From the IMG/VR virus record IMGVR_UViG_3300023174_000075, positions 1 to 64,000 of that record: a DNA stretch of 64,000 nucleotides; one strand, written 5' to 3'. This document shows positions 1 to 64,000 of this stretch, one piece after another. Position 1 is the stretch's first letter, and each line of letters opens with the position of its first letter. Origin of the DNA: a virus. A model generated the notes under the pieces. That model was not told the DNA's origin, searched no databases, and saw nothing but the letters and a program-made list of their open reading frames with translations. Made by a program: the position numbers and the translations under genes.

Positions 1-188
1 TGCAAAACATATGATTTAGCTAAAGCTCCTTTATCATTGTTAACGTTAACGCTAGATTGCATCTTAATCCATGAATTACGAGAATTAAGATATTGTATAT
101 TATCAACAGTACGATTAACCATCGCATTTTGACGACGATTCAATGATGCTTTTATATTTTTATGAAACGTTTCTCTAAATATTGACAT
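1..188 (-). CDS. 5' part of a probable baseplate/structural protein (runs off the window; MSIFRETFHKNIKASLNRRQ...)
   Basis: Translated by hand: ATG at 188, open to base 1; follows the upstream gene by 6 nt. Confidence 0.7.
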   Translation of the reverse strand, partial: MSIFRETFHKNIKASLNRRQNAMVNRTVDNIQYLNSRNSWIKMQSSVNVNNDKGALAKSYVL

Positions 189-194
189 AACATT

Positions 195-500
195 TTATCT
201 GGCTTTATTAAAATTATTAAATAGATACATAACATCAGAAAGATTTTGTGGTATTCTTAATTGAGTACCTGGTATTGGAAATAATGAACCTTTAGTTACA
301 TTATTGTTGGCTGCTGATATAACCCACCATGCTTCTGAGTCATTATAATAAAGATAGGCTAGGTAATCAAGTCTGTCTCCAATAGTTGTTATAACATATA
401 TATCACTTTCTAATAAAGGAATATTAGGGTAATATTTTCCTTTTTCATAAGGAACGTTTTGGGATGTTTTTAGTATTGTTGGGTTATCGTATCGTGACAT
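195..500 (-). CDS. LysM-like baseplate protein (T4 gp53 / P2 gpX-like)
   Basis: GDRLDYLAYLYYND..WWVI..AN...PG..LRIP pattern; located downstream of tape measure. Confidence 0.75.
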   Translation of the reverse strand: MSRYDNPTILKTSQNVPYEKGKYYPNIPLLESDIYVITTIGDRLDYLAYLYYNDSEAWWVISAANNNVTKGSLFPIPGTQLRIPQNLSDVMYLFNNFNKAR

Positions 501-514
501 AATTATAAATATTA

Positions 515-2926
515 TTATTTAGTTTTAGTTCCCAATCCAAAGCTTCCTGTTATATATTGGGTACTATTACTACCTGTTAAGTAATTCTGTGCTATATGAG
601 ATACAAAGTTAGTTTCAGATTCTTTATTTGATAATCTATTTTTATTTCCTGTTTGAGAACCAATAGGTGTAAAGCTTAGTTGTACTTCAATAATGTGAGG
701 TAAAATTAATTTATCTTTATTACCATCAATATTAATTTCCCAAGGTGAGTCAGTTGATACTGTATAGGTTAATGAATCAAATATTCCTGGTTGGCTATTA
801 ATATAGTTTCCAACTGTCATTCTAACTAATGGACCCCTCATTAATCCTCCATCCTGACTTACATAGTCTGGCATTAAATTGCTCATTAAAGCATTTAATT
901 TTTGATACATAGGTTTCATTTCTCCTTCTGATAAAGCTGCTACTTTAAAACTTATATTTATTTTACGAGTAAATCCAGTATACACATAAAATTTTTCTCC
1001 TCTACCAGCATATTTTATATCAGTCCAATCTGCATTTACACTATCTGATAAATTTGTTATATATGCTCTAAATACCATATATACTGATTTAGTTGATGGA
1101 GATGTAGCATCAATAGCTTCAATCATAAACGGAACTAGATCTTTTATTCTATAAGGGTTTGAATTAATAGTTACTGAGTCCCAACTTGCTGCTTCTCCTG
1201 GTCTTGCTGAAAATATTGGAGTTAGGTTGATGGAATCTTGTCTTCCACTGCCAAAATTAGTTTCACGAGAAACTTTATCCCAACGAGAAGCACTAATGAC
1301 AACCGCTTCATTATATCCATTTTTATAAATTATAGAACCAAGTAAATCTGTTTTATCATCATAATTCCCTATAGCATTATATACATCATTATACCCATAT
1401 ATATTATTTCCTTTTCCTCTAATAGTGTTATATATTCCTATTAAAGGACTATAAACTGCATCTAATGTTTGAAGATCATATGTATCGTTATCAACTTGAT
1501 CATAATCAGCATATTGTCGAGTTTGTGCTAAAGAGGATGCTATGTCACTATTATCAAAATCATCAACTTCAGGATGTGATCCTATTTCATAGGTGGTGCT
1601 ACTTTTAGATACTCTTTTATTTGATCCTAAAGCATTTCCTATTAAACTGGAATTTTTTGGGTTTGGATCTATATAATCTAAAGAATGCCTATCATCTGAT
1701 TGTCCAAGTTGCACATATTTACCAGCATTTTCTCTACTATGTCTTAAAGATTCTTCTATTTTGGCTAAATCTTCAGTAAAAGAATATCTTCTAATAGATG
1801 TAAATCCAAGTCCATAGGTTGAACCAGGACCCGTTAAATAATCATCTATATTTGTTTTAGTAGAATCAGGTAATTTTAAATTTTTATATTTAATTCTATC
1901 ACCAAATAATCTTAGGGGAGATGAAAGAACAGATCCAAAAACCTCTAGTGCTCCGAATACACCCTCTTCTCCAAAAGCAAGTTCTTCAGCAGCTGCTGTA
2001 TTTGCTGTTATTAAGCGATTTGCTCTTCTAGTAGCTCTAGTTTGTCTACGAGCAGCTCTTCTACCTTTTCTATTTATTTTTTTAGTGCTTCTTCTTAACT
2101 TTCTAAGTATCTCACTTGCATTAACTGCCTCTCCTTCTCCATCTCCTAATTCAAATTTTTGTGTTAATCTTAATAATCTATTTGAGGGTGGTTCTAATGC
2201 ATTTACAAGTCCACTGCTGCTTAATTTATTATTTACTAATTCATTATTCCATTTAGTTATATCTTCATACTTATCATCATTAGAGATAGGTAATAAGCCA
2301 TGTCTTAAAATATGGCCACCAATATAATTAACAGGGATTTGAGCTATAGTGTTAATACCTAAATTATATAAGCGAGTAGGTTCTAAATATCCTCTAGTGG
2401 TAGTTCCTACTATATTTCCTAATTGACCTGTTAATATTGAATTACCTACTTCTTTTATAAGCTTCCATGGAGAATTAGAAAATGCCGATATTTTATATCG
2501 TTTCCATTCTAATCTAGGATTAGTCAATTGCATTGCTGCTTGACGAGCTAAAAATAAAGGACCTTTAGGTGTATCAGTAAAGAATTTAGCTATACGAATA
2601 GTATCTGTTATAGAAGCGTTAGTAGCTCCTATAGCACCTCCTCTAATAAAACCATCATCAATTTTTCCAAATTGATCAATAGCAATACCTGCTTTTAATA
2701 AAGCTTCATCTGCATTAAATTTATCTATTCCAAACCAACCGCCTACATTAGAAACACCATTAAGAAATTGTTTTAATAATGGATTTCTAAGAAGTAAATT
2801 TAATGATGGTGATATTGGATTATTTATATCCGTTTGAATATATGGTTGACTACTACTTCCTCCATTAGGACCATCATGTCCGTATTTAAGGGATTTAAGA
2901 TTTGTTTGTAGATTTATTAAAGGCAT
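515..2926 (-). CDS. Putative baseplate / tail-tube initiator protein (gp48/gp54-like C-terminal domain)
   Basis: C-terminal W...KYAGRGE.FY.Y.G.TR.I.ISF...P.VR.T.G pattern typical of tube-fold baseplate proteins; synteny. Confidence 0.55.
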   Translation of the reverse strand: MPLINLQTNLKSLKYGHDGPNGGSSSQPYIQTDINNPISPSLNLLLRNPLLKQFLNGVSNVGGWFGIDKFNADEALLKAGIAIDQFGKIDDGFIRGGAIGATNASITDTIRIAKFFTDTPKGPLFLARQAAMQLTNPRLEWKRYKISAFSNSPWKLIKEVGNSILTGQLGNIVGTTTRGYLEPTRLYNLGINTIAQIPVNYIGGHILRHGLLPISNDDKYEDITKWNNELVNNKLSSSGLVNALEPPSNRLLRLTQKFELGDGEGEAVNASEILRKLRRSTKKINRKGRRAARRQTRATRRANRLITANTAAAEELAFGEEGVFGALEVFGSVLSSPLRLFGDRIKYKNLKLPDSTKTNIDDYLTGPGSTYGLGFTSIRRYSFTEDLAKIEESLRHSRENAGKYVQLGQSDDRHSLDYIDPNPKNSSLIGNALGSNKRVSKSSTTYEIGSHPEVDDFDNSDIASSLAQTRQYADYDQVDNDTYDLQTLDAVYSPLIGIYNTIRGKGNNIYGYNDVYNAIGNYDDKTDLLGSIIYKNGYNEAVVISASRWDKVSRETNFGSGRQDSINLTPIFSARPGEAASWDSVTINSNPYRIKDLVPFMIEAIDATSPSTKSVYMVFRAYITNLSDSVNADWTDIKYAGRGEKFYVYTGFTRKINISFKVAALSEGEMKPMYQKLNALMSNLMPDYVSQDGGLMRGPLVRMTVGNYINSQPGIFDSLTYTVSTDSPWEINIDGNKDKLILPHIIEVQLSFTPIGSQTGNKNRLSNKESETNFVSHIAQNYLTGSNSTQYITGSFGLGTKTK

Positions 2927-2939
2927 CTAATAATTTTAA

Positions 2940-3302
2940 TTAGTATTGACCAGTTGATGGTCCTAAATCTGAATATTTCCTTCCAGCTTTTGATTTGTAT
3001 ATTTGAGTTACAACGCCAGTGCCATTTCCAGCAGCATAGTTGGTAGGAGCATTACTATCTAATTCATCAATTTGAGATGGGGTTGGTAATAATGTAAGGC
3101 CTTGGTTTGCTTGTCTATTAAAATCTATAACGCGTACATTAGGATCACCATCTACAGAATATGTATTTTGTAATTCACTAAGTTTTGGATCTAATGTATT
3201 AGCAGCTCCTAAGAAACCCCATCCTGGTTGGCTAGGGCGTGGATTTAATCCATTACCCTGTAAGCTATATAAACTATTGCTTAATTGATCTATTATTGCC
3301 AT
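2940..3302 (-). CDS. Hypothetical tail-region protein
   Basis: 120-aa ORF with an upstream ATATTTAT motif. Confidence 0.7.
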   Translation of the reverse strand: MAIIDQLSNSLYSLQGNGLNPRPSQPGWGFLGAANTLDPKLSELQNTYSVDGDPNVRVIDFNRQANQGLTLLPTPSQIDELDSNAPTNYAAGNGTGVVTQIYKSKAGRKYSDLGPSTGQY

Positions 3303-3341
3303 GTTATTTTATTTTGGTTATTTGATATAAATATTTGTTTG

Positions 3342-5396
3342 TTATGCTAATTTATATGAATTTATACTTTGTTGAGTACCAGTTGATACTTGTCTTCCAA
3401 CTTGTGTACCAACTTTTTGACTATCCATATAAATGTCGTTTGATTTAGTTTTCATTGTTTGGTGTAAACTATCAATTGCTGCTACTAATGCGCTATTGTC
3501 TCCACCACTTCTTTTTCCACCACCTAAATTAGTACCTGCTACTATTGTGTCATTATCATTAAATGCTGTGATGCTACCTTTATCAAGTAACATACGTTGA
3601 CCGTATCCTGGAGATATAACGTCATCTCCTTTTGATAACATAGATGTAAATCCTACAAGTGCGGCTGCTGCTACTGCTGCTGCTATACCAAATCCTATAA
3701 TAGGTATTGAAGCTGCGGATTTAGCCATTGTTAAAGCAGCCTCTACTGCAGTTTGTTGTGCTGCTTTTCTTTTTGCTGCAAGGTCAAGAAGGGTTATACT
3801 TAATGAGTATACTTGTCTTGCTATGTACACTGCCATAATAGCTGCTAAACCTTGTGCTGAATTAAGCATTGTGGCCATTGCTGAGGCTAGTTTTCCAAAA
3901 GCTCCTTCTGCCATTCCACCAACAGTAGCTTCTAATTGCATCATGGCATTATTAAATTTTTCTTGAATAGATTGTTGTTCTTTTTGTTTATCAAGATATT
4001 GATCTAATGCTAACCCTGATTTTTCAAAATCTTCTAATTGGGTTTTATTTAATTTAGCGGCTTCATCTCCATATTTGTTAATAGCTTTTTGTTGCATTAA
4101 CATTTCAGACATTTCATCTCTACTTAATCCAAATGCTTTTGCTAATGATGTTTGAGCAATAACATTCATATTTTGATATTCTTCTAACGACCCTACCTGA
4201 TCTGCTATCTCTCTAGTTAGATCTAATTGGTTACCAGTTAATGCTGCTTCTCTAGCTTTCTCTAAATTAATTTTCCTTCCAGTTATTAATTCAGCTTCTA
4301 ATTCATTTTCAATTGATGATTCAAAATCTAATAATGAATCTCCAATTTTATTTACTTGTTCTAAGCTGGATCCTAATTTTTTAGCTTCAACTACAGCTTG
4401 AGCTATTGCTTTGGGATTACCTTGAAATTTAACTAATATACCAGCACTTAATTTACTAATACTAGATAATAATTCTTTATCACTAATATTAATTCTATTA
4501 GCTTGTTGAGCATAAAAAGCACCTTTACGTAAATCAGATACATATTCTCTTGTGGATTTTCCTGAAGCGGCTGATAGTGTTGTTAATTTTCCTGCTTCAT
4601 CTGCTGATAACCCTATTATTTCTGTTAATTTTGAAAAATTTTCTAATTGTTCTGCGCTAAATTGGGCTTGGAATCCTAATTGTTCTGTTAATTCACCTTG
4701 TGCTTTACTTAATCTTAAAGCATTAGCGTAACCCTCTTTTGATGCTCTAGAATAAGCATCAAAGCTATTATACATTTCAGCTGCAGCATCTCTGCTAATA
4801 CCCATGGATTTACCCATGCCTGTTATAGCAGTATCTGTTTTTTTAGCAGCATTTAATACAAATGTAAATATAGCGGATAAGGGTCCTAGTAAATCATTAT
4901 ATAAAGACTTTAATTTTTTAAGTCTACTACCTAACATTTTATCTATTTCCCCTTGTTGTTTCTTTTCTTTTGTTATTTTATCTTCTTCTTCAGCAATTTG
5001 TACTAATTTTCTATATTGATCTTCAAGTGATTGGCTTATTTGCATTTCAGCCCTTGCTTGGTCAAATTTAAGTTTAGCTGTCTCTAATGCTTTTTGATTA
5101 CTTTTTGATTGAGTTTGAACGGATTTTGCTAAGGCTTTAGTATAACTTTCTTCAGCTATTTTTCTCTTTATTAAAAGTACCTCATTATCATCAGCTAACT
5201 TATTTAATTTTTTAGTAATAGATTCAGCATCTTCTAGAGGATCAGATAGTTTTCTAGCTTCAACAGTAGCTTTTGCAAACCCACCTGCTAAATTCTTCCC
5301 CAATAAATCTCCAGATTCAATTATTCGTTGATTAATTCTATCCAATTCGGCATTGAATTGATCTAGTTGTTGTTGGGTGTCTTGTGATGTTGCCAT
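3342..5396 (-). CDS. Tape measure protein
   Basis: 684 aa, helical, Ala/Leu/Lys/Gln-rich, hydrophobic C-terminal segments; directly after the tail chaperone. Confidence 0.75.
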   Translation of the reverse strand: MATSQDTQQQLDQFNAELDRINQRIIESGDLLGKNLAGGFAKATVEARKLSDPLEDAESITKKLNKLADDNEVLLIKRKIAEESYTKALAKSVQTQSKSNQKALETAKLKFDQARAEMQISQSLEDQYRKLVQIAEEEDKITKEKKQQGEIDKMLGSRLKKLKSLYNDLLGPLSAIFTFVLNAAKKTDTAITGMGKSMGISRDAAAEMYNSFDAYSRASKEGYANALRLSKAQGELTEQLGFQAQFSAEQLENFSKLTEIIGLSADEAGKLTTLSAASGKSTREYVSDLRKGAFYAQQANRINISDKELLSSISKLSAGILVKFQGNPKAIAQAVVEAKKLGSSLEQVNKIGDSLLDFESSIENELEAELITGRKINLEKAREAALTGNQLDLTREIADQVGSLEEYQNMNVIAQTSLAKAFGLSRDEMSEMLMQQKAINKYGDEAAKLNKTQLEDFEKSGLALDQYLDKQKEQQSIQEKFNNAMMQLEATVGGMAEGAFGKLASAMATMLNSAQGLAAIMAVYIARQVYSLSITLLDLAAKRKAAQQTAVEAALTMAKSAASIPIIGFGIAAAVAAAALVGFTSMLSKGDDVISPGYGQRMLLDKGSITAFNDNDTIVAGTNLGGGKRSGGDNSALVAAIDSLHQTMKTKSNDIYMDSQKVGTQVGRQVSTGTQQSINSYKLA

Positions 5397-5423
5397 TAAT
5401 ACAATATTGTGTATATAAATATC

Positions 5424-5450
5424 AAAAGCGCCTATTTTTTAGGCGCCTTT
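5424..5450 (-). terminator. Intrinsic terminator overlapping the stop of the chaperone extension ORF
   Basis: AAAGGCGCCTA-AAAAA-TAGGCGCTTTT hairpin with U-run. Confidence 0.65.
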
Positions 5451-5695
5451 GCAGTATATGTTGGTTGAGGAGCTATGTTCGGACGTGCTACTTCACTTTT
5501 ATTTTTTAACGTATTATTTTGTTTTTCTATCTCTTCATTTTGCTTGTTATAATGTTCCTTCATCAAATTAAACGTAGTTCGACGTAACCATAAGGGCATA
5601 CTATATACGGTTTCCCAATCGTACCCACCATTACCATGAAATACTATTTCATGTATTTGTTTGAATAGATGTGGTCTATACTCCGGAGTCAGGCC
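5432..5695 (-). CDS. Tail-chaperone extension (gp51/gpT-like), probably expressed by frameshift from the upstream gene
   Basis: 87-codon frame GLTPEYRPHLFKQIHEIVFHGNGGYDWETVYSMPLWLRR...APKK* opening at a T7 run; no ATG before the internal MP motif; absent from ORF track. Confidence 0.75.
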   Translation of the reverse strand, partial: GLTPEYRPHLFKQIHEIVFHGNGGYDWETVYSMPLWLRRTTFNLMKEHYNKQNEEIEKQNNTLKNKSEVARPNIAPQPTYTAKAPKK

Positions 5696-6431
5696 AAAAA
5701 AAGTTTAATGAAATTGGGACTGTTATACCCTCCCCTGTATAACTTTCATCTTCTGGAATGAATTTCATTTCAACGTCTGGTTGAATACTATTATAATATT
5801 CACGTAATGCTCTAGCATCAGGTGCTAATAGGAAACCATCTACAAAATCACGAATTGATTTTAATTCACGATCACTATTGATAGAAGTAATTATATATTT
5901 TAAACGAGTAGTAACATCGTATGAGCCATTTGGATTTACTTTTGTTAATCCTTTAATTTCAGCATCAATTTTCTTTTCATCACCGTGTGTTAATAATTTA
6001 AATGTTACTGTATTACCTGATTTAGGTAAATCAAAGGTAAAATCATTACCTTTTTTAAATAATGATTCATCAATTTTCTTTTCTTCTAATTTAGATAAAT
6101 CAACAGTTGCCTCTAACTCTTTTCCACGGCCATCAGTGTATTTAAACTGATATTCAGCTCCATATCCTAAAATACGTGCTGAAATTAATATTGCATTTTT
6201 ATCACCAATTAATAAATCATCATAATTAAATGGTGTTACAATTAATGACTGCAATAATTTATCAATTACAGTGCCTTGGCGAATGAAATTGCTATTAGTA
6301 AGGATATCTTCTTCCTTAGCTGTCATATACTTCATTTCAATTTCACCTTTAGATAGTGGTGATTCTTTTGGATACAGTAAACCTTTGGAGGGTAACGAAA
6401 CGACTTCTGTTGGTAACTTTAATTCTGCCAT
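5676..6431 (-). CDS. Baseplate hub assembly / tail assembly chaperone (T4 gp26-like)
   Basis: LPS.G..Y...MTAKEEDIL...D..AILI.ARI.GYG; ends ISLNFFWP; lies between tube and tape measure. Confidence 0.75.
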   Translation of the reverse strand: MAELKLPTEVVSLPSKGLLYPKESPLSKGEIEMKYMTAKEEDILTNSNFIRQGTVIDKLLQSLIVTPFNYDDLLIGDKNAILISARILGYGAEYQFKYTDGRGKELEATVDLSKLEEKKIDESLFKKGNDFTFDLPKSGNTVTFKLLTHGDEKKIDAEIKGLTKVNPNGSYDVTTRLKYIITSINSDRELKSIRDFVDGFLLAPDARALREYYNSIQPDVEMKFIPEDESYTGEGITVPISLNFFWPDSGV

Positions 6432-6480
6432 AAACTTGTTTTATTTTATTTTGTTCGTATATAAATATATAAAAAGATAA

Positions 6481-7443
6481 CTAGATGTAAGCACTTATAA
6501 AATCTGAGTAAGTATTTGTTGCTGAATATACTTGATTAAATTTAGATACTGGTTTACCTTCTGTTGCAAAATACCCTCTAACTGGTGTTGCTCCGTTTGT
6601 TGTTATAGGATAAATTGTTGGGTCTTTTTGTTGATTATACGGAATACCACCATTTACTCCTGGTTCTTCTGTATCCAAATCAGTCATGGAAAATGTATTC
6701 TTTCCATTACTTCTATTTCTAGTAAATCTACTTTCACCTTTAATAGGATATGCATCTAAATAAGTATCTCCAGGAAACCACACTTGAGTAAATTGGATAG
6801 CAGGACCCGGATTTGATAATAAATTAGGTGTACCTGTTGCTAATGGAGGATAGTTTGTTGTTATGTCCTGTATTGGAGAAGAAAGTCGTTCAACATCAAA
6901 ATCGGTAATGTCTAATGTATTTTTTCCACGACCTAAATCCTCAGTAAATCTACTATTTCCAGCTATAGAATATCTATCTAGATACTGTTGGTCTGGGAAG
7001 AAAGGTTGTGAAAATCGTTGTGGGTATGATGGATTAGCATATAGTGTTGGGGTACCTGTTGTATATATTCCATATGTTGTAGAAATATCATCACTATAAA
7101 ACCCATTAGGACCATCATTTTCAACATCAAAATTAGTAATGTTAAATGTGGTTATCCCACGACCTAAATCCTCAGTAAATCTGCTATTTCCATCATAATA
7201 TATATCTAAATATTGTTCATAAGGAAACCAACGTTGAAAAAATCGATTAGCATGACCTGGGTTTGAATATATTGTGGGGGTACCTGTTGTATATTGTGGA
7301 TAGCCAGTTGATGTATCATTAGTTGGGGGAACAGTATATATATAATTACTATCCTCTAAATCTAGACTTGTTTTATCAAAAGATGCTAACAGTCCTAAAT
7401 TAGTAGTAAATGAAGGTACATTTAAATTAGGTAAAAAAGCCAT
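6481..7443 (-). CDS. Hypothetical protein made of about four ~75-aa tandem repeats
   Basis: Repeat T.(F/L)D.E...T.GTP...NP....F.Q.(W/F)FP...YLD.Y...G.SRFT. Confidence 0.75.
   Translation of the reverse strand: MAFLPNLNVPSFTTNLGLLASFDKTSLDLEDSNYIYTVPPTNDTSTGYPQYTTGTPTIYSNPGHANRFFQRWFPYEQYLDIYYDGNSRFTEDLGRGITTFNITNFDVENDGPNGFYSDDISTTYGIYTTGTPTLYANPSYPQRFSQPFFPDQQYLDRYSIAGNSRFTEDLGRGKNTLDITDFDVERLSSPIQDITTNYPPLATGTPNLLSNPGPAIQFTQVWFPGDTYLDAYPIKGESRFTRNRSNGKNTFSMTDLDTEEPGVNGGIPYNQQKDPTIYPITTNGATPVRGYFATEGKPVSKFNQVYSATNTYSDFISAYI
6926..7182. repeat. 26-bp identical direct repeat (6926-6951 and 7157-7182), 231 nt apart
   Basis: CCACGACCTAAATCCTCAGTAAATCT occurs twice, in frame within the repeat protein. 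Confidence 0.9.
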
Positions 7444-7471
7444 AGTATTATTTTATCATATATAAATATAA

Positions 7472-7502
7472 AGAAAAGCGCCTGTTATTAACAGACGCTT
7501 CC
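7472..7502 (-). terminator. Intrinsic terminator after tail tube gene
   Basis: AAGCGTCTGTT-AAT-AACAGGCGCTT followed by TTCTTT. Confidence 0.75.
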
Positions 7503-7524
7503 TTTTTATAATTATGAAGTATTC

Positions 7525-8010
7525 TTAGAAGTTTAGGATACAATAATCCATAGCAATTGTCATTGAAATACTAACAGCTGAGTCAGCACTCCAATCGTAA
7601 TCACCAAAAGTTGCTGTTTTAACATAAGCACCTTTAATAATCCATTCACTAACAATATCACCTACTGGACCTAAAACGTTCATTGTGATATCTTTTTTAT
7701 AAAAATCAGAATAACCATCACGGCCTGTTACTGATTCATGAGCCAAACGAGCCCATTCCATTACTGATTGAGCACCTGATGGAGTAACGGGATCGTATAA
7801 TTCTAAGCTCATATCATTCCATTTTACCTTACCTTTTACTTTACGGTAAACGTTGATATGATCTAAAATTACTTCACCAGCTTCAAAGCCAGGAGCTGCA
7901 GCTTTCTTAATTAGGTAAGCTGGGATACCATCTATATACATAATAAACCTATTTTGAACTTTTGGTTCAAAAGCGGTAAACATTATTTCATTTGGATTTA
8001 ATACGGCCAT
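7525..8010 (-). CDS. gp19: Tail tube protein (T4 gp19-like)
   Basis: EPK..NRF...GK.KW.D...D...V.EW...YKKD...W..KGA; follows sheath. Confidence 0.85.
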   Translation of the reverse strand: MAVLNPNEIMFTAFEPKVQNRFIMYIDGIPAYLIKKAAAPGFEAGEVILDHINVYRKVKGKVKWNDMSLELYDPVTPSGAQSVMEWARLAHESVTGRDGYSDFYKKDITMNVLGPVGDIVSEWIIKGAYVKTATFGDYDWSADSAVSISMTIAMDYCILNF

Positions 8011-8060
8011 TTTATATTATAATTTATTTGTTGTCAATAAATATATGGAACTACATCCCC

Positions 8061-9767
8061 TTATGCAGGGAATGTAGCGCCAGTTGGAAGGATATTGAAG
8101 TTTAAGATAATGAATTCAGCCGTTTTAGTTGGTTGAATATAAATTTGACCTACTAATTGGTTACGATCTACTACATCAGGAGTATTGTTTGAATCATCCA
8201 TTACTACTTTGTAAGCATATAAACCTTGACGTTGTACTACTGAACTTAAGTATGGGTTAACTTGTGATAAGAATCTATTACGAGTTACTGTTGTATTTTG
8301 TTCGAATACTAAACCACGAGAAACACCACCTATAAATCCTTTTAATGCGATCAATAAACGACGAACGTTTACGCGATCTAAAGATGTTGGTTTACGTTGT
8401 AATGTCTTTTGACCCCAAACACATACTCCAGTTCCTGGGAATGTTGCTAATGGGTTAACATTTGCTAGGTATAATGTATCTCTATCTGATTGTTGTAATC
8501 TTCTTTCAGCACGGATAACTGATGGAATACCACCTCTATTCAAACCTGCTGGTGCGAACCATTCAGCGCCTACTTGGTCGTTAAATGCTAATACACCGCC
8601 GATAACAGTTGATGGAGGACACCATACAGTCTTACCTAAATTACTTGAGAATAATTGAACCCAAGGCCAATATGTTGCTGCATAGTTACTTGAAGAACCG
8701 CCTGCTGCTGAAGTTGCTGCTGAAACTGATTGACCATAAACTGTAGCATCTGTGATTGCAATTGCATCACCTCTACCTTCTGCTGTAGCTATCATATTAT
8801 CATCAGCACCCGATCCTAAAGCAACACCTGGGGCTAATAATACATTGTATGAATATTCATCTGCATTTGATAATAGATTAAATGCTAAATTATAATCAGC
8901 TGGTTGGAAACCTTGAATATTTGATAATGAAATATTTTCATTCATTAATTTAGGTAATGCAGTATCAATAGCACCACCACTAAATGAACCACCATATGAT
9001 CCACTACCCGTAGTTGGTAAAGTTCCAGCATATTGAACAGTTCTGTAGTTACCATTATTGTCAATAGAATCTACGTTTGGTGATGTTACTGAAGCGACAC
9101 GAACATATTGAGAAGCATTTGGATAAGTACCATCATATGTTACATATCCATTAGCTACATCGTATTTTGGTTTTAAATCACCAATAACACGAGATACATA
9201 GTTTGGTAATTGAGGATCTAAACTCATGTTAGCCCATGTTTCTAAAATATTTTTTGTTGATTGATTATCGTCACCACGACGAACCACAATAGAGAATGTA
9301 CCTAAAATTGGATTAACATTAGTTACTTCCCAACGTACATTATAAGCAGATCCATTAGCTAAAGCGCCATTAGACATGCTAGAGGTATTATTCATTTTAT
9401 CACCCCAGTCTAATGTTTCAAGTACAAGTTGAGTTGTACTACCACTAGTTACATTTGAGGTAGCATATGTATTAATATTTGCTGTACCATTAATGATTCT
9501 AGTTACTAATAATGTTTGACCGCCATTGTTAAAATATTCCTTAGCCGCCATTGAAGTTAAATATTCAAAGTAGTAACTACCACTTTTAAATATATCACCA
9601 AATAGTGATAAATATTGACTATAAGTTGTAACGTATGTTGGTATATACGGACGACCACCAACTGTAGGGCCTACGATAGCGGCACCAAGGGCTGGTGGAG
9701 CTTGCGTATATGTACTTTGGTCTGATTCAATCTGGAATACACCAGGAGATAGAATTACTTCTGCCAT
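8061..9767 (-). CDS. gp18: Tail sheath protein (T4 gp18-like)
   Basis: SPGVF..E.D start, WFAPAGLNRG, WGQKT, RVNVRRL, VFEQN, PTKTAEFI. Confidence 0.95.
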   Translation of the reverse strand: MAEVILSPGVFQIESDQSTYTQAPPALGAAIVGPTVGGRPYIPTYVTTYSQYLSLFGDIFKSGSYYFEYLTSMAAKEYFNNGGQTLLVTRIINGTANINTYATSNVTSGSTTQLVLETLDWGDKMNNTSSMSNGALANGSAYNVRWEVTNVNPILGTFSIVVRRGDDNQSTKNILETWANMSLDPQLPNYVSRVIGDLKPKYDVANGYVTYDGTYPNASQYVRVASVTSPNVDSIDNNGNYRTVQYAGTLPTTGSGSYGGSFSGGAIDTALPKLMNENISLSNIQGFQPADYNLAFNLLSNADEYSYNVLLAPGVALGSGADDNMIATAEGRGDAIAITDATVYGQSVSAATSAAGGSSSNYAATYWPWVQLFSSNLGKTVWCPPSTVIGGVLAFNDQVGAEWFAPAGLNRGGIPSVIRAERRLQQSDRDTLYLANVNPLATFPGTGVCVWGQKTLQRKPTSLDRVNVRRLLIALKGFIGGVSRGLVFEQNTTVTRNRFLSQVNPYLSSVVQRQGLYAYKVVMDDSNNTPDVVDRNQLVGQIYIQPTKTAEFIILNFNILPTGATFPA

Positions 9768-9858
9768 TTTTTATGATTTATTTATAATTTACTTATTAAG
9801 AGTTACCTAATAATAAATATCTATAAAGCCATGCAAAACGCAGAAGTAATATGGGAGA

Positions 9859-10131
9859 TTATGCTGAGGTTATTTCTCCGGTTTCGATATTGATATTACC
9901 GTTTCCGTATTTTTCTTGTAGTGTAGCTAAAAGTTCTCTTTCTTTAGTACCTAATGTTTTAATATCTTCTAGGATATTAGTTTTTTCTTCTTCCAATGTT
10001 TGCTTATGGTAAGCTACTTCGGCTAATTGAGTTTCCATACTACCAAGTTCAAATACAAACTTATTGTATTGAGTTTGTAGTTCTTTAATCTTAGCAATTT
10101 CTTCTTCTGTTAATTTTTTTACTTCTGACAT
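9859..10131 (-). CDS. Small coiled-coil hypothetical protein
   Basis: Heptad-rich, ends KYGNGNINIETGEI. Confidence 0.75.
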   Translation of the reverse strand: MSEVKKLTEEEIAKIKELQTQYNKFVFELGSMETQLAEVAYHKQTLEEEKTNILEDIKTLGTKERELLATLQEKYGNGNINIETGEITSA

Positions 10132-10142
10132 ATGTTTTTTAT

Positions 10143-10376
10143 TTATTTTTTCCAGCGCTTATCAGGACATGCCTCTTCGCCAGAAACGGGTGAAAATATT
10201 TTTTTATCTAATGGACATCCACATAATCCACACGTATGTGTATCAATATGTTTGTGATATTGTTTATAAGGACAAGTACCACATACCGATATCCTATATT
10301 CTGCTATTTCTTTTTGCTCAGGTGTAGGATTTGCTGCAGCTATCCATGCCTTAGCTATTTCTACTATTTTAAGCAT
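10143..10376 (-). CDS. Cys-rich putative Zn-binding protein
   Basis: R..VC..CP...CGLCGC.L..K...CP..RW. Confidence 0.75.
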   Translation of the reverse strand: MLKIVEIAKAWIAAANPTPEQKEIAEYRISVCGTCPYKQYHKHIDTHTCGLCGCPLDKKIFSPVSGEEACPDKRWKK

Positions 10377-10623
10377 TTACTTTTTTAGCTGGTTTTTTCT
10401 TAGGTTGAGGTTTTTTCTTTGATTTAGCATCCATTTTAGGTGCTTCAATAATAACTTTTGATTCTACCAAAGGTTCAATTACTACAGCTGTTTCTGGTGC
10501 TAATTCTTCTGGTATAAGTGTTTCACCTGGGGCTAAGAATGTGGTTGGTTTTGGTTTTGGATAGAATTTAGCGACTAATCCGCCTACTATCAATACCATG
10601 ATAAGTACAATAACGATTGACAT
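10369..10623 (-). CDS. Small membrane-anchored protein with basic tail (start revised from 10677 to 10623)
   Basis: N-terminal TM segment MSIVIVLIMVLIVGGLVA; ATATTTAT motif at 10645-10653 lies just upstream of this ATG. Confidence 0.6.
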   Translation of the reverse strand: MSIVIVLIMVLIVGGLVAKFYPKPKPTTFLAPGETLIPEELAPETAVVIEPLVESKVIIEAPKMDAKSKKKPQPKKKPAKKVNA

Positions 10624-10679
10624 AATTAATTTATTTTTGTTTGATATAAATATATACAAAAGATAGGAGCCAACCAAAT

Positions 10680-11015
10680 TTATTTTTCGTCTTCTTCAAT
10701 AGCATCTATACTATGGTTTTTATCTATAGCATCTAATAATGTATCTAATAAATAACCAGTCATAGTTAATGTATTTGTTCTTTTATTTTTTCCAATAACA
10801 CTGCTAATTGTTTCATCTTCGTTTCCAAACCTATGTCCTGCTTTTTTTATTAGTGTTAAATTAAATAATTGACCACATACTACGTTTCCAAGTTGGTCTA
10901 TTCCTCTAGCAATATTATACAGGTGTTTTTTTCTATTAGGATAAAACATCGACATTATAAATCCTATTGGAAATAATATTATTGATATTAATATAGCTAC
11001 TAGTAGTTCTATCAT
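10680..11015 (-). CDS. Conserved phage membrane protein
   Basis: N-terminal TM segment, DQLGNV...FGNEDETISSVIGKN...LD.ID.NH pattern. Confidence 0.65.
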   Translation of the reverse strand: MIELLVAILISIILFPIGFIMSMFYPNRKKHLYNIARGIDQLGNVVCGQLFNLTLIKKAGHRFGNEDETISSVIGKNKRTNTLTMTGYLLDTLLDAIDKNHSIDAIEEDEK

Positions 11016-11446
11016 AAATTATCAATAAAAGATTTTCCTTGAGATATAGCATTATCTTTTGCTATTGTGTTTAATTCTTTAGCATATATTATACCTCTAG
11101 CTATTAATTGCCAATATGCATTATCAGGTAAATTACCATCTATATCAGGACCTATTCCTGCTGCTTGTTCATCTGCTATCCCTAATACTATCTGTGGTAT
11201 TAATAAATCATCCATTTCCACATTCATTCTATTAGCTTGACCTTCAGGCAACACTGTTAATGTTTTAAACATATCTATCACTTCCACTACACTAGCATTT
11301 ACATCAAAAGAAAGATCTAAATCATTGTTTCCACTCAATGATGTTTTCAATCTATTGATTAATGAGAAGTATTGTTGCACTGAACTATTTCGTAAGTAGT
11401 GTATTATGTAATAATAATGTTTTGCTTTTAATCTAATTTGTACCAT
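11012..11446 (-). CDS. Hypothetical protein (likely start MVQIRLK at 11446)
   Basis: ORF track; the longer start overlaps the upstream gene. Confidence 0.6.
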   Translation of the reverse strand: MVQIRLKAKHYYYIIHYLRNSSVQQYFSLINRLKTSLSGNNDLDLSFDVNASVVEVIDMFKTLTVLPEGQANRMNVEMDDLLIPQIVLGIADEQAAGIGPDIDGNLPDNAYWQLIARGIIYAKELNTIAKDNAISQGKSFIDNL

Positions 11447-11459
11447 ATTTTTTATTTTA

Positions 11460-12599
11460 TTATTCAATATAAATTGTGCCTCCAAATACATTAGCTGTTG
11501 GGGCTACTGAATTAACAGATGTCACTTTCATTTCAATATAATCTCCCTCAGTAACACTAATTGATAAAGCATTATTATTAAAAGTTCTAAAATTAGAATT
11601 TGCTGTTGAGGTTGCTATTAAAGTATCAGTTGTATTATTTAATCTTATACTAGCACTAATTGAAGTTATTGTACCTGTTGTAGCTGAGTAGTGACTAATG
11701 TAGGCTTTTTTTATTGTACCTGTTTTTGGAATATACACTCTTGACTGATCAGCAGTTGTAATTATTGCTCTACCAAGATTTCCAAAATAATAAGTTGTTC
11801 CTGATACAAGGTTAGAAGCAACTGATGTTAATCCTAATGTATATCCTTTACTATTTAATTGTGTTTGTACAGCGGATGTAACACCGCTTAAATATCCTAT
11901 TTCAGTTGGTGTAGCTCCAACAACAGTAGAGGCAACTGATGATGTTTGTGCATATGAGCTACTTAAAACTGTACCTGCTATATTTGATGCTGTTACGTAA
12001 CTAGCAGTAGCAGCGTATGATGCACTTAAAGCAGGATTATTACTATTATGGACAGCACCTGATACATACGATGCTGTAGCAACAGTCATTGAACTTGTTT
12101 GACTATTTTGTACAAACGATGATGTTTGTGTGTTAGTTACAAACGAATTTGTAGCACTATTTAATACATAATTTGGAGCGAATGAGGTTGTTGCGGCATA
12201 TGATGCACTTACTGCTTGTAAAACATAAGAAGCTGTTGTTGCTGTTACTACATAAGAAGCGGTGTTGGATGTTTGTGCTAATGTAGCAAATGATGCTGTT
12301 CCAAGTAATGATCCTGTTATACTACCTGTTACTACTAAACTACCAGATATACTAACTGTCTTATTATTATCTATATTAAAAACAGTTATACTACCTGTTG
12401 ATACTGTAAATAGATTTGGTGAGAATGTGTCTGATATTTTAAATATTTCACTTGTGCTACTTGATACTGATAGTAATGTTCCTGTACCACCTTTAATTTG
12501 TAAAGGAATGCCAGATGAGGCAGATACTGTTAACGATCCACTTATAGTGGTATTATTTTGAGATATTAATCCATTCTTTGCTACAAATTCGTTTGCCAT
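11460..12599 (-). CDS. Fibre-like structural protein with TASY/SASY repeats
   Basis: MANEFVAKNGL start, ISGSL.VTGS repeats, many (T/S)AS(Y/F) units, beta-rich C-terminal tip. Confidence 0.65.
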   Translation of the reverse strand: MANEFVAKNGLISQNNTTISGSLTVSASSGIPLQIKGGTGTLLSVSSSTSEIFKISDTFSPNLFTVSTGSITVFNIDNNKTVSISGSLVVTGSITGSLLGTASFATLAQTSNTASYVVTATTASYVLQAVSASYAATTSFAPNYVLNSATNSFVTNTQTSSFVQNSQTSSMTVATASYVSGAVHNSNNPALSASYAATASYVTASNIAGTVLSSSYAQTSSVASTVVGATPTEIGYLSGVTSAVQTQLNSKGYTLGLTSVASNLVSGTTYYFGNLGRAIITTADQSRVYIPKTGTIKKAYISHYSATTGTITSISASIRLNNTTDTLIATSTANSNFRTFNNNALSISVTEGDYIEMKVTSVNSVAPTANVFGGTIYIE

Positions 12600-12612
12600 A
12601 ATATATTATAGT

Positions 12613-12909
12613 TTAATCACACACTCCTGTACTCGTTGCTGTATTACCGGTTAGTATGAAATAATCTTGTCCTGGGTTATTAGGATTAGATACCTGACTA
12701 TATGTTGTTGGGATTGTTAATTCTATGTTTGTGTATAGTATTGAACCTATACCAAATATTGGTGATGCAGTGTAAACAGTAACATCCGCTCCTAGAGAAC
12801 AAACATTACCATTGGGTGATACACTAAAGGCATATGATTGTTTAGCACTATCTACTGTAATACTAGTGCTTGCTGTAATAGTACCTTGATTTCCTATTTG
12901 TATTGCCAT
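12613..12909 (-). CDS. Hypothetical small beta-rich structural protein
   Basis: ORF with upstream ATATTTAT motif. Confidence 0.6.
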   Translation of the reverse strand: MAIQIGNQGTITASTSITVDSAKQSYAFSVSPNGNVCSLGADVTVYTASPIFGIGSILYTNIELTIPTTYSQVSNPNNPGQDYFILTGNTATSTGVCD

Positions 12910-12960
12910 GTTTAATTAGTTTTCACTATCCAACTAATAGTTCAATAATAAATATATTAA

Positions 12961-15390
12961 TTACATAAAAGTTGTTAATATTTTTACCTGCCATCCTGAT
13001 GGCGTAGTATTGCTTGTATTAATTTGGATTTGACCTGATACTACTGCTGATGTAAATACTATAGCTGATGTATTACCTATATCTACTGTTGAATTATCAT
13101 AATATGACACTGTTGTACCATTCCATGATGTTACAAATTCACCAGCTCTAGAGTTAGAACCACTATATGTTGTATATTTACTAAATGCTGATGTAAATGA
13201 ACCTGTATTTTTAGTAAATAGATTATTTATGCCTGGGTCTGTACTAGGAGATACAGCATAAAAATCAGTTAATGTAGCATCTAATGTTAGTGTACTTGCT
13301 ACTATAAAGTTATTACTGTAGGATGCAGTTGCTGCTGTATCTGCTGTACCAGCAAATGTAGATGAAGATGACCCAGTATAGCTGTTAAATGAAGATGTTG
13401 TTACAAAGCCACTTCCACCCGATCCTCCTGTTGAACTAATAGTAACAACTCCAATTCCATTAGTAGGAGATATTATTATACCTGAACCTGTTAATATTTG
13501 AGTTACACCAGCTGTGCCACCACCAATTGCTGAGGAAGCAGTATAATATATTTGACCTGAGGTTGAATCATATGTTAATACACTTGCTTGATTGGATGTT
13601 GTTAAGTTTCTTATAGCTAAACTACCACTAATTTCTAATGAACCTGTCATTTGATGACTGTTATTAGGATTTAATTGTAATTTTCTATTTGTATTAGTAT
13701 CAAATCCACCAGCAAAGAATTGTATTGGTTTGTTTGGAGTTGCATTACCAATATGTAGGTCACTACCAGTGGAATATAAATAGGCGTCATTAGGATTACC
13801 TATAATACCATTAAAGTTACTACCATTAATACCCATATCAATGTAGTTACCATTTTCATCACCATTATTAGCTGTTGCTACAACGTCTGATGATACTGAT
13901 GTACCGGCATTGGTATTATGTATATTAAGCTGTAGGTAGTTATTTAAATTACCTTTACCACTAATTACATTAAATGACGTAGGATGTGTTTGCTCAACAT
14001 ATAATGCTTCAGGATTAGCTATTGTATTAACAGCAGCATTAATAATAATACTTGTTGATCCTGATTGGTATATTGAACTGGTTGCTAGTGTAGTATCTGT
14101 TTTGAAAAACGGTATATATGTTGCTTTACCACCTAGTATATTTGATGCTGTTGAGGCAAATGAGGCTGATGTACTGTTTAAAGCATATGAGCTGCTTAAT
14201 GCATACGACGCACTTGTAACAGTTCCAACTATGTTAGATGATGTTACATAACTAGCAGTTAAAGCAGTTACTACGTACGATGCTGTTTTTGCATATGATG
14301 CACTTAGTACAGTTCCTACAATAGCAGATGATGTTATATAAGAAGCAGTCAAGGCTATCACTACATAACTAGCAGTTGTAGCATAGGATGCTGTACCTTG
14401 TAATGAACCAGTAAAAGATCCTGTGAATGATCCAGTATTGTATGATGAGGTAAAGGTATTAAATGAACTAGTTGTAACAAACGATGATGTTTGGCTGTTC
14501 TGTACAAATGAACTTGTTTGACTGTTTTGTATAAATGAACTAGTAACACTATTTAAAACATAGTTTGGTGCTAATGATGCTGTTGAGGAATATGACGCAG
14601 TACCATAAAATCGAGATGTTGTTGATCCAGTATAGCTATTAAATGAACTAGTAGTAACAAATCCACTTGTATCTACAGAACCACTACCTCCTCCACCTCC
14701 AAATGCTGATGATGCTGTATAATATAGTTGGCCTGTTACTGTATCAATTGTTACTACGTTTGATTGTGGAGTATCAGTTATTGTATTTAATAATACAGAT
14801 CCAGTTATTGTTATTGTTTGTGCAACATCATCAATAACTATTTGAGTATTATTTCCATTAAAACCACCTATTTTATAAATATCATTAATAAAATCTAAAC
14901 TTAAACCATTACTTGTTGAAGGGGTATCAAATGTTTGTATTGTTTGAAGACCTTGATTAATACCTAAATATGTATAACCACCCGTAAATGCACCTATATT
15001 AGTAAAACCTCCACCTACTTGTAAACCATTTGCACCATTTGAATCTGTTGTACTTATTAGTTGGTTAGCATCATTTACTATGATTTTGAATTGGTTATTT
15101 GAATTATTATAATCTCCTAAAGTAAAAATAGAATTATTAAAATCTAATTTTAAACCCTTATCAATACTAGCTGATGTTGTTTTTAATATACTACTAGATT
15201 GATTTAAATAACTATCCTGGAATGTACCTGCATCATTAAATGGGAGATAATTAGGGGTAGGGTTTACACTACCTGGGGCAAGAGTAATTGGATTACCTAA
15301 ACCATCAGCAAAGCTCGATCCACTAACTTGTACAAGTCGTTGATAGGTTTGATCAATATAGGACCCTAGTAATGAAGGAATTGTTGGCAT
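12961..15390 (-). CDS. Long fibre-like structural protein with TASY/SSF repeats
   Basis: Ser/Thr-rich; repeated TASY, SSFVQNSQT, GSFTGS; duplicated GQ.YYTASSA.GGG and GFVTTSSFNSYTGS modules. Confidence 0.65.
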   Translation of the reverse strand: MPTIPSLLGSYIDQTYQRLVQVSGSSFADGLGNPITLAPGSVNPTPNYLPFNDAGTFQDSYLNQSSSILKTTSASIDKGLKLDFNNSIFTLGDYNNSNNQFKIIVNDANQLISTTDSNGANGLQVGGGFTNIGAFTGGYTYLGINQGLQTIQTFDTPSTSNGLSLDFINDIYKIGGFNGNNTQIVIDDVAQTITITGSVLLNTITDTPQSNVVTIDTVTGQLYYTASSAFGGGGGSGSVDTSGFVTTSSFNSYTGSTTSRFYGTASYSSTASLAPNYVLNSVTSSFIQNSQTSSFVQNSQTSSFVTTSSFNTFTSSYNTGSFTGSFTGSLQGTASYATTASYVVIALTASYITSSAIVGTVLSASYAKTASYVVTALTASYVTSSNIVGTVTSASYALSSSYALNSTSASFASTASNILGGKATYIPFFKTDTTLATSSIYQSGSTSIIINAAVNTIANPEALYVEQTHPTSFNVISGKGNLNNYLQLNIHNTNAGTSVSSDVVATANNGDENGNYIDMGINGSNFNGIIGNPNDAYLYSTGSDLHIGNATPNKPIQFFAGGFDTNTNRKLQLNPNNSHQMTGSLEISGSLAIRNLTTSNQASVLTYDSTSGQIYYTASSAIGGGTAGVTQILTGSGIIISPTNGIGVVTISSTGGSGGSGFVTTSSFNSYTGSSSSTFAGTADTAATASYSNNFIVASTLTLDATLTDFYAVSPSTDPGINNLFTKNTGSFTSAFSKYTTYSGSNSRAGEFVTSWNGTTVSYYDNSTVDIGNTSAIVFTSAVVSGQIQINTSNTTPSGWQVKILTTFM

Positions 15391-15403
15391 AATTTGTCAT
15401 AAC

Positions 15404-16012
15404 TTATTTTAACATTTGCTTAATAACCGATACTTTATCTAAACCGTTTGCTTCACAAATACTGTTAAAGAAGTTTTTATGTTGGTGATTTTTTATAGTA
15501 TTATGAAAGCCTTTTGCTGTACCATCAAAATTTGTTTTAAAAGCAAAATAACTTACTATTTCGTTTATTGGATCTTTTGATTTCTTTACAATAGGTTTTG
15601 GTTTAACTTCTACTTTTGGTTGTATTTTAGCTTCAACCTTAGGTTGAGGAGTAGGAGCGGCTTCTTGCACCTTAACTTCCATCATTGGTTTTTTAGGTGC
15701 TTCTGTTTGTTGTTTTACCTCTACTGTAATACTTTTTTCAGCTTCTAATACATAATTACTTTCGTAAGGTACGAACAAAGTATCATCAGCCAAAACTTCT
15801 AATCGTATTTTTCCGCTTTCCAATAAATTAGCAAACTTTTTTAGTTTACCCATTGGAATTGTACATTTATTACCATCAATTTCACCTGTAAATGAGTATT
15901 CAGCACCATCTGCCTCTAGAAATAAACGTGCTTTAGCATTATTAATACTAGCACCTTCTAATTTAATTTCGCACTGAAATTCGTTATTCTTATCCTTTAA
16001 TAATTTGTACAT
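15404..16012 (-). CDS. Hypothetical protein
   Basis: 202-aa ORF: beta-rich N-domain, Pro/Lys linker. Confidence 0.7.
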   Translation of the reverse strand: MYKLLKDKNNEFQCEIKLEGASINNAKARLFLEADGAEYSFTGEIDGNKCTIPMGKLKKFANLLESGKIRLEVLADDTLFVPYESNYVLEAEKSITVEVKQQTEAPKKPMMEVKVQEAAPTPQPKVEAKIQPKVEVKPKPIVKKSKDPINEIVSYFAFKTNFDGTAKGFHNTIKNHQHKNFFNSICEANGLDKVSVIKQMLK

Positions 16013-16382
16013 CGCTTAGTGATATTTGTGTTTTCAATTGTTCTGATAGTTTATTTTGAATATCAGATACGATCTGTGGTGCGATAATATCTTTCACTTC
16101 TTTTGTTTGTTCAGTGTGTACATCGCCCATAATAAATATCAACTTAATTTTCTTCCGTGCTACTTTATTTTTTCCTCCAATAACACCATCCTGTAATGGA
16201 GCACCACCTGGTGTTACTATAACTTCAATAACATTTAATACATGGTTCCATATAACTCTACCACCTGCCTCTACGGTTATACCGTAGGTATCAAAAAGGT
16301 ATTGTGTATATAAATCACCTAGTTTAAAGTCATTCCATAAATTATGGGCTTGACCCCATTTTATTTGTGTAGCTTGTAGCAT
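15990..16382 (-). CDS. Hypothetical protein
   Basis: 130-aa ORF in operon. Confidence 0.65.
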   Translation of the reverse strand: MLQATQIKWGQAHNLWNDFKLGDLYTQYLFDTYGITVEAGGRVIWNHVLNVIEVIVTPGGAPLQDGVIGGKNKVARKKIKLIFIMGDVHTEQTKEVKDIIAPQIVSDIQNKLSEQLKTQISLSDVQIIKG

Positions 16383-16418
16383 CGTGTAATGTATGGAAAA
16401 TTGTTAATATAACCAAAT

Positions 16419-17279
16419 TTATAAACTACCTGTTGTTTCTAATCCAAATATTACTTGTGATTTGGTATAGAATTTATTGCGAATACCTGCTAAGTCTTTA
16501 CTTACCATTTGTGGAATTAAATAACCACTCATTTTAATACTACAAGTAGATTTAGCTGCTCTATCATTACCATTCTCTACAGCTACTGTTGTAGCAAATG
16601 ACTCTATACTTGCTCTAAATTTCCATCTATTTGGATTGCCCCAGTATGAATCAGAAGCAAATTCAATAGCTTCTATTAATTTATTATTATGTTCTACAAA
16701 GTTAGTAAATACAATACAATCATATGTTACATCAACATAATCAGGTACTGTTGTAGCATAATATTGTTGTGATGGGATTCTATTATTGATTACATCAAAT
16801 TGATCGTATACATTTCTTCTATTATAGTGTGTACCTACAACTTGATATAAAGCAGCAAAGTTACCATCAATTTTATTACCCATTGTCCTATTCTTAGTGA
16901 TATTATTGCGTTTAAGGACGATTAAAGGTACAGTAATTTGGTTGTTATTATCTCTGTAAAAACCATCTTGCTGGATTGATTTCCACCGTTCAGGCGATGA
17001 GAATATTGTTTTAACAGTCATTTGGTTATTATCCTGAACAACATTTGGTTTTAGGATATCATTAAAATAAAATAAAATAGCTTCATCAATGTCTTGTAAA
17101 CCAATACTAACATCCTGTACAGTATCATTCCTCATGGAATAATCTGTACCACGATCATCATGCTTACTAAAGATGGTTTCGCTAATAGGCAAACCATCTT
17201 GGCTAGCAAGATATGGGTTAAATTGCTCCCTTGTTATTTCAGAAGCATTTTTTGGTGTTGGTTTAATGTTACGAGCCAT
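16419..17279 (-). CDS. Tail terminator / sheath stabiliser (T4 gp15-like)
   Basis: SPERW, PLI..KR, P.YVDVTY...N.LIE pattern; follows neck genes. Confidence 0.6.
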   Translation of the reverse strand: MARNIKPTPKNASEITREQFNPYLASQDGLPISETIFSKHDDRGTDYSMRNDTVQDVSIGLQDIDEAILFYFNDILKPNVVQDNNQMTVKTIFSSPERWKSIQQDGFYRDNNNQITVPLIVLKRNNITKNRTMGNKIDGNFAALYQVVGTHYNRRNVYDQFDVINNRIPSQQYYATTVPDYVDVTYDCIVFTNFVEHNNKLIEAIEFASDSYWGNPNRWKFRASIESFATTVAVENGNDRAAKSTCSIKMSGYLIPQMVSKDLAGIRNKFYTKSQVIFGLETTGSL

Positions 17280-17608
17280 TATTTAGATTGTCTTTGTAAT
17301 TCTATCATTTTATCTAATGCAAATATCATTTGACTTAATTTAGTCATATTTGTATTAATTTCTTTAGCTACACTAGCAATATCAGGATTAGATGAAAATT
17401 TAAATGGTTGAAATTCTTTACGCAATTTGATAATATCTTTACGAATTTGCTCAAACTTAGGTAAATAAGTTACTGTAGTAATACTAGCTCCTGTTTCAGG
17501 ATCAATAGTTGCTTTACCTAATTTGAAACCTTGTTTCATTAACTCATTATCTGGTGAGTCAGGTACATCTGTATAAATATCTTCTAGTAATGTTTGTAAT
17601 TTTATCAT
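17279..17608 (-). CDS. Putative capsid-internal protein with MIKL leader
   Basis: Starts MIKLQTLLED. Confidence 0.65.
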   Translation of the reverse strand: MIKLQTLLEDIYTDVPDSPDNELMKQGFKLGKATIDPETGASITTVTYLPKFEQIRKDIIKLRKEFQPFKFSSNPDIASVAKEINTNMTKLSQMIFALDKMIELQRQSK

Positions 17609-17613
17609 CTGTA

Positions 17614-17952
17614 TTAATATTTTCCTATGTTTTGTGCTGTTTTGTATCTTGGAATAAATTGTAATAATCCTGGTATCCTAGTTGTTACTAGAGCGTCTAC
17701 TTTAATTTTATCAATGTCTGTTTTAGAGTCTGATGTTACAATATATTTCATGTGTAATAAAGAATATTCAAATCTATCTGTTGCTTTGCTATCTAAAAAT
17801 TCACTTTGTTCTACAGTTACAACCACAACACCCGTAAGTGCTCTAATTTGATTATATACTTCTACTTTATTAATATCAGTAGATGTTTTAATTAAAACGT
17901 CAATTTTATCTAAGCTAATTGCTTCTAATAATATTTTAGATAATTTTATCAT
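17614..17952 (-). CDS. Putative capsid-internal protein with MIKL leader
   Basis: Starts MIKLSKILLEA. Confidence 0.65.
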   Translation of the reverse strand: MIKLSKILLEAISLDKIDVLIKTSTDINKVEVYNQIRALTGVVVVTVEQSEFLDSKATDRFEYSLLHMKYIVTSDSKTDIDKIKVDALVTTRIPGLLQFIPRYKTAQNIGKY

Positions 17953-18581
17953 TGATAATATTCTATTAAGTTAAGTTTAGTTGTTCTAGTTAGATTAGCT
18001 GATAATACATATTGTATAACTGATGTTGCTGTTGCACCAATAGATGCTCCAGGTAATGTAAGTAGATTTTGATTTATGCTATTTACTTCATAATGTCTTT
18101 CTTGATCTACTATTATATCTCCTACCTCAGGTAAAACATTAAATAATATAAATGTATCTTTATAAACAGTTACTGCTAAAGAGTGAGCTACATCAGTACC
18201 AAATTCATCATCAGGATATGAAAAATCATTTCTTACAATAGTACAAGGTAAATTAAATGGTTGATAATACCATTTTTCTAATGATTCCCCATATATATTT
18301 GTTTTAGTAAGCTCAAGATTAATTTTAAAATATCCAATCTTCATATTACTAAAATCTGCTGGAGGATATATAGTTGGTCCTGCAGGAGGTAATCCTCCTC
18401 CTGATGGTGGTGCAGGTGGTGGTGGTAATGGTGGTGGAGGAGGAGGAACTGATGGGCTTCCTCCAGGTGTTGGTGTTGGTGATGGTGGTGGTGGTAGTGG
18501 TGCCGGTGCCGGTGGTGGTATTGGTGGTGGCACTGGTACTACTGTTGTTGGTGGTAATTTTATAATTCCTCCTGATCCCAT
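17949..18581 (-). CDS. Head-closure / neck protein (T4 gp14-like) with polyproline N-terminus
   Basis: NIYGES..K.Y..P, FG.D, PEVGDII...YEV; first ~65 aa mostly Pro. Confidence 0.6.
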   Translation of the reverse strand: MGSGGIIKLPPTTVVPVPPPIPPPAPAPLPPPPSPTPTPGGSPSVPPPPPPLPPPPAPPSGGGLPPAGPTIYPPADFSNMKIGYFKINLELTKTNIYGESLEKWYYQPFNLPCTIVRNDFSYPDDEFGTDVAHSLAVTVYKDTFILFNVLPEVGDIIVDQERHYEVNSINQNLLTLPGASIGATATSVIQYVLSANLTRTTKLNLIEYYQ

Positions 18582-18582
18582 A

Positions 18583-20610
18583 TTACATTATATAAATTGT
18601 TGCTGGAATATTAGTTAATGTATCACGTGTAAATCCTGCTTCTAATTGTTTACGTTCTAATTGGCCTTTGCGTGATACTTCATTTAACATTTCCTTCAGT
18701 TCGTTAATTAATGATTCTTTTTCTGTTCTAGCATCTTGTATCATTTCGTTACCTTGAAGTGGACCTGATCCTTGTATTTGTAAATTAGCGTATTGGATAC
18801 GGATATGTGCTTCAATTTCTCTACATATAGCTAATGTATATTTAAAAATCCATGTTCTACCAACTGTATTGATGTTTGAATATATAGGATTTCTATATGG
18901 TACATTCATTATATCTGTTACTACATTTGGTCTTGTATCTCTTACTACTTGGCTCTTTTGACTTAAAGTAACATATTCAAATCGTAATCTATGCTCTGCT
19001 CCATCCATTCTATCTCCTGGTATAGGGAATATTCTTAATTGATTATTTACTAAGTCAAATGAGAATGCTGCTTTTCTAATTTGATCATTTAATTCGATTG
19101 CTTGAAGCTTTAGTGCATCAAATGATATAGGCATTAACATAAAATTAATACCAGGAGAGAATTGACCAAACCCAAATGATTCAAGTAAGGATTGAATACC
19201 TGTACCTGTACCAGCATATGGATCAAAATAACGAGCTATAGCTGGGGGTTCTTCAAAAAATACTCTTCTAATTTCAATTGTATCTCCAGGACTTAATGAA
19301 GCAGATTCAGCTGCCCAAGCATTTAAATCATAGTCTTGTACTCCATTTTGTAATCGTAATGTACCCTTTTTAACATCATAATTTCCACCTACACTTGCTT
19401 CAGCTGCATAATCACTTGCTATACGAGAAGTAATAGTAGTTAGATTATTACTTAATAATTTACCATTTAATGAAGGATTTAAATTTGATTGCATGTAAAC
19501 CGTTGGTAATGGTTGTTGTACAGATGCTGATTGAAAAACTTGAGAACCTCCTGCTATTAAATTAGTAGTTACATAAAAATATATATGAGAAACACCATCT
19601 GCTACTGATGGAGTAGAACCAGATATTACATTTGAAAATATAGGTGTAGTATTTACCTTAAAATTACTAATATTATAATTCGATAAAGATGAGGTAAATG
19701 CTACTGTAGTAGATGAATTTGAAGCAGTTACAAACGTACCAAATGTACCTAAAGATATACTTGATATTTTGGATGCTATATTAGCTGTTGTATCTGCTGC
19801 TGTACTACCCGTAATAACATAATATGTTAATGGAGTATCTACTTGTGTAGTTGAAGAAGTAACTTTAAATTGAACAGCAACTGTATTACTACCTGTTACT
19901 GAGAAGGTATTACCGTCTGTTATATAGCCACTAAAATTATATGATCCACTATTTATATTATAATAAGGTGTATAAACAGTAGCATTACCCGTTTTATTAA
20001 ACTGATTATTAACAAACTGAGATAAATTTAATGTTGTTCCGTAAAGATAGGAATAATAGTTATCAGCTAAATTAAATGATTTAATGAAATTAAAATCAGG
20101 AGCAATATAATCAGCAATTGAGGATGATATAGCCCATATTTCACTATCAACTACTGATTGTGAATATGCTTGATCATATCCAATTTCAGCCCATGTTGCT
20201 GGTCTAGCTGCTGACCAGTTTATAGGTGAGTTTACATCATCACTATTAACATAGGTAATAGTATTATTAAAGAAGGGTAATGTATCTGATCCTTCAATGT
20301 TAATGTAGTTATCTCTAATTTTGTATTGATAAACTAAATTACCATAGGTAGTTACTGCTTCTTCAAATCCAGCATATACTGTTAAATCAGTAATACTAAG
20401 ATTACCAGGACTCTTTGTAAGAACATTACCTACATAAGTAGGACCCGTTATACCTAAACGTTGAGCTACAAATTTAGCAACGTTTAATGCATCTGATGTA
20501 AATTCGGGATCATTATCGTAATATCCAAATGGAGTATTACCTTTAGGTTGATTAAGATATCTTGGATCACCTAGATATGAATCATATAGGTCTCTTAAAT
20601 TTATTGCCAT
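18583..20610 (-). CDS. Neck / head-tail adaptor (T4 gp13-like), enlarged
   Basis: TPFGYYD.D..F, LRIFPIP, WI.KYTLA.C.E, G.....A..EK..L..EL; Ser/Thr-rich central insertion. Confidence 0.6.
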   Translation of the reverse strand: MAINLRDLYDSYLGDPRYLNQPKGNTPFGYYDNDPEFTSDALNVAKFVAQRLGITGPTYVGNVLTKSPGNLSITDLTVYAGFEEAVTTYGNLVYQYKIRDNYINIEGSDTLPFFNNTITYVNSDDVNSPINWSAARPATWAEIGYDQAYSQSVVDSEIWAISSSIADYIAPDFNFIKSFNLADNYYSYLYGTTLNLSQFVNNQFNKTGNATVYTPYYNINSGSYNFSGYITDGNTFSVTGSNTVAVQFKVTSSTTQVDTPLTYYVITGSTAADTTANIASKISSISLGTFGTFVTASNSSTTVAFTSSLSNYNISNFKVNTTPIFSNVISGSTPSVADGVSHIYFYVTTNLIAGGSQVFQSASVQQPLPTVYMQSNLNPSLNGKLLSNNLTTITSRIASDYAAEASVGGNYDVKKGTLRLQNGVQDYDLNAWAAESASLSPGDTIEIRRVFFEEPPAIARYFDPYAGTGTGIQSLLESFGFGQFSPGINFMLMPISFDALKLQAIELNDQIRKAAFSFDLVNNQLRIFPIPGDRMDGAEHRLRFEYVTLSQKSQVVRDTRPNVVTDIMNVPYRNPIYSNINTVGRTWIFKYTLAICREIEAHIRIQYANLQIQGSGPLQGNEMIQDARTEKESLINELKEMLNEVSRKGQLERKQLEAGFTRDTLTNIPATIYIM

Positions 20611-20654
20611 TATTAACTAGTATTTAACACGTATAAATATACTAAAGTTGCATA

Positions 20655-21329
20655 CTATTTGCCGCTATATTCATAATCTAGTATTTTACCTACTAGATCT
20701 GAGCGATGGTTATGTTTAAGTTTAACCCATTTAATTTCTGGGATTTTTTTAGATAATTCTATAATATATGATAAACCATTCATTTCTCCATTTTTGGTAG
20801 TAATGTCTGTTTGTTCATTATCGCCATTGATTATAATACGACCATTTTTACCAAGTCGTGTAAGAATAGCAAGCATTTCAGCTTTAGTAAGGTTTTGTGC
20901 TTCTTCCACCACAAGTACATCATCAATCGTTTTTCCACGTATGAATTGTACAGGGAGTGCTTCAACTTTATTGTCCTTGATAAGGTCGTCGATTTTAACT
21001 TTGTCATAGCATTTAACTAAATTTTCTTGGAATGCTTCTAGGTAGGGGTTGAATTTTTCATTAAGAGAACCCGGTAGAAATCCAAGTGAATGGCCTACTT
21101 CTACTGCTGCTCTTGTTACTAAAATTTTCTCGAATTGTTTTTTGAATAGGAAATCAAGTGCTGTTTGAGCCGAAACTAATGATTTACCACAACCTGCTCT
21201 ACCTGTTATAACTACTATTTGGTTATCTATGATTAACCTTTTAGCTTCCTTTTGTTCGTCGTTTAGTGTGATTTGATATTTTATATCATTTTTCAACACT
21301 TTTTTTTGCTTGGATTTATCCTCTTGCAT
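20655..21329 (-). CDS. phoH: PhoH-family ATPase
   Basis: GRAGCGKS, LGFLPG..EK..PY, FIRG.T, EEAQN, LTRLG, GD..QTD, HRS.LV. Confidence 0.95.
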   Translation of the reverse strand: MQEDKSKQKKVLKNDIKYQITLNDEQKEAKRLIIDNQIVVITGRAGCGKSLVSAQTALDFLFKKQFEKILVTRAAVEVGHSLGFLPGSLNEKFNPYLEAFQENLVKCYDKVKIDDLIKDNKVEALPVQFIRGKTIDDVLVVEEAQNLTKAEMLAILTRLGKNGRIIINGDNEQTDITTKNGEMNGLSYIIELSKKIPEIKWVKLKHNHRSDLVGKILDYEYSGK

Positions 21330-21366
21330 AAGACTGTATGTTGGTTACTTATAAATATTAAATAAA

Positions 21367-22113
21367 TTATGCTATCTGTGTTACTGTTAATATTATTGAT
21401 GGTGTTGCGGGTCTTGTTGGTGTTGATTGTGTTCCTTTTGCTAGTAGCCGTCCTTCCGTAGTTGTTTTTGAATATTTTAGTTCTACGTAACTACCGCTTG
21501 CTATTTGAGTTAAAAAGTTTAAGGCTGCTAACACGTATCCTCCACCAGTTATTTTTTCAATGGTAAAATCACTATTTGAGTTAGCAATATTAGAACCAGT
21601 CATAGCAAACCAAATTGAAAAGTCAACTGCTTGATTGACTGTCGTATTTAGCTGTGATGAAAATTGAATATTATATACCCCTGTGTTTGCTACTGTTATT
21701 CTACTTCCGGCTACTAAGCTCACTCCTTGAGAGAAATCAGTTGTATTAAAGGTTGCTGAGTAAGCAGTATCTGCTGATCCCGATTGTGTTGTTGTACTGC
21801 TGAATTGTCCGTAGTTAAACTGCTTGTTACCGTTTACATAGAAACCATCGTTTATATTTAGTGATGATCCGGAGCCTAATGTTAGTGAACCTGTTATTAT
21901 TTGGTTACCTACTAAATTAATAGAACCAGATACAAAAAAACTACCAGTATGAGGAGTTGCGATAAATTCAGCTATTGATGGATTATTACCACCTCGTTTA
22001 AAATATGCTTTACCATCAACTGTGTTAAATGCTATTTCATTTAAATTAATGGAGGATGTTGTAGGAACAACACCAGCGACGTTACTATATTTTATATCTA
22101 TTTTATTAGCCAT
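21367..22113 (-). CDS. Fibre / head-decoration-like structural protein
   Basis: EIAFNTVDGKAY motif, beta-sandwich C-terminus (ANTGVYNIQFS); directly after capsid gene. Confidence 0.55.
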   Translation of the reverse strand: MANKIDIKYSNVAGVVPTTSSINLNEIAFNTVDGKAYFKRGGNNPSIAEFIATPHTGSFFVSGSINLVGNQIITGSLTLGSGSSLNINDGFYVNGNKQFNYGQFSSTTTQSGSADTAYSATFNTTDFSQGVSLVAGSRITVANTGVYNIQFSSQLNTTVNQAVDFSIWFAMTGSNIANSNSDFTIEKITGGGYVLAALNFLTQIASGSYVELKYSKTTTEGRLLAKGTQSTPTRPATPSIILTVTQIA

Positions 22114-22132
22114 ATCTAATATAAATATGAAT

Positions 22133-22162
22133 AAAAGAACCCAGGCTTACGGGCCTGGGTTC
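22133..22162 (-). terminator. Strong intrinsic terminator after major capsid gene
   Basis: GAACCCAGGC-CCGTAA-GCCTGGGTTC-TTTT, perfect 10-bp stem. Confidence 0.85.
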
Positions 22163-22196
22163 AAAGTTATAATACTAAGACTATAACGGAGTTATA

Positions 22197-23864
22197 TTAG
22201 ATAGTATTTAAACCACTAACGAAAATTTTACCATAATAATCAGGACGGATCATCTTCTTTGCATATCTTGTCATCAAACCTTTACGTGGAGTAAATGTAG
22301 ATGGATCGTAAAGAAGTGGAGTCATAATTAACGGAACGTATGGAGCAAATACAGCACCACACTCTAGGAATTGGTTTCCTTTGTAACCCATTAAAATAAC
22401 ATTTTCAGTCATATAAGGATTCTTATAAACTTTATAACGGCTATTTAATGAACCTACTTTTTGGATACCAAAATTGAATTCCATTTTCTCACCAGTACCA
22501 TCTGAAGCAAATCCTGGGATTGACTCGATGATTGTAGCAACTGTTGGAGAACAAACCATGAAGTTTGCACCGCCTCTTAAAGTCAACTGATGTATTTTGT
22601 TACTAACTTTTTGTAATTTAGTTCCTAAAGTTTGGAACCAACCACCTTGTGTATTGTAGAAACCAGCTGTGTTAACAGTTGGGTTAGCAGATAATACGTT
22701 ATTGTTAACTGTAACAGTAGTGTTGTTAACTGCAGACCAAGCATCAACTGTGAATGCATTTTGGATCAACATATCTAACAATTCCAAATCAATTTCCATT
22801 GAAATGTATTGAGATAAGATACCAGTCAATTCAGCTTCAGCATCTACGCTATGGTAAGCGTTCAAATCCTGAGCGAATTCTGGTGTCCATTGTGCTTTCA
22901 ATTTACGAGTTTTAGCAACAATAGGCTCAGATTTTAACTGAACGTTAATTTCTGGAATAGCAATATTGTTTTGAGTACCTAATTGACCAGTTGGATAACC
23001 ACCACCTGAAGCATCTTCAAAATCACCACGTGCTTGAGCACCTGTAGCACCAAGAGCTTGAGGAGATTTGTCATAGAACAAAGTCCAAGTACCTGCTTCA
23101 GCTGGTTTTACTTTAGAAGCAGAAACGAATAAAGAAGCTGTAGTTTGAGCAGCGTTAACTGTAGTAAAGTTTTGTAAAATATCAGTAACAGCAACTAAAG
23201 CACCAGCAGAACCAGATTGAGCTACGAATGCTCTTACACCATTTCCATCAGCTCCAGAAGGAAGAGGAAATAATAATTTAACCCATTGACCAGCAGCCGC
23301 CATAGAAGCTGAGTAATCAGAATCAAAGTTAAAATCAGCCCAAGTAGCAGAACTACTTACTGGAGCTGTAATAGATTGAGTAAATTGGTTGATTGAGTAA
23401 CCAAATTTACCAGCACCATACAATGAAGCTGAAGCGATATCAGTTACGTTTGTTGTGTTATTAGCACCATATAATGAACCACCATTAGTGAATGGAGAAA
23501 CACCAGTACCATATTTGAAATCAAGATAGAATACAAGACCTGAAGGTAAGTTCATTGGTTGTACACTAACGAATTCTTTAGCAGCGATTTCACCGAATAC
23601 TCTTCTTACTAATGGAAGAGCTACTCCGTTCCAAGCTTCTTGTCCATAAGCACCACCACCTATAGTACCAGTACCAGTTGAAGATGCTTCTGTAACTAAT
23701 TGTTTTGCCTGATTTTCCAATAGCACAGCCATTGTGTTGCGATCAGTTTCGCTTTTCATACCTTCTAAAAGGCCAGACTTAACCCACTTTGAGTTAAGCT
23801 TTTTTGCGTCATCAGCAATTACTTTATACTGATTTGACGATTCTAATAATTGTTGTACGTTCAT
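22197..23864 (-). CDS. gp23: Major capsid protein (T4 gp23-like)
   Basis: LENQ, LVRR, VQPM..PSGL.F, AKTRKLKA.WT.E.AQDL.A.H..DAEAEL, APYVPL, P..G.MTRY; probable protease site LVTE/AS. Confidence 0.97.
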   Translation of the reverse strand: MNVQQLLESSNQYKVIADDAKKLNSKWVKSGLLEGMKSETDRNTMAVLLENQAKQLVTEASSTGTGTIGGGAYGQEAWNGVALPLVRRVFGEIAAKEFVSVQPMNLPSGLVFYLDFKYGTGVSPFTNGGSLYGANNTTNVTDIASASLYGAGKFGYSINQFTQSITAPVSSSATWADFNFDSDYSASMAAAGQWVKLLFPLPSGADGNGVRAFVAQSGSAGALVAVTDILQNFTTVNAAQTTASLFVSASKVKPAEAGTWTLFYDKSPQALGATGAQARGDFEDASGGGYPTGQLGTQNNIAIPEINVQLKSEPIVAKTRKLKAQWTPEFAQDLNAYHSVDAEAELTGILSQYISMEIDLELLDMLIQNAFTVDAWSAVNNTTVTVNNNVLSANPTVNTAGFYNTQGGWFQTLGTKLQKVSNKIHQLTLRGGANFMVCSPTVATIIESIPGFASDGTGEKMEFNFGIQKVGSLNSRYKVYKNPYMTENVILMGYKGNQFLECGAVFAPYVPLIMTPLLYDPSTFTPRKGLMTRYAKKMIRPDYYGKIFVSGLNTI

Positions 23865-23884
23865 TTTAATGAAGTTTTTGTTTT

Positions 23885-24919
23885 TTATTTAATAATGTTT
23901 GCAAGCTTTTGCATTCTAGTGATAGCATCATTTGTTTCAACGATTGCTTTTCTAGGTGCATTTCCAGCCGCTCTTGAAGCGAATCCGTAAGATTCTTTTA
24001 TTGCTTGTTTAGGAGCAGTTGTTAAGTTAGCGTTCAATGATTCGAATACAACTTTAGCTTCTTTAGCTGTAGTTGCTTTATCAAATGAAGCAATAACTTT
24101 TAATTTTTGTGATTCAGATAAATTCTTAGATTTGAAGATTTTATTAACATAAAGCAACTTAGCATTTAACAAGTTAACTTCATTTAATTCATTGCGAAGA
24201 GTATTGATAGTAGCAATAGCTTCTTTCATTTCTTTTTTCTCTTCTTCTTCTTTAGCTTTTTTAGCTTTCATTTTTTTAGCTTCATACATAGATTCTTCTT
24301 CCATGTCGTCACCTTCGTTAAAAGCATCTAATTCAGCTAATAATTCATCAAGATTAATTTCATCTTCTTCTTCGCCACCCATGTTCATTGGCTCTTCTCC
24401 AGCTTCTTCTTCAGCTTCCGCTTCAGGTCCTTCAGCTTCTTCAGCTTCAATTTCCTGAGTAACGATGTCTTTAATAAGAGCTTTCAAATCTTCAACAGAC
24501 ATATCAGCAACATCTTCAGATTCTTCATCTTCTTCTTCTTCATCTTCTTCTTTAGCTTCAAAAAGATTTGCATCTTCTTCAAGTTCAGCTAAGATTTCAG
24601 ATAAATCAAAATCTTCTTCTAAATCTTCATTTGCATAATCATATGGATCCGTATCCATATCCATTTCTTCTAGATTGAAATCAAGATTTTCATCACTATC
24701 ATCTCCATGAGATGTAGTAAATCCTTCTTCCATTTCTTCTTCGCCCTCGTATCCTTCTTCTTCCATTTCATATTCCATCTCGTTTAACTTTGCAGCTAAC
24801 ATAGATTGTAATTTTGGAGTCAGAGCTTCTTCAAGAGCGACTTTTGCGTTTGCTAACGCAGCTTCGCGAACGGCTTTAGCGTCGGCGATAGCCTCTTTAA
24901 ATAGGTTTTTGTTTGACAT
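23885..24919 (-). CDS. Prohead scaffolding protein (T4 gp22-like)
   Basis: Highly acidic coiled coil between protease and capsid genes; many (I/L)xE sites; ends RMQKLANIIK. Confidence 0.8.
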   Translation of the reverse strand: MSNKNLFKEAIADAKAVREAALANAKVALEEALTPKLQSMLAAKLNEMEYEMEEEGYEGEEEMEEGFTTSHGDDSDENLDFNLEEMDMDTDPYDYANEDLEEDFDLSEILAELEEDANLFEAKEEDEEEEDEESEDVADMSVEDLKALIKDIVTQEIEAEEAEGPEAEAEEEAGEEPMNMGGEEEDEINLDELLAELDAFNEGDDMEEESMYEAKKMKAKKAKEEEEKKEMKEAIATINTLRNELNEVNLLNAKLLYVNKIFKSKNLSESQKLKVIASFDKATTAKEAKVVFESLNANLTTAPKQAIKESYGFASRAAGNAPRKAIVETNDAITRMQKLANIIK

Positions 24920-24927
24920 AAAATGTT

Positions 24928-24934
24928 CTCCTTA
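24928..24934 (-). promoter_or_regulatory. Shine-Dalgarno-like TAAGGAG 8 nt upstream of the scaffold ATG
   Basis: Minus strand TAAGGAGAACATTTTATG; the only clear SD I noticed in the window. Confidence 0.55.
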
Positions 24935-25009
24935 AATTTTTTTTAGGAAATAAGATTATTGGGAATCTTAATGTGTGGGGTTTTAAAAATGCCGAGCTAT
25001 CATGAGGAT

Positions 25010-25040
25010 AAAAAATGGATAGCTATTGTAGGCTATCCAT
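25010..25040 (-). terminator. Terminator-like hairpin in the scaffold leader region
   Basis: ATGGATAGC-CTACAATA-GCTATCCAT followed by TTTTT. Confidence 0.6.
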
Positions 25041-25074
25041 AAATATATGTAGATATTAAAAACCGCGAATTGTT

Positions 25075-25677
25075 TTATACAGCTGCTATTTTTTGGGCTA
25101 AAGATATTACCTCAGATGATTTGAATGCGGTTAAGCCACCTTCTAATCCTGCTGCTACAGTACTATGAGCTTGAGCAGCTCCTAATCCACTGGATATAGC
25201 AGCTGCTGCTAGCATAGCGGCATAAACACCATGAGCTGTTTTATATAAAGCTGAATTATGGTCTGTTACTTTTTGACCAGTATATGTTTTAGGGAAAGCT
25301 TTAATTAAGATTTCACCTATAACTTTTAAATAGGTTTCTTCTAATTGATGACCCCATTTTTTAAGAGCATTACCAACTACTGTACCTTGTTTTTTATCTT
25401 TTTGAAATACACCTGATATAGCATTAACACCTTTACCTAATAAACTTATTAAGCCAGGAGCTCCTGCTACTAATCCTAATGCTAATCCCGCTGCTTCTTG
25501 CATTTTACCATCTTGTGGAGATGGTTTAATATTATTTTCACCTGAACGAAGCATAGATAATGCTTGCTTTAAGGCTATTTGAGCATCTTTTTCAGCTACT
25601 GGATCGATTTGTATTTTTTCTGCTTCAGTTATGATGCCAGCTAATTTCTGGAATCGTTTTGCTTCTTGTATTAACAT
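25075..25677 (-). CDS. Putative capsid-internal protein with RFQKLAGI tag and hydrophobic Ala/Gly helices
   Basis: MLIQEAKRFQKLAGIITEA; ATG overlaps protease stop. Confidence 0.65.
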   Translation of the reverse strand: MLIQEAKRFQKLAGIITEAEKIQIDPVAEKDAQIALKQALSMLRSGENNIKPSPQDGKMQEAAGLALGLVAGAPGLISLLGKGVNAISGVFQKDKKQGTVVGNALKKWGHQLEETYLKVIGEILIKAFPKTYTGQKVTDHNSALYKTAHGVYAAMLAAAAISSGLGAAQAHSTVAAGLEGGLTAFKSSEVISLAQKIAAV

Positions 25678-26294
25678 AGTGGACACACGCCTGTTTGTGA
25701 ACAGATTATTTCAGTTATTAATGAATTTACTTTACTATAATCTTTAGTTTTGTATTGCTTACTTTCATTCATTGTACCTAATTTACCAACTGGTTGCATA
25801 TATGCATTTGGTGTACTTGGTACTGATACTAGGTCCCAACATAATAATTCAAAATCATCTTGTACTTCAACTGTCTCTCCTAATTGCTTAACAGAACCCA
25901 TACCACGTGATGATATACCTAATGGTATTCCAGCGCTTACTAATTCCATTGCAATTTTACCTGATGGTGTTTGAAGTAATTCAAGTTGACCCATCAAATC
26001 ATTACCATCCCACCACACTTTTTTTATGTTGTGTGATACGTTTGATAAGTTGATAATTGATGCTTCAGGGTGATCTAATTCACCCATAGCATTATTTTGC
26101 TTAACAGGACCATCAATATATTTTTGCACCTCACGTTCAAGTATTTCGCGAGGATATACACGACCATTACCGTTTTTTACTTCGGCTTCTTGTAACTTAC
26201 CCTGCAATAACATTCTACCGTTAGTAGATTTACCTTCGGTAAGTGTTAATTTAGCAATTCTAAATGGTGTGTGGTCTATTAAAAGTTGTTTCAT
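25671..26294 (-). CDS. gp21: Prohead maturation protease (T4 gp21-like)
   Basis: N.NGRVYP, GELDHP, SH, TPSG.I, GISSRGMGS, D.V..PS..NA. Confidence 0.95.
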   Translation of the reverse strand: MKQLLIDHTPFRIAKLTLTEGKSTNGRMLLQGKLQEAEVKNGNGRVYPREILEREVQKYIDGPVKQNNAMGELDHPEASIINLSNVSHNIKKVWWDGNDLMGQLELLQTPSGKIAMELVSAGIPLGISSRGMGSVKQLGETVEVQDDFELLCWDLVSVPSTPNAYMQPVGKLGTMNESKQYKTKDYSKVNSLITEIICSQTGVCPLC

Positions 26295-26304
26295 TTATAA
26301 TATA

Positions 26305-27510
26305 TTATTCGTTATCTAGTCCTGTACGGCTCATTGGTTCCATTCCATCCATATTTTCAGCTATTTTTTTAATAACTTCTTTAAGTTTATTTAAATCATA
26401 TTGACCTAAATTAGTAGTTGACATTTTATGTTTTGGTTTTAGGAAATAAGCAATTGTTGGTGCTTTATCGTCATGTTCTTCAATATCTTCTTCAACTTCA
26501 AATTGTAATTCTAATTTATTAAATACATCATCTGGTATTGCTTCCCAATAGTTGTATTTTAAAATAGCATCATCTTTACCGTTTTGAATTGTAAATTCGT
26601 CTGAATGTTGTTTCAATAATGGATTAGATTCGATAAATTGCATAGCTAATTTAACAGCTTCGTTTGGTTCTTCACCAGGAAAATTATTTAATTTAACTTC
26701 TTTTACTGCAATTTTTTTCATTTTTTCACCAGTTGCATCCATTTTTTGAACACCACGTGTTGATTTAGCGATAAGTGACATTAATGAAACACCTTTTTCC
26801 ATTTTATTTGTTTCACCACCTTTATCAGAATCTTTTTTTGCTTTTTCCACATCTTTTACGGGTTGCATTCCCATTTTCTTATCAACTACATTACCCATAT
26901 TTTTTTCAAGGTATTGCATTTGATGTGCTTCTGGATTTGTTGATTTTCCACCTATATATTCTGGTTCATATCCTTCAACACCAGACATATCCCAAGATGT
27001 ATAGTAAAGTGGGTTTTTCTTTAATTTTTTAATTACTATCTTAGTAGCTTCATTTTTAGTTAATTCAGGATTACATTGCATTTCCCAATCAATACCTTGT
27101 GTTACTTCATGCCCATTTAAATTATCAACTTCTTTGAATTGATCATACATTGCTTTTCCGTTAGCGTTTGTCCATTTACCTTTTTCGTCTTTAGCTTCAT
27201 TTAATGATTCAGCTTCAGAGTAAAGTTTATTAGCGATATCATTAGCGGCTTGAGGACTTAATCCCATATCTTCTAATTTGTCCACAGCAGCTTCATAGCT
27301 TCCTGCAGCTAATGCAATTTCTTCGGCAGCATCTGGGTCTAGCATTTCTGTTAATATACCTTTATTTTTAAGGATTTTAACTGAGTCTTCAAATGAAGAT
27401 AAATTAGTAATGTATTGAGGTAAGGTCATACGTAAATTACGCATAAAATTAGCTTGCGTCATGTTACCTTCACGTAAATCGATGTACTGTTGTTTAATAC
27501 TTTTTAACAT
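26305..27510 (-). CDS. Putative prohead core / internal protein
   Basis: Head module; charged; ILTE, LNEA, VKEV candidate processing sites. Confidence 0.6.
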   Translation of the reverse strand: MLKSIKQQYIDLREGNMTQANFMRNLRMTLPQYITNLSSFEDSVKILKNKGILTEMLDPDAAEEIALAAGSYEAAVDKLEDMGLSPQAANDIANKLYSEAESLNEAKDEKGKWTNANGKAMYDQFKEVDNLNGHEVTQGIDWEMQCNPELTKNEATKIVIKKLKKNPLYYTSWDMSGVEGYEPEYIGGKSTNPEAHQMQYLEKNMGNVVDKKMGMQPVKDVEKAKKDSDKGGETNKMEKGVSLMSLIAKSTRGVQKMDATGEKMKKIAVKEVKLNNFPGEEPNEAVKLAMQFIESNPLLKQHSDEFTIQNGKDDAILKYNYWEAIPDDVFNKLELQFEVEEDIEEHDDKAPTIAYFLKPKHKMSTTNLGQYDLNKLKEVIKKIAENMDGMEPMSRTGLDNE

Positions 27511-27511
27511 A

Positions 27512-28039
27512 TTATGTAGTTGTTTTATATTTCCATTTAAATCCGCCTGATTTTTTAATTTTATTTAATGCACAAGTACTAATATTAGTTATACCTGTTT
27601 GTCGTTGTGCTTCAGACACAGATGGGTATGTCTGGATATAATTATTATTTAGATCAAATTGATGTACAGGCTTTGATGTGTATCCTCCAACACTCCAATT
27701 ATTTTTTCCTAACATTGATTTACTAATTTTTTGTTTAGTTATATCAGATTTAGGGAAATGGTATTTATTAGAAGGACATCCAACACCTTTTTTACTCATA
27801 TTATAAAATAATGGATTTTCATATGCATTAAAATATTCAATCCAATATTCTTCCATTTCTTGTTTAAACTCTTCAGGTCCTTCCCACAATGTAACTCGTT
27901 CAAAATTTTCTTTATTATGTTTTTTAACTGCTATTTTTAATCTAAATCCACTTCCTAAATAATTAGGATTATTAGCACTATGACTTCCTATATATTTTTT
28001 ACCATTAATTTTATTATGTGTGCAATATACTATAGCCAT
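27512..28039 (-). mobile_element. Free-standing GIY-YIG homing endonuclease (Seg-like, NUMOD domains)
   Basis: IVY...NKINGKKYIGS, YLGSG, E.YWI, YN; TKQKISKS; KPVHQFDL....Y.S..EA.R...GFKWKY. Confidence 0.85.
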
Positions 28040-28048
28040 TTTGTTAAA

Positions 28049-28180
28049 TTAAGCTCTTCCTTGACCAACGTATTTTTTTGGTCTTGGAGTATGTTTGTTA
28101 AATGACTTTTTTGCTGCACCTTTTTTACGAGCACCGAATGTTAATTTTTTAACGTCGCTTGTTCCTTTTGCCTTTGCCAT
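28049..28180 (-). CDS. 43-aa highly basic protein MAKAKGTSDVKKLTFGARKKGAAKKSFNKHTPRPKKYVGQGRA
   Basis: Translated by hand; fills the gap between flanking genes; below ORF-track cutoff. Confidence 0.75.
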   Translation of the reverse strand: MAKAKGTSDVKKLTFGARKKGAAKKSFNKHTPRPKKYVGQGRA

Positions 28181-28183
28181 TTA

Positions 28184-28846
28184 CTAATGTAAATTTTTTA
28201 TTTTATTATTTAATTGATTTACCATTTCTGATATGGTTGCTATATTGCTTTCTGTTTTCTTCCAGTATTTTAATCCTTCTTCACCTTCACTTAATTCTTG
28301 TTTCATACGAGATGTATATTCAACAATACGATCAATTTCAGATAATTTACGTTTTACTTCACGAATTGCTTTATGTAGTTGTTCGTTTTTAGTACGGAAT
28401 TTAACTTCGTTTTTAAATTTATGATATGTTACTTCATTAATCAATTCTTCTTTTACGATGTTTATTATGGATTCATTCATACTTTCTTTTTTATAATAAT
28501 CGTCTCCTTTTATACCACCACCTGTATATCCGCTTGGTGCTGTATAGTCACTTGGTGCCCCTTGGTATGATGCTTTATCGTAATTACTTTCGTTATATAT
28601 TTTATTTCTTTTTTTCTTATTGCTCCAAAGTGATTTATAATCTTTTACTTTAGAATCACCTGGCATTGTAGTTTCACCTTTAGTAACAGTAAAGCCTTGC
28701 TTTTTAGCTGTTTTTGTAGCTGCATTTTCTCCTTGTCCCCTACGAGAAAAAGCCATTGGACTTAGATAACCACCAGCATCACCAGATGCTGATTCTTCAT
28801 CTAGTATTTCGCGTGTAAGTGATTTTATATATTCTTTTAAAGTCAT
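28184..28846 (-). CDS. Putative prohead core / internal protein
   Basis: MTLKEYIKSLTREILDEE; several (I/L/M)NE sites; C-terminal coiled coil. Confidence 0.65.
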   Translation of the reverse strand: MTLKEYIKSLTREILDEESASGDAGGYLSPMAFSRRGQGENAATKTAKKQGFTVTKGETTMPGDSKVKDYKSLWSNKKKRNKIYNESNYDKASYQGAPSDYTAPSGYTGGGIKGDDYYKKESMNESIINIVKEELINEVTYHKFKNEVKFRTKNEQLHKAIREVKRKLSEIDRIVEYTSRMKQELSEGEEGLKYWKKTESNIATISEMVNQLNNKIKNLH

Positions 28847-29700
28847 TACTTTACCGATTTTAATTCAGCTATTAATTGGTGAAATTGGAGTAAAGCCATG
28901 ATATTATCATCTTTTACATTTTGATTTTTATCAAGTGGCTTTAATATATTTACTACTTCATTTATTTTAATCTGAGTAGTTTTATCTGTTACTGTTGTAT
29001 TCATTTTATTTAGTTCTGCTCTAATAGCAGCAAAATGATTATTAACAAATTCACGTAATTTAACAGTATTAGATATATTGTTGATATATTCTTTTAATAC
29101 AGATTTTTGAGCATTAGACATATTATTGTATTTGCTATTAAATCTTTCAAGTAATGTCTTATATACCAAAATACGTGTGCCTTTATCCATAGAAAGATAT
29201 TCTTCCATTACACGGTCTGTAACTTCATCTTTATTAACTTCTTTACGAGTAATATGTTCAAGTAAATTTACTTTATTTTCAATAACTTGAGATGGTTCAA
29301 TAAATTCTAATGAATTGTGTGCTTCAATTAAGTTAAAAGCAGCAGCATATTGTGAATAATTGTTGATTTTAGATTTAAAAAATTCTTCTAAATCATAAGA
29401 TTCACGAATATCTTTAATAATGTTGTACTTTTCTTTACGTAATGCAGAACGATTTAAGCGTGAAGATATTTCAAGAGTAGCATTAATTAATGATTCAGCT
29501 TTACCTTCAGTTAGTGCTTTTGAGCTAACTAAAGCCTGATATAATTTATGTTCCTTAGCCAATTCTGACTTAGAAAAATATTTTCTAATTAAATTAATAG
29601 CTGCAGAGTCTTTGCCAGATACAGTATCTGATGCGACTTGTCTTACTAGTAATTCAAATAGTATACCAGTATTTTTAAATTTGCTATGTTTTATTTTCAT
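28846..29700 (-). CDS. Conserved helical head-module protein
   Basis: MKIKHSKFKNTGILFELL; immediately after portal. Confidence 0.75.
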   Translation of the reverse strand: MKIKHSKFKNTGILFELLVRQVASDTVSGKDSAAINLIRKYFSKSELAKEHKLYQALVSSKALTEGKAESLINATLEISSRLNRSALRKEKYNIIKDIRESYDLEEFFKSKINNYSQYAAAFNLIEAHNSLEFIEPSQVIENKVNLLEHITRKEVNKDEVTDRVMEEYLSMDKGTRILVYKTLLERFNSKYNNMSNAQKSVLKEYINNISNTVKLREFVNNHFAAIRAELNKMNTTVTDKTTQIKINEVVNILKPLDKNQNVKDDNIMALLQFHQLIAELKSVK

Positions 29701-29736
29701 ATAAGTTAGTATGCACTACCAATAAATATGTAGTTA

Positions 29737-31626
29737 TTATATGTCCTTAATATTTTTTTCATCTAATAGTGAAGATTCCTGTTTAGTTTCAAACACCATT
29801 TGTTTATCGGCTCTAGGTATAGCTTTTAACATATCTCTATATTTTAAAGATTCAGCTAATGCTAAAGCACCATAGCTTTTTGGTGTACCACTTCCTTCAT
29901 CAGGTATATTTGCAGTATACAATGTAGCATTTTCTTCTCTACCTAATCTATCTTTACCTAATGGGTCTTTTTGTGTATTAATCATAGATGATTTTTCTTC
30001 AGGACGACCAACAGGACGTTTTTCATCATATCCTGGAGGGACAGGTCCATCTACATTCATACCTGCTCTACCTTTACCATATAATGAAGCTAAATCATGT
30101 GGTGTTCCGTATGATTGACCTGATTTAGATGGGTCGTTACCTTCATTCTCAATTTGTGAGAAGCGGAATGTACGTTTCATATCTTCAGCTATTAAATCAC
30201 GATATTCATCATATTGATCTTCACTGAATTGGAATACATTATCGTAAATCCAATCTGATGGGACTAATTTGCTGTCTATCATGTCTTTAGCTAATGCAAT
30301 CTTTTCCTTCCATAGTGCTACTTTTTCTTGTTCGTAGATTACTGATGGTGTCGATAAAGTTAATTCAAAATTATTTAGAGAAGCACCATCAAATCCTTGT
30401 GTATATAGATGTACTAATGCAATTTTATATAATTCAGATAATATTATACGTTGAATACGTTCTACTGTACGAGCGAAACGAATATCTTCAGCAGCTAATG
30501 TAGCTTTACCAGTCAAGTCTTTTTCAAATCCGAAAAAGGCTTTAGGTACCTTAAGAGCAGCTAACATTTCATCACGTAAAAAGTTTACGTCTTCAATTGC
30601 ATTATATTCTAGACCTTTAATTGTATCAATCTTAGTATTACTATTAGTACCACGCTGAGGGATATAAAAATCTTCCAATACATTCATTTGATTATAACGT
30701 AAGTTATATTCGCCTGTATTATGATCCATGAATGGAGTTTTCTTCATTTTATTTTTCAAACGCTCCATGTATCCATCAACTTCATTTGGAGGTAAATTAC
30801 CAATATCAACATAAAATACACGTTTTTCCGGGGCACGTGTTATACGATGGAGCAACATTGCATCCTTCATCAATACATATTGTTTGTATGTCTTACGAGC
30901 TGGTTCTATATATGCTCTACCATAAGGGAGGTAATTAGCATCAGTTAATAGCCTAAAGTGAGCTATTTCGTAGTTTTCAAATTTAATTTTACCATCTCTA
31001 TCTTTAGCACGTGAATTGATACCACCAGCTGCAATAACCATTGGATCAATCTTAAAGCAAACATAAGATGGATTTTGTGGATCCATACCTTCTTCACGAA
31101 CCATATCATAGACCGATAATGGTGTTACACTATATACACCAAATTTTTCAGCTATTTCAAGATGTAAATAAAAATCACCATACTTACACATATTTCTAAC
31201 CCACATCCATAAGTTAAATTCTACATTTAATACATCGTAAAATAAATTATAAAGTATACGTTGAATATTTTCGTCTGCTGATCTAATTTGTAATACTTCG
31301 TTTGCTTCATTCTTTAGAGTAGCTTCATCTGCTACAATATCAAGTGCAGAAGCAATAATTGATTCAGTATCCATTGCTTCATAGTCAGTGTATAACTGAA
31401 TACGAAGTGTTTGGTAATTCATTGTTGGATTGTATGGCATATTAGCGCCATAGCGATGAAGTTTAGTAAATCTATCTATAAGAGCATTGGTTTTTACATT
31501 ACCATATGCTTGTATTCTATCAACGTCTGTAACCTTCAATTGATTACCGCCTATGTTTCTGATTACTACATCAGTTCCAAATAAACGTTTCAGTCTACTA
31601 AATAAGCCTGTATTTTGTTCAGCCAT
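29737..31626 (-). CDS. gp20: Portal protein (T4 gp20-like)
   Basis: RITRAPEKRVFYVDIGNLP, EDFYIP.R, I.T..G, D..F....L.ALKVP. Confidence 0.95.
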   Translation of the reverse strand: MAEQNTGLFSRLKRLFGTDVVIRNIGGNQLKVTDVDRIQAYGNVKTNALIDRFTKLHRYGANMPYNPTMNYQTLRIQLYTDYEAMDTESIIASALDIVADEATLKNEANEVLQIRSADENIQRILYNLFYDVLNVEFNLWMWVRNMCKYGDFYLHLEIAEKFGVYSVTPLSVYDMVREEGMDPQNPSYVCFKIDPMVIAAGGINSRAKDRDGKIKFENYEIAHFRLLTDANYLPYGRAYIEPARKTYKQYVLMKDAMLLHRITRAPEKRVFYVDIGNLPPNEVDGYMERLKNKMKKTPFMDHNTGEYNLRYNQMNVLEDFYIPQRGTNSNTKIDTIKGLEYNAIEDVNFLRDEMLAALKVPKAFFGFEKDLTGKATLAAEDIRFARTVERIQRIILSELYKIALVHLYTQGFDGASLNNFELTLSTPSVIYEQEKVALWKEKIALAKDMIDSKLVPSDWIYDNVFQFSEDQYDEYRDLIAEDMKRTFRFSQIENEGNDPSKSGQSYGTPHDLASLYGKGRAGMNVDGPVPPGYDEKRPVGRPEEKSSMINTQKDPLGKDRLGREENATLYTANIPDEGSGTPKSYGALALAESLKYRDMLKAIPRADKQMVFETKQESSLLDEKNIKDI

Positions 31627-31660
31627 TTTTTATTTTATTATATCAATAAATATTTATCAT

Positions 31661-33253
31661 TTATAGCATCCACGTAATATCTTCGGTACCGTATGGAGTT
31701 TCTATTTGGTATGGATTAGCCATACCACTAGGTAATGAGGGTGCATTATATCTATTTAAAGTACTAGACATACCATCAATAGCTTTACGGGTAATATCCA
31801 TACCTTGTTGAGCAAATTTAATACCAGTATCTCTAGTAAATAATCCAATACCTAATGCCATTACCAAATCATCATTATATCCATTCTGTGCTTGTGCTTT
31901 ACCATGTTGCCAAATAAACACACGTAATTCTTCTAATAAGCGTTTAGAACGAAAGACGAAATGTCTATCTCGAATGTACGACTCCATCTTTGATATAACA
32001 AGTGGTCTTGTTTTTTGGGATGTTGTAAATCCAGGTATTGTTTGTTCATTATCAATTTTAGCCATCCATTTATCAATATTCATTTCACCATAAGCGCGTG
32101 GAGAATAATATAGATTTTGATAACCTTTCTCGATGATGGTATTAATAACATCCCAACCGATATTAGCGTTTTCAGGGACTAATAAAGCGTTGTTATACTC
32201 AGTTGCAACAGAGACTAGCATATGACCAAATTCTCGTGTACCTATTTGAGATTTATATTCTGCAACTTGTTCGCAACTTTCGACATCAATAACGTGAAAC
32301 GCCGAGTAATCACTACCATCACCTCGAGCAACGTCAGCACTAATGATATAATTACGGCTATAGTCAGGATAATTCCAAATCCAAAAATCACCCCCCATAA
32401 ACCTACGTTCAACAGGTTCTTGTATGTATGTTTGTTCATAAAATGATAAATTATCGGGTTCAATAACAGAATTACCTGATCCTAAAAAGTCACAATCATA
32501 TTCTTGGGCAAATTCACGTGGTGACATATTTGCACGTTCACGATCTTCCCATCCTGCATCTATTGGTGCTACTCTATCTGGGTGTAAATTCCATTTTAGT
32601 TCTATTGCTTTAAAATCATTTTTACCAATTTGAGCCTCAGTATACATTTTATGGAACCAATTACCAATACCATTTGGAGATGATAAGGCAATAATTCCTC
32701 CACCCGTAGCAATTGTTGGTTTAATACTCGTGTATATTTTATCAATACCTTCAATAAACGCAGCCTCATCTATTAACAATAAAGATACAGCGTAAGATCT
32801 ACCTGCATCTGATGCAGCTGATGTAGCTACAATCTGAGAGTTATTAGCTAGTTTGAGTGAGAGTTTATTATCTGATATTGGTTTTTGATTACCCCGTAAC
32901 CAGGCTGGTAGGTTATTGTACATGAATTGTACTTTCTCAACCATACCTTTAGCGGTTTCTTGTTTTGTTGCTATACACAATACAGTTTTATCTTTGTTAA
33001 ATAACATTGTCCATAATGCGTATCCTGCTACTAGAGTAGAGATACCTAACTGGCGTGATTTATTTACAATGGAAAAACGATTTTGTCTAAATGCCCCTAA
33101 TGTATCTTCCTGAAATGGATATAGATGAAATAATACTCTACCTTTAACTGGGTGAGTAATATAACAATATTTGCGAAAAAAGTGTACGGGATCCATTGCA
33201 CACTTTATATATTCTTGTTTTATTATATCTTTGATGTTAGCTTGTTCAGCCAT
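31661..33253 (-). CDS. gp17: Terminase large subunit (T4 gp17-like)
   Basis: LYPFQ, KSRQLGIST (Walker A), LLLIDEAAF (Walker B), F.QEY.C.F, ADVARGDG.D, DDLVMA. Confidence 0.95.
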   Translation of the reverse strand: MAEQANIKDIIKQEYIKCAMDPVHFFRKYCYITHPVKGRVLFHLYPFQEDTLGAFRQNRFSIVNKSRQLGISTLVAGYALWTMLFNKDKTVLCIATKQETAKGMVEKVQFMYNNLPAWLRGNQKPISDNKLSLKLANNSQIVATSAASDAGRSYAVSLLLIDEAAFIEGIDKIYTSIKPTIATGGGIIALSSPNGIGNWFHKMYTEAQIGKNDFKAIELKWNLHPDRVAPIDAGWEDRERANMSPREFAQEYDCDFLGSGNSVIEPDNLSFYEQTYIQEPVERRFMGGDFWIWNYPDYSRNYIISADVARGDGSDYSAFHVIDVESCEQVAEYKSQIGTREFGHMLVSVATEYNNALLVPENANIGWDVINTIIEKGYQNLYYSPRAYGEMNIDKWMAKIDNEQTIPGFTTSQKTRPLVISKMESYIRDRHFVFRSKRLLEELRVFIWQHGKAQAQNGYNDDLVMALGIGLFTRDTGIKFAQQGMDITRKAIDGMSSTLNRYNAPSLPSGMANPYQIETPYGTEDITWML

Positions 33254-33284
33254 ATTATATACTATTAGTTGTATATAAATATAT

Positions 33285-33316
33285 AAAAAAGCCCTAACCT
33301 TACGGGATTAGAGCTT
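33285..33316 (-). terminator. Intrinsic terminator (third of three tandem hairpins)
   Basis: AAGCTCTAATC-CCGTAA-GGTTAGGGCTT-TTTT. Confidence 0.75.
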
Positions 33317-33365
33317 GCACCTATGGTCTAGATAGGCAGTCCTAGGTAGCAGGACGATTATTTTA

Positions 33366-33578
33366 TTACTGCATTCCTAATTGTTGACGAATCCATCCTG
33401 CAGCAGTTTCTACTAATTCATCTATATTTGTAGAATGAGGATGTTCATTAATTGCTGTTTGAGCTGCATCATCAGATATGTCAGATAGAGTACGTGGGTT
33501 GCCAGATTCTTGTAATAAGAATACCATAAGTACATTAAACTTATCTGATAGGAATTTTAATTTAATTTGATCTTTCAT
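33366..33578 (-). CDS. Hypothetical protein
   Basis: 70-aa ORF in operon. Confidence 0.6.
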   Translation of the reverse strand: MKDQIKLKFLSDKFNVLMVFLLQESGNPRTLSDISDDAAQTAINEHPHSTNIDELVETAAGWIRQQLGMQ

Positions 33579-33589
33579 TTTTTTATTTT

Positions 33590-33982
33590 TTATTTTTTAA
33601 TATAGATATAAGTTATAAACCCAGTAAATAAAATTGATATTATTCTAGTGAATGTTAATTTTGCTTTTAGCTTTTTATTTTCTTTACGCAAATCATCAAC
33701 CCACATTCCTTGTACTTTAAATTTAGATTGTTCATTTTGAATACGCTCTTCATACATAATACCTTTATCAACATAGTTTGATATAATATTATCTTTTAAT
33801 ATAACTTTATCTTTAGTTAATATAAGTTGCTCTTTAGTTAGTTCATGTACTGCTTTAATACTATCACATGTTGCTAAATCTTTAGCAATTTGACGAGCAG
33901 CCGGTACTGGTATTTTAATTGTATCTTGTGATTTAGCTACTAGGGGTAGTATAAATGCTAGTATAATTAATAGTTGTTTCAT
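33590..33982 (-). CDS. Signal-peptide coiled-coil protein with C-terminal TM segment (spanin-like)
   Basis: MKQLLIILAFILPLVAKS/QDT signal; C-terminal IISILFTGFITYIYIKK. Confidence 0.5.
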   Translation of the reverse strand: MKQLLIILAFILPLVAKSQDTIKIPVPAARQIAKDLATCDSIKAVHELTKEQLILTKDKVILKDNIISNYVDKGIMYEERIQNEQSKFKVQGMWVDDLRKENKKLKAKLTFTRIISILFTGFITYIYIKK

Positions 33983-34335
33983 TAGTAGTTATAACGTTTT
34001 TTAAAGAATGAATCAATTTGAGCAGCATTATAATGACTTACTTGTTGTATTATTTCATGATGATACTCTTTAATAATAGTTTCTTTTACTTTGATATTGT
34101 TTATTTTAGAATCAATAATATCAATTTTATTCTCATAAACACGAATAGTACTATCTAATTGATTTTGTTTTTTAATTAATAAAGTATTAGCTTTAGTTAA
34201 TGAATCAATAGCAGCTCTATAATCAGTAGGCATTTGGGGTTTGCGTGTTGTAATCCATATAACACCATATAATACAAATAAACCTACGATAACGTAGGCT
34301 ATTTGTTTTTTATACTTATTTAATAATTCCAGCAT
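33982..34335 (-). CDS. N-terminal TM coiled-coil protein (i-spanin-like; start revised to 34335)
   Basis: IAYVIVGLFVLYGVIW TM followed by a coiled coil; coupled to the next gene. Confidence 0.5.
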   Translation of the reverse strand: MLELLNKYKKQIAYVIVGLFVLYGVIWITTRKPQMPTDYRAAIDSLTKANTLLIKKQNQLDSTIRVYENKIDIIDSKINNIKVKETIIKEYHHEIIQQVSHYNAAQIDSFFKKRYNY

Positions 34336-35317
34336 AGAATTGTAATTTGCGTTTTTCATATTCAGTATTATATGCTTCATCTAATGTATCTGTATCATCT
34401 TCAGGTTCAATTTCAATTGGTTTGTATGTTTTACCTGTTAATTTTTCAATACGTTTTTGTAAATATGGAGAATCTTTTACAATATCATCTATTCTAGATT
34501 CTAAAGATGTTTTTAATGTTTGTAAACGAGCTAATTCAGTACCTGGTTTATCACCAATATCTCCTGCTGTACCACCTTTACCACGTTTTGATTTTAAGAT
34601 ATTAGATTTAGTAGCATCTAAACGATTTTTTAAATCATCATATTTCATAAATGCTTCATAATCTTCATCACTCATACTACCAGCTGCTGGTTGAGCTGGT
34701 TCTAGTTCATCTGGTGTTGGTTCTTCGCTATCGTTAAAATCTTCAGAGCCATCATCATTAGGTACACCATCAAACATACCAGCTAATGGATCACCACTAC
34801 CAATTAAAAATGATTCAGGACCATCAATTGTTTCTGGACGTTCTTCACCTGGTACTGCCGGAGCTATCTCTTCACCACTTGCTGTTAATTTAGTTAATAC
34901 ACCTGCATCCAATAAACCTTTAACTAATCCGTTTGCAATTTGTGGACGAACAAAATTAAATTGTGTTTGAATAGATTTTACATCTGCTCCTGGATTTTCT
35001 TTAAAATAATCAAGAATAGCAGATAGTGGTGTGCCACTGATTGTTTTAGTATACGTTGATGTATTTAAATCTGGATTTGCTAGTCTAAATCCTTTAGGGA
35101 CACGAGCCATTTCTTCAATTTCTCCTTCAGTTACAGTTGCTTGTGTATCTTGTTTAAGATCTTTTTCTTTTTCTGCTGTGGCTTGTTTATCCATATTAAT
35201 AGCCTGCTGACGAAGTTGATTTGCTTTAATTGTAAGATTTTTAGCTTTTGCTGGATCTTCGTTTAAAACCTCCATTACGGATTCGCGTATTAATCTACGA
35301 AGTTGTTTAACTTTCAT
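34316..35317 (-). CDS. Putative capsid-internal protein (likely start MKVKQLRRLIRE)
   Basis: VLNE, IEE, LDEA sites; C-terminus KLQFYAGIIK resembles scaffold end; ATATTTAT motif at 35346-35353. Confidence 0.65.
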   Translation of the reverse strand: MKVKQLRRLIRESVMEVLNEDPAKAKNLTIKANQLRQQAINMDKQATAEKEKDLKQDTQATVTEGEIEEMARVPKGFRLANPDLNTSTYTKTISGTPLSAILDYFKENPGADVKSIQTQFNFVRPQIANGLVKGLLDAGVLTKLTASGEEIAPAVPGEERPETIDGPESFLIGSGDPLAGMFDGVPNDDGSEDFNDSEEPTPDELEPAQPAAGSMSDEDYEAFMKYDDLKNRLDATKSNILKSKRGKGGTAGDIGDKPGTELARLQTLKTSLESRIDDIVKDSPYLQKRIEKLTGKTYKPIEIEPEDDTDTLDEAYNTEYEKRKLQFYAGIIK

Positions 35318-35352
35318 TGTTTTTAGTTCGTTTAGTGTGATATCCATAAATA

Positions 35353-35874
35353 TTAGCTTAGTTGTGAAATAATAGTGTTTATACGTTCTTCTGTAGAACC
35401 TTTAATATTAATTAATTTTTTAGGTGGATATTCATCTAACATATTTTTGATAGTAAAATCAATTTGTTCACGATATTTTGCATCTATTGTACGAACGCCG
35501 TTATCTTCAATTTCAACACCTTCAGGTGATACATAGATAATAACGTCATAATCATCACGTAGTGTCATTAATATATTAGTAAAATAACATTTTTCAGTCC
35601 AGCCGATTGATTTGGCTGATAATGTAAATGCACAAACATCATATATTGTTCTATCTGTTATGATATTTGGTTTCATTAATTCAATACTACGTTCAGCAGC
35701 AAATACTAATTGACCTTTTAATGTTGAATCAGTATTTAAACTAATACCTTGATCACGTAAGTATTTACTACGTTCAGTTGCTGTTTCATAATCTTTAAAT
35801 TGATCGATTTGTTTAAGGGCATTAACTAATGTGGTCTTACCTACACTAATTGTACCGCATAATCCTATTTTCAT
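35353..35874 (-). CDS. NadR/Ttd14-like P-loop nucleos(t)ide kinase
   Basis: G..SVGKTTL, TDRT..D, EDNGVR. Confidence 0.75.
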   Translation of the reverse strand: MKIGLCGTISVGKTTLVNALKQIDQFKDYETATERSKYLRDQGISLNTDSTLKGQLVFAAERSIELMKPNIITDRTIYDVCAFTLSAKSIGWTEKCYFTNILMTLRDDYDVIIYVSPEGVEIEDNGVRTIDAKYREQIDFTIKNMLDEYPPKKLINIKGSTEERINTIISQLS

Positions 35875-36425
35875 AATATTGTTTTTTTCTCGTGTCCTAT
35901 AATTAATGTAGGATCAATATAAGATTTAAATCCTGCATTTCTAGCTTTTTCTTGGAATGTAAAATCTTCCCATTGGTCTGGATTTAATGGTTCGAATGGA
36001 TCTATTATACGATCAAATACTTCTGCTTTAACAAGCATAAAACCCATACCATTTGCTTTAACTTCTATTAAATCTGTTTTAAAGGCTATATCATCAATAG
36101 TCATTGTTTTACCCTCTAAATCACAACATGCTAATAATGTAGGGGATTTTTTATATATACCTGATACTATTGGTTTATTATGTTGGATTAACTTTTCAAG
36201 TTGCATAAAATTAAATACCTGGTCATTATCAATCCACATGTAATGAGTGGGTCTAAATAGTTTAGCTCTATCTAATAGTGCTTGTCTATTATAAAATATA
36301 TTAGGTACATAACCAGATACATGAAACCATTTCCATTCAGGAGGTATGTTAAAAAGAACATTAGTCCAGCTGTCTAAGAAATTATTAGAAAATTCTCGAC
36401 CAGGTAAAATAAAACCTATTTTCAT
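35871..36425 (-). CDS. GT-A fold glycosyltransferase-like protein
   Basis: WIDNDQ (DxD), GMGF.LVK..VF, EDF.F...A..AG...DP....GH. Confidence 0.75.
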   Translation of the reverse strand: MKIGFILPGREFSNNFLDSWTNVLFNIPPEWKWFHVSGYVPNIFYNRQALLDRAKLFRPTHYMWIDNDQVFNFMQLEKLIQHNKPIVSGIYKKSPTLLACCDLEGKTMTIDDIAFKTDLIEVKANGMGFMLVKAEVFDRIIDPFEPLNPDQWEDFTFQEKARNAGFKSYIDPTLIIGHEKKTIL

Positions 36426-36667
36426 TTATTATTTATTTTTTTCATTTGACGTGCTGTTTTCTTTTCCTGTTTAGCTTCTTTAGCACCTTGTTTCATTGCT
36501 TTTTCAGCACCTGGTTTATATTTAATATCAACACTTATTGGACCATGGTGTTTATCTAGATTATATATCCATGTCTCTATAGTATATTCATCTTCATATA
36601 CTTTAGTAAACTTACGTGGAGTAGGTTCAATAACTATTTCTTTAGGTCTTCCTCTTCTTTCTATCAT
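36422..36667 (-). CDS. Small basic protein with AT-hook
   Basis: RRGRPK at N-terminus. Confidence 0.65.
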   Translation of the reverse strand: MIERRGRPKEIVIEPTPRKFTKVYEDEYTIETWIYNLDKHHGPISVDIKYKPGAEKAMKQGAKEAKQEKKTARQMKKINNK

Positions 36668-36677
36668 AACGTTAAAT

Positions 36678-36701
36678 TAAAAAAGGGACTTTGCAGTCCC
36701 T
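36678..36701 (-). terminator. Intrinsic terminator
   Basis: AGGGACT-GCAA-AGTCCCT-TTTTT with GNRA loop. Confidence 0.8.
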
Positions 36702-36705
36702 AATA

Positions 36706-36963
36706 TTATACTCTTGCGCCTGCTGCTTTACCAGCTGCGGTTTTGTAAAATGGTACACCGTTAACGTTCTTTTTCTTATCTAACCACTGATCTTTAGTAT
36801 GTTTAATACCAAATAAATAATATTCAGCTTGACGTTTATTACCTTGTGGTATTAGTGCTGCTCCATCCCAGTTATGCATTTTATTTACTCCATTAATACG
36901 AACGTAATGTGCTACTGTTCCGTCTGCCGATACTAATTTTTGTGTTTCTAGTGTTTCTTTCAT
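36706..36963 (-). CDS. Hypothetical protein
   Basis: KMHNWDGAALIP...EYYLFG. Confidence 0.7.
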   Translation of the reverse strand: MKETLETQKLVSADGTVAHYVRINGVNKMHNWDGAALIPQGNKRQAEYYLFGIKHTKDQWLDKKKNVNGVPFYKTAAGKAAGARV

Positions 36964-36998
36964 ACGTTTTTATTTTAAAGGTACGAAAGTTATTTTGA

Positions 36999-38015
36999 CT
37001 AGTCTAAATCTTCTAAACCAGTGTCGTCTTTTTTTAAATCACGTTCAATATCTCTCATTTCACCTATCGCCCATTGTTTTTGATCACGTGTTAACTCACT
37101 ATTAACTGCATTTTCTACAAATGGAAAAAATTCATCGTCTGGTAGTTTATATAATGCCGCAAAAAATAATTCACGAACACGAGCATCTTCTACATCGCTT
37201 TCAGCATATATTTTATTGATAGCATCATATAGGAATTTACCAAAGCGCAAATCATTTGGTTCATTAGATAATTTATCTATAGCACCCACAATAGCTTGAT
37301 TTTTTTCTTTATCAGCACCAAATCCTTCTGTACCAATAATTTCATATAATCCTTTTACAATTTCATGTACAAGCATTGGGAAACATAAGGCACGAGCTTT
37401 AATAACAAACTGCTCATTTTCTTCATCATATTCCATCTCACTTTCACCCCCTTGTGGTGTTTGTCCTTGTGCTAATGCTGCTAATAACATAGCAATAGCA
37501 TTTTCATCATCGTAAATACCAAATGCTAGTTTTAGTATTTCATTATATTTTTCTACTAATGCTGGATTGATATCATCAAGATATTCTTTAAATAACATAA
37601 AACCAAAAGCGCCTCTAATTGATGCTCCTTGTGTTATACCATTGATAATACGGCGTTTTGCTTTTAATTTTTCAGGATCATCTTCACCAAAATCAGGTAA
37701 TGTTGGGTCTTCTTGTGGTGGAGGATTTTGTAAACTAAAATCATTTCCTATTTTAGCATCAATTCTAATATTAGCATAGTCAATAATAGGATAAGCATCA
37801 GTTACCATTTGAGCTGCTACCATTTCAAGTTCATCACGATATCCTTCTTCAGCATCAATAATTTCATCTAATACTGCTTTAGAACGTACCATTGTTTGCA
37901 TCAATGACTTATTACCAAGCATTGAACGTAATGATTCACCAGACTTACCTTTTAAAGAAGCCATGGTTTTAGGGGAGAATATTTTTTCGTATTCTACTTC
38001 TAATAAATTAGGCAT
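36999..38015 (-). CDS. Conserved hypothetical protein, putative internal virion protein
   Basis: KRRIIN.I.QGA, FP.LVHE.VKG.YE, E..DLR.G. Confidence 0.7.
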   Translation of the reverse strand: MPNLLEVEYEKIFSPKTMASLKGKSGESLRSMLGNKSLMQTMVRSKAVLDEIIDAEEGYRDELEMVAAQMVTDAYPIIDYANIRIDAKIGNDFSLQNPPPQEDPTLPDFGEDDPEKLKAKRRIINGITQGASIRGAFGFMLFKEYLDDINPALVEKYNEILKLAFGIYDDENAIAMLLAALAQGQTPQGGESEMEYDEENEQFVIKARALCFPMLVHEIVKGLYEIIGTEGFGADKEKNQAIVGAIDKLSNEPNDLRFGKFLYDAINKIYAESDVEDARVRELFFAALYKLPDDEFFPFVENAVNSELTRDQKQWAIGEMRDIERDLKKDDTGLEDLD

Positions 38016-38262
38016 TCTTTTTTGATTTAAAGCGTTTAATTACTTGTTTCAACATTTCAGCTTCTTTCATTGTCGCCTTTGCTTTTGGAGCAGGATTAAC
38101 ATTAGGATTTCCTAATGGACGACGTGGTTTCTTTTCAGCTGGTTTGCCTGGTGCTACTGCAGGACCTGGTGTTTCTCTTGGTTTAGAGGGTGCAGGAGCA
38201 TTTTCATTCAATTCTTGATTAATAATACGGCGTATAGTTTCGCGTAATTGTTGTTTAGTCAT
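38008..38262 (-). CDS. Small Pro/Lys-rich putative internal protein
   Basis: MTKQQLRETIRRIINQELNE leader. Confidence 0.65.
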   Translation of the reverse strand: MTKQQLRETIRRIINQELNENAPAPSKPRETPGPAVAPGKPAEKKPRRPLGNPNVNPAPKAKATMKEAEMLKQVIKRFKSKKNA

Positions 38263-38401
38263 TCGTTACGTTTGTCAATAAATATTCCGAAACATAAATC
38301 CCATGAGCACCTGATACAGTAATACCACGAGCACTTAAAGCATCACCAACAAAGTGTACATTTGGATATTCATTTAATGCTAAATTAGTATAGTTTACTA
38401 G
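38255..38401 (-). pseudogene. Displaced (probably original) 3' end of the FAD oxidoreductase gene, 48 codons
   Basis: Translates LVNYTNLALNEYPNVHFVGDALSARGITVSGAHGIYVSEYLLTNVTND*, homologous to the C-terminus of 39547..40881; no start codon; stop overlaps next ATG. Confidence 0.85.
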
Positions 38402-38409
38402 ATTAGTGG

Positions 38410-38839
38410 TTATATTTGATCTAGTATACTTTTTAAATAATTAACATTGTTATATAAATCTAAAGCAGTATTTATTATATTTTGTTGTTCTATTTTGTCT
38501 ACATTACTATAGTATTCGGATAATACTTTAAGATTATCTAAATTATTATTAAACGTATCTATATTAATTTTTAAATATTTTTGTTCTTCCATAGTAAGTA
38601 TATTTTTATTGTATATATCTTCTGCAAAAGAAATAATATTTTGAATTTTATTAATACCCTGTATTAAAGTTTCAATACTTTCTATTATTAACATTTTTAC
38701 TTTCTTGTTTTAACTGAATTAATTCTGCAAATTTATTTAAATTTACTTTATTATTTTTAATAGAAGTACGAATATTGTTTGTTAAAGTATTAACATTTTC
38801 TTTAATAACATCTTTTGATATTTCTGATAATTTTATCAT
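38410..38839 (-). pseudogene. MIKL-leader gene interrupted by a frameshift (55-aa and 94-aa pieces)
   Basis: ATG 38839 MIKLSEISKDVIKE... stops at 38672; annotated ORF 38410..38694 continues in the +1 frame. Confidence 0.55.
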
Positions 38840-38851
38840 ATTAATAAATAT

Positions 38852-39496
38852 TTATTGTTTATATTTCCATATATAACTATATGCTGTTTTTTGACGTCCT
38901 GCTGCACAATCTGCTATACTATTACCGGATTTACCTAAACACCTTCCTGCGTCCTGTGCTGATTGGTATTCATTAAGTAGATTATTTTGAAGGTCATATT
39001 GGAGTACAGGTTTATAATGACTCAAATAGTTTTTAGGTTTACCTCTAAGTGCATCTCCTATTTTGTCAGCCCATAATATATTTCTACCTTTGTTTGCTTT
39101 ACTAATATTAGGTTGAAGTTTACCTGTTCTTACTTGTGATATTTTATGTTTAGTTTCTTCCGATAATGGTTTTCGTTTTATACCTTTTAATGCTTTACTA
39201 ATTTTAACACCAGTACCTACTTTATGTGGTTTTCTCATTTTTTGTTTTTGTTCTTCTGTGTATTGTTCAGGACCACCACCTCCATTATTTTTATTTTCTA
39301 ATTCAAATCCCCATGCCTTAAATTGACATATCCAATATTGCTCCCAAAATTTCCATTCAGTATCGTTTACAATATCTATTTCAGTATATGTTATATCTTT
39401 ATATTTTCTTTTATGTATATTTTGTCTCCATTTACCTCTAGTTTTACCTATATAAAATGGTATATCTTCTTTTTCTAACACATAAATACTAGTCAT
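38852..39496 (-). mobile_element. Free-standing GIY-YIG homing endonuclease with NUMOD domains
   Basis: SIY.L...FYIGKT, E.YWI, L.N.N.GG.G; SEETKHKIS; KPVLQYDL...Y.SA..A.R...TAY.YIWKY. Confidence 0.85.
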
Positions 39497-39546
39497 GATA
39501 TATTATTTATAATAAATATATAAGAGACCAGAAATTAAGTACTTTC

Positions 39547-40881
39547 CTATATTTTTCTTAAGATACTTTCAGCTACATATATAGCTTGTGCACCACTAAC
39601 TGTTATTCCTCTTGCTGATAGTGCGTCCCCTACAAAATAAACATTTGGGTACTCTATTAAAGACAAATCAAAGTGATTTGTTAAAGGCTCTGGTGCGGCA
39701 TACTTGCACTCGGGTATGTAGATTCCATAATCATCACCAAAGTTGAATACTTTATTCATATCATCAATAAAATTCATGACATAATCCATGTATCCTCCCA
39801 TTACTCTTTTAACAAAACCATTAAATGTATCTTCACCAATTGGGTGAGCTACTACAGTTATACCTTCAGATGTTAATCCTGGTTGGCGAGTAAAATTAGG
39901 TGAATAATATAATCCTTCATTGTTTATTTGTAGCTTATTAACAACATCTCTTGACCACTTAAATGGGTCTTCAATACCTTTAATTTCCATTAATATACCA
40001 AAATTGGTCATATCGTTTCGGAATTGTTTGCCCTTTTTCGCATGGCCGTTGTACGTAATATCGCCGTACGTTTCCTCCACGGCCACGTAAGCGGCATTGT
40101 TATTAGTACAAAAGCTACGTAGAGAAACATTTTCATATTTTTGATATAATTTGAAATCATATGATATGTCTATTAATTTTTGAAAATATTTTTGTGGTGC
40201 TTCAAATCGAACACCTATTTGAACTGATTTAGGTTCAGTTGGTAATTTATAGTTGTCTGATAATGATTGTGCAAAGTCAATACCTGATTTGCCTACAGCA
40301 AATATTAATTTGTCATATCCAATAGGTGATAAATAACTCCTACCCGGAGCTATTGGTTTACTATCACACAATACTGTTAAAGCATCTTCTTTAAAATTTA
40401 TATCTGTTACTTCAGTTTCCCATTTAAATTTAACACCTTTATCAACTAAATATTGATACCATGCTTTAGCGATCTCGTGTAAATAGTTACTACCAATATG
40501 CCATACAGGAAATAAACGTAAACCAAAGTATGGTTTAATAAAGTCTGGTTCAGCTACTGGATCAGAACAGAATATTTCTTCTGGTTTAGGGTGAAAACGT
40601 CTGAAATTACTAATAACTTGATCCATCAACTCCATTGCTTTATTCTCACCACAATACTTAGACAATTGACCACCGATTGCTATATGATATGTTAATTTGC
40701 CATCACTCCAGCCACCAGCACCTAACATACCTGTCATTACCTCTTCAGGTAAGCGATTATGTGGATCATTACCTTTGTCTATAATGGTAATCAATTCACC
40801 AGGATAGCCATTATCTACTAATTTAGTTGCAGCGTTTATGCCCGCTACACCGGCACCTACGATTACGATTTTCTTTTGCAT
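39547..40881 (-). CDS. FAD-dependent oxidoreductase (uncharacterised dehydrogenase family); start revised to MQKKIVIVGAG
   Basis: GAGVAG Rossmann motif, G.LGAG.WSDGKL, GVRFE, RSFC.N, NGH, VGD...RG. Confidence 0.85.
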   Translation of the reverse strand: MQKKIVIVGAGVAGINAATKLVDNGYPGELITIIDKGNDPHNRLPEEVMTGMLGAGGWSDGKLTYHIAIGGQLSKYCGENKAMELMDQVISNFRRFHPKPEEIFCSDPVAEPDFIKPYFGLRLFPVWHIGSNYLHEIAKAWYQYLVDKGVKFKWETEVTDINFKEDALTVLCDSKPIAPGRSYLSPIGYDKLIFAVGKSGIDFAQSLSDNYKLPTEPKSVQIGVRFEAPQKYFQKLIDISYDFKLYQKYENVSLRSFCTNNNAAYVAVEETYGDITYNGHAKKGKQFRNDMTNFGILMEIKGIEDPFKWSRDVVNKLQINNEGLYYSPNFTRQPGLTSEGITVVAHPIGEDTFNGFVKRVMGGYMDYVMNFIDDMNKVFNFGDDYGIYIPECKYAAPEPLTNHFDLSLIEYPNVYFVGDALSARGITVSGAQAIYVAESILRKI

Positions 40882-40886
40882 ATAAT

Positions 40887-40917
40887 TAAATATAAGTTTT
40901 TTGTTTTGACGAGCAAA
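40887..40917 (-). promoter_or_regulatory. Bacteroidota-like sigma promoter TTTG-N19-TATATTTA
   Basis: Spacing matches the -33 TTTG / -7 TAnnTTTG consensus; 5 nt upstream of revised ATG. Confidence 0.5.
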
Positions 40918-40998
40918 GAGAGAGCGCACCTTTTGAGTGCGCCACAGCTGCATTAATGTTATTTATTAATCGAACAGGCTATGAATCTGTTCTATATG

Positions 40999-42153
40999 TT
41001 ATTGTAAAGATGGTGTCTTATTGTAATCTAATACTAATGTTTTGCCACCTCTAGTTGGTTCTAATTTTGCTTGTTTATAAGGTATTGTTCTAAAATCTAT
41101 ACCATGAGATTGATTTTCGTGACGAGCTAACATTATTACAGGTTTATCATCAGCTATTAGATCATCTACGTCATTCATGTTTCTAGTAGTTTTAACAGTT
41201 AATACACCATTTTCTAAACTATAATCAGTTGATGAAAATGAACGTTGAACGATTTTGGCTTTATCAGGCCCAAATGTAATTTTTTCTAAATTATTATCTA
41301 TACCGGGGTAGTTAAGGATAAATATTCTACCATATCTTCTTTCATCTTTAGGATCCATCATATCCATTACTTTAGGTTGTAATGGATTTGATTTAATGAT
41401 TAGATTAGGAATTTTACCCTCTTTACCACTTTCTATAAATTTATTAAGTAGTTCACCAAAGTTTTTCCTTTCACTACTCCACCAATATGGACCATCTTTT
41501 TTAATCGATAGATTTTGCTCACCATTTTTAGTAACTAATGTTACGTCACCTTTAAGACCTTGTTTACTACCTGTATTACCCATTCCTTTAGCTTGTGTTA
41601 CATCAGGTATTAAAGTTTCTTTATTATCATCATCGATAAATTTAACACTTATAGGTCCACCATTTTGAGTAATAGCATCATTAACGGCATTAACTAATTC
41701 TTTTTCATTTGATACACCAGCTCCACCACCTTCTTGTCCACCTAAATTAGCTGATTTATATATTGAACTTACATTTAATGTTGTTTCTTGTCCATTAAGT
41801 TGTCCTATAATTCTAACGTTACGAGCGTTTTGTACATTTCTAAGTGCTCCTACTAAATTGGATTTTTCGTTTTTATCTTTAGCATAGAATGTTTCATCAC
41901 CTACTACTACATAATCTGCTACAAAATCATCCTCACCTTTAGCACCTATTTTAAATGGATCTTCATTATAAAATATAGTAGTAAATTGATCAGGACGTTT
42001 TTTTATTGAGTTAAGTGATAACATAGCTTCTTCTAATTCTAATTCATTAACCATTTCTTGTAATATGGTTAATTTAGTTGGATCGTTCAAATCAACGATT
42101 CCATCGTGGCAACGGTATGACCACTCTAATAATATTTTATCTATAACATTCAT
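40999..42153 (-). CDS. Putative PD-(D/E)XK (restriction-endonuclease-like) nuclease with internal-protein-type leader
   Basis: NE..LV...KGDV.L......LSIKK; leader MNVIDKILLEW...LEEA. Confidence 0.5.
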   Translation of the reverse strand: MNVIDKILLEWSYRCHDGIVDLNDPTKLTILQEMVNELELEEAMLSLNSIKKRPDQFTTIFYNEDPFKIGAKGEDDFVADYVVVGDETFYAKDKNEKSNLVGALRNVQNARNVRIIGQLNGQETTLNVSSIYKSANLGGQEGGGAGVSNEKELVNAVNDAITQNGGPISVKFIDDDNKETLIPDVTQAKGMGNTGSKQGLKGDVTLVTKNGEQNLSIKKDGPYWWSSERKNFGELLNKFIESGKEGKIPNLIIKSNPLQPKVMDMMDPKDERRYGRIFILNYPGIDNNLEKITFGPDKAKIVQRSFSSTDYSLENGVLTVKTTRNMNDVDDLIADDKPVIMLARHENQSHGIDFRTIPYKQAKLEPTRGGKTLVLDYNKTPSLQ

Positions 42154-42154
42154 A

Positions 42155-42697
42155 TTATGCTTCTGCTGGTGGTGTTTCTTCTTCTGTTGGAGGTGCTGCT
42201 CCTGCCTCTGGTGCTGTTGTTTCAGGACCAGCTGATGCTAATTCAGGGCCTAATTCAGCTCCTGATGCTGCTGGGGATTCAGCTGGTGGTGTTTCTGCTC
42301 CTCCACTTTCCATACCTTCTTTAGGTGCATAATTTAATTCTAATAAATCAGCTATACCTTGTGAAGCACGCTCCAATTCACCTATATTAATTGGGTTGTA
42401 TCTTTTACCTGCTACTTTTACTTGAAAATTATCTCTACCTAGATATTTAATACTAAAATCTTGTCCGTTGATTAAATCAACTTTAAATGTTGTTGGTTTA
42501 GGGGCAACAATATTAATACCATTAACGTAACGACCAAAAGCGGGAGACATTAATTCTTCCATTATCTTTTTTAGTCCAGGAAAGCGATACACCATGTACA
42601 TCGCCTTCTCTGCTTTTCGCTGTTGTTCTTCTTGCTCTTTAAGAGCTTTTTTAACAGCTACCTTAATGTATTTTTCTAGTAATAATTGTTTATTCAT
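42155..42697 (-). CDS. Putative internal protein with acidic Pro/Ala/Glu tail
   Basis: MNKQLLLEK...ALKE. Confidence 0.65.
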   Translation of the reverse strand: MNKQLLLEKYIKVAVKKALKEQEEQQRKAEKAMYMVYRFPGLKKIMEELMSPAFGRYVNGINIVAPKPTTFKVDLINGQDFSIKYLGRDNFQVKVAGKRYNPINIGELERASQGIADLLELNYAPKEGMESGGAETPPAESPAASGAELGPELASAGPETTAPEAGAAPPTEEETPPAEA

Positions 42698-43322
42698 TAT
42701 CATTTAATTCATGGAATCCTTGTGCAGCTTGATCGATATAGTTTTCAGCATTTGTTATGTGGTCTTGAATCCATCCTGGTATATCACGCTCCATCATTCC
42801 TAATTTATTCATTAGTTGAGCAGCAGATTTAATAATTGATTTTAAACTAGCTTGAGCCATTGCTACCTCATGATCATCACCTTCTTTAATATTTTTAGCT
42901 ATTGCTTTACGGCGATTAGCTAGATATTTATCTGTTTTATCTACCTTACCATCATTATTAATGTCTTTGTCTTCTTTTCCTACTGGGTCTAATTTTTCAG
43001 ACATTGTTTTATTAATAAAATCATCAGAAACAGCAAATACTTGTACTATACCATTTTCTAAATCTGTTACTTCAATATCTTCAAGATCATATTCTGCTTG
43101 TAATTCTTCAGCAACTTGGTTACCTATTGCTAAAGCTTTTCTAGCTCCTTCTTCTCTTTGTTGACCAGAAGCTGTTTTTGAACCTAACGCTACTAAAGCA
43201 CCTCCTGCTCCTACTGGGTATTTAATTTTTACAATTAAAAAATTAGGGTGATTAGGGTCTTTAGACATTTTAGGTTTAAAGTACTCTGTAGCTTCTGCTA
43301 GTAATTCAGCTAACTTTATCAT
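42690..43322 (-). CDS. MIKL-leader modular protein with EF-hand-like loop
   Basis: MIKLAELLAEA; DKDINNDGKVDKTD; PGWIQDHIT.A. Confidence 0.65.
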   Translation of the reverse strand: MIKLAELLAEATEYFKPKMSKDPNHPNFLIVKIKYPVGAGGALVALGSKTASGQQREEGARKALAIGNQVAEELQAEYDLEDIEVTDLENGIVQVFAVSDDFINKTMSEKLDPVGKEDKDINNDGKVDKTDKYLANRRKAIAKNIKEGDDHEVAMAQASLKSIIKSAAQLMNKLGMMERDIPGWIQDHITNAENYIDQAAQGFHELNDNE

Positions 43323-43699
43323 TTTAAAAAGCGTAATTTATATATTGTAGAATTAATTAAAGCAACAATCTCATCAATTTGATTTTGGATGTATGTATCT
43401 TGTGGAAGTACTTGTCTGCTTTTTTCAACGTACATACAAAGTGTTTCAAAATATGAAATTACACCTTCGCAATTTTGAAATTCTTGTAATGCTATATTAC
43501 CATATCCACTAATTATACCATATTTTCCTTGGTATGATTCTACAATACCATCAGTTATACCTACGATTTCGTCATAATATACATTTAGTGCTGAGTGTGC
43601 AGCAAATGAATCTGTTTGAAGATGAAATACATGTGATTGTGTGCGTGATGCAAACAAGGTTGATATGAATTGTCCTACGATTGGGTTATTATTTTCCAT
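43319..43699 (-). CDS. Ferritin/Dps-like four-helix protein
   Basis: H..HLQT.SFA.H.AL..YYD......D..VE.YQG...YKLRFL. Confidence 0.7.
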   Translation of the reverse strand: MENNNPIVGQFISTLFASRTQSHVFHLQTDSFAAHSALNVYYDEIVGITDGIVESYQGKYGIISGYGNIALQEFQNCEGVISYFETLCMYVEKSRQVLPQDTYIQNQIDEIVALINSTIYKLRFLK

Positions 43700-43701
43700 T
43701 A

Positions 43702-44241
43702 TTATTTTTTTACTACTTTTTTAAGAATAGCACCAGCTACTTTCTTACCAGCTTCTTCTGAACCATATTGTTTAGCTGCTTTCTTAGCAATTTTTTCAAA
43801 TCCTTTACCTGGTTTGCCAATATCAGTACCTTTTTTAAAACGAGATTCATCTACTATTTTTTCTTGTCCAGCTTCAGGAACAAGACCCATCATTTCTTTA
43901 ATCTTATTCTTTTCAGCTGAGATTTTATCTTCAAGTGCTTTGATTTGTTCGTCAATACTTGCTTCTAATGCAACACCACCTGCTTTAATTTTATCTAATT
44001 CTTTAGCAAATTTAGCTAAATTAGCAAATTCAACTTCAGTTGATGTTGTTTTTTCAGCAAATTTAGCAGCCATTAATTCATCTTTCATTGTTTTCAATGC
44101 AGCTAACTCTTTTTTAAGATCAACTAACTTACCAGAGCTTTTTGGAAGACCTGCTTCTTTTTTCTTTGGTTCTTTATCTTTTGTTTCTTTTGCTTCGTTT
44201 ATTAAACTGCGTACGAATAGACGTAATGCGAAATTGTTCAT
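43702..44241 (-). CDS. Lys/Glu-rich putative internal protein
   Basis: Leader ending LINEA; coiled coil; VDES site before a basic module. Confidence 0.65.
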   Translation of the reverse strand: MNNFALRLFVRSLINEAKETKDKEPKKKEAGLPKSSGKLVDLKKELAALKTMKDELMAAKFAEKTTSTEVEFANLAKFAKELDKIKAGGVALEASIDEQIKALEDKISAEKNKIKEMMGLVPEAGQEKIVDESRFKKGTDIGKPGKGFEKIAKKAAKQYGSEEAGKKVAGAILKKVVKK

Positions 44242-44268
44242 TATTTTTTATGTTTATATGTATAAATA

Positions 44269-46887
44269 TTATTGATTTCTGGTTTCATTAACGTGTTGTC
44301 TTATTAATTCACGTACTTCATCTAAATGACGTGGATTAGTAGCAACGTATTCACGTACTAAGTAATTACGTATTTCAGCTAAGTTACGACGTTGTAGTGC
44401 CTGCATTAATTCAGCTGGTGAATTTAATGTTACCGCTGTACCATCTGGTAATAATATATAATTTCTATTACCTGGTTGGATGTTTATAGATGCTATTATT
44501 TGTTGGTTTGCTAAACGAATAATATATATTTTGCTAGGGCCAACACTGATAACTCGACCTACACTACCAGCACCACCTAATTGATTATTACGACGTGCAG
44601 CACCTCTGTCACCATTTGGAGCAACACGTGTTGCATTATCTACATTTAATCGTCTATAATCAGCACGTGGTAAACGCATAAAAGCATTAGTTAATCCCGC
44701 GTCATCTATTACTTCAGCTACACCTATATCACCACCTCCTACGGCTGCTGGAGCTGCGGCACGTGGAGCATTAGCTACACCTGCTGGTCTACCTCTTCTA
44801 CCGGTTGTTGCTGTAGCTGCTATTGGTGTAGCGTCATCTGGTGTAGCGCCTGTTAATTGACGAGCCATAGCTCCAGGTATGTTTGCTTTAACTAATTTAC
44901 CTGTATCTGATAATTTAAATGATTCTCTTGGATTAGCTTTATTAATCAAATAAAAACCATTTGCTCCTACTGCTGGGGTAAAGCGATCTGTTGGTGAGAA
45001 TGGAGGTTGTGCTCTAAACCATGCTTTTTTACCTTCAGTATTACTCCAAGAACTTCTCCAAGCTCTCATTAATGGATCACTTTCATATACTTTATTCTCA
45101 TTTCTCATCCAGTTGAAATAAGCTCTAAATTCTGCTTCATCCATATTACTACTAGAAGTTCCTTCTCTCCAATTACCATTAGTTCCAAAAATATAATTAG
45201 TTCCAAAAGGTGAAAAATATAAATTTTTATCTTTTATAAAGATAGATCTATCACTTTGTCCATCTGGGACTAATATAATATGATCTGAATTATTTCTAGT
45301 TGCTGTTCTCTTACTATATGGGGTGGCATTAATTATAGATATAAATGCTTCTTTATCTAATGTTGGTGGAAGATCATCTCTACTATCAAATGCCGTTTTA
45401 ACAGCATTCATTGCTGAATCTTGGAATGATGTATTATCTTTTTCAGCAGCAAATACTGATTGTACATCTTCATCATTAAATGGTATTTTAGTTATTTTAC
45501 CATCTTCAACTTTATATGACGCAAATGAATTTGAATCAACTATAATTTCTTTACCATCTACATCTTTAACTACAATAGCAGAATTTTCATCTGTTTTAGC
45601 TTTTTCAATAACTGTATCTAATAATTTTCTATCAATAACACCATCAGTAGCTAATTTTATCATTATATTGAATGGTATCTTATCTAATTCTGGGTAATCA
45701 AGTAAATATTTTGATGTACGTTGGTTTAGTTTAATGGTTGGATAATCGTCTTCCGCTGTATATACTCCTACATTAACTGTGTCTCCAAATCTTAATTTAA
45801 CTATAGCTTTACCATCTTTAGTAACATACATTCTATCAGTAGATGGTATATTCCATTTCTTCAATATTGTTAATAATTTCTTAACATCAAATGGAAAGAT
45901 ATCTAATGGAAGATATTTTAAGTCGATTGCTGACTGGATATTAGCTGTTATTGATTTTCTATCTTGATTACTAAATTTATCTAAATTAGCTAATAAAAAA
46001 GTATTATCAATAATACCAGGAGTAACAGCAATAAATTCAGCTATTTGGGGATATTGTGGTAAATATTTTTCAACAAATTCTTTATTTTCTATGTCACTAA
46101 ATAATTTACTACTTTTTCTAACAACTAAATATTGTTTTTTAGTATTGAATGGCATTTTTACCCATTCTCTAATACTAACAGCATCTCTCTTATATTTTTG
46201 ATTTACTTTTTCTTGATTAGATAACGGAATGTAACGTAATATACTCCTAATATTAGGAACATCATTTAACCAAGGTACTTCAGATGATAATCTACTAAAA
46301 GGCATTGGGGATGATTCGTATGGGCTATTATGTCTATTTGTATAGACGTATTTTCTATTTTCATCCTCTACATCTCTAACTTGTACAGCAACAAAACTCA
46401 ATTTATCACTATCTGATATATTGGTATTTTTAATTAAATAAAATGTTGGGTAACCTTTAGAAGCATCATAACGATAATTACCAAATGATCCCCTAGTGAT
46501 ACACCATTTTTCACCACTACCATAATTTACACAGTTACCTTCTTTAGAACCATTCCATACAGTAATACCATTATCTTGATATACTACATCTGGTGTTTGA
46601 TCTTCTTCATCATCTGATGCTTCAGCTCCTGCTGATGATGTAACCAATTTTATTAGTTTAGATAAAGACCATTTACGTAAATCTTTTTCCTGTATTTTAG
46701 GTGAATTTTTTATAGCATCAAAACGTTCAATATATTTTTTTAATGTATCATCACTAATATTAATATTTAAATCGTCAGCTTCTTCTCTAAATTGAGCCAT
46801 TAAACGTTTTATTTCACCTTCAGAATATTCATTCAGTGGAAAAATATTGTGTACTACATGTAATATGAATTTATCTATTGCTCTCAT
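44269..46887 (-). CDS. Large (872 aa) putative internal protein with WCIT motif and AT-hook
   Basis: PLNEY leader, C..YG...KWCITR...Y, RRGRPAG. Confidence 0.7.
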   Translation of the reverse strand: MRAIDKFILHVVHNIFPLNEYSEGEIKRLMAQFREEADDLNINISDDTLKKYIERFDAIKNSPKIQEKDLRKWSLSKLIKLVTSSAGAEASDDEEDQTPDVVYQDNGITVWNGSKEGNCVNYGSGEKWCITRGSFGNYRYDASKGYPTFYLIKNTNISDSDKLSFVAVQVRDVEDENRKYVYTNRHNSPYESSPMPFSRLSSEVPWLNDVPNIRSILRYIPLSNQEKVNQKYKRDAVSIREWVKMPFNTKKQYLVVRKSSKLFSDIENKEFVEKYLPQYPQIAEFIAVTPGIIDNTFLLANLDKFSNQDRKSITANIQSAIDLKYLPLDIFPFDVKKLLTILKKWNIPSTDRMYVTKDGKAIVKLRFGDTVNVGVYTAEDDYPTIKLNQRTSKYLLDYPELDKIPFNIMIKLATDGVIDRKLLDTVIEKAKTDENSAIVVKDVDGKEIIVDSNSFASYKVEDGKITKIPFNDEDVQSVFAAEKDNTSFQDSAMNAVKTAFDSRDDLPPTLDKEAFISIINATPYSKRTATRNNSDHIILVPDGQSDRSIFIKDKNLYFSPFGTNYIFGTNGNWREGTSSSNMDEAEFRAYFNWMRNENKVYESDPLMRAWRSSWSNTEGKKAWFRAQPPFSPTDRFTPAVGANGFYLINKANPRESFKLSDTGKLVKANIPGAMARQLTGATPDDATPIAATATTGRRGRPAGVANAPRAAAPAAVGGGDIGVAEVIDDAGLTNAFMRLPRADYRRLNVDNATRVAPNGDRGAARRNNQLGGAGSVGRVISVGPSKIYIIRLANQQIIASINIQPGNRNYILLPDGTAVTLNSPAELMQALQRRNLAEIRNYLVREYVATNPRHLDEVRELIRQHVNETRNQ

Positions 46888-47537
46888 TGTATTGGAGGTA
46901 AATTTAGTGCTTTTAATCTAGTAGACCACACATTTAATATGTCTTGTCTTTCTTGTGGGTCTAATCCTACTTTATCAAAATAATCGTTAATTACTTTTTT
47001 AAATGGTGTACGTGTTTTTTTAGCTTTTATATATAAGCCTTGTAACATAGCATCCACTTCTCTTTCTAATTTAAAATACTCAGCTCTTGGTAATTTTCCT
47101 TTATTAATTTGTTTACGTATTTTTATATCATCCGCCATTTCCTTAGAAGGGATAACATTAATACCTTCTTGTGTAAAATGTTCTAATTCATGTCTAATAA
47201 CATCCGTTAAATCATGATATATTGTTTCCCACATTTGTGGTAAATCTCTTGGATCTACCTGAAATCTAATTTCAAGATATGGAGGATCTAGTTTTTGATT
47301 AACGCCACCATCTACAGCATATGTACCTTCTTCAGTTTCTTCAACTCTTAATATAGCATTTAATTCAAATTCAAATGGACGACCTTTAGCATCAGTTAAA
47401 TCATAGTCTTCCTCAAATTCTAAATCACCTTGTTCGTCCATATATTGATCTTTCCATTCTCTCATAATGTCAGTGACTATGTTTCTAGTTATAGAATCAT
47501 AAGCACCTTCTTTCAATATATTAATTAATTTAATCAT
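46884..47537 (-). CDS. MIKL-leader HExxH zincin-like protein (start revised to 47537)
   Basis: MIKLINILKEG; RHELEHFTQ...E.DA. Confidence 0.65.
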   Translation of the reverse strand: MIKLINILKEGAYDSITRNIVTDIMREWKDQYMDEQGDLEFEEDYDLTDAKGRPFEFELNAILRVEETEEGTYAVDGGVNQKLDPPYLEIRFQVDPRDLPQMWETIYHDLTDVIRHELEHFTQEGINVIPSKEMADDIKIRKQINKGKLPRAEYFKLEREVDAMLQGLYIKAKKTRTPFKKVINDYFDKVGLDPQERQDILNVWSTRLKALNLPPIQ

Positions 47538-47538
47538 A

Positions 47539-48270
47539 TTACCATTTTCTACAAGACCAATAATTTGCTTTCCAACGTGGTCCTGGATTATCACAGTGAT
47601 GTCTTTTGCGGTATGCGCTGCGGCGTTTTGGATTTTTAGCTTTAATTACCATGCGTTTGCCTTTTGCTGACTTTCCGCCAAATCCAAAATTAACCTTTAC
47701 AACTTTACCTTTGTTATTTTTAACGTATACTTTAAATTTTTTAATGTCGCCTTGCATTGGTTTGCCCAATTGTACTTTACGACCATGATATTCAGCTTCT
47801 GTTACACAGTTACATGATGCTTCGGTTAAGAATGTTTTATATTCTTTCATAAATCTAATGAAGTCTTTTACCTCATACAAGTCATTTTCATTAACGTCAT
47901 ATTCATCTATTTGATTGCTATTATCATGTCCACATTTATGACAAGTGTAAGGATCGGTTCCACCATTATCTAATTTCCACTCCCAACCACAGTTTTCGCA
48001 TGTAATTGTTTGATCTTCACCAATAAAAAATGCTTCATTAATTTCACTATCTAAATGACGAATAATACCTGATTTTAAATCGGCTTGAAAGTTACCTTTA
48101 TACTCTGCTGGTTCATCACTGTTGATATATTTTATTGTTACCTCACCTGGATATTGTAAATAGTTTATATCAATAGTTTGAAATTGATTTCCGTCTCTAT
48201 CTACATAATAATCTACTTCATTTTCATTAATGATTTCTAAAATAAGTTGTTTTAATTCTGTAAGTTTCAT
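47539..48270 (-). CDS. Modular putative internal protein (Zn ribbon and basic C-terminal domain)
   Basis: MKLTELKQLILEIINE; CENC..CHKC; KFKVYVK...KVNFG...R.RH.C...A.YWSC..W. Confidence 0.7.
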   Translation of the reverse strand: MKLTELKQLILEIINENEVDYYVDRDGNQFQTIDINYLQYPGEVTIKYINSDEPAEYKGNFQADLKSGIIRHLDSEINEAFFIGEDQTITCENCGWEWKLDNGGTDPYTCHKCGHDNSNQIDEYDVNENDLYEVKDFIRFMKEYKTFLTEASCNCVTEAEYHGRKVQLGKPMQGDIKKFKVYVKNNKGKVVKVNFGFGGKSAKGKRMVIKAKNPKRRSAYRKRHHCDNPGPRWKANYWSCRKW

Positions 48271-48273
48271 AAT

Positions 48274-48678
48274 TTATTTATTAAGACGTACTTTTGCTTT
48301 TTTTGTGTTTGGTACAAATTGTTTTTTAGCTGCTGCTTTTTTCTTTGATGTAGCAGCACGTTCAGCTTTAGTTAAACTATTAGCTTTAGCACGAGGTAAA
48401 CAACGAGTTGTTTTATTACCTTTTTTCATTGTACCACAAGGACCAGTTATATTACCTGCTGTATCAATACGAACCCAATCTTCTTTTTTAAACCAATCAC
48501 GTAATGATTCATCTATTTTTTCTTTCATTAATCCTTTACATACTTTAACAGCACGACCAGAAAGGTAAGCTGATGGTTTTTCTCCAGCAGCTCTACGACG
48601 ATTATAATAAGCTTTACCTTTAGGGCATAGCTTTTTTTCTGCTAATATATCGCTTAATATTTCGGTTAGTTTAATCAC
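48274..48678 (-). CDS. MIKL-leader basic protein
   Basis: MIKLTEILSD; PSAY.SG; L..WFK.E.W; C.P. Confidence 0.7.
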   Translation of the reverse strand: MIKLTEILSDILAEKKLCPKGKAYYNRRRAAGEKPSAYLSGRAVKVCKGLMKEKIDESLRDWFKKEDWVRIDTAGNITGPCGTMKKGNKTTRCLPRAKANSLTKAERAATSKKKAAAKKQFVPNTKKAKVRLNK

Positions 48679-49295
48679 TTTATAATTTCTTTAATATCAT
48701 AATAAAAAGAATCTGTATCTTCTGACACCCATCTATCTGCTACTGATTCTACAGCTAGTAGTTCTGTATCTACTTTTATAGTTTTAGGATCAACTGGAAA
48801 ATCTTTAGTTATCCAATTTGAATCTTTCCAAAATATTCTATTATTTGGCATACACATTAGATATCCATCATCCGCTGCTAATACATGTCCACATTTATAG
48901 TCAGTAGGTTCGTCTGAGTATGGGTTATTTTGCCAGTCTATCGTAAATAAATATGTAGCCCAAACATATGTTTTATCTCTTAATATAACCTTACATTTCT
49001 TTTCTTTTAAATAACTATAAGTTATTATTGTCGCGTCATTATCAAAACAATCCCATAATTGCTTATAATAAAATGGTAAGTCTTTTTTAGGTTCTTGTAA
49101 GTAAATTTCAGATAGTGGTACTCTAGATCTTAACATCCCATAATCAGTCATGATATGAAATGTAAGTATTTTGCCCATTATTGATTGTATACCAAAAGCA
49201 TAAGCGTTATGATACTTATTAGAGTCTTTAGGATTTTTAGTAAAATACGATTCTTTTATAAGACATTTAAAATATGGTATGTTTTCATTTAACAT
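48675..49295 (-). CDS. Conserved hypothetical phage protein
   Basis: LN.NIP, QLWDCF, YLFTIDW, KC.H, PNNRI.W. Confidence 0.75.
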   Translation of the reverse strand: MLNENIPYFKCLIKESYFTKNPKDSNKYHNAYAFGIQSIMGKILTFHIMTDYGMLRSRVPLSEIYLQEPKKDLPFYYKQLWDCFDNDATIITYSYLKEKKCKVILRDKTYVWATYLFTIDWQNNPYSDEPTDYKCGHVLAADDGYLMCMPNNRIFWKDSNWITKDFPVDPKTIKVDTELLAVESVADRWVSEDTDSFYYDIKEIIK

Positions 49296-49296
49296 A

Positions 49297-49638
49297 TTAT
49301 TTTTTTCTTATTAGTAGTTCGCCTAATACTTCCATACGACCCACCTCTCGTTGAAACTCGACTGGAGTCATACTTAATGATATACTCTTTAATGTTTTTT
49401 CAAACTCCTTTTTAGCTTCTTCAACATCGAACTTACCCTCCATTGCTTTCTCATAGTAAGATGCTTTCACTTTAAAGTGATGCCAAGTCAATAATGCCAG
49501 ACCACCTTTCTCTTCAGCTGTGGAAGCTATCTTGGCTGCTCCAGCACCACGGGTGTCAGCAAACTCTTCGAACGCTTTTTCCTCTTGGGACACCTTCTTG
49601 TCGTCAGCTTCCTTTAGTATGTGAGTAAGTTTAATCAT
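49297..49638 (-). CDS. MIKL-leader hypothetical protein
   Basis: MIKLTHILKEA. Confidence 0.7.
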   Translation of the reverse strand: MIKLTHILKEADDKKVSQEEKAFEEFADTRGAGAAKIASTAEEKGGLALLTWHHFKVKASYYEKAMEGKFDVEEAKKEFEKTLKSISLSMTPVEFQREVGRMEVLGELLIRKK

Positions 49639-49639
49639 T

Positions 49640-49942
49640 TTAGTATAGTACTGTGTTGCATAAGTTAGACACGGTTAAGTTAGCTATAAGCGATATAAAG
49701 AACATAGCCCAAGTTTGATTGATCTGTGGGACAGTCTTATTGTTATCAATATTGCCAATACCCTTTGGAGCAGTCTTAAAGCCAACAGTGCCATATGTTA
49801 ATGCAGTCCCAATAAAAGCATTCAAAAAGCTAAGTGGTGTAAACAAGAGGCTGTGACCATAGTCCAACAACTCAGAGGAAATAATTACTTGTGGTAATCC
49901 AACCATGAATGCTAATGATAAAAAAATTTTTACTACCTTCAT
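49640..49942 (-). CDS. Multi-TM membrane protein
   Basis: Three hydrophobic segments. Confidence 0.6.
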   Translation of the reverse strand: MKVVKIFLSLAFMVGLPQVIISSELLDYGHSLLFTPLSFLNAFIGTALTYGTVGFKTAPKGIGNIDNNKTVPQINQTWAMFFISLIANLTVSNLCNTVLY

Positions 49943-50169
49943 AAATGTGATATTAAAACAGGCACACTGCCTGCTATTGTGTATAAAAAATCGTTTATGT
50001 CCGGTGTACCCTTTTTAGAGTAGTGATCGTATACTTCTTTAGCTACACCCACTACTGCTGTTACTATGAAGGCATATAGCCATGGCATAACTAATATAGC
50101 GACCCCCGATATTAGAGCTCCATATATAAAATGGTTAGCTTTGTCCAGTGGTACTATTGGTAGTTTCAT
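49939..50169 (-). CDS. Small membrane protein (VanZ/YfiM-like motif)
   Basis: DK..HF..G......KE.YD......D..D...T.AG. Confidence 0.6.
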   Translation of the reverse strand: MKLPIVPLDKANHFIYGALISGVAILVMPWLYAFIVTAVVGVAKEVYDHYSKKGTPDINDFLYTIAGSVPVLISHL

Positions 50170-50170
50170 G

Positions 50171-51043
50171 TTATCGTTTTATTAAAAGATAATAATCTTC
50201 TAACTGCTCTCTCTTCTTTTTAGTAGGTTTTTCATCGGCATAATCCGCATCAAACCTAATAAAGAATTTATCACCTTCTATTTTTGCTATTTCACCAAAC
50301 CATATATCTCCCATTCTAACAATTTCGTTACCTACTTTAAGTTTAGTTTGTGGAGTTATTCTTATCCAATTACCGGCTTTAAAGTCTTTTTGCGCTCTAG
50401 GATCTGCCCAGTTAGGTAGTAAGGTTGGATCTACATCATTTTTAATATAGGTAATTAAATCATCAGCTGATCCATTTCTGATTACTTTTTGCCTGTCGTA
50501 TGTTACAAGATTATTAGCAAGATCTTGTAAATCTTCTGGTTTTTGTTTCTTGCCAGCTTTCTTAAAGCCTAATTTATAGGCAGCTATAAGTACGTTTGTA
50601 ATATCCTTTTTTACTTTAGAATTGTTCGGATATTTATTGAAGCGTTCCATTGCTTTGGTGAATATATTTTTCCACTCATCACCAGGATTGTTATAGTCGT
50701 ATGTATTTGGTTGTGCACTTATGACTTCACCCATGAAGTCAACATCAGGGTCACCAGTCATTTGTCTTGTAGTTGATATTGGCTTCACTGCTTTAATGAA
50801 GGATACCGCTAAGGCACTTTCTCTACTTACCGGCTTATCATTCTTTAGCATCTTGAAGGTAGGTTCATTTTGTGAATTGGTACCCACTCTTACATACAGT
50901 TGCTTGGTATCATCATCGAGAGTAAGCTCTATCTTATCGCCTGGCTTAGTACTTAGCAACTGTCTTTCTACTGCCCCTTCTGTTAGACCAGCTAGTTGTT
51001 GAAAGCGTCTTACTTCGTTTAATATATCTGTTAATTTAATCAT
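50171..51043 (-). CDS. Protein carrying both the MIKL leader and the RFQQLAGL tag
   Basis: MIKLTDILNEVRRFQQLAGLTEG. Confidence 0.7.
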   Translation of the reverse strand: MIKLTDILNEVRRFQQLAGLTEGAVERQLLSTKPGDKIELTLDDDTKQLYVRVGTNSQNEPTFKMLKNDKPVSRESALAVSFIKAVKPISTTRQMTGDPDVDFMGEVISAQPNTYDYNNPGDEWKNIFTKAMERFNKYPNNSKVKKDITNVLIAAYKLGFKKAGKKQKPEDLQDLANNLVTYDRQKVIRNGSADDLITYIKNDVDPTLLPNWADPRAQKDFKAGNWIRITPQTKLKVGNEIVRMGDIWFGEIAKIEGDKFFIRFDADYADEKPTKKKREQLEDYYLLIKR

Positions 51044-51555
51044 TTTTTATTTTTTACACAATTAGGGTATTTTTTGCCAAACATTGTTTTTATTCCTTTT
51101 TTAGTATATCCAGGCCAACATTTTTCATTTAGTATATCTTCATTCTGTTGTACAGGAGCATATCCTGAGCCATATGGTGCTGCTTTACCGGATTGAGGGT
51201 CTGCTGTTTCTTTATTTAAAGTTTTAGTTTTTCTTTTAGATGCTTCTTTACGTGTTTCAATATAATCTAAAGCACGTTTTAAACGTTTTTTAACCTCAGG
51301 ATCTTTAGCTTTACCATATGCTGCTCTAACACGTTGATGAATTAAATTAATAATTTGTGATTTACGAGCGTGTGTTTTAGATTTAAATGATGCTTTAGTT
51401 AAAGTATCTTTTATATCTTCAGCTGTTTTAAATTTAATAGATACAGTATCTTTAGGATTTTCATCTGTGTATAAACGACGACTGGATCCTTTAGGTTTTT
51501 TACCGGTACCTGTTTTAGGATCAGCTTCAGTTAATATATCTATTAATTTTATCAT
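51040..51555 (-). CDS. MIKL-leader basic modular protein
   Basis: MIKLIDILTEA; LYTDENP.DT; ILNE/KCWPGY...K..PNCVK. Confidence 0.7.
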   Translation of the reverse strand: MIKLIDILTEADPKTGTGKKPKGSSRRLYTDENPKDTVSIKFKTAEDIKDTLTKASFKSKTHARKSQIINLIHQRVRAAYGKAKDPEVKKRLKRALDYIETRKEASKRKTKTLNKETADPQSGKAAPYGSGYAPVQQNEDILNEKCWPGYTKKGIKTMFGKKYPNCVKNKK

Positions 51556-51566
51556 ATTAAACTATA

Positions 51567-51851
51567 TTACTTCTTTAATTTAATATTTTCAGTGGATAAG
51601 AAATCAACTTTAACACGTAGTTCTGCTACTTCAGATGTTAATTTCAATACTAAATTACGTAATTCATCTTTTTCTTTAGCTGATGCTTCTAATAGAGCTT
51701 CTAATTTAGAGATACGATCTTTGCAGTCATGACGAATAAAATCATCATCACGTTCTCTATGTATTGCTCTTTTTTCATAATAGCGAAAAGCTGTAGTACC
51801 ACCTAAAACTGTTATTGCTGTGATTAATACTGACCAAATGTTACTATCCAT
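51567..51851 (-). CDS. TM plus coiled-coil protein (holin/antiholin-like architecture)
   Basis: N-terminal hydrophobic helix followed by heptads. Confidence 0.5.
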   Translation of the reverse strand: MDSNIWSVLITAITVLGGTTAFRYYEKRAIHRERDDDFIRHDCKDRISKLEALLEASAKEKDELRNLVLKLTSEVAELRVKVDFLSTENIKLKK

Positions 51852-51891
51852 AATACTTAAGACTTATTGTATAAATTATTACCAATAAATA

Positions 51892-52473
51892 TTATGCGTT
51901 CATGGCCTCCTTGAGTTTCTGGATGTATTCTTGTATATCTTTTATGAATTGATTGTCTAGACTTTTACCTTTCCATTCTTCAATATCACCTGCTTCTGTA
52001 ACGTATGATTCGCCAGATTGACCCATAAGTAATTCTAATAATACATTTTCCATTTCCTTAATGTGATATGTAATACCCTGTTTAATTATATTTTGTTCAT
52101 ATTCTTTATATTCACCTCTAACCTTTAATTTAGTTTCATAATCAATTACACAATCAGAACATTTTTGATGTATTTTGAACATATACTTATCAAAATGACC
52201 TTTTGTCATTGGTTTGTTACAGTTAGGACATGTGATAGGTGTGAATATTTTTTTCTTAATATCGTCAAAGCGTGTTACAGTTTGTTTAATTCCATTTTTT
52301 ATAGTCCATTTTTTGCCACGTTCTTCCCAAACGTCACCTTCCTTGCGTTCAACATAGTCGGCAGTATATCCAACCTGTATGCCGGTTTTATCACCCGCTT
52401 TTTTGGTAATGATATTACGCATACGTTGTACATCGCGTGTTTTAAATTCTTTTTTAAGTAAATTATCGCTCAT
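51892..52473 (-). CDS. Hypothetical Zn-ribbon protein
   Basis: EGD.WEE.GK.W..KNG, CPNC...C.DC. Confidence 0.7.
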   Translation of the reverse strand: MSDNLLKKEFKTRDVQRMRNIITKKAGDKTGIQVGYTADYVERKEGDVWEERGKKWTIKNGIKQTVTRFDDIKKKIFTPITCPNCNKPMTKGHFDKYMFKIHQKCSDCVIDYETKLKVRGEYKEYEQNIIKQGITYHIKEMENVLLELLMGQSGESYVTEAGDIEEWKGKSLDNQFIKDIQEYIQKLKEAMNA

Positions 52474-52940
52474 TATAACCCTAATTTTTTAAGTTGTGCA
52501 ATTGTATTTGTAGCTGAAGTATGGTGTATTCCCATACCACCAGCATTATTCCATTCTCTAATGGTTTGTTCCATATCATCAATTAATATTCGTTCAGGGC
52601 CAGCAAACATTTGTTTATATGCTCTAGAATAAAAATATAATTTTTTATATTGATTATTAATATGCATTTTGCACCAAGCTTCCTTACCTACTTTAGATGA
52701 AGGATCTTGTGATGGAGATGATAAAATATTTGGTTTATAGCGTTTGATATAACTCCATAGAGTTTTACCATCTGACATCCAGGGTAGATTAGCCCAAAAA
52801 GCGGCCCCTTCTTCTTCTATTGGTTGCCAAAAGGCAGCGTCACCTTTAACGTATTGTTTTGTGTGAACACCTGTTAGATCATAATAACCTTTTTCAAAAT
52901 CAACAAGGACACCATCCATGTCACAGTAAATTGTATACAT
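52473..52940 (-). CDS. HAD 5'(3')-deoxyribonucleotidase
   Basis: DMDGVLVDF, F..L.W, GK..W, LIDD...N/T..W...GG.GI. Confidence 0.85.
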   Translation of the reverse strand: MYTIYCDMDGVLVDFEKGYYDLTGVHTKQYVKGDAAFWQPIEEEGAAFWANLPWMSDGKTLWSYIKRYKPNILSSPSQDPSSKVGKEAWCKMHINNQYKKLYFYSRAYKQMFAGPERILIDDMEQTIREWNNAGGMGIHHTSATNTIAQLKKLGL

Positions 52941-52953
52941 AACTTATATTTTA

Positions 52954-54366
52954 TTATTGATATATTTCTTCGTTTTGTTTGCCGAATTTTCTTAATAATA
53001 CACCTGCTTGCGCATTTGCTTCATTTTCAATTTCACTACCCGTCTCACCACTATTATAATCAATTCTACCATCCTCAGCTTGCTTGCGATGTACTAACTC
53101 ATGAGCTAATGTACGTAATAAATCGGCCATGTTACGATTTTTAACATACAACCATATTTTATCATTATTAGGATCAAATGAACCAAATGAATGATTTGAT
53201 TTAGCCATATTATTATCTCTTGACAATGTAAGAGATGTTGGCGGTTTTTGTATTCCTAATTCGTCAATAGCAAAAGCAATAAATTTCTTTAATAATTTAT
53301 TATCGTTTGCTGTATTTAAACCTTCCCCAAGATCAATGGGTTGATGTAATTGTTTAGTTTGTAGATTTAATGTGCCTTGTAATACAGTAGGAATTGAACC
53401 TAAAGCTTTATATAAAGATAATACAACTTCTCCACCTACCAAATAATACTTATCTTGAGCATAACATAATACAAGAGGTAACGGCATATCCTTACCAGCT
53501 TTAATTTGATCAATGTATGGTTTTGGGTTAATACCTAATTTTAAAGCATGTTGGATAGCATCATCTAGTGTTTTCATTTTATATGACTTGCTATTTTCTA
53601 ATTTAGACCATATATCATCATTTAATACTGTTTCCTCTCCACCATTAAAAGCATATTCCATATCCTCTATTGGAATATTAAATACAGCAGATGCTTTTTC
53701 TATTTTAGCACGATTTTGTGTTATGTAGTCTTGATAAGCATCATCATCAAAATTAATTGGAGGTGATTCTTTTAATGGCTCTTCTGTAGGTGTTTCGGCA
53801 GGAGTTTCTATTGGTGGTGTTTCTGTTGATTTTTCTTCTGGTTTATTATTCAATGCATTTAAAAAATCATCTACAGACACTCCATCGGGAAGATATTTTG
53901 CAATTTCTTCCTCATTCTTTTGAGCTAAGGCCATACGTAAGTTAGTTGCACTAACACCTTCAATAGCACCAGCATCAAATACTTTTACGTTAGGGTATTT
54001 CTCAATACTTTTATAGCGATCCATTTCACCTTTACCAAATGCTACTAAAAAATTAGTATCAGGATTATTTTTAACAACATCATATACTTCCTTAACAGGA
54101 CTAGAATCAGCAGATACTTTTACTTCAACTGAACCATTAAATTTATTTTTATATAGATCCCATACAGCAATACTTTCATCAGCAGTAACACCTTCACGTG
54201 TTTGAGGTGACACAAGTACTACTACTTGATCAGCAGCTTTTAATAATTTTTCAACAACATCAACATGTCCTTTATGAGGTGGTTTAAAGGCACCTGGGAA
54301 TAGTGCTATTGTTGGTTGATTTTCTGCTTCTAATAATATATTAGCTAAGTATTGGCCTAAATTCAT
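52954..54366 (-). CDS. Multidomain protein: HxGH nucleotidyltransferase (cytidylyltransferase-like), middle domain, HExxH zincin-like domain
   Basis: FPGAFKPPHKGH, SAT.LR; RTLAHELVH..Q...E.EA; leader ending ILLEA. Confidence 0.75.
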   Translation of the reverse strand: MNLGQYLANILLEAENQPTIALFPGAFKPPHKGHVDVVEKLLKAADQVVVLVSPQTREGVTADESIAVWDLYKNKFNGSVEVKVSADSSPVKEVYDVVKNNPDTNFLVAFGKGEMDRYKSIEKYPNVKVFDAGAIEGVSATNLRMALAQKNEEEIAKYLPDGVSVDDFLNALNNKPEEKSTETPPIETPAETPTEEPLKESPPINFDDDAYQDYITQNRAKIEKASAVFNIPIEDMEYAFNGGEETVLNDDIWSKLENSKSYKMKTLDDAIQHALKLGINPKPYIDQIKAGKDMPLPLVLCYAQDKYYLVGGEVVLSLYKALGSIPTVLQGTLNLQTKQLHQPIDLGEGLNTANDNKLLKKFIAFAIDELGIQKPPTSLTLSRDNNMAKSNHSFGSFDPNNDKIWLYVKNRNMADLLRTLAHELVHRKQAEDGRIDYNSGETGSEIENEANAQAGVLLRKFGKQNEEIYQ

Positions 54367-55118
54367 TTTATAAAATTATTTATTTTCGATTTAGCATTTT
54401 TAATAGATGTAAATTGTGGTATTATTTCTACTAAATGAGCTATCATGTCATTTAAAGCTTGATTTTCTTGTTCTTTTTTAGCGCGTTCGTCTGCTGTATA
54501 AACCTTACCACTACCTTTTACTGTTTGAAAAAATAATCGTTTAGCAGTTTCAGGATTATATTCAGCTTTACCTTCAGGATCATTATTTACTAATATAAAT
54601 TTATCACCAAAAGCTTTTTTATACGTATCTATATTATTATTAACTCCAGCCCATGTTTTTAATACAATACCAGGAGGTAATGCTCTATCCCTATCAGCAT
54701 TACGTTTTAATGATGTATAAGGGGAAACCCAAATCATTAACATCATTGTATCATATCCTAATGCTTCTAATTCAGATTTTTTCTTAAGTAATGGTTTACT
54801 AGCGGCACCTGTACCATCTATTACTATATTATTTTTATCAGCAGATAGTTGTGCAAATTTTTCTTTAGTAGTCTTTTGAGCTCTACCCATCATTTGTGCT
54901 GCTTGGGATAATTGATCTTGACTAAAATCAGAAATTTTAGTACCTAATCCAGCTGCTTTAAGTAGTTCTTCATAAGCATCATCTACGTTAATTACAGTTA
55001 AATCTGATGGTATAATTTGCTTAGTTACAAATGTTTTACCAGAGCCAGCAGGACCAGCTAAAAATATAGCTTTTGGTCGAGCTGATGCTTCTAATAATAA
55101 GTTTAATAATTTAATCAT
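54363..55118 (-). CDS. MIKL-leader P-loop kinase (zeta-toxin/AAA_33-like)
   Basis: MIKLLNLLLEA; AGPAGSGKT, INVDD, IDGTG, RN..R.R. Confidence 0.75.
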   Translation of the reverse strand: MIKLLNLLLEASARPKAIFLAGPAGSGKTFVTKQIIPSDLTVINVDDAYEELLKAAGLGTKISDFSQDQLSQAAQMMGRAQKTTKEKFAQLSADKNNIVIDGTGAASKPLLKKKSELEALGYDTMMLMIWVSPYTSLKRNADRDRALPPGIVLKTWAGVNNNIDTYKKAFGDKFILVNNDPEGKAEYNPETAKRLFFQTVKGSGKVYTADERAKKEQENQALNDMIAHLVEIIPQFTSIKNAKSKINNFIK

Positions 55119-55136
55119 AATATATCAATAAATATA

Positions 55137-55922
55137 TTACTTTGCTATTTTAACTGAAGTTGGTAATATTTCTGTGTATGGTTTGTGGTCAGGATTTTCC
55201 ATTTTATATATTTCCTGTACGTTTTTAAACATTTTGAAATTATTCTCAATATCACTAACTATTTTTAGTTCCCAACCTTTACCTTGTATTCTACCACCTT
55301 TACCCTCACCGCGTGTATTTGCTTTAACCCACAATATACCAGTTTGTGTAATTTTTTCACTATGCGTTTCGTTCCATGCTGTAGCATAGGCTGCTAACTG
55401 TAAGTCATAGCTAGTATGAAGTGAATTTGATGTTTTAAGATCCATTAACCATAAATGATCCATAAATCGAACTACTAAATCTGCAGTACCTGCAAATTCA
55501 TGTTCATCTGAAAATAAATGATATTCTGTAGCTACTAGTTCTGGTTTATGAGTGTTCCAAAAATCAGCAAAGCGTAATATCATACGCCAAACATCTAAAT
55601 TGTATTTAACATTACCCCATTCATCTAACCAATGAATTTCTTCACCATTAATAAAGGCTTCAACAGCATTGTGTACTTGTGTACCTTCACCAGCTGCTTT
55701 ATTAGCTATGATGTCGGAATTGTGTCCTACATCTTTTAACCAGCTATGGAAGAATTGATTTTTAGGGAAATAATTTAGAATTGATGTTACTGAGGGGAAA
55801 TATTTTCCATCTCTACGATAGAATCTATTATCTAAAACATTAATTTGTTTGTCACCTTCTTTATATTCTACAAGGCGTTTGATCTTAGGATCTTTAATAA
55901 TGTTTACATTTTTTTCAATCAT
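55137..55922 (-). CDS. PD-(D/E)XK exonuclease
   Basis: PSVT.IL, GT.VH, E..L.....AG.AD, D.KTS, Q.AAY. Confidence 0.85.
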   Translation of the reverse strand: MIEKNVNIIKDPKIKRLVEYKEGDKQINVLDNRFYRRDGKYFPSVTSILNYFPKNQFFHSWLKDVGHNSDIIANKAAGEGTQVHNAVEAFINGEEIHWLDEWGNVKYNLDVWRMILRFADFWNTHKPELVATEYHLFSDEHEFAGTADLVVRFMDHLWLMDLKTSNSLHTSYDLQLAAYATAWNETHSEKITQTGILWVKANTRGEGKGGRIQGKGWELKIVSDIENNFKMFKNVQEIYKMENPDHKPYTEILPTSVKIAK

Positions 55923-56860
55923 AATTGGAGTTTTTTAGTCAATAGAGATTGAAAGTTAAGAGGTGCAGTATTTTCAATAATGTTTAAAAACCTCTCAAAT
56001 CCAATTTCATTAGCATCTTTACCATCTAATTCTACTAGATATACTTCTTTACCATACGACATCAATTCTTCGCAATATTTAAAAGCATTTTTAATAGCAT
56101 CAGGATCAAGAGCAATATAGATTCTATTGACTGATGAACGGACTAATTTTTTCATTAGCTTCTCGTGAATAATTTTCCCAAATAAGGGGATTACATTGCG
56201 TTTAATTGTTAGTGCATCAAACATACCTTCAACAAGTATAATAGGTGCGTCCCAATTTATATATAACTCCCAACCAATAGCAGATTTAGCATCAGCAGGA
56301 GGATTTTTATATTTTTGTGGTCCATCTTTATAAGCGCGAGCAATAAAGTAATTTATAATACCATTCTCGTCATATGAGGGAACTATAACTCTATCTTTGT
56401 ATAGACCATCATTACAAAATCCAATATTATATTTGATAATATCGTCAAGTGTTATACCACGCTTACGTAAAAATTTAATAGCATGTTTTGCTTCAATAGT
56501 AGTGATTTTATTTTCAACAATATCTGTTAGTGATATAAATTCCTTAGGTAATTCAAGTGTGGTAGATATTTGCTTATATTCTTTACCAGGAGCTATAATC
56601 ATGTTTAGCTCAGCTACTTTATTAGCGGGTATCTTAGCGTTTTTAAAAAGAGATCTAATGGTTTTACCTTTTGCCTCACACACCCAACAATGCCAAGGAT
56701 TCTCGCTTTTAGCGTTTGTTATGCAATTGATTTCTAGTTTATTCTTATGATGAGTACAAAATGGACATTTAAAGGAGTAGTTACCCCGACTAGTCTTGTT
56801 ACCAGTACCTAAAACAGATTCTAATAATATTAATAGAGCAGCATTTTCCATAGTCCTCAA
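55919..56860 (-). CDS. DNA primase (Zn finger and TOPRIM)
   Basis: CPFC...HCWVC; FL.KRG; R.I.P; VEG.FD; LD.D; KD.N. Confidence 0.85.
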   Translation of the reverse strand: MRTMENAALLILLESVLGTGNKTSRGNYSFKCPFCTHHKNKLEINCITNAKSENPWHCWVCEAKGKTIRSLFKNAKIPANKVAELNMIIAPGKEYKQISTTLELPKEFISLTDIVENKITTIEAKHAIKFLRKRGITLDDIIKYNIGFCNDGLYKDRVIVPSYDENGIINYFIARAYKDGPQKYKNPPADAKSAIGWELYINWDAPIILVEGMFDALTIKRNVIPLFGKIIHEKLMKKLVRSSVNRIYIALDPDAIKNAFKYCEELMSYGKEVYLVELDGKDANEIGFERFLNIIENTAPLNFQSLLTKKLQL

Positions 56861-56866
56861 TATACG

Positions 56867-56897
56867 AAATTATTCTGCCGTAACAAAATCTTTGCGA
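56867..56897 (-). promoter_or_regulatory. Bacteroidota-like sigma promoter TTTG-N19-TATATTGA upstream of primase
   Basis: Minus strand TTTGTTACGGCAGAATAATTTCGTATATTGA. Confidence 0.45.
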
Positions 56898-57310
56898 TAG
56901 AATTTACCTAGTATATTATCATTGTAACTATCAGTAAATAGTACTGAGTATGATACTTGGTATTGTATTTCGTAGTATGTAAGTTGTTTTTTAGTAGAGC
57001 AGAATTTTATTATTTCCTTCTCGAAGTTATCTGCTCCTAGTAATTTAACATCAGCTAATAATTCTTTAGATGAACCCCAGTAATTACGCCAACCACTGTC
57101 GACTTGTTCTATTTTAGTAATTGAGCGACGACCAGGACCAGTTTGTTCAGCTAATTCCTTTTTAGTAAGCTTTTTCTTCTTATTGTGAAAGAATGCTTTT
57201 TTACCTATGTAAAATTTATTTGTTTCTAGATTAGTGATTTTATAAATAAAACCATAATCGTTCGTAGTAAAATCGTCCTGTAGTGGGACGTATTCATATA
57301 ACCAATTCAT
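56870..57310 (-). CDS. GIY-YIG nuclease (T4 endonuclease II-like); likely start MNWLY
   Basis: GFIY.I.N....FYIGKK, W..YWGS, F..EI, E, YN.NI.GK. Confidence 0.75.
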   Translation of the reverse strand: MNWLYEYVPLQDDFTTNDYGFIYKITNLETNKFYIGKKAFFHNKKKKLTKKELAEQTGPGRRSITKIEQVDSGWRNYWGSSKELLADVKLLGADNFEKEIIKFCSTKKQLTYYEIQYQVSYSVLFTDSYNDNILGKFYRKDFVTAE

Positions 57311-57320
57311 AAAAACTGTT

Positions 57321-58337
57321 TTAAGTGTCATATTTGACAATAAATGTCATATCTGTGTCTGATGATAGAACTATTGGTTTAACTAATTTAGCAACCATTA
57401 ATAATTCATCTTCATCATTATATAAACCTATTGTTGTAACATATGGTTGAAATGCAGATCCAGTAGCAAAATCTTTAACTACACTATCAAATGATCCAGT
57501 TAATGTATAAAGATTACTACTTCCTGAAACTATAGAATTACTACCTGATATTAATGGTACAATACATTGTCCGCCATATTTTAATAAGGTTGGATTAAAT
57601 GATAAATTATAATCACTTTCTTTTACAATGCAGCGAACTTCATTTTCATATATAATATGTTCGTTTTGAAAGGAAATTGTTGTTATACCTGTTAATAAAT
57701 TTTGATAACTAGAACTTTGATTAGTTATTACTACTAATCCCTGAGCATAAAATATATTTCCAATAAAATTTACTCCTGCTGATAGACTACCAGTTAAGGT
57801 ATAATTTAGTGTTATGTAATTTAAATCAATGTATTGGTTTTGAGCTTGTATTATATCATATAAATTACCATTTCCATCATCCTTAATAAAAATGCCTGAG
57901 GATGAAATTTGAAAGCTAGCAGGTAATATTTTAGAACCATATATATTTTGATTAATACTCAATACTCCTATTGTTTCATTAGCCCCAGTAGGAAACTGTT
58001 TAATTAATAAAGGATTAATATTATAATTAAAATATGAAGCTGTTGGACGTTGTTGAGAAGCAGATTGATAAGTATCGGCATTAAACATCAATGACCCTGT
58101 ATCTAAACTACCAGTATATGATTGGTAGAACATATGGTTCATTTGACTATATATCAGTGACTGATACTGAGAGTTTGTTGTAGTGGAGTTTGATGAATTA
58201 AAAACTTCATTTTTACCAACATAATAAACAGCGTATTCATTATTTGGGGTTGTGGTATAAGGTAATACCCAACGCTTATTTGCAGCATAGGGTACTGTTG
58301 TTACATCAGCCTTGTTTAATTTTTTGAATGATGACAT
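57321..58337 (-). CDS. Baseplate / tail-fibre attachment protein
   Basis: DDGNGNL, GNIFY..G, C-terminal PYVTTIGLYND..ELL.VAKL..P. Confidence 0.65.
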   Translation of the reverse strand: MSSFKKLNKADVTTVPYAANKRWVLPYTTTPNNEYAVYYVGKNEVFNSSNSTTTNSQYQSLIYSQMNHMFYQSYTGSLDTGSLMFNADTYQSASQQRPTASYFNYNINPLLIKQFPTGANETIGVLSINQNIYGSKILPASFQISSSGIFIKDDGNGNLYDIIQAQNQYIDLNYITLNYTLTGSLSAGVNFIGNIFYAQGLVVITNQSSSYQNLLTGITTISFQNEHIIYENEVRCIVKESDYNLSFNPTLLKYGGQCIVPLISGSNSIVSGSSNLYTLTGSFDSVVKDFATGSAFQPYVTTIGLYNDEDELLMVAKLVKPIVLSSDTDMTFIVKYDT

Positions 58338-58340
58338 GCA

Positions 58341-59342
58341 TTAATAATCTAATTTGATCCTAATTAGAGCTTCTTTAGTGAAATCTTTTGTTAATGGTTT
58401 ACTTAATTTAGCTACAGCTAATAATTCATTATTATCATTATACATACCTACTGTTGTAACATATGTTTGAGGATTATCAATTAATGTAGTGTATAATAAA
58501 TTACCATTTGCATCTATAATAGATGGGTTTGTTGTATAATTAAATTCACTATTTTTAACACGTGTGAAAAAATAACGTGATGAAATTACTTCTGATGATT
58601 TTAATTGAAAACTACCTGATGTTGCGGCTGCTGATTGAGATATAGATTGCCATAATCTAAGATGATTATTTGATACTGTGGATGTTCCTAGAGAAGAAGC
58701 AGAGATATATGGAGTTAATGACCCAGAAGCATCTAATATAATAACTCCTAAATCAGGTAGCATCATACCATAATAAGTAGTTGCTGCACTACTTGTATAG
58801 GCATTACCATTACTACCACTAATAATATAATATACTCTATTTTCACCAATAAATCTAGTTAATGATGTTGTATTACTATCATCTGTTAAATTAATTCCTT
58901 TATAATTAGCACCACTGCCACTACTTAACGTTAAATTAAATGATCCTGGAGAGAATGATTGTTTGTATTGAGCTCTAGAAACATTAATTACATATATTTG
59001 TCTAGCAGTTGTAGTACCACCATCAAAACTAAAATTAGTATTTTCATCCCCATATACTAAATTTCTATATTGACCATATACAGTACGTGATGGAGAATAT
59101 CCAGGTACAGCAGCATTAATGGGTAAAGAACCAGATCCTGATATATGACCATATTGGATATCAAATTGAACGGATGCTGTTGTTGTGGTTGGATTACCTT
59201 GATATATATCTAAATAATATTCTGTGTATCCACTTCCTGTAAAAAATGTTGATAAAGTATTAATATCCCCAGCCCATAATCCACGAACTACGGTTTCTGA
59301 ACTTATTACTGAATCATCTGTTGCGTATCTTGAAAATGACAT
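58341..59342 (-). CDS. Baseplate / tail-fibre attachment protein (paralogue of 57321..58337)
   Basis: EFNY..NP, TYVTTVGMYND.NELLAVAKLSKP..K. Confidence 0.65.
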   Translation of the reverse strand: MSFSRYATDDSVISSETVVRGLWAGDINTLSTFFTGSGYTEYYLDIYQGNPTTTTASVQFDIQYGHISGSGSLPINAAVPGYSPSRTVYGQYRNLVYGDENTNFSFDGGTTTARQIYVINVSRAQYKQSFSPGSFNLTLSSGSGANYKGINLTDDSNTTSLTRFIGENRVYYIISGSNGNAYTSSAATTYYGMMLPDLGVIILDASGSLTPYISASSLGTSTVSNNHLRLWQSISQSAAATSGSFQLKSSEVISSRYFFTRVKNSEFNYTTNPSIIDANGNLLYTTLIDNPQTYVTTVGMYNDNNELLAVAKLSKPLTKDFTKEALIRIKLDY

Positions 59343-59360
59343 ATTATATTTTTATTTTAA

Positions 59361-60026
59361 TTAGGTTGTTGATACTTTTTGAATGTTAATAGGAATAGTA
59401 ATTCTAGCACCACTATCTCTACCAATTACAGTAATTGTTGTAGATAATGTAGTTAATGATGTACCAAATAATGTATTAACTGTTGTTCCAGTTAAAGTAA
59501 ATGATGTACCAATTGTTGATTTAGATAATACAGTACCTGTAGTAGTATTTAAATTTTGATTACCAACTGTAGTAGTAGTAATACCTGTACCTTGGAAAGA
59601 TGATACTAATCTAATATCAGTAATTGTGGCTACGTATCCGTTAGCTTCAAATGTACTTGTAGCACCCAAATAATTTAATGTTTGTGGTGTTAATGTTAAT
59701 GAAGCACCTTGTTTGAGGGTAATGATATTGTAACCCAAACTAATAACTGGTAGACGGGATGTACCACGTGGTAATGTTGTTAGTTTATAGCGCATTATTT
59801 GTGTATCATTAGGAAATGCTTGAATTACAGGCATATTCTCAATTGCTTCACCATAAAATGCTGATCCTGATGGGTGAGTTGGATTATACATTGTATAATC
59901 TACTTCATCATCAGCTAAAGAAAATTGTGTAATTTGAAAGGATCCGTCATTGCGAGCTAATAACTCACGACCTTTCGTAGTTAGAAGTGCATCTACTGTT
60001 ACCGTTGTAGGATTTAATATTGCCAT
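59361..60026 (-). CDS. Baseplate / tail-fibre-associated protein
   Basis: VDA.LT.KGRELLA......ITQF.L.DDEVDY. Confidence 0.65.
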   Translation of the reverse strand: MAILNPTTVTVDALLTTKGRELLARNDGSFQITQFSLADDEVDYTMYNPTHPSGSAFYGEAIENMPVIQAFPNDTQIMRYKLTTLPRGTSRLPVISLGYNIITLKQGASLTLTPQTLNYLGATSTFEANGYVATITDIRLVSSFQGTGITTTTVGNQNLNTTTGTVLSKSTIGTSFTLTGTTVNTLFGTSLTTLSTTITVIGRDSGARITIPINIQKVSTT

Positions 60027-60082
60027 TTTTTATTGTTTATTGTATATACTATAAATATGTGAAAAATTCAAATTTAATATAA

Positions 60083-61687
60083 TTAATTTACATTCACTGT
60101 CCAACCTTTACTTGCTAAAGAAGATGTTGTAATAAGTCCAGCTGCTGAGGGTGAGCTATTACCGGTTCCATTTAAAATTATTGTTCCATTATAGCTGCCG
60201 GCTACATTTAAATCATATAATATATTATCTACTGCTGTTTGAGATAATAAATTATTTTGAGCATTAAAATATAATAAATATGGAGATAAACTTCCTGTAG
60301 ATACTACTGTATATCCTGTTAAAGTATTATTATTGCATATAAAATATGCTAGTTGTTGATTATTTTGTAAAGTAGGAATACTACCAGTTAATGAATTGGT
60401 ACTTACATTAAAATAAGTTAATCCTGTACAGTCATTTAAACTTGGTATACTACCTGTTAAAGTATTATTATGTACATCAAAATATTTTAAATTATAACTT
60501 TTATTAAATTCAATAATAGATCCATTCAATAAATTATTATAGGCAATAAATGTTTGTAAAGCAAACGAGGATGATAATATAGGAATACTACCTGTTAATG
60601 AATTAAGACTAATATCTATACTTTGAATAGATCCTGTTGGTAATTTTAATAATATATCACTTATACTTCCTGTTAAATTTGTATTATTAAAAGTAAAACT
60701 TTGTAGATATTGACTACCTGTTAAATAAGGAATTTTACCACCTAAATTAGAATTAGTATTAAGATCTAAATTTATTATACTTGGTAAATTTGATAAATTA
60801 GGAAAAGTAGTTAATAATTCATCTATAAAATTAAGTGTAGTTAAGTTTGATAAATAAGAAGAGGTAAATGAATTTAAAACCTTACTACCAGTATGAGATA
60901 AAGTATTAATAGTACCTAAATTACCCCCATATAGATATATTGTACTTCCTGAACTTGAAACAGCTGAGGCAGTAATATTTAAAAAAGAATTCCATTGATT
61001 TAAACTACTTGTATTAGCAACGGGAAAATTTGGAGCCGTATATGTAAATGCTAAATAAGATTGAGCTTCGGTTAATGCATATATATTATATACATCTGTA
61101 ATATTAGATGATGAAAAGCTAGCTGTTAATGGAGAATTTGAGCTAGAAACATATGATGATGTTGTATTGGTTGATTGGTTAATGATTAATATGCTTGAAG
61201 TATAAAATAATCCGCTACCACTAATTAGTACAGTATAATTAGTATCTTTAATTAATGTTAAAGCTCCATTATTAAGAGATTGAGTTTGATATATACTAGA
61301 AGATACTAATGAAGAAGTATATATAGCAAATATATTATTTGAGGATGTTGTAAATATATCTGGGGTGAAATACCAATTAGTTATAAATGAAGATGTTTCC
61401 GCTGAAATTGGAGGAGATGGTAAAAGAACACCTAATGGAGATTGATTATAATATATTGTTGTATTCTCAGTAGGGAATGATGCTAAGATAGAACTTCCAC
61501 TTTTAACATATATTCTTAATTCACCTAAAGCTGAAATAAATGCTGAACCAGATGTTTCATAGGCACTAGCTGTTGTTTCTAATGTTATGTCAGAATAAAA
61601 TCTTTCACCAATAACATTACTATCTGATAGAATTGTTAATGAGGATGTAAAAGATCCAGATGATGGTATATAATATAAATTTATCAT
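60083..61687 (-). CDS. Ser/Thr-rich structural protein with plant-type leucine-rich repeats
   Basis: About 8 repeats of L..(L/F).(L/V)..N.LTGSIP. Confidence 0.8.
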   Translation of the reverse strand: MINLYYIPSSGSFTSSLTILSDSNVIGERFYSDITLETTASAYETSGSAFISALGELRIYVKSGSSILASFPTENTTIYYNQSPLGVLLPSPPISAETSSFITNWYFTPDIFTTSSNNIFAIYTSSLVSSSIYQTQSLNNGALTLIKDTNYTVLISGSGLFYTSSILIINQSTNTTSSYVSSSNSPLTASFSSSNITDVYNIYALTEAQSYLAFTYTAPNFPVANTSSLNQWNSFLNITASAVSSSGSTIYLYGGNLGTINTLSHTGSKVLNSFTSSYLSNLTTLNFIDELLTTFPNLSNLPSIINLDLNTNSNLGGKIPYLTGSQYLQSFTFNNTNLTGSISDILLKLPTGSIQSIDISLNSLTGSIPILSSSFALQTFIAYNNLLNGSIIEFNKSYNLKYFDVHNNTLTGSIPSLNDCTGLTYFNVSTNSLTGSIPTLQNNQQLAYFICNNNTLTGYTVVSTGSLSPYLLYFNAQNNLLSQTAVDNILYDLNVAGSYNGTIILNGTGNSSPSAAGLITTSSLASKGWTVNVN

Positions 61688-64000
61688 TATTGAGTAATAT
61701 TATTTTGATTAGATAAATCCACATTTAATTGTTGGAATATAGTGCCTATACTTGCTTTTATAGCATTATTAGCGTCTTGTGGTATTAAAATAGTTTGTGA
61801 TACATCACCTATAGATTTTTTAAAATTAATAATTATTGATGTTTCATCTGGTTTTGGGCGTAATATAGAAAAATTTTGACTTAATTGACTGCTAAATAAA
61901 GTTGATAATGGTTTGTCTAAATACGCTGTTGTTCGAAAAATACCTAATGCATAAGTATAATTAGTTAATACAGCGTTAGAATAAGATAATATATACCTAT
62001 CCCCCGCCCGAACTGTTGGGAGTACAGTATAGCCCCAGCTTCCAATTGTAGGGACAGTGGGAATATGACTTTGTATGGTTTGGTTTGGTGATACTTGTAT
62101 TTGAAGTACTGAAGGGTATTGAATTCCATCTGCTCCGTTAACTGCTACTGTTTTTATTAAAGGAGAAGAAGCTATTGTTAATGGGTTATTTACTCCATTT
62201 ATGTTTACAATAAATTGTTTTGATGTAGAACTCCAAATATTATTAAATAATAATGTATTTTGAGTTGAAACGGGTATTTGAAGTATACTAGCAAATCTAC
62301 TTGGTGAAGTACTAACTTGAAATGTACCTATAGTAACTGTTGGAATATTTTTTACTGTTATAGATGAATCAATTGAAGATGATATTACAGTATAATAGTC
62401 AGGATTAGGAGAAGATATTGATCCTATTCTTATTAGATCATATGGTTGTAACGGTAAAGTATCTATTACAGGTGAATAATAATTTTGAGTTGGTGTTGTT
62501 ATATCTGGAGTGAAAAGAGAAGATGTTGAAAAAATAGTTTGCATCTCTGGAGAGAAGGTAATTGTATTTTCTGTTGTTGTAAAAGACTCAAATATTTTAC
62601 TACCAGTAATAGCTAAATTATAATTATATAATATTTTGGGTGCTGCTTTATCTTGTATTTCAATATATGAGGGTTCAATATATTTTAATGAATTATTTAC
62701 ATTAAATTTAAGAGCAGATTCAATAAAGGTTTGAGTAGATGGTGGCTGTTGTGGTTTTCCTATTTCAAATTTACAACCTCTACCATATGTAAAAAATCGA
62801 TCCATATCCATTAAAACTATTCTAAATCTAAGAACTTCATTTTGAGCTAAAGATATTGTAGTACCTACTGCTCCGGTAGTATCATCAGTTAATTGAAGGA
62901 TTGCTATTCCTTTTAAAAGTGGAGTATCTATTTGATTATCAAATGAACCATTAGAAAAATTAGTAGGATCAAAATGTATAGTATTAAAATCCGAATTATA
63001 AGTCATACCGACTGATATTTCTCCTATTGTAGATATTTTAGTAGAAGCTTTATAAGTCCATGAATTTGGATCGGTAGGAGTTATTGAACCTTCTAAAAGT
63101 CCAAATATTTTAAATGTACATCCTTTACTTTGATGAAGGTATAACCAATTATCATTAGGATACTGTGTTGATAAACGTTGAAAAAATTCCAACCCAATAG
63201 AAACAGGTATATTTGCTTTTATAAAATATTGACTTGAAGGTCTAGGGGCTTTATATAGATATTGTCCTCCATCTGTTATATCTATATCCTCATTTAAATA
63301 ACCATCTTTATATGAAGTATTGTTGAATTTTAATAAATCAAAAAAATACGCAAACTTTGCAGTAGAATCTTGAGGTTTAAAATCTGCCCATTGTATTACA
63401 ACATTTGGGGTAAAAGCATATGGTGAAGGAGAGTATTTTGTTTTATTTTTTAATTGAAGCGTATTTTGATAAGTTGATGAAAATTGTGTTAAAGATAATT
63501 TTGTTGAAGCCATAGGAGAAGTAGTTTCTAATGTACCATTTCCCCACCATCCATTATAGTTTTTTGACCAACTCCATCCAAATGTATTATAATTAGCAGG
63601 TAAATCAGCAGGTGTTGTTGGTGTATTATGAGAAATACTGTTATTAGCTGGGGATTGGTTATTAAATATTGAGTCTCCACTATTAGCTCCTGTAAAGAAA
63701 TCTAAAGCGTATGATTTTAGCCCTGAAAAAGTATTGGTTGATGATCTAGGAGTAAGAGATAAAAAATTTAATACTTCATTATTTTCTCTAAATAAAATAG
63801 GATCATATGAGTATCCTCCCCTAAAAATAGTTTTAGTACCATCTAGTGTTTTTTGAAATGATGGTTTAGTAGCATCAGATAATGATAATACTACATTCTC
63901 TCCTGATTTAAATATATTTTGTACCTCTATTAAATTGTTATTTTTTAAAGTTAAATCAGTAATATTTAAATCTTTATCAACTAAATATTTTAATTGAATT
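61687..64000 (-). CDS. Large putative tail/baseplate structural protein (5' end lies beyond the window)
   Basis: Frame of the 61687..63513 ORF checked by hand and open to the window edge. Confidence 0.75.
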   Translation of the reverse strand, partial: IQLKYLVDKDLNITDLTLKNNNLIEVQNIFKSGENVVLSLSDATKPSFQKTLDGTKTIFRGGYSYDPILFRENNEVLNFLSLTPRSSTNTFSGLKSYALDFFTGANSGDSIFNNQSPANNSISHNTPTTPADLPANYNTFGWSWSKNYNGWWGNGTLETTSPMASTKLSLTQFSSTYQNTLQLKNKTKYSPSPYAFTPNVVIQWADFKPQDSTAKFAYFFDLLKFNNTSYKDGYLNEDIDITDGGQYLYKAPRPSSQYFIKANIPVSIGLEFFQRLSTQYPNDNWLYLHQSKGCTFKIFGLLEGSITPTDPNSWTYKASTKISTIGEISVGMTYNSDFNTIHFDPTNFSNGSFDNQIDTPLLKGIAILQLTDDTTGAVGTTISLAQNEVLRFRIVLMDMDRFFTYGRGCKFEIGKPQQPPSTQTFIESALKFNVNNSLKYIEPSYIEIQDKAAPKILYNYNLAITGSKIFESFTTTENTITFSPEMQTIFSTSSLFTPDITTPTQNYYSPVIDTLPLQPYDLIRIGSISSPNPDYYTVISSSIDSSITVKNIPTVTIGTFQVSTSPSRFASILQIPVSTQNTLLFNNIWSSTSKQFIVNINGVNNPLTIASSPLIKTVAVNGADGIQYPSVLQIQVSPNQTIQSHIPTVPTIGSWGYTVLPTVRAGDRYILSYSNAVLTNYTYALGIFRTTAYLDKPLSTLFSSQLSQNFSILRPKPDETSIIINFKKSIGDVSQTILIPQDANNAIKASIGTIFQQLNVDLSNQNNITQ

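Follow-up and report, generated by a model that had tools for sequence, protein, structure and literature searches.

The window analysed here is a 64,000-nt stretch of viral DNA (positions 1 to 64,000 of IMG/VR record IMGVR_UViG_3300023174_000075), in which about 45 nt near the 3' end of a lake-phage oxidoreductase gene have given way to a much longer segment. This segment holds a presumed target patch in altered form, a substitute gene end, two orphan ORFs rich in AT and an intact endonuclease gene of the GIY-YIG/NUMOD type, and behind it lies a second, start-less copy of the end of the oxidoreductase gene. The features are as follows:

39547..40881, minus strand: FAD/NAD(P)-binding oxidoreductase gene, 444 aa from MQKK, assigned by Pfam Pyr_redox_2 and a PHROG 'dehydrogenase' family
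38402..39728, no strand assigned: whole inserted segment, 1327 nt in place of about 45 nt of the native gene
39685..39729, minus strand: altered putative target patch (YGIYIPECKYAAPEP; native form WGMYIPEVKYLSPEP), recognized by motif counts and GC3
39547..39684, minus strand: substitute for the last 45 codons and stop (LTNH...ILRKI*), cassette-borne as judged by nucleotide identity to, and colinearity with, endonuclease-linked alleles
39497..39546, minus strand: 50-nt spacer from the new stop to the endonuclease ATG, holding TATAAATA at 39504-39511
38852..39496, minus strand: intact, free-standing GIY-YIG homing endonuclease gene, 214 aa, assigned by NUMOD1/NUMOD3, PHROG 'homing endonuclease' and modelled fold
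38672..38839, minus strand: orf55 (MIKL...), orphan small ORF of 55 aa in a 17% GC stretch
38410..38694, minus strand: orf94, orphan small ORF of 94 aa, overlapping orf55 by 23 nt and ending 9 nt short of the right junction
38255..38401, minus strand: stranded native 3' end, 48 codons and stop, without a start codon
38008..38262, minus strand: downstream gene of the recipient genome, 84 aa, marking the recipient's original synteny

The initial annotation had described two gene ends with a GIY-YIG and a MIKL-type ORF between them, an anatomy that was borne out to the base, except that the small ORFs beside the endonuclease gene number two and not one. The oxidoreductase ORF at its full extent covers 39547-40953 on the minus strand, but because a terminator-like hairpin (40923-40943) falls within this longer frame, the start at 40881 is more likely. 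The resulting 444-aa product aligns through to the C-terminal end of its relatives, of which 441 were found in viral contigs; megablast of 36000-42000 against named phage records returned no match, and a protein search yielded only relatives below 28% identity, including Campylobacter phages. The start-less frame (hereafter, the stub) resembles the gene end from precisely 38401 onwards, and its stop (38255-38257) overlaps the ATG (38262) of the next gene. Spacing is equally tight in the cassette-free allele L056, with the oxidoreductase ORF running to 5299 and its neighbour beginning at 5301, and homologues of the downstream gene lie directly 3' of the cassette-free gene in L001, L052 and L056.

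Judged by its modelled fold, the 214-aa product is a GIY-YIG homing endonuclease with an I-TevI-like domain order, carrying both the catalytic residues and the NUMOD/helix-turn-helix parts of such enzymes. NUMOD1 (E 2.4e-7) and NUMOD3 (E 7.8e-5) matched above the Pfam cut-offs, and TIGR01453, 'group I intron endonuclease', matched at E 1.2e-9, which is below that model's cut-off. Residues 1-71 of the model superimposed on the catalytic domain of I-TevI (Z 6.4, rmsd 2.6, 68 aligned, 13% identity) and residues 161-214 on the DNA-binding domain of I-HmuI (Z 7.1, rmsd 1.8, 53 aligned), both Z scores being middling by the aligner's own note; UvrC GIY-YIG domains scored Z 4.9-5.6. The GIY..YIG..R..E..N columns (Y5, Y15, G17, R24, H28, E52 and N68) are invariant in 12 relatives. 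Sequence likeness is weak: the Pfam GIY-YIG model PF01541 gave no match at E <= 1, the best hit of the endonuclease profile among PDB sequences reached only E 0.21 (to UvrC), and Foldseek with the whole model returned no match at E <= 0.001. The intron-encoded I-TevI of T4 shares with this enzyme the order of an N-terminal GIY-YIG domain, a NUMOD3-type linker and a C-terminal DNA-binding domain of helix-turn-helix type, but at the phage locus there is no intron. The enzyme is itself a mosaic, its N part being 60% identical to endonucleases from the 5' end of the gene and its C part 86% identical to the type found in L015. At that 5' end of the oxidoreductase gene sits a mirror-image endonuclease family.

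For orf55 (GC 0.165-0.185), viral contigs contained two weak relatives at 36%, and no Pfam or PHROG family was recovered, all Pfam matches being far below cut-off; orf94 had no Pfam or PHROG family above cut-off and no relative in viral contigs, nor was a donor carrying orf55/orf94 found among those contigs. It may be that orf55 is cargo or a donor remnant. Promoter and terminator signals in the cassette did not rise above the level of shuffled sequence (15, with 18.5 expected), the same holds for a promoter in the 50-nt spacer, and the window has no excess of TATAAATA (20 occurrences, with 24.7 expected).

A peptide that occurs twice in tandem might betray an assembly chimera, or an intron or intein that is removed by splicing, and it is the only observation in favor of either, to which we assign next to no probability. 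Both junctions are bridged by contigs from two other studies: a 1925-nt contig of X2, from a different study, spans 38279-40203 with 29 differences, and a contig of X5, from a third, spans 38231-38889. The stub-bearing arrangement is thus kept in other samples, at 96-98.5% identity across three studies, and this junction-spanning sequence, which the initial annotation had named as a check, speaks against a chimera. Splicing is countered by the substitute end, which has its own stop and supplies a full-length C-terminus, by the absence of any Rfam family at E <= 1 in 37900-41100, and by the endonuclease ORF, which is separate and follows the gene's own stop. The empty site was likewise recovered: a contig of run X3 joins 39729 to 38401 with the 1327 nt absent (leaving, by arithmetic on record length, about 44 letters of its own in between), and loose ends at 38400/38401 in X1 and X2 run on into native-reading ..EVKYLSPEP, such that empty and occupied alleles are present in the same metagenomes. 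The cassette is a presence/absence polymorphism at one site, with 99 loci lacking and 12 loci carrying the downstream endonuclease gene.

Comparison with cassette-free alleles establishes which of the two ends is native. The stub is identical to the gene end of L001, the closest cassette-free relative, at 96/102 nt (94%), and to that of L056 at 93/102 nt, whereas the intact end matches at only about 65-66/102 nt in the same comparison and is 64% identical in nucleotides to the stub; its nearest relative is the endonuclease-linked end of L083, at 86%. The downstream copy is thus native and the upstream substitute foreign, in agreement with the initial annotation, which took the start-less fragment for the original end; among the relatives the fragment does not appear derived, being 94% like the local lineage. 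Along the oxidoreductase gene, identity to L001 is 92-100% over codons 290-370 and from about codon 380 drops below the level seen between native alleles, and the gene reads as a chimera, its body being native and its 3' end supplied by the cassette. The tandem arrangement could also have arisen by local duplication of the gene end, with divergence in place and later arrival of the endonuclease gene between the copies. We regard this as extremely unlikely: divergence at 36% of sites in one copy would have to be reconciled with a 94% likeness of the other to a relative, and the intact copy clusters with the endonuclease-linked ends of other phages instead of with the adjacent stub, its end, spacer and endonuclease gene being colinear with those of L081-L084 (76.4% over 966 nt for L081/L082).

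Gene end and endonuclease gene travel together. On a tree of 3' ends, the endonuclease label changes only once (mean 8.8 and minimum 6 in 500 shuffles), but on the tree of gene bodies it changes nine times: the endonuclease-linked 3' ends form one clade, and their gene bodies are scattered among ordinary alleles. Similarly, the bodies of nine linked alleles scored 0.75-0.84 against native alleles, which score 0.815 among themselves, and their ends scored 0.64-0.70 against a native-to-native value of 0.77. Because L142, L146 and L148 carry a resistant-type end without an endonuclease, this linkage is not absolute; L142 has lost the endonuclease gene but retains both ends, as a footprint.

The substitute end is preceded by a patch in which the linked alleles depart from the native gene. 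In cassette-free alleles the region reads ..PEVKYLSPEPLV.. (protein ..PEVKYLSPEPLV..). All 12 endonuclease-linked alleles of the ordinary gene have one to four residue changes in [V]KYLSPEPLV, in six different combinations, compared with 93 of 99 alleles without a downstream endonuclease that retain the native motif (85 complete, 8 seen in part), with the proviso that the survey covers the best 80 of the 441 oxidoreductase relatives and that the loci are not independent, some being the same contig fetched twice. The other six comprise five variants (KYLSPEVKV three times, KYLNDEVLV twice) and one extraction artefact. Patch codons are unusual in being G/C-ending (GC3 0.40-0.47, against 0.15-0.22 in native alleles), and the motif changes sit right where the stranded ends begin, the independent stubs starting 0 nt (window), about 3 nt (L142), about 15 nt (L015) and about 42 nt (L144) 3' of PEP. 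A search for nucleotides with 90% or higher conservation among native alleles that differ in eight or more of the 9 linked ones returned none, and so no single diagnostic base marks the target. From these patterns, the KYLSPEPLV stretch is likely to be the cut site, as had been suggested for the odd ECKYAAPEP version in the window, and 39685..39729 would be the recognition or cleavage region made resistant. The same alignments suggest that an endonuclease-free allele would be cleaved, and at this position, and that the enzyme's own allele would resist.

The data support the view of the initial annotation that a homing-endonuclease cassette inserted without splicing and kept the gene whole by means of its own 3' end, with the original end left downstream as the stub. 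We consider it likely that the endonuclease gene and about 60 codons 5' of it form one mobile unit, those codons being a cleavage-resistant version of the gene end. In a mixed infection of a donor and a cassette-free phage, the enzyme would cut alleles without a cassette, either within the conserved ..PEVKYLSPEP|LV.. stretch or next to it; the left of the break would be repaired by homologous copying from the donor, which would introduce the resistant end together with the endonuclease gene and the donor DNA behind it (here, the two AT-rich small ORFs). Because donor and recipient would have had no downstream DNA in common, the right side would be sealed without homology, at the break or close to it, and therefore the recipient's last 48 codons would remain as a dead stub. 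A non-homologous right junction is favored by L144, in which only the first 21 codons of a donor ORF precede the join.

Alternatively, the stub might be a working second homology arm that starts at the cut site, allowing a two-armed unit of resistant end, endonuclease gene, small ORFs and stub to home precisely into any native allele, as the model for yeast WHO elements (PMC7282813, in its available text) proposes. The retention of the arrangement in diverged copies from three studies, and stub starts within about 3 nt of one another in the window and L142, are as this model expects. However, of 11 distinct linked contigs (12 loci) only L015 has a long stub, L144, found separately, being a second; L084 keeps eight codons and L080 about three, and the downstream sequence of L083 is too short to tell. 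Stub starts also vary by up to about 42 nt, the join in L144 truncates a donor ORF, and the window's stub is 94% like its local lineage with its overlap with the next gene's ATG intact. A two-armed element is thus rather improbable, but the two models are compatible, in that a scar could act as an arm in later rounds.

Over the 15-residue peptide shared by the intact end and the stub, 14 codons differ, including both Ser family swaps, as first reported in the initial annotation; the codon usage of the window itself predicts 7.5 (P(>=14) = 2.4e-4), and when all 30 same-residue codons of the overlap are counted, 23 are unlike, where 13.8 would be expected (P = 1.7e-4). The saturation expectation is thus exceeded. 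None of 2631 cassette-free pairs with all 15 residues alike, which are not independent, reached 14 (median 7, maximum 13). Against 77 native ends, the intact end differs at 6 to 15 codons and at 14 or more in 4/77, and therefore the value for its own stub lies in the top 5% but is not unique. Donor codon usage was rejected as a source of the recoding, since the substitute end fits the cassette ORFs no better than the genome (log-likelihood ratio -4.3, compared with -3.5 for the stub).

These excesses could mean that the end was recoded adaptively to the maximum, its unlikeness to the stub preventing the recombination that would delete the endonuclease gene; the related ends of L083 and L084 differ less from the window's stub (at about 10 and 9 of the 15 codons), and L142 shows that the endonuclease can be lost with both ends kept. 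We nonetheless think this explanation unlikely. Three other stub-bearing alleles differ at 15/25, 17/25 and 20/32 codons (60-68%), near the 44-58% by which endonuclease-linked and native ends differ in general, and therefore recoding that is 'near-maximal', in the words of the initial annotation, is not a general property. The choice of AGA, ATA and GAC is shared by 5/5 of the linked alleles first examined, four of which lack a long stub, and the comparison of the window with its own stub is in only the top 5% of its comparisons with native ends. Nor does the recoding appear to have been made to repair this gene, as had been supposed: the one label change on the end tree against nine on the body tree points to an old lineage. 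The different spelling seems to be mostly inherited from an old lineage of alleles linked to the endonuclease, and selection for resistance to cutting has probably maintained the difference between that lineage and the native one.

Other patches of odd, G/C-ending codons occur at conserved motifs of the gene, in the 5' GxGxxG region and at codons 260-286, in about 8-11 of 106 alleles. A broader and tentative idea, which we advance while doubting it, is that synonymous sites record an arms race with homing endonucleases: linked ends would be held beyond saturation from the native spelling, the other odd patches would be scars of immunization, and a spare 3' end, a spare 5' end and a split gene would be alternative outcomes of one repair process. 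If so, unlike spelling would guard linked ends both from cutting and from recombination that deletes the element.

The closest known systems are the mORF gene hybrids of mitochondria and the WHO elements of yeast. As the initial annotation stated, homing elements that duplicate gene ends are known from fungal mitochondria: mORF hybrids are described in atp6 of Allomyces macrogynus and in atp6, atp9, cox2 and nad3 of Glomus (PMC3630166), and in Endoconidiophora the C-termini of cob and atp6 are duplicated (PMC6279837). As described there, these hybrids likewise consist of an in-frame foreign C-terminus, an endonuclease ORF (GIY-YIG for Glomus atp9) and then the native stub, and identity to relatives is 91-98% for the native stub but 64-81% for the inserted end (PMC3630166), resembling the 94% and 64% at the phage locus. 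The hosts differ, being an organelle there and a bacteriophage here, and the phage endonuclease ORF is separate and not fused in frame with the host gene. Beyond these hybrids, the phage locus offers a view of populations, with one clade of ends on scattered bodies, a sample that contains both empty and occupied alleles, and a footprint of endonuclease loss.

WHO elements occupy the yeast aldolase gene FBA1 (Coughlan et al. 2020, PMC7282813). According to the available text, resistance there likewise comes from allelic differences at the cut site, the interruption of which is not the cause, what is left of the old 3' end starts near the cut site, and the 5' and 3' trees of the host gene are discordant. 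However, WHO enzymes are intein-derived LAGLIDADG-zinc finger proteins that act in meiosis in a eukaryotic nucleus, cleavage and resistance were demonstrated experimentally where those at the phage locus are deduced, several elements pile up in WHO clusters where the phage locus has one, and most phage alleles are without a long stub. In the intronless homing of T4-like Seg and Mob enzymes, a free-standing myophage GIY-YIG gene similarly adjoins a conserved gene that it presumably cuts, flanking DNA is co-converted and alleles become mosaic, in so far as the available text of a review covers them (PMC2988022). That text places cut sites hundreds of bp or more from the endonuclease gene and lists genes that come to encode two polypeptides because an insertion divides them (nrdA of Aeh1, gene 60 of T4 and gene 43 of phage 25); in contrast, the phage-locus insertion lies at the presumptive cut site, and the gene is in one piece through its spare end. 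The text of PMC2988022 contains no mention of duplication, truncation or remnants, and we found no gene-end duplication by a homing endonuclease in phage in that review, in PMC10448857 or in the open-licence literature of PubMed Central and bioRxiv.

Homing endonucleases of phages are usually described as sitting between genes or splitting them, and this locus represents a third outcome, a spare and presumably resistant end. Short, start-less gene-end fragments beside nuclease genes should be annotated as scars and not as errors. The locus presents a natural series of alleles, some empty and others occupied, the latter either bearing a stub or lacking one, together with an endonuclease-loss footprint, a domain-swapped enzyme and a mirror family at the 5' end, and is thus a testable system for how free-standing endonucleases enter genomes without matching flanks and where their cuts fall. 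It also bears on the share that endonucleases have in the mosaicism and odd codon use of phage core genes.

The oxidoreductase gene with the duplicated end belongs to a linear virus record of 124 kb (estimated completeness 74%). The window covers 64 kb from the record's start; its genes for tail sheath, major head protein, portal and large terminase are structural genes of a myophage, and the same DNA recurs in metagenome runs from lake and freshwater. Every gene around the cassette locus lies on the minus strand:

39547-40881, minus strand: FAD/NAD(P)-binding oxidoreductase, role unknown (Pyr_redox_2 and PHROG 'dehydrogenase' family)
between oxidoreductase and endonuclease gene, minus strand: spacer, 50 nt
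38852-39496, minus strand: endonuclease gene, 214 aa
38672-38839 and 38410-38694, minus strand: pair of small ORFs that overlap each other; GC content locally 17%
38255-38401, minus strand: stub, a start-less copy of the last 48 oxidoreductase codons

The stub's stop codon overlaps the next gene's ATG. NCBIfam returned only generic Rossmann matches for the oxidoreductase, whose start is most likely 40881 rather than 40953, because a terminator-like hairpin (40923-40943, minus strand) falls within the 5' extension of the longest ORF. Many small ORFs of these phages share a similar N-terminal run, M.K..L...I..I...E. (the 'MIKL-type' start of the initial annotation), as at window 38008-38262 and 38672-38839, L015:5965 and 6434, L056:5301 and L080:6035. 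The word TATTTATA has 16 plus-strand matches; for about nine of them, a check by eye placed it 7-29 nt ahead of a gene start on the minus strand, the coding one (plus-strand matches at 5414, 6460, 7461, 20632, 21350, 22120, 33274, 44261 and 60050). The phage may use this word as a promoter; its overall count in the window does not exceed that in shuffles.

The locus is real DNA and not an assembly chimera: its junctions are bridged by contigs from other studies, one of 1925 nt from run X2 spanning 38279-40203 and thus both junctions (29 differences), and one from a third study (X5) spanning 38231-38889, while a contig from the likely source sample (X1) spans 38372-39807 with zero differences. 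The coordinates and codon list of the initial annotation were exact, the shared peptide differing at 14 of 15 codons. The empty site is present in the same metagenome samples as the cassette: loose ends of X1 and X2 contigs at 38400/38401 run on into native-reading ..EVKYLSPEP, and in one contig from run X3 position 39729 is followed, after about 44 letters of the contig's own, by 38401, so that 1327 nt are absent. The insert therefore spans 38402-39728, replacing about 45 nt of a native allele.

A scan of viral contigs gave 441 relatives of the oxidoreductase, and among the best 80 of these 441 the closest without a cassette was L001, with which the window shares 92-100% identity over codons 290-370. 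The stub matches the end of the L001 gene at 96/102 nt, whereas the intact end matches L001 at 66/102 and the stub at 65/102, and from about codon 380 identity of the window to every native allele falls to 0.65-0.82, below the native-native mean of 0.78-0.84. As had been proposed, the downstream fragment is thus the gene end of the recipient itself, and the end in use has another origin. Together with the spacer and endonuclease gene, the substitute end is colinear with four contigs, L081/L082 (76.4% over 966 nt), L084 and L083, the last of which carries its nearest relative (86%).

We compared gene bodies and ends of nine endonuclease-linked alleles with those of 97 others, leaving out 14 loci (divergent paralogue-like genes, split genes, extraction artefacts and repeats of one contig) and, automatically, three more with an incomplete or interrupted reading frame. 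In their bodies, linked alleles resemble native ones (0.75-0.84) as closely as natives resemble one another (0.815), but their last 55 codons are more distant (0.64-0.70, against 0.77 between natives). The tree of ends places all linked alleles together, with a single label change (mean 8.8, minimum 6 in 500 shuffles), whereas in the tree of bodies they are fully scattered, with nine changes. The substitute end thus belongs to an old lineage, which has accompanied the endonuclease gene into many different backgrounds, and is not, as the initial annotation had it, a sequence recoded to repair the target gene at this insertion.

The recoding itself exceeds saturation in the window: relative to draws from the window's codon usage, the 14 of 15 differing codons have P = 2.4e-4, and the 23 of 30 across the whole overlap P = 1.7e-4. 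Between native alleles the median is 7 differing codons out of 15, and none of 2631 pairs reaches 14. In general, linked and native ends differ at 44-58% of same-residue codons, approximately the saturation prediction, and other stub-bearing alleles differ from their own stubs at 15/25, 17/25 and 20/32 codons. Against 77 native ends the window's end differs at 6 to 15 codons, and at 14 or more in four, so the excess is real, but the lineage as a whole is already diverged and the window falls in its top few percent; selection may act against homology between the substitute end and its adjacent stub. The five linked alleles first compared all use GAC, AGA and ATA, where native alleles mostly have GAT (71/77), CGT (57/77) and ATT (54/77), which could be shared descent or part of resistance. 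Elsewhere in the gene, codons 260-286 (window 40024-40104) stand out as rich in G/C-ending codons (GC3 0.63, median 0.19) within a region of 95% residue identity; this patch is a haplotype of about 8-11 of 106 alleles (e.g., L003, L101, L103, L002, L005, L006) with no link to either endonuclease family among those 106; it may have come from a relative with higher GC, or be a further immunity patch.

Where 700 nt or more of downstream sequence could be seen and contained no endonuclease gene (99 loci), PEVKYLSPEPLV is present in full in 85 and in part in eight more, where long C-terminal tails cut the extracted stretch; five have KYLSPEVKV or KYLNDEVLV, and one is an extraction artefact. Where an endonuclease gene immediately follows the ordinary gene (12 loci, 11 contigs), the motif is altered without exception, in six versions (KYVSAEPLV, KYASPEPLT, KYASAEPLT, KYAAPEPLT, CKYLSPEVKV, CKYLSAEPLV) besides the window's CKYAAPEPLT, and its region is the likely endonuclease target. 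Four further loci were set aside (L086, L088, L089, L090), in which a paralogue-like gene sharing only 44% identity with the oxidoreductase precedes an endonuclease gene 84-85% identical to the type found at the oxidoreductase's 5' end (L056). The stubs start close behind the altered patch on its 3' side, at L|V in the window and one, about 5 and about 14 codons later in L142, L015 and L144, respectively; the join in L144 truncates a donor ORF after 21 codons. Of the native end, L084 retains only the last eight codons, as a fusion with the endonuclease ORF, and L080 about three. We infer a break at or near PEP|LV, on the right side of which variable DNA loss would precede a non-homologous join where the DNA behind the gene differs between donor and recipient; with a downstream spacer in common, almost the whole native end would be replaced.

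The endonuclease matches NUMOD1 and NUMOD3 in Pfam and, below the model's cut-off, the GIY-YIG 'group I intron endonuclease' subfamily of NCBIfam (E 1.2e-9); the Pfam GIY-YIG model gave no match at E <= 1. The locus contains no intron, Rfam likewise giving no match at E <= 1. The GIY..YIG..R..H..E..N columns are kept in twelve relatives. In an AlphaFold model (mean pLDDT 67, domains 73-93), residues 1-71 resemble the I-TevI catalytic domain (Z 6.4, rmsd 2.6, 68 residues) and residues 161-214 the I-HmuI DNA-binding domain (Z 7.1, rmsd 1.8, 53 residues), both Z scores being middling. Residues 1-85 are 60% (51/85) identical to endonucleases at the same gene's 5' end and 29% to the L015 group, with which residues 151-214 share 86% (55/64); the protein is a natural chimera, which fits a common target determined by the C-terminal domain. 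Amid the structural genes lies a possible second nuclease-related gene, a 175-aa ORF (27512-28039, minus strand) whose C-terminal stretch (27524-27736) shares 38% identity with the NUMOD1-type domain of the endonuclease.

Other alleles retain only parts of the cassette. L142:380-830 holds a resistant-type end, 30 nt of cassette spacer, a native stub and the usual downstream genes, and is the footprint of endonuclease gene loss with both ends remaining; L146 and L148 have a resistant-type end and no endonuclease gene. With the empty alleles, these make up the series of gain, spread and loss expected of a homing element. The same gene carries further insertions. A second endonuclease family lies directly upstream (L002:2711-3993, on the same contig as L110; L056, L085, L087, L091-L122), and where it does, the GAGVAGINAATKLVDNGYP stretch, nearly constant elsewhere, carries altered residues in 26 of 27 alleles (GSG/GGG, ISAAL, ICAAT, INFAT); in L002 a native 23-codon gene start is stranded upstream, fused to another ORF, an arrangement that mirrors the 3'-end cassette. 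Mid-gene splitting is a third way of carrying an insertion: L081/L082 (L081:701-2455) and L124 (3119-5185) encode the oxidoreductase in two ORFs (~172 and 263 aa) with an inserted ORF at the gene's variable middle, that of L081 weakly matching NUMOD3, and L146 (1368-2150) has the C-terminal half only.

The cassette is a known design and not a new kind of system. In layout it agrees with the 'gene hybrids' that mORFs form in fungal mitochondria, down to the identity figures (native stub 91-98%, inserted end 64-81% identical to relatives; PMC3630166; PMC6279837), and in logic with yeast WHO elements, described in PMC7282813 as units of an endonuclease gene and a resistance-giving FBA1 3' end, with stubs beginning near the cut site. 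For T4-like phages, PMC2988022 describes free-standing endonucleases that cut far from their own genes and endonuclease insertions that split genes into two polypeptides. A search of open-licence papers and preprints gave no instance of a spare gene end in a phage, and the design seems undescribed in phages. The earlier observation is confirmed and its interpretation partly upheld: the homing-endonuclease cassette stands, as does the downstream fragment as original gene end (by the stub's match to L001), and recoding for this insertion does not (by the trees of ends and bodies). The cassette is intact and probably active as a homing-endonuclease element, for which sequence comparison predicts cleavage and resistance, and its locus comes with an informative natural allele series.
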